NCBI GenBank assembly: GCA_032249095.1
Contig: JAVVGN010000036.1
Span: forward strand, 1 to 18,709
Direction: 5' to 3'
Length of the DNA: 18,709 bases
DNA from: Candidatus Caldarchaeales archaeon
Lineage (GTDB): Archaea > Thermoproteota > Nitrososphaeria_A > Caldarchaeales > Calditenuaceae
Part shown: one piece after another, positions 1 through 18,709 of the stretch
Position numbering within the stretch: the stretch's first letter is position 1
How the letters are laid out: each line of letters begins with the position of its first letter
Translations under genes and position numbers: made by a program
The notes under the pieces: model-generated
Told to the model about the DNA's origin: nothing
Databases searched by the model: none
Seen by the model: only the letters and a program-made list of their open reading frames with translations

Positions 1-64
1 AGCCCACTGCGGGGGGTCAGCGGATACTCAAAAGCATAAACGTCTACGCGGAGACAAAATACTC

Positions 65-74
65 AAATATATTT
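65..74 (+). promoter_or_regulatory. TATA-like box upstream of citrate synthase
   Basis: The AAATATATTT motif lies about 29 nt upstream of the TTG start at 103, which fits an archaeal TATA box and a leaderless transcript. This call rests on sequence pattern only. Confidence 0.4.
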
Positions 75-102
75 GTAGCGCGATGAATTAATTGTCGGTG
101 AC

Positions 103-1245
103 TTGAGCTCGGGCATCAGGGTGCAGAAGGGGCTTGAGGGGGTTTATGTTACCGAGAGCGCCATCAGCTTTATAGATCTCGAGCGGGGCGCTCTTTACTA
201 CTCCGGGTATGACGTGAGGGAGTTGGTCGAGCGTAGCCGTTACGAGGAGATTGTCTTCCTACTACTGAACCGGAGGCTCCCCACCGCGAAGGAGTATGAC
301 GCACACGTAAGGGAGCTTGTCTCGAACATGAGACTTGGGGGGGACCACCTCGACGTTATAAGAAGTTTTGTGTCTAAGATGGATCCTCTATCCATCCTGG
401 CGACTTTAATGGTAATTGAGGGTAGCGGCAAGCAGGGCGGCGACCCCTCAGACACTTCCTCGGCCGTGAGGGCGGTGAGTAGGATGGGAGCATTTTTCTC
501 GACCATTGTGAGGCTGAAGCTCGGCGGAGACTACATCCCGCCCCGAAGCGACCTCGGATTCGTCGAGAACATGTTGTACATGATTAGGGGGGAGCCCCCT
601 ACGAGCGAGGAGGCGGCCATCCTTGACGACCTACTCATCCTACACGCCGAGCACGGAATCCCGGCCAGCACGTTCGCCTGCCTAGTCGCGGCCTCAACAC
701 TTAGCGACCTGTTCTCTTCTGTCGCCGCTGGAATACTAGCTCTAAAGGGGCCGCTGCACGGCGGCGCCTCGGAGGCCAGCTATAAGCAGGCCCTCGAGAT
801 CGGCGATCCCGCGAGGGTTCCAGAGTGGGTTGAAGAGGCTCTTCGCTCAAAGCGGAAGATCATGGGTTTTGGCCACCGAGTCTATAAGACTTATGACCCG
901 CGGGCGCTTATTGTCAAGGAGATTATCCGGCGGCTTGAAGATAGGCTTAGCCAAGAGGATAAGATGCTACTTAGGGTTACACAGGCTCTCGAGGAGTATG
1001 GTGAGAAGAAGCTCGCAAACAGGGGTATATATCCCAACGTGGATCTCTGGACGCCGATAGTGTATCGCGCACTAGGTCTGCCCGAGGATACCTTCACGCC
1101 ACTCTTCGCAGTAAGCCGAACAGCGGGCTGGGCAGCCCACATTCTAGAGTACTGGACCGATAACAAGCTTATCAGGCCTCTCCACCTATACACCGGCGAC
1201 AAGCTCAAACAGTATGTTCCCATCGAGCTTAGATCAGGCTCCTAG
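103..1245 (+). CDS. gltA: Citrate synthase (citrate / 2-methylcitrate synthase family)
   Basis: The 380-aa ORF has an N-terminus KGLEGVYVTESAISFIDLERGALYYSGYDVRELV typical of archaeal citrate synthases. It also carries the conserved HAEHG, GPLHGGA and GFGHRVYK..DPR active-site motifs. The start is TTG at 103, with GTG at 121 as an alternative. Confidence 0.9.
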   Translation: MSSGIRVQKGLEGVYVTESAISFIDLERGALYYSGYDVRELVERSRYEEIVFLLLNRRLPTAKEYDAHVRELVSNMRLGGDHLDVIRSFVSKMDPLSILATLMVIEGSGKQGGDPSDTSSAVRAVSRMGAFFSTIVRLKLGGDYIPPRSDLGFVENMLYMIRGEPPTSEEAAILDDLLILHAEHGIPASTFACLVAASTLSDLFSSVAAGILALKGPLHGGASEASYKQALEIGDPARVPEWVEEALRSKRKIMGFGHRVYKTYDPRALIVKEIIRRLEDRLSQEDKMLLRVTQALEEYGEKKLANRGIYPNVDLWTPIVYRALGLPEDTFTPLFAVSRTAGWAAHILEYWTDNKLIRPLHLYTGDKLKQYVPIELRSGS

Positions 1246-2377
1246 CTAGGTGGGAGAGGAAGCTGAGTCCCCTCGTGGACGCGATGCTCAACGCTAGGCC
1301 GGACACCTGAAGGTCCATGTCACCCCGCCTGGAGAGCGCGTCTGCGAACCCCGACTCTGATGCTGCCTTGATTAGCATGTCTAGCTGTGAGTAACGTAGT
1401 GTTGAGAGGGCCTTGGACAGCCAGTAGATCATCTTTAGCTCTCTATATAGGCCCCTAACCATGCGTCTATAGGCCCCCTCATCACCCTCTGTTAAGAGTC
1501 GGTATGCATGCGTCCCTGCAGCCCTCGCACAGATTCCGCCCACCACGACGCCACCTCCCGTTGTAGCCTTCACCTGTCCAGCCGCGTCCCCGACGAGCAA
1601 GACCCTTCCTGTCAGACCGTGTTCGAGTGGCGGCCCCCTGTAGATCGAGTGACTCATGTAGCCTATTGCCCTCGCCTGAGGCATCTCCTCGCGGATTAGC
1701 CTAATCGCTTTTTTGTGCAGGTCGCTTTTGCCGGCCACGCCCACCCTGCCGAGCTCCTCGTTAATGGGTACGAGGTATCCGAAGAAATCCCTCAAGTAGG
1801 GTTTGAACCAGACGTGAGCCCTCCGCGGGTCGAGCCCGTGACCCCTCACCACGAGCTGAATGATGGGCATCCAGTAGGGCGCATAATACTGTTTGTAAAT
1901 GCCTCTTGCCAGCCGCCCGGCTGACCCCTCAGCCAGTATGACGACGCCCGCGCGATAGGTCTCGCCATCCTCGGTGACGACCTTGCAAGGCCCATCGTCC
2001 ACCCGGCTACACCCCGCGACACGGGTACCTACAAGAACCTTGGCGCCTGACGAGAGAGCCTCCTCCGCTAGGAACCTGTCCAACGCCTCCCTCTCCGCCA
2101 CGACCGCGACCGGCGAAGAGGCTTTTATCTCGAGCTCCGCACCCCTTGGCGAACGGATAACCGCGCCCCACAAAAGGTTCTGGACGTAACTCCTGCTGAG
2201 CCTCACCCCAACTCTCTCCAGGCCCCTTATGCTGTAGAGGCCAGCACACCTCTCAGGTCTGCCCACAACCATGTCCTCTTCAAGGAGGAGGACGCTCAGC
2301 CCCCGCCTCGCCGCCTCACCCGCCGCTATGAGGCCTGAGGACCCCCCTCCAACGACCACGGCGTCAAACCGCTGCAT
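1229..2377 (-). CDS. FAD-dependent geranylgeranyl reductase family oxidoreductase
   Basis: The N-terminus FDAVVVGGGSSGLIAAGEAARRGLSVLLLEE is a GxGxxG FAD fold, and a later LVGDAAG motif is typical of the GGR / digeranylgeranylglycerophospholipid reductase family. The ORF track extends to 2404. ATG at 2377 is preferred because a TATA-like TTATAT (2403-2409, minus strand) sits about 26 nt upstream of it. The 3' end overlaps the convergent citrate synthase gene by 17 nt. Confidence 0.8.
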   Translation of the reverse strand: MQRFDAVVVGGGSSGLIAAGEAARRGLSVLLLEEDMVVGRPERCAGLYSIRGLERVGVRLSRSYVQNLLWGAVIRSPRGAELEIKASSPVAVVAEREALDRFLAEEALSSGAKVLVGTRVAGCSRVDDGPCKVVTEDGETYRAGVVILAEGSAGRLARGIYKQYYAPYWMPIIQLVVRGHGLDPRRAHVWFKPYLRDFFGYLVPINEELGRVGVAGKSDLHKKAIRLIREEMPQARAIGYMSHSIYRGPPLEHGLTGRVLLVGDAAGQVKATTGGGVVVGGICARAAGTHAYRLLTEGDEGAYRRMVRGLYRELKMIYWLSKALSTLRYSQLDMLIKAASESGFADALSRRGDMDLQVSGLALSIASTRGLSFLSHLARSLI

Positions 2378-2496
2378 GCATGCAAACCATCCCAAAATGG
2401 GCATATAACACTTATCAAAGATGCTCTCACTGGTGATATCTTTATGACTTGCAACAATCTGTAGCTTCCAGCCCCCCGGGGGTGTTATGAAGGAAG

Positions 2497-2991
2497 TTGC
2501 CGAGTCTCCCCAACTCGGGGAAACTACGCATAGACGACGACTCCCTAAACTTCGACTATGCCCACTTCCTCCCTCACATCAGTAAGTGCTCCACAATTCA
2601 TGGGCACTCGTCGAGGGTCGAGATAGAGGTGGAGGGGGTTAAGGACTCGACCGGCATCATAGTTGACTTCGGCTATCTCAAGTCCGTCGTACGCGAGGCG
2701 ATCTCAAAGCTTGACCACAAGATATTTGTCTGCAAGAAGTATGTAGTGGGGCTGGACGGCGGAAGACTAGTCGTAGCCTTCTCGGGGAGAGATGGGGAGT
2801 ACAGGCTAGAGCTACCGGCATCCCAGGCGTTCGTGGCTGATTTTGAATCCACGGTCGAGAACATCGCAACCTACATATCTGAGTACGTGATGGAGCGGAT
2901 GCCAGAGAATGTGACCGTGGTAAGGGTATGCATTAGCGAGGGCATTGGTAAGAGCGCAGAGACCACGACTACGCGCCGCAGAGATGACTAG
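2497..2991 (+). CDS. queD: 6-carboxy-5,6,7,8-tetrahydropterin synthase (6-pyruvoyl-tetrahydropterin synthase family, QueD-like)
   Basis: The pattern LNFDYAHFLP....C..IHGHS.RVEIEVEG matches the PTPS/QueD zinc and catalytic motif layout. The gene lies directly upstream of queC and overlaps it. The start is TTG at 2497. Confidence 0.8.
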   Translation: MPSLPNSGKLRIDDDSLNFDYAHFLPHISKCSTIHGHSSRVEIEVEGVKDSTGIIVDFGYLKSVVREAISKLDHKIFVCKKYVVGLDGGRLVVAFSGRDGEYRLELPASQAFVADFESTVENIATYISEYVMERMPENVTVVRVCISEGIGKSAETTTTRRRDD

Positions 2992-3640
2992 GCGAGTCCT
3001 CCTACTGCTCTCGGGCGGCGTAGACTCGGCCGCAGCTCTCTGGCTGCTCAGAAAGGAGAATGGAGCCAGCGAAGTCTACACACTATCCATAAATTTTTAT
3101 CGAAGGAGTCCGGGCGAGGCGGCCGCCGCTAGGAGACTTTCTGGGCTTGCCGGTGCTGCTGGTCACATGGAGATTGATATGCAGTTTCTCCGCGAGGCGG
3201 AGGACCTTCCCCGACTGGCCGACTCTTATCCGGCGGCGCAGAGCCTCCCCCCCGTCTTCCTACCAGCCAGGAACATCATATATTACTCTGTGGCGGCTCA
3301 CGTAGCCTCCTCGCTTGGCGCCCGAGAGATAGTTGTAGGGCACAACAGGGACGATGTCGAGACTTTCCCCGACGTGGGATGCGACTTCATAGAGGCTTTT
3401 AACGAGCTACTCGAGAGAAGTCTGCCCGGCTTCGGAGCGTCGGTGAAGGCTCCACTAATAGGCCTCCGGAAGTTGGAGGTCTGGAGGCTGGCCTACCAGC
3501 TTGGCGTCCCCCTCGGCATGACTTGGAGCTGCTGGCGCGCTGGGGAGCTACACTGCGGAAGGTGTGCTGGGTGCATGCAGAGGCGAAAGATGTTCGAGAC
3601 ACTGGGAATCGAGGACCCCACGAGCTACCAAGAATTATAG
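2984..3640 (+). CDS. queC: 7-cyano-7-deazaguanine (preQ0) synthase QueC
   Basis: A PP-loop SGGVDS lies near the N-terminus (MTRRVLLLLSGGVDSAAA). The C-terminal cysteine cluster CWRAGELHCGRCAGC is typical of QueC zinc sites. ATG at 2984 is preferred over the ORF-track start at 2945 and gives an 8-nt overlap with the queD stop at 2989-2991. Confidence 0.85.
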   Translation: MTRRVLLLLSGGVDSAAALWLLRKENGASEVYTLSINFYRRSPGEAAAARRLSGLAGAAGHMEIDMQFLREAEDLPRLADSYPAAQSLPPVFLPARNIIYYSVAAHVASSLGAREIVVGHNRDDVETFPDVGCDFIEAFNELLERSLPGFGASVKAPLIGLRKLEVWRLAYQLGVPLGMTWSCWRAGELHCGRCAGCMQRRKMFETLGIEDPTSYQEL

Positions 3641-3670
3641 ATTATTAAGCAGGTCGAGTGGAGTCCTGGT

Positions 3671-4528
3671 GTGAAGATAGGCCTCAATGCCTGGACTATC
3701 GGGGGCTGGCGTCTCAATCTCCCAAGAGGATATGACGAGGCTATACGGATCGCCTCTCAGCTGGGGTACCAGGGCCTCGAGGTCGTGTACGACGACTCCA
3801 ACTTCTCGCCCGATAGGATCGGCAAGGCGGCGAGGAGAAGGATCTCGGAGCTCGCAGACTCCCATAACCTAGAGCTGCCAAGCGTCGCTACGGGTGTTTT
3901 CTGGAGATACAGCCTCTCCTCTCCCCATGAGGCGGAGAGAGAGCGGGGCCTCAGCTATCTAAGGTCTGGGCTTGAGCTGGCCGCCGACATCGGCGCATCA
4001 ACACTCCTAGTTGTACCCGCGGTCGCGAGGGGTGAGGTAGGCTATAGGGAGACCTATAAGCTCGCCCTTAGTGCGCTGAACCGCGCGGCGAGGTGGGCTG
4101 AGGACCTCGGCGTTAACATCGGTGTGGAGAACGTCTGGAGCAGGTTCCTCTACGATCCCGAGATATTTAGGAGATTCGTGGAGGAGGTGGGCTCTGAGCG
4201 TGTCGGCGTTTACTTCGACGTGGGGAACGTGCTTGAGCTATCGCCCTTCGAGCACTGGCTCGAGATCCTTGGGGACAAGATTTTGGTGATCCACGCAAAG
4301 GATTACGACATGGCCTCGAGGGGGCCGGGAGGATTCAGATACGTCGGTCAGGGATCGGTTGACTGGTCGAAATTCGTATCCATGTTGAGGCAGATCGGCT
4401 ATGACGGCTATCTGAACGTGGAGACGCCCCCGGAGTTTTCTAAGCCCTCTGATGCCATCAGGATACCGGAGGACGGGATAGAGGCGGCCAAAACAAGCCT
4501 AACGAACCTAAGAAAATACGTGACCTAG
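3671..4528 (+). CDS. Sugar phosphate isomerase/epimerase (xylose-isomerase-like TIM barrel family)
   Basis: The 285-aa ORF has the family's typical layout: KIGLNAW..., GYQGLEV, an NIGVENV block, a VYFDVGN block and YLNVE near the C-terminus. The substrate cannot be inferred from sequence. Confidence 0.7.
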
Positions 4529-4591
4529 GCCTAGCCCCTGCCCAGGCCGGTCTTCGAGCCGCGGGTGGCTTCGCCCCTGCCTTAGCTAAGG

Positions 4592-4598
4592 TTTTAAG
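4592..4598 (+). promoter_or_regulatory. TATA-like box for the S11 gene
   Basis: The TTTTAAG motif lies about 26-30 nt upstream of ATG at 4624. This argues against the ORF-track GTG start at 4600, which overlaps the box. Confidence 0.45.
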
Positions 4599-4623
4599 CG
4601 TGGCTTGTGGCAGAAGATTCCAG

Positions 4624-5037
4624 ATGTCAGAGGCTCAGCAGGCTGAGGCTAAGAGGGAGCTGTGGGGAATCATCCACATCTACTCCTCATACAACAACAT
4701 AATCATACACGCAACGGACATCACCGGAGCTGAGACCATCGCTATTGCGTCGGGCGGCATGTTCGTGGAGTCTGGGAGGCTGGAAGCCTCCTCCTACGCC
4801 GCGACTAGGGCAGCCAACTACGTGATGGAGGCCGTAAAGCAGAGGGGGATAACGGGCGTCCACATACGCGTTAGAGCACCCGGGGGCGTGAAGTCGAAGA
4901 CCCCGGGCCCTGGGACTCAGGCGGCTATAAGGGCCATAGCGCGGTCGGGGGTCATGATAGGTAGGATTGAAGACGTGACACCCCTACCGCACGACAGCGT
5001 GAGGAGGAAGGGAGGCCGCCGGGGGCGCAGAGTCTAG
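4624..5037 (+). CDS. rps11: 30S ribosomal protein S11 (uS11)
   Basis: The sequences [27 protein letters not shown] and the C-terminal [23 protein letters not shown] are hallmark uS11 sequence. Confidence 0.93.
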
Positions 5038-5519
5038 GCCGCTGGCTGGGGGATCACGAGGCCTATCTTGTCCTCCTCCTCCCTCTGAACCAAGTATCCG
5101 GGTGCCGAGACTATCCGCCCACCGACCTCTATCTTCTTATGAGTGATGAGCTGCCTTGCCTGGTGGATCGTCCTTGCAAGGCCCTTCCGGTAGACGATGG
5201 TCTGGAGCCTCCTCTCAAGAATATCCCTCACGGTGAGCTGTAAGACGTAGTTTGCGTCCGCGTCCTCAGGGACGAGCCCAATCCTGTAGAGCTTGTCGAT
5301 GAGGGCGCGCTCCCTCCTTCGCCTCTCCTCACCTGTGAGGACGAAGAGGTCCCTCGCAATCTTCCTATACTTCCTCAGGACTGAGGCTGCCCTCCAAAGC
5401 TCCCTCTTGTTACGTAACCCGTATTCGCCTACGAGTTGCAGCTCCTCCTTGAGCCTATCCTCCTGCCACGGGTGCCTCGGAGTCTCGTACTTCTTCCTCG
5501 GCCTCTTAGGATCTCCCAT
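5034..5519 (-). CDS. rps4: 30S ribosomal protein S4 (uS4)
   Basis: The N-terminus [23 protein letters not shown] is hallmark archaeal uS4, followed by an S4 RNA-binding domain ([25 protein letters not shown]). The gene is convergent with rps11, and the two stop codons share the tetranucleotide CTAG at 5034-5037. Confidence 0.93.
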
Positions 5520-5544
5520 ACGTCCGCTAGATCACGAACCCATT

Positions 5545-5553
5545 AATTTAAAA
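5545..5553 (-). promoter_or_regulatory. TATA-like box for the S4 gene
   Basis: The minus-strand motif TTTTAAATT lies about 26 nt upstream of the S4 ATG at 5519. Confidence 0.45.
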
Positions 5554-5918
5554 CTTTCACAGAACTCAGCCGTGTCTCCTTGACCAGGCCAGGGGAGGGT
5601 TTAAACTGGCAAGTGGGGGTAATTAGACACCAAGTCCAAAATAACGCTCCAACATCCAAAGATATATAAGACCTCAGGGAAACTAATACTACCAAGAGAA
5701 ATCGACTACATACTATCAAGCATTAAGGGCTTAGAGAAGGAGATAGGAGTAGTAAAGAATGAGAGGTCTAAACTAAAACACACTAGGCATAGAGCACGGA
5801 AACATACCAACAAAGCTAGAGCATGGGAAACGAGGTAATCTTAGGGGAAAAGGACAAACAACACTACATGGATACCCGAGGCCAGAAATATAATAATCCT
5901 TAATAGAGGGTCTATCGT
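5551..5918 (-). mobile_element. ORF-less copy of the repeat family whose full-length member lies at about 13.3-15.15 kb (candidate non-autonomous element)
   Basis: The reverse complement of 5655-5866 aligns by hand with 13315-13650 at roughly four-fifths identity. The alignment includes a 39-nt perfect block (5721-5759 against 13427-13465). Weaker colinear blocks match the right arm of the full copy: GGTGTCT at 5625-5631, AAACCCTCCCCT at 5591-5602, and CGGCT..AGTTCT.TGAAA at 5554-5572. The region is AT-rich compared with its surroundings and has no ORF. The outer boundaries are uncertain. Confidence 0.6.
5662..5670 (-). promoter_or_regulatory. Conserved near-palindromic TATA box inside the repeat (copy A)
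   Basis: The minus-strand CTTATATAT is the homologue of the TTTATATAT box at 13635-13643 in the full-length copy. It points toward rps4, but the TATATA core is symmetric, so direction is uncertain. Confidence 0.4.
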
Positions 5919-5930
5919 TAGTCGCTCGGC

Positions 5931-6629
5931 TTGCCCTATCAAATAAGGGTGGACGGTGAAGGGGAAGACTGGGTGCGGCTCGAGCTGGGAGATGTCCCAC
6001 ACTCCCTAGGGAACGCGCTCCGGCGGATGATCATCAACGAGGTCCCCACAATGGCCGTAGAGGAGGTGCTAGTTATTGAGAACACCTCCGTGATGACCCA
6101 TGAGGTCCTCGCCCATCGAATATCTCTGATACCCTTCACCACCGACCTCGAGAACTACGTTCTGCCCGAGGACTGTGACTGCGGGAGCCAGCTCGGCTGC
6201 CCGCGATGTAGCGTCAGGTACAGCCTCAGGAAATCCGCCAGCGGCGGGGTCGTCACTGTATACTCTTCAGACCTCCAGCTGGAGTCCGGCTCGGAGCGTG
6301 TGAGGCCAACAAGCGGGGAGTTCCCGCTGGTCAAGCTCGCTGATGGGCAGTCGGTCGAGCTCGAGCTCTATGTCCGGCTGGGTAAGGGTAAGAAGCATGC
6401 AAAATGGCAAGCGGGGTTGGCGACTTTTTATGAGGAGGGCGGCAAGAAGTTTTTATACGTCGAGTCGTTCGGCTTCCTGCCCCCACGAAGGATGGTCTTG
6501 GAAGCCGCTAAGATATTTGAGGAGATCGTCAGGAGACTTAATGATGACGTAGTAGCTTCTATTGGTGGTAGTCATGAGTGGGTCGGAGAAGAGCAGGGCG
6601 CTTCGCATCAAGGTTCGGAGGATGGCTAA
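5931..6629 (+). CDS. rpoD: DNA-directed RNA polymerase subunit D (Rpo3)
   Basis: The sequence LGNALRRMIINEVPTMAVEEVLVIENTSVM.HEVLAHRISLIP is the conserved RpoD/Rpb3 N-terminal dimerisation motif. An internal CDCGSQLGCPRCS cysteine cluster is also present. The start is TTG at 5931, about 26 nt downstream of a CTTAATA box, with GTG at 5949 as an alternative. Confidence 0.9.
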   Translation: MPYQIRVDGEGEDWVRLELGDVPHSLGNALRRMIINEVPTMAVEEVLVIENTSVMTHEVLAHRISLIPFTTDLENYVLPEDCDCGSQLGCPRCSVRYSLRKSASGGVVTVYSSDLQLESGSERVRPTSGEFPLVKLADGQSVELELYVRLGKGKKHAKWQAGLATFYEEGGKKFLYVESFGFLPPRRMVLEAAKIFEEIVRRLNDDVVASIGGSHEWVGEEQGASHQGSEDG

Positions 6630-6918
6630 GAGGAGCAGGTTCTGGGCGGCCGTCCTCCGTCACCTCGAGGCCTCCTCGAGGAGGATGAGGGCGGTCAACA
6701 TATACCGCCTGAATAGGGTGGATGCACCGGCGGGCAAGGTCCTCGTCGTGGGTAAGCTTCTTGGGGGCGGCTCACTTAAGAGGCCTCTGAAGGTGGTCGC
6801 CTTCGATTTCTCGGACGCTGCTTATCGGAAGGTCTTAGAGGCTGGTGGTGAGGCTTATTATCTCGAGGAGTATCTTGACAAGGATGGTAGCAGCAAGGGA
6901 CTCGTGATTGTGGGGTAG
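6574..6918 (+). CDS. rpl18e: 50S ribosomal protein L18e (eL18)
   Basis: The sequence W..V...LE.SSRRMRAVNIYRLNR....GKVLVVGKLLGGG.L..PLKVVAFDFS..A..K...AGGE has the layout typical of archaeal L18e. ATG at 6574 is preferred, although the ORF opens at 6562. This start overlaps the rpoD 3' end by 56 nt. Confidence 0.85.
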   Translation: MSGSEKSRALRIKVRRMAKRSRFWAAVLRHLEASSRRMRAVNIYRLNRVDAPAGKVLVVGKLLGGGSLKRPLKVVAFDFSDAAYRKVLEAGGEAYYLEEYLDKDGSSKGLVIVG

Positions 6919-6925
6919 GTGAGGC

Positions 6926-7399
6926 TTGTCGCAACTTACCCGTGAGGTGGTCGTGATAGACGGTTCCGGCCACAAGCTAGGCAGGCTGGCCTCGCGCGTA
7001 GCTAAGATGCTCCTAGAGGGGAAGTATGTGGTTATAATCAATGCTGACAAGGTAGTGATCACAGGGTCGAAGGCTGCTATCCTCGAGAGGTATCTTAAGC
7101 TGGTAGGCAGGACTTGGTACTCCTCTATCAGGAAGCCACAGGTCTGGTTTCCGAGAAGGCCGGAGCGTATTCTCTGGTACACGGTCGCTAGAATGTTGCC
7201 TAGGAAGAAGCCGAAGGGACGGAACGCTCTAGAGAGGCTCAGGGTCTACGTTGGAGTCCCCGAAAAATACGCCGATGCTGAAGCGGTAAGAGTCGAGGAG
7301 GCCCTCCTCGTCTCGAACGTCAACAGGTCTGGTAAGCTTGTGAGGAGCCTCACTCTGGAGGAACTCTCTGCTCTGTTGAGGGGGAGGGCTGCCAAATGA
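6926..7399 (+). CDS. rpl13: 50S ribosomal protein L13 (uL13)
   Basis: The sequence VVIDGSGHKLGRLASRVAKMLLEGKYVVIINADKVVITG is hallmark uL13. The start is TTG at 6926 or GTG at 6947. Confidence 0.92.
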   Translation: MSQLTREVVVIDGSGHKLGRLASRVAKMLLEGKYVVIINADKVVITGSKAAILERYLKLVGRTWYSSIRKPQVWFPRRPERILWYTVARMLPRKKPKGRNALERLRVYVGVPEKYADAEAVRVEEALLVSNVNRSGKLVRSLTLEELSALLRGRAAK

Positions 7400-7441
7400 T
7401 ACAGACCCGCCGAGGCTGCGCGGACAGGGTGTTCGCTCCCC

Positions 7442-7855
7442 TTGAACCCGATAATTAGCCTGCTGGCGAAGAATCGACGCTATCTTCAGCCTCAGCACAT
7501 CGGGGCGATCCTGGCCGCCATAAACATGATGGGTGACAAACCCTTCAAACTGAGTGACCTTGACCCCCTCCTCCCCGAGGACCTGACCATGAACAGGAAG
7601 GCGAGGCGGAGCATAACCTCACTCCTCAACCTATTGGCGAAGATAGGTTACCTGTCAAGGCCCAGCCAGCGCACCTATCAAAGACGTTTCAACTCCCTGA
7701 GCCAGATGCTGTCAGAGAGCCTCTTCGAGCTGGCTGAGATCGAGAAGAGGGTTGTGAAACCTATCAAGTCAGAGAAGATCATCAAGCTAGGTGAGGCTGG
7801 CAGAGTGATAGGGGCAAGGATGGTCGGTGGCAAGCAGGCCGGAAGGGGCCGCTAG
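7442..7855 (+). CDS. Hypothetical protein (possible winged-helix-like small protein)
   Basis: The 137-aa ORF has host-like composition and a basic C-terminal tail. I recognise no family. No TATA box lies upstream, so it may be co-transcribed with rpl13. The TTG start is uncertain; an internal ATG ATG lies at about 7526. Confidence 0.4.
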   Translation: MNPIISLLAKNRRYLQPQHIGAILAAINMMGDKPFKLSDLDPLLPEDLTMNRKARRSITSLLNLLAKIGYLSRPSQRTYQRRFNSLSQMLSESLFELAEIEKRVVKPIKSEKIIKLGEAGRVIGARMVGGKQAGRGR

Positions 7856-7874
7856 CCCCCAGAGGCTTCTTGTC

Positions 7875-7882
7875 TTTTTATA
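7875..7882 (+). promoter_or_regulatory. TATA box (TTTTTATA) for the ACT/hom operon; its T-run could also terminate the upstream gene
   Basis: The box lies 31 nt upstream of ATG at 7913. A GAGGT Shine-Dalgarno-like motif sits directly before the ATG. Confidence 0.45.
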
Positions 7883-7912
7883 GACGGAGGCCCCGTTCTT
7901 ACGGGTTGAGGT

Positions 7913-8380
7913 ATGAGGGTTCGGATGACCCTCGGGCTCACGGACAGGCCAGGATCCCTCTTAGCGGCACTAGAGAGCATAGCGGTTAACGGTGGGAACA
8001 TCATATCGATCGTCCACAGCAGGGATAGGATAACCGGCGGATACGTGCCTGTGAGCATATCTGTGGAGTTTCCGAGCCACGAGAGCGTAGAGGGTGCTAG
8101 ACGTGGGATAGAGGAGCGTGGTATACCTGTTTTAAGCCTAGAGTCGCTTGAGAGGCGTATAGAGACGATGATGGTGCTGGGCTACCTGCCTGTCGAGGAG
8201 CTGAGAAGCGCCTTTAGGGGGCGTGGAGAAGTGATCAGCCTTACAGTTGGAGGCGGCAGCGTGGCCCCCTACATGCGGGTCGTTTTCAGCGTGGGAGTAG
8301 ACGACCGCCAACGGCTACTACAGGACCTCGGCCTCCTAGCCTCGGAAAAGGGTTGCCTCCTGGTGCTGGAGGAGAGTTGA
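7913..8380 (+). CDS. ACT-domain-containing protein
   Basis: The N-terminus MRVRMTLGLTDRPGSLLAALESIAVNGGNIISI is a typical ACT-fold opening (beta-alpha with a GxL loop). The gene lies directly upstream of homoserine dehydrogenase and overlaps it, an arrangement common in archaea. Confidence 0.75.
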   Translation: MRVRMTLGLTDRPGSLLAALESIAVNGGNIISIVHSRDRITGGYVPVSISVEFPSHESVEGARRGIEERGIPVLSLESLERRIETMMVLGYLPVEELRSAFRGRGEVISLTVGGGSVAPYMRVVFSVGVDDRQRLLQDLGLLASEKGCLLVLEES

Positions 8381-9351
8381 AGCGCCTGATCATCGTGGGG
8401 TATGGATTCCTCGGGAAGAGGCTTGCGCGGGTCCTAGAAAAATATGGACGAGAAGAGCTGCTTCTGGCAGGAGTTGCAAACTCGCGGGGATACGTCTACA
8501 GTGATCAGGGCTTAAGGCCCGGCGAGCTTGAGGATGACCTCTCGAGGCACGCCAAGTTTAGGGAGAAACCACCTATCGAGATGGTTGAGAACTCTGATGC
8601 AGACATCGCCGTAGTCCTCACACCCACTAACATAAGGACAGGCGAACCCGGCGTCACCTATATCCGCACTGCACTAGCCCGGGGCATGGATGTCGTCACA
8701 GCGGACAAGGGGCCGCTCGTCATTGCCTTTAAGGAGCTGGTCTCCGAGGCCGAGTCTAGGAGGCTCTACCTATGCTACGAAGCTACAGTGGGCGGGGGGA
8801 TACCTATCTTCTCACTGGCGAGGCAATACTTTCGGCGGGATAAGATCCTCAGTATACGAGGAATATTGAACGGGACGACAAACTATATTCTCAGCAGGAT
8901 GCATTTTGAGGGCCTACCACTCGATCTGGCTCTCGTTGAGGCCCAGCGGCTCGGACTCGCCGAGAGAGACCCTACACTGGACCTTGAGGGGATTGATACT
9001 GCATGCAAGATCGTCATACTAGCCAACGCTCTTATGGGGATGGATAAGAGACTCAGCGACGTCAAGGTCGCCGGGATAACGCGGATAACATCGGAGGCCA
9101 TGATGGCGGCGAAGGAGATGGGCATGACCATAAAGCTGATCGGCCGGATCGAGGAGGGCGAGCTGACTGTGGCACCGAGGCTCGTAAAGCTGAACCACCC
9201 CCTCTGCGTCCACGGCACCCTAAACGCGATCCAGTTCCGCGCTAGCCTCATGGGCGAGCTGACCCTTATAGGCGAGGGCGCGGGGGCCTCCACGCTCGCC
9301 TCGCTGGTCTCCGACATAGACTGGATCTTGAGGATGAGGGAGGAACTTTAG
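8377..9351 (+). CDS. hom: Homoserine dehydrogenase
   Basis: The N-terminus has an NAD-binding motif (IIVGYGFLGKRLA). The hallmark ILNGTTNYILSRM motif and a DP..DL.G.D...K block are also present. TTG at 8377 gives a TTGA start/stop overlap with the ACT gene, although the ORF-track start is 8353. Confidence 0.9.
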   Translation: MKRLIIVGYGFLGKRLARVLEKYGREELLLAGVANSRGYVYSDQGLRPGELEDDLSRHAKFREKPPIEMVENSDADIAVVLTPTNIRTGEPGVTYIRTALARGMDVVTADKGPLVIAFKELVSEAESRRLYLCYEATVGGGIPIFSLARQYFRRDKILSIRGILNGTTNYILSRMHFEGLPLDLALVEAQRLGLAERDPTLDLEGIDTACKIVILANALMGMDKRLSDVKVAGITRITSEAMMAAKEMGMTIKLIGRIEEGELTVAPRLVKLNHPLCVHGTLNAIQFRASLMGELTLIGEGAGASTLASLVSDIDWILRMREEL

Positions 9352-10136
9352 GGTAGGCCGTTCAGAACGCCCAAAGCGCGTAGATATAGTACTAGCACCT
9401 CGAACGCTATTGTCACAAGCATGACGGCGTAATCAGTCCTCCTCATGCGAAGCTCCCTATAGGAGGTTCTCTTTTGCGATGCTCCGAAGCACTTCACCTC
9501 GAGCGCCTCAGCCATCTCGTAGGCTCGCCTCAGCGAGTTTATTAGGAGCGGCGTGAATATGCTTACGACTCCCCTCAGAATCCTTATCGGGTTCCTACCC
9601 TCCAACTCTCTCCCCCGCGACCTCTGCGCATCAACTATGTCCTGCACTTCTTCTGCGAGTATGGGAGCCAGTCGGACCGCAGCCACAAACACGAAAGCAT
9701 AAGTGTAGGGAACCCGCAACTTGAACAGTAGGAGCCCGAACTCGTCGGGTGAAGTCGTTAGAAAGAAGAGGGAGAAAGAAGTTATAAAGGCCAGGAAACG
9801 CGCCGAGGAAGCGGTGGCCCTGTAGAGCTGCTCCTCCAGAGGAATACCCTCGGCCCACCCTCCCAGGCTGTTCAGCACATACACTATTGCTATGAGCGGG
9901 ATAGCGCCCCTCATCGTCATTAGAAGTGACCGGTGAGACTTGGCAATGGAGAGTAATGAGAGCTGGGAGGCCACTATGATGGAGGCTACGGTGCCCATGC
10001 CGCAGAAGTACTCATTGAAGAGAAGCGCGTTGATGAGGAAAGAGGCCGAGATTAAGAGCTTTACCCTTGGGTCTAGCCTGTGGATAGCGGTGTCGAGACT
10101 CCTATATCTGAGGCCTGCAACTATCGAGAAGCTCAC
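9348..10136 (-). CDS. ecfT: Energy-coupling factor (ECF) transporter transmembrane component EcfT (CbiQ family)
   Basis: The protein is hydrophobic and multi-pass, begins with RLDPRVKLL and contains the conserved A.RLAP....E......AQRSRG coupling-helix motif. GTG at 10136 gives a GTGA overlap with the upstream ATPase stop, although the ORF-track start is 10232. The stop overlaps the convergent hom stop (TTAG). Confidence 0.85.
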   Translation of the reverse strand: MSFSIVAGLRYRSLDTAIHRLDPRVKLLISASFLINALLFNEYFCGMGTVASIIVASQLSLLSIAKSHRSLLMTMRGAIPLIAIVYVLNSLGGWAEGIPLEEQLYRATASSARFLAFITSFSLFFLTTSPDEFGLLLFKLRVPYTYAFVFVAAVRLAPILAEEVQDIVDAQRSRGRELEGRNPIRILRGVVSIFTPLLINSLRRAYEMAEALEVKCFGASQKRTSYRELRMRRTDYAVMLVTIAFEVLVLYLRALGVLNGLP

Positions 10137-10984
10137 CGCACCCCACCCCTGAGCCTCGGAAGGACCTCCCTCCTCAAGGCACATACAGCGTCTTCGACCC
10201 TCAGGAGCCGGTGCTCCACCTCCACTCCGCACCTCCTATTCAGTTCGAGGAAGAGGGAGGGTATCTGGGGAACGAGTAGCGACGCCTTTTCAAGTAGAGC
10301 ACGGTCGGTCAGTATCTCGCGGGCTTCGCCCTCGGCGACGACACGTCCCTGGCTCATCAAAACGACCCTAGGCTCTAGGTCTGCTACAAACTCCACGTCG
10401 TGGGTTGAGAGAATGATGGAGCGTCCCTCGCCCATGATCGTCTCGATCGTCTGGAGTAGCCTCTGCTTCCCCTCCCTGTCCTGCCCGCTGGTCGGCTCGT
10501 CTATCACCAGATATTTGGGAGACCACGCCATGACTACGGCTATCGTAAGCCTCTTCTTCTCTCCGCCACTGAGGATAAAGGGGGACTTGTCGCGCAGGCT
10601 CCACAGGTCGAGTCTCTCTAATACTTCGCGGCATCTCTCCCGGGCCTCTTCCTCGCTGTAGCCGAACATTGTGAGACCGTACATCACCTCCTCCATGACT
10701 GATGTACAGAAGAACATGGAGTCTGGGTTCTGGAAGACAAGACCCACCTTCCTCGCAAGCGTCGCGGTCGTCGTCTCCCTCGTGTCCACAGAGTCGACTT
10801 TTACACTTCCCCTGCTAGGCTTGAGGAGTCCGTTTAAGTGTTTGAGGAGGGTTGTCTTGCCGGCCCCGTTCTCCCCCATTATTGCCACGACCTCGCCCTC
10901 TTCTATGCGAAAGTTGACACCCTTGAGCGCTGTTACGCCGCTCGCATAGGTGTACCAGACGTCTTCTACCTCGATCAGCTCTCC
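10133..10984 (-). CDS. ecfA: ECF/ABC transporter ATPase module 2 (EcfA'), with no canonical start codon
   Basis: The module has Walker A GENGAGKTT, signature LSGGEKKR and Walker B LVIDEPTSGQD. The first beta-strand, ELIEVEDVWYTY, begins two codons after the in-frame TGA that ends module 1. No ATG, GTG or TTG lies in frame before the Walker A region. The ORF-track start at 10888 would delete the N-terminal strands. Confidence 0.75.
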   Translation of the reverse strand, partial: GELIEVEDVWYTYASGVTALKGVNFRIEEGEVVAIMGENGAGKTTLLKHLNGLLKPSRGSVKVDSVDTRETTTATLARKVGLVFQNPDSMFFCTSVMEEVMYGLTMFGYSEEEARERCREVLERLDLWSLRDKSPFILSGGEKKRLTIAVVMAWSPKYLVIDEPTSGQDREGKQRLLQTIETIMGEGRSIILSTHDVEFVADLEPRVVLMSQGRVVAEGEAREILTDRALLEKASLLVPQIPSLFLELNRRCGVEVEHRLLRVEDAVCALRREVLPRLRGGVR

Positions 10985-11818
10985 TCACCCCAGTATGAGC
11001 GTGGCGAGCTCATCAACGGATACTGGTGCCCTGCCCCCTCTGCAAAGCTTCAGGGAGTGTGCTAGCCTCGCAACCTTCGGCGTCTCCACACTCTCCTCCC
11101 CTGTCTCAAGCAGCTCGTGGACGACCTCGCGCGGCTCGCCGCTAGCCAGAATTTTCCCATCAGCCATTACAACGAGCCTGGTGGCCTCGCTTAGGATCAG
11201 GTCTAGCCTATGCTCCGATATGATTATCGTGATTCCCTCACTCCTCCTGATCTCGGCCAGCTCCTCTATGAGCTTCTTAGCGGTCAGGCCGTCGAGGGAG
11301 GCGGTCGGCTCGTCAAGGATCAGGACTTTTGGCTCCATAGCGAGGACGGACGCTATCGCGATCCTCTGCTTCTGCCCACCCGAAAGTTCGAATGGCGAGC
11401 GCCTCCTCAAATCCTCCACCCCCATAACTCTTAGCGCTTTCTCAATCCTCGCACTGATCTCCTCTCTGCCGAGCCCAAGGTTCTCGAGCGGAAAAGCGAT
11501 GTCGTCCTCAACTGTCAGTGCGAAGAGCTGGTTATCCGGGTTCTGGAACACGAGGCCCACAAGCTGGGCCATCCGGTGGACCGGGGTGGAGGCAGGGTTG
11601 AGGCCCTTAACGAGAACCCTGCCCTCATACTGCCCCGGATACATCTGTGGAATCAGGCCTATGATGCACTTGAATAGCGTGGATTTGCCGCAGCCCGTCG
11701 GCCCCGCCAGCACTACAAACTCTCCCTCCTCGATGCTGAGCGAGACGTCTCTGATGGCCCACCGCTCGGAGCTTGCATACCTGAACGACAGGCTCTCTAT
11801 CCTGACCGCCTCACTCAT
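10985..11818 (-). CDS. ecfA: ECF/ABC transporter ATPase module 1 (EcfA)
   Basis: The N-terminus is MSEAVRIESLSFRY. The module has Walker A GPTGCGKST, signature LSGGQKQR and Walker B LILDEPT. ATG at 11818 overlaps the DHH gene stop (ATGAGTGA), although the ORF-track start is 11884. Confidence 0.88.
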   Translation of the reverse strand: MSEAVRIESLSFRYASSERWAIRDVSLSIEEGEFVVLAGPTGCGKSTLFKCIIGLIPQMYPGQYEGRVLVKGLNPASTPVHRMAQLVGLVFQNPDNQLFALTVEDDIAFPLENLGLGREEISARIEKALRVMGVEDLRRRSPFELSGGQKQRIAIASVLAMEPKVLILDEPTASLDGLTAKKLIEELAEIRRSEGITIIISEHRLDLILSEATRLVVMADGKILASGEPREVVHELLETGEESVETPKVARLAHSLKLCRGGRAPVSVDELATLILG

Positions 11819-12812
11819 CCGAAACCCTCGCAAGATGCTCGCCGAGAAGGTACGCCAAGTGGTTAACGCATCGCGTAAGCACATCCTCGACTTGCCCCGG
11901 AACTCTCAGTTTCGCCGCCGAGGCGTGCCCACCCCCGCTACCGTTAAGCAGGGTGGCAAGAGGTTCAGCCACGTCCCTAACCAAGTTGATGCCGAGCTGG
12001 TCCGCAATCTCGGGTGTCTGTCTAAAAGTTACCTCGACGTATCCATCAGACTCGTCAGCAACCATCGCTATATGGGCGCCGACCATGATCAGGGCTCTTG
12101 CAACTGATGGCTTGAAGGCGCTGACCCGCGTGGTGGCTAGGACTATGTCGCCGCATCTGTAGAATTCCGCACGACTCACACCCTTTATCCTAGCAATCCT
12201 CTCAGAATAGTCAAGCGGTGTCTCGAGTCTGTTTAGAAGCCCCCTCGCAGCTGCGCCGTACCCCGCCAGTATCCCAACCTTCCTCAGCGTCTCGCCGTCT
12301 GCGACGGTGAGGCGCACCGTGTCGAAGTATATTCCAACAAGGAGGGCGGAGGCTTCTTTGGGCGAAAGAGGATAACGCAGATGCTCGGCCAGCTCAAGGA
12401 TGATCTCGGAGGTGGATTGGTAGGCAGGCGAGCTGTAGACGCGACCCCTGAAGTTTTCACGCGAAGCCTCGTGATGATCAACCACCACCAGCCTTCCATC
12501 GTCCACGTCGCGGAATGGTCCAAGCTGCGTTGGCGAGCCTGTGTCCACGGCTACATAAAGATCAGCCTCTGGAAGCTCGGTGGATAGGCTGACTCCGAGC
12601 ATCGAGGCCACTCTATCCGCATTATCGCTGATGTATGAGGGGACAGCGACTCCGGCGACGCTTGCTGAGAGCCACCCGAGAATGTTGGAGAGGACATAGC
12701 TCGAGGCGACAGCATCAGGATCCCCTCCAATGTGCAGCAGTAGGGCTACGCGGCTGCCGCCGACCCCCCTGAATTCCTGGGCAAGCTGTTCCGCGAGAGA
12801 TGGGTCTCTCAT
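11811..12812 (-). CDS. DHH-family phosphoesterase (NrnA/RecJ-like, DHH + DHHA1 domains)
   Basis: The DHH motifs appear in order: HIGGDPDAVAS, VAVDTGS and VVVDHHE. The DHHA1 motif GGGHASAAK lies near the C-terminus. Confidence 0.85.
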   Translation of the reverse strand: MRDPSLAEQLAQEFRGVGGSRVALLLHIGGDPDAVASSYVLSNILGWLSASVAGVAVPSYISDNADRVASMLGVSLSTELPEADLYVAVDTGSPTQLGPFRDVDDGRLVVVDHHEASRENFRGRVYSSPAYQSTSEIILELAEHLRYPLSPKEASALLVGIYFDTVRLTVADGETLRKVGILAGYGAAARGLLNRLETPLDYSERIARIKGVSRAEFYRCGDIVLATTRVSAFKPSVARALIMVGAHIAMVADESDGYVEVTFRQTPEIADQLGINLVRDVAEPLATLLNGSGGGHASAAKLRVPGQVEDVLTRCVNHLAYLLGEHLARVSDE

Positions 12813-12881
12813 TATTCCTTAATAGCCAGTTCCGCCGACCTCATAACCTTACTTGGCTTACATCAGGCCTTGTGGCATCTG

Positions 12882-13238
12882 TTAGGCGCGCCTCTGGCTC
12901 AGCAGGTTCTGGAGCTCCTTCTGCAGCTCCTCGATCTGAGAGCGCGTCCTCGCCTCCTGCTTCTCAATCACCTTCAGCCTCATGTCGTTAAGGTCCCTCT
13001 TCTCAGAGAGCTCGCTCACGATCCTCTCCTTGGGGACCTGAACCAGGATCGGGCCAACAGCCTTGTAGACCACCACGTCGTCGCTGCTCTTGCCGAGCTC
13101 CTCGAGCGCTTGGTTTATCTCCTCCAGCTCGGCCTGTAGCCTCTGCCTCTCGGCTATCATAACGTTCAGGGTCTGCTGGAGCTGCTGCAGTCGGGCGACT
13201 TGTTGCTGGATGCTCGGCGGAAGCTGCTCAGACGACAA
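12882..13238 (-). CDS. pfdB: Prefoldin beta subunit
   Basis: The 118-aa coiled-coil protein reads LPPSIQQQVARLQQLQQTL.....ER..L..EL.E...ALEEL......VYK.VG.ILV. This is the typical prefoldin beta layout and length. The start is TTG at 13238, with a CTTAATATC box (13273-13281, minus strand) about 35 nt upstream. Confidence 0.88.
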   Translation of the reverse strand: MSSEQLPPSIQQQVARLQQLQQTLNVMIAERQRLQAELEEINQALEELGKSSDDVVVYKAVGPILVQVPKERIVSELSEKRDLNDMRLKVIEKQEARTRSQIEELQKELQNLLSQRRA

Positions 13239-13498
13239 GCTTTATCGCACCAAGAGACAGTTACGGTGGATAGATATTAAGTTGTCTAAATCAGTCTGGC
13301 CTTGGAAATCCGTATAGTGTTGTCTGTCCTTTTCCCCTAAATATTACCTCGTTTCCCCATAGGTCTAGCTGTATAGGTATGTTTCCATGTTCTAGTCCCA
13401 ATATATGTCTTAGTTTAGACCTTTCCTTCTTTACTACTCCTATCTCCTTCTCTAAGCCCTTAATGTTTGTTAGGGTGTGGTAGATTTCTCTTGGTAGT

Positions 13499-13623
13499 AT
13501 TGGTCCGATAGTGTCCCGATAAGGGGTTTAAATACCCTCAAGGATAGATGTTTTCCAGATTTAGCGGTTTACAACACCCCCTCTAGCCATATAAACCCCT
13601 TATCCGGACACTACCATTGGTCC
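13499..13623. mobile_element. Nested MITE: 109-bp body with 28-bp terminal inverted repeats and an 8-bp target-site duplication
   Basis: The direct repeat ATTGGTCC occurs at 13499-13506 and 13616-13623. The left terminus GATAGTGTCCCGATAAGGGGTTTAAATA (13507-13534) matches the reverse complement of 13588-13615 at 24 of 28 positions. The homologous site in copy A (about 5676-5690) is uninterrupted, so it represents the empty site. Confidence 0.8.
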
Positions 13624-13634
13624 CTTTTGAGGTC

Positions 13635-13643
13635 TTTATATAT
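13635..13643 (+). promoter_or_regulatory. Strong TATA box (TTTATATAT) at the inner end of the conserved left arm
   Basis: The motif is a consensus-like archaeal TATA box and is conserved in copy A. It lies about 45 nt upstream of ATG 13686 and about 115 nt upstream of ATG 13755. Confidence 0.5.
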
Positions 13644-13685
13644 CCTGGCAATGGTTCTCTTGAGTGTAGTGAGGCCAGTTTGGTG

Positions 13686-14072
13686 ATGTCCCGGTTGTTG
13701 GGGCCACTACTCCTTATATGTGGGGCCGGTGGTGGTTCTTATCCGAAACGGGTGATGAGGATGGGGTTGGTGGTGACTGATTCGGGGATCGAGGTTGCGG
13801 TGGGGAGGGTTGTGAGCATTACTCCGACTCCGGACGGGGTCGTGATTGTGCAGAACGAGTGGGATGGGGGGCTGAGGACTTGGATGATACCCTCCATCGC
13901 GACGCTGAGGTGGCTTATACATGAGGCCACTGCTGGAGAGACGCCGCCGAGAATCTACCACCTACCACCACTCAACTCGATAGTCCTAGAGAGGGAGCAG
14001 GTGGAGAGGTTCCACATAGTTGCGAGGCCATACGAGATAAAGGCTCGGAACGAGGGGGTGCATGGATGTTGA
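13686..14072 (+). CDS. Small hypothetical protein whose 3' end overlaps the recombinase-like gene start
   Basis: The ORF ends at TGA 14070-14072, which overlaps the downstream start (ATGTTGA). I recognise no family. The ORF-track start at 13617 lies upstream of the TATA box and inside the MITE duplication, so it is unlikely. Candidate starts are ATG 13686 (128 aa, hydrophobic N-terminus) and ATG 13755 or 13761 (about 105 aa). Confidence 0.5.
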   Translation: MSRLLGPLLLICGAGGGSYPKRVMRMGLVVTDSGIEVAVGRVVSITPTPDGVVIVQNEWDGGLRTWMIPSIATLRWLIHEATAGETPPRIYHLPPLNSIVLEREQVERFHIVARPYEIKARNEGVHGC

Positions 14073-14899
14073 AGTTCTACGCAGACGTTCACAGGACTAA
14101 GAAGAATGGCGAGGGCTTCAGGATAACATACACTACTGACGGAACGACTTTCAAGCATATAGACAGCTTCAGTGAGATCCCGGCAAGGCCCGGAGACAAG
14201 CTATTCATGGATACACTGCCACCCCAATACACGGACGGCGCGATAGAACTACTAAGGCGGGGAGTAGAGGTCTATTATCTCAGGAGACTCACATTACTTA
14301 AGAAGATGCGTAGGGAGCATAAGTTGCCGAAGAGCGCCAGGGGAGACATAAGGGCATTGATGAGTATTGAGGAGAGGTGGTTCAGGAGGGTTACTGGGGA
14401 CTTCCTAGTCTTGAGGAGGATGATATTGGCCTATAGGTCTCTATTGAAGACTCATCAGCAACTACTAAATAAATACAGGGCTTTGTCTGAGGCTGAGAGG
14501 GAGGTTCTGAAGCCAGCAATCTCCTCTATCGAAAAACAGTTGGAGGAGATGGCGAAAAAGATAGACGAGGAGGCTGGTAAGAGGTATCCGGCCTATAATG
14601 TGCTTCTTGAGGGGCTGGGGATAGATGATGGTTTGGCTGGCAGGGAGGCTCTGGCAGAGCTGCTAACGTATGCCGATTTCGTCAATAGTTCTCTGAGGGG
14701 TTTGAAGAAGCTTTTAGGACTCTATAAACCGACTAGCTCGTCTAGAAGGGAGTATTGGAGGCTATATGATGGTAGGCTTCATCGGGCTGTCACTAGGCTG
14801 GCGATGACATACTACAAGAATAGACCGAACGGGAGACAATGTTGGGAGCTGGTGAAAAAGATCAGGCAACTAGTGGTGACTGCTCAGGCACCGGGATAG
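14066..14899 (+). CDS. Compact (277 aa) IS110-family-like recombinase: DEDD RuvC-like N-domain, coiled coil, Transposase_20-like C-domain
   Basis: Motifs resemble IS110 transposases by memory-based comparison only. FYADVH (D7) resembles hGIDVxK. KLFMDT...YTDGAIELLRRGVEVYYL (D49) resembles vvmEaTG.Y...la..L...G..v.vv. KLPKSARGDIRAL resembles KTDriDAraL. A heptad-rich linker follows. LLEGLGIDDGLAGREALAELLTYADFVNSSLRGLKKLLGLYKPTSSS resembles LlsIPGIG...a..LlAeig...rF.....l..ylGL.P....SG. That this is a real gene is likely; the family assignment needs an HMM search. Confidence 0.55.
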   Translation: MLKFYADVHRTKKNGEGFRITYTTDGTTFKHIDSFSEIPARPGDKLFMDTLPPQYTDGAIELLRRGVEVYYLRRLTLLKKMRREHKLPKSARGDIRALMSIEERWFRRVTGDFLVLRRMILAYRSLLKTHQQLLNKYRALSEAEREVLKPAISSIEKQLEEMAKKIDEEAGKRYPAYNVLLEGLGIDDGLAGREALAELLTYADFVNSSLRGLKKLLGLYKPTSSSRREYWRLYDGRLHRAVTRLAMTYYKNRPNGRQCWELVKKIRQLVVTAQAPG

Positions 14900-14961
14900 G
14901 CCCCCGGCAGCGAGGGGGAAAACCCCACAACTATACACACCGGGGGCTTAAGGCTTTTAAT

Positions 14962-18709: not shown

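Follow-up and report, generated by a model that had tools for sequence, protein, structure and literature searches.

What is the AT-rich stretch that separates the divergent genes for ribosomal protein S4 and RNA polymerase subunit D (rpoD) in a hot-spring archaeon, and how did it come to lie there? The window, i.e. the whole stretch of 18,709 nucleotides that we analysed, is one contig of the genome of a "Candidatus Caldarchaeales archaeon", assembled from a metagenome (locus tags RQ862_). The G+C content of its S4-rpoD gap is 45%, as opposed to about 58% in the surroundings. A preliminary description had read the gap as a shortened, inverted copy of an element that starts at 13.3 kb of the same window. 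We propose that the odd stretch is very probably a 295-bp decayed remnant of a mobile element, devoid of genes and left behind by an ordinary kind of event.

The genes around both sites, as assigned by Pfam, are:

4600-5037, plus strand: S11
5034-5519, minus strand: S4
5931-6629, plus strand: rpoD, followed by L18e and L13
12882-13238, minus strand: prefoldin beta
13617-14072 (ORF1) and 14066-14899 (ORF2), plus strand: two open reading frames without family match
15184-15405, minus strand: L37ae; exosome genes are present as well

S4 is inverted between S11 and rpoD (4600-6629) and this arrangement is kept clade-wide (L079-L083, L086); the canonical order is S13-S4-S11-rpoD, with all genes co-oriented. 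Rfam 15 gave no match at gathering threshold in the entire window.

Filled and empty sites between S4 and rpoD

A sister lineage (L159-L163) was reached through members of the 90% S4 cluster; its nucleotide identity to the window amounts to 96.9% for S4 and 94.6% for rpoD. In the alignment, its spacers present an empty site, CTATTAAACCC, with a single TTAA. The filled site consists of CTATTAA, the 295 bp and TTAAACCC, with identical flanks in 12 loci. Read on the minus strand (the coding strand of S4), the sister spacer ...CCCTCTATTAAACCCTCCCCAGGCC...CAGCTGAGCTCTGTGAAAGTTTTAAATTAATGG... corresponds to CCCTCTATTAA, the 295 bp and TTAAACCCTCCCC... in the window. Relative to the empty site, a duplicated TTAA thus flanks the insert on either side, and a deletion normally would not leave exactly one TTAA. 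The boundaries are as follows:

5605-5899, minus strand: inserted element remnant, 295 bp; absent in the sister lineage, 98-100% identity in 12 same-species loci
5601-5604: TTAA copy distal to rpoD, duplicated target or recombination core, from empty versus filled site
5900-5903: gene-proximal TTAA copy, within the present rpoD TATA-like box TTAATAGA

In element orientation the insert reads 5´-GGATTATTATATTTCTGG...GGTGTCTAATTACCCCCACTTGCCAGT-3´, and its ends, GGATTATTA... and ...CTTGCCAGT, do not repeat each other in inverted form. The extent of 5551-5918 given in the preliminary description has to be narrowed to these 295 bp and the TTAA on each side.

The insert occupies the same flanks in all 12 same-species loci, namely ten with an identical S4 protein together with L002 and L003. 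In the closest species-level genomes (L079-L083, L086) S4 identity is 76-78%, and inverted S4 with divergent S4/rpoD is common to all of them. The spacer of L083 measures 90 bp and contains the same divergent promoter pair without the insert. L079 and L080 do not harbor the insert either; their spacers of 2-2.5 kb hold what look like membrane-protein genes, judging by hydrophobic sequence. A 274-aa ORF from these two spacers was considered as an ORF2 homologue and rejected, as it has no homology to the element by tblastn and its hydrophobic sequence looks like that of a multi-pass membrane protein. Because empty sites are found in the sister lineage and in more distant relatives, we regard the stretch as an insertion and not as a conserved spacer. 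The preliminary description, which had proposed this comparison of relatives, was right to distinguish the gap from ordinary spacer: the insert is absent from the sister lineage and from L083.

Composition of the insert

The element at 13.3 kb serves as the nearest reference for the insert. It comprises two features:

13276-15119, plus strand: large family copy, supported by same-species empty sites, a right end shared with L021, and tblastn
13507-13615: nested MITE of 109 bp; its ends are inverted over 25 nt (TAGTGTCCCGATAAGGGGTTTAAAT), and 8 bp, ATTGGTCC, are duplicated around it (13499-13506, 13616-13623)

The large copy is built of a 3´ remnant of a gene that we call ORF-X (13294-13506 and 13622-13663, minus strand), ORF1, ORF2 (14066-14899), a right-end RNA region (14897-15045) and, at 15049-15075, a conserved right-end motif that is extended to 15119. 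The right end of L021 matches it as far as ...TTAGTTCTTT and then passes into a different flank. The nested MITE breaks the ORF-X remnant; related MITE ends adjoin the left boundary in L027, L060, L074, L048 and L070.

The reverse complement of positions 5623-5894 is homologous to the left part of this element. Smith-Waterman alignment of the reverse complement of 5682-5886 with 13295-13504 covers 205 nt at about 85% identity (local score 251) and joins the arms that a repeat search reported separately (5682-5780/13406-13504, 99 nt, 90%; 5841-5886/13295-13340; others). Past the 109-bp nested MITE the homology picks up again at 13628-13644, equivalent to the reverse complement of 5661-5676, and the resumed score was reached in 0 of 300 shuffles. 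The inverted likeness reported in the preliminary description is thereby borne out, and so are its size estimate of about 0.3 kb, the lack of ORF1 and ORF2 (no homology to either was found in the 295 bp) and the common family with the 13.3-kb copy. Its terminus TAGTGTTGT was placed too early: the homology continues for some 25 nt beyond it, and the insert actually ends at 5899.

The left part turned out to be genic. The strand opposite ORF2 is an open frame across most left arms, and an intact ORF-X of 201-205 aa, its frame ending in ...GNIPIQLDLWGNEVIFRGKGQTTLYGYPRPD and a stop, is found in L049, L020, L052, L047 and L055. The "left arm" is the 3´ coding end of this element gene, whose stop codon, followed by a few bases, makes the "left boundary" seen throughout the family. 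What had been described as an arm up to a TATA box is thus coding sequence, with the claimed box representing codons G-Y-I-K-T. By tblastn, ORF-X protein (L020, L049) matches the small copy at 5656-5781 (frame +1) and 5783-5887 (frame +2) with E 6e-22; on the large copy, residues ~121-205 match 13663-13622 and 13506-13294 (89% identity, E 2e-40). A short form of ORF-X, as in L001, begins MAHHPRTYKT..., and in the small copy its ATG is replaced by ACG and frameshifting indels follow. The insert is accordingly made up of the left end, the last ~85 ORF-X codons (frameshifted and start-less), about 20 nt from upstream of ORF-X and 18 nt of other sequence, with ORF1, ORF2 and the right-end RNA missing:

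5605-5622, minus strand: putative vestigial right terminus TTACCCCCACTTGCCAGT, 18 nt; no homologue in any copy's left part; tentative
5623-5643, plus strand: remnant upstream of the short ORF-X form (TTAGACACC...), where L001/L054-type homology stops; 0 of 85 copies extend beyond 5623
5644-5893, plus strand: ORF-X C-terminal pseudogene; ATG changed to ACG at 5644-5646, frameshifting indels, stop TAA at 5891-5893
5894-5899, minus strand: left-end tail past the ORF-X stop; boundary from the empty site, similar GGATT(C)TAT.TTTCTGG tails in L056, L057 and L038

Hot-spring metagenomes yielded about 80 left-part copies. When JGI metagenomes were scanned for the conserved 23-mer TAGTGTTGTYTGTCCTTTTCCCC, 72 loci emerged, which together with other collected loci make 85 left-end occurrences. 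Among these, homology to the small copy always starts at ~5886-5904 and never goes past 5623. The copies that reach 5623 (L001, L014, L015, L043, L054, L059, L076, L065) go on into a conserved GC-rich segment, and the small copy departs from the L001/L054 type after GGTGTCTAA. It shares positions 5623-5660 with that type, a stretch that the neighbouring large copy does not have. By its sequence, then, the small copy is derived from an L001/L054-type variant and not from the neighbouring copy at 13.3 kb.

ORF-X has 94 homologue clusters. None of ORF-X, ORF1, ORF2 and the neighbouring element ORFs has a significant match in Pfam, NCBIfam, PHROGs or PDB sequences. The structure model of ORF-X is poor (pLDDT 59, below 50 in the C-terminal part kept in the small copy) and a structure search with it gave solely non-significant B3/pseudobarrel-like matches (E > 0.1). 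No conserved secondary structure was detected by RNAalifold in 30 left-arm copies on either strand (-3.2 and -4.7 kcal/mol, no covariation). With the empty Rfam search in addition, the idea that the left arm encodes a bridge RNA or another structured ncRNA was rejected. Integration into tRNA genes was discarded as well, since tRNAs are not systematically adjacent across 36 loci. A search for the element in viral contigs yielded no matches.

The opposite end of the insert is far less clear. The family right end reads ...CCAACCCCTCCCCCACTCTTTCC (15049-15071). A right-end profile (nhmmer) built from 20 right ends detects 15016-15074 (E 1e-16) and 18614-18669 (minus strand) in the window; relaxing the threshold to E<=1000 still brings no match in the S4-rpoD spacer. 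When 5520-5655 is aligned locally with the right arm, the best result is AGTTCTGTGAAA/AGTTCTTTGAAA, with a score reached by 164 of 300 shuffles for the long target and 43 of 300 for the short one. Local alignment, profile and motif search thus gave no support for a right arm in the spacer. The preliminary description had recognized three colinear right-arm blocks here. They stay at chance level without a profile match, and scored alignment leaves only the left-arm homology, an outcome that it had itself named as speaking against its reading. The supposed right-arm sequences have other origins: AAACCCTCCCC and CAGCTGAGCTCTGTGAAAG (the CGGCT..AGTTCT.TGAAA block) are native spacer, present in the empty site of relatives, and GGTGTCT continues the left-part homology, with GGTGTCTAA aligning to the left part of L001-type copies.

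What is left to consider are the 18 nt at 5605-5622. They have the 8-mer CCCCCACT in common with the family right-end motif. The 15-mer CTGGCAAGTGGGGGT, with adjoining TTAA and ACCC flank, is seen again in L040 (2162-2186) and L025, where the 18-nt end CCCCCACTTGCCAG(T) adjoins TTAAACCC too; the flanks are alike on both sides, CCTCATTAA...TTAAACCCC against CCTCTATTAA...TTAAACCCT. This suggests that 5605-5622 might be the vestigial right terminus of a subfamily. The small copy keeps its left end and at most this 18-nt right terminus. In L040 (2105-2290) and L025 a segment of ~180 nt sits in the left arm of another copy; its GGGGTTTAACGCTGGCAAGTGGGGGT is a 23/25 match to window positions 5597-5620, in opposite orientation relative to the left arm.

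Promoters at the site and origin of the insert

The target of the insertion is the TATA box of rpoD (GGGGAGGGTTTAATAGAGG; GGGGAGGGTTTAATAGAGGG on the plus strand). Entry took place at the TTAA inside this box, ancestrally GGGGAGGG-TTTAATAG-AGGG. Two spacer motifs are conserved among the relatives: AGAGAGCTTTAAATTAACGG precedes S4, and GGGAGAGTTTAATAC precedes rpoD at a distance of 33-34 nt, where TTTAATAC/G is found. In the window, the TATA-like box TTAATAGA (5900-5907) lies 31 nt upstream of the TTG start (5931). The sequence GGGAGRGTTTAA, kept upstream of rpoD in L079, L080 and L083, occurs once in the window (5593-5604; 0.00 expected by chance) and is directly joined to TAGAGGG in the empty site. 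Two promoter elements can be located:

5593-5604, plus strand: upstream half of the ancestral rpoD promoter, now displaced to ~325 nt from rpoD; consists of BRE-like GGGAGGG and TTTAA
5544-5553, minus strand: native S4 TATA box TTTAAATTAA, same in empty sites and conserved in L079-L083 and L086

Judged by the empty sites, the element, ~50 bp away, contributes nothing to the S4 TATA box. The preliminary description had the ends of the element abutting both TATA boxes, which holds for rpoD, where one end lies in the box, and not for S4. Nor does a terminal GTTTT add to the S4 box, identical as it is in the empty site. We suggest that the TTAA duplication rebuilds TTAATAGA at normal spacing (31 nt versus 32-34 nt ancestrally), so that rpoD expression would survive; likely because the gene-side TATA box is rebuilt in this way, the insert could become fixed despite splitting it. 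The old BRE with its half-TATA, ~300 bp upstream, may add a read-through transcript that would run in sense through the pseudogene into rpoD. The locus thus provides a base-exact, dated case of an element remnant that, although it broke up the TATA box in front of an essential RNA-polymerase operon of an archaeon, became fixed in the species. For the study of archaeal promoter architecture it amounts to a clean experiment of nature: BRE and TATA are 300 bp apart, and sister lineages from the same springs supply both filled and empty alleles.

How did the insert arise? With high confidence we consider 5605-5899 a protein-less, decayed remnant of an abundant element family of these hot-spring Caldarchaeales, to which the large copy at 13276-15119 belongs. 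It would be an internal-deletion derivative, either mobilised in trans as a short unit or inserted at full length with subsequent loss of the interior in place; the latter is at least as likely as the former. The 18 nt at 5605-5622 may then be the leftover of the right terminus, and the remnant is presumably immobile and non-functional as an element by now. Deletion forms in the family have breakpoints at 5795, 5784, 5733, 5724, 5661 and 5623. Short forms with both ends are known from L016 (~0.8 kb) and from L032, L061 and L066 (1.2-1.5 kb), and one deletion form, with ORF2 codon 92 joined at +86, has differing flanks in L016 as compared with L024/L031. The earlier idea of an internally deleted derivative is therefore reasonable for the family, of which deletion forms are typical; in the small copy the left end is kept, and the claimed right arm is native or left-part DNA.

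A rival reading, in line with the preliminary description, is an active, trans-mobilisable MITE-like element with both functional termini, inserted as a 295-bp unit by the family recombinase. The exact boundaries with TTAA on either side would be expected from it, the family does possess short two-ended derivatives and at least one deletion form at two different loci, and the 18-nt end recurs next to TTAAACCC in L040/L025, the other flank being alike as well. We nevertheless find it unlikely, because this form has no second copy among the 72 metagenome loci (its right junction is repeated in 0 of 85 left-end occurrences), the spacer lacks a right-end profile match, the blocks once assigned to the right arm are native DNA, and the insert bears marks of decay, with ~85% identity to other copies and indels.

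Two further explanations dispense with transposition into the gap. Position between two promoters, conservation of 98-100% across 12 strains and a purine-rich open frame on the plus strand might point to a conserved regulatory spacer or a small functional gene (sRNA or small protein) that was never inserted. Such conservation reflects only recent common descent, however, and the sequence is missing from the sister lineage and all more distant relatives examined (L083, L079, L080), belongs to no Rfam family, has no conserved fold, and compared with intact ORF-X has lost its start codon and has a broken frame, which makes this explanation highly improbable. Equally hard to believe is that local duplication, inversion or gene conversion produced the likeness to the 13.3-kb element, as two inverted copies 7.4 kb apart on one contig may seem to indicate. 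The small copy is closer in structure to the L001/L054 type than to its neighbour (5623-5660 shared), it is fixed whereas the large copy is polymorphic in the species, its TTAA duplication and exact boundaries fit insertion, and hundreds of family copies exist elsewhere. The decayed remnant of an inserted element thus stays our preferred reading.

The parent family and its likeness to known systems

Other copies show how variable the family is. The large copy is present in the window and in L182 and missing from L180, L181 and L183-185 of the same species, where L37ae and prefoldin are 104 bp apart with the spacer GGATGAAGGTTTTAATCTATCC. It sits in a TATA-like TTTTAATC upstream of prefoldin and its ORF-X end faces the gene, as at rpoD. 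No clean TTAA duplication is seen at the large copy against the same-species empty site; the copy replaces TA. A universal TTAA duplication in the family was therefore not upheld, and TTAA may not be a general rule. A third copy has its right end at 18614-18709 (minus strand), belongs to another subfamily (as L032, L061 and L066) and runs off the contig end; at this site in the sister lineage, SBDS is immediately preceded by proteasome alpha. In L001 (2200-3570), from the same MAG, ORF1 gives way to a GC-rich stretch of about 1.4 kb in which no gene is called; at least 8 loci conserve this stretch, whose many hairpins repeatedly show the loop motif CCGGTTCGG. A same-species contig, L004 (5863-7012), has been rearranged at a breakpoint that falls within the element: TusA, and not prefoldin, adjoins the ORF1-ORF2-L37ae side, and no left-end motif is present.

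ORF2 (276 aa) has 693 homologues in hot-spring metagenomes, at least 3 of them in this MAG, and no match in Pfam, NCBIfam or PHROG; at the sequence level, it matches neither PF01548 nor PF02371 nor any PDB sequence. Its AlphaFold2 model (pLDDT 82.5, pTM 0.78) gives full-length Foldseek matches to IS621, ISCro4 and TasR (E 2.5e-7 to 1e-5, TM ~0.6). About 150 nt after ORF2 (14897-15045) form the right-end RNA, whose conserved and highly stable consensus fold has -61.8 kcal/mol over 10 copies (z = -6.2); its stems are nearly invariant and covariation support is minimal (1 pair). Corresponding regions in other copies include, among others:

L001, 4403-4581: right-end RNA
L002, 10830-11008: right-end RNA
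L021, 4546-4724: right-end RNA

This RNA has two internal-loop arms that are hypervariable and terminate in UUUAAU or UAUAAU. The arms match flanks of their own copy in L002 (TGAAGGTTT, GATAGATTA) and L021 (AAAGCCTTAAG, GCTGCCTTA). Exact loop-flank matches of at least 9 nt occur in 7 of 36 cognate and 0 of 308 non-cognate comparisons (non-cognate maximum 8); the geometry of the matches is not uniform, as L002/L021 differ from L001/L012. None of 9 distinct right-end RNAs has a guide loop matching the rpoD target. We tentatively put forward, as a possibility less likely than not, that the parent family is an undescribed, sequence-orphan archaeal branch of IS110/IS1111-type RNA-guided recombinase elements. 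The RNA arms would specify TTAA-centred targets, often TATA boxes of genes, and the S4-rpoD insert would be a guide-less mini-derivative placed in trans.

Among known systems, the insert itself most readily invites comparison with archaeal MITE-like IS derivatives and solo remnants. Like these, it is short, lacks a transposase and comes from the end or ends of a longer element; it is a discrete insertion in a promoter, with a short duplication against the empty site, and related deletion forms of the family are multi-copy. It differs in that neither insert nor parent family has terminal inverted repeats, in being mostly a pseudogenised element gene and not non-coding arms, and in the single known copy of the 295-bp form with a putative right terminus of at most 18 nt. 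The 4-bp TTAA duplication at the small copy also recalls DDE transposons that target TTAA or YTAR (piggyBac; the IS5 group), which the family does not otherwise resemble: no DDE transposase domain was detected in the element ORFs, and terminal inverted repeats are missing.

For the parent family, the predicted ORF2 structure leads to two candidates. It matches TasR of TIGR-Tas systems (9mty, E 7e-6), with a RuvC-like N-terminal and a helical Nop-like domain in the model. Unlike TIGR-Tas, no tandem tigRNA array is seen beside ORF2, and the ORF2 gene is multi-copy with polymorphic insertion sites, i.e. it behaves as a mobile element. IS110/IS1111 recombinases combine a RuvC-like DEDD domain, a coiled coil and a Tnp/Nop-like domain; those of IS621 and ISCro4 are matched by the ORF2 model over its whole length, and the absence of inverted repeats is shared. 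ORF2 is shorter (276 aa) than its IS110/IS1111 counterparts and gave no sequence-level match to them, the apparent core is a palindromic 4 nt (TTAA) in place of a CT dinucleotide, and the parent has further genes in addition (ORF-X, ORF1) or else a GC-rich segment of 1.4 kb, with varying loop-flank geometry. Candidate points of agreement are the hypervariable loop arms, some matching their own flanks, and the core-like TTAA on both sides of the small copy. In IS1111-group elements the bridge RNA is located in the right end (PMC11208160), which the long, structured non-coding right end of the parent downstream of ORF2 resembles; its loop arms recall the bridge or seek RNAs of such elements. Vaysset et al. 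pointed out that databases may lack archaeal relatives that connect IS110 recombinases with Nop5 (bioRxiv 10.1101/2024.06.21.599552). If the IS110-like reading is true, a thermophilic archaeal lineage is added to the bridge-RNA recombinases. In any case the parent family deserves a study of its own.
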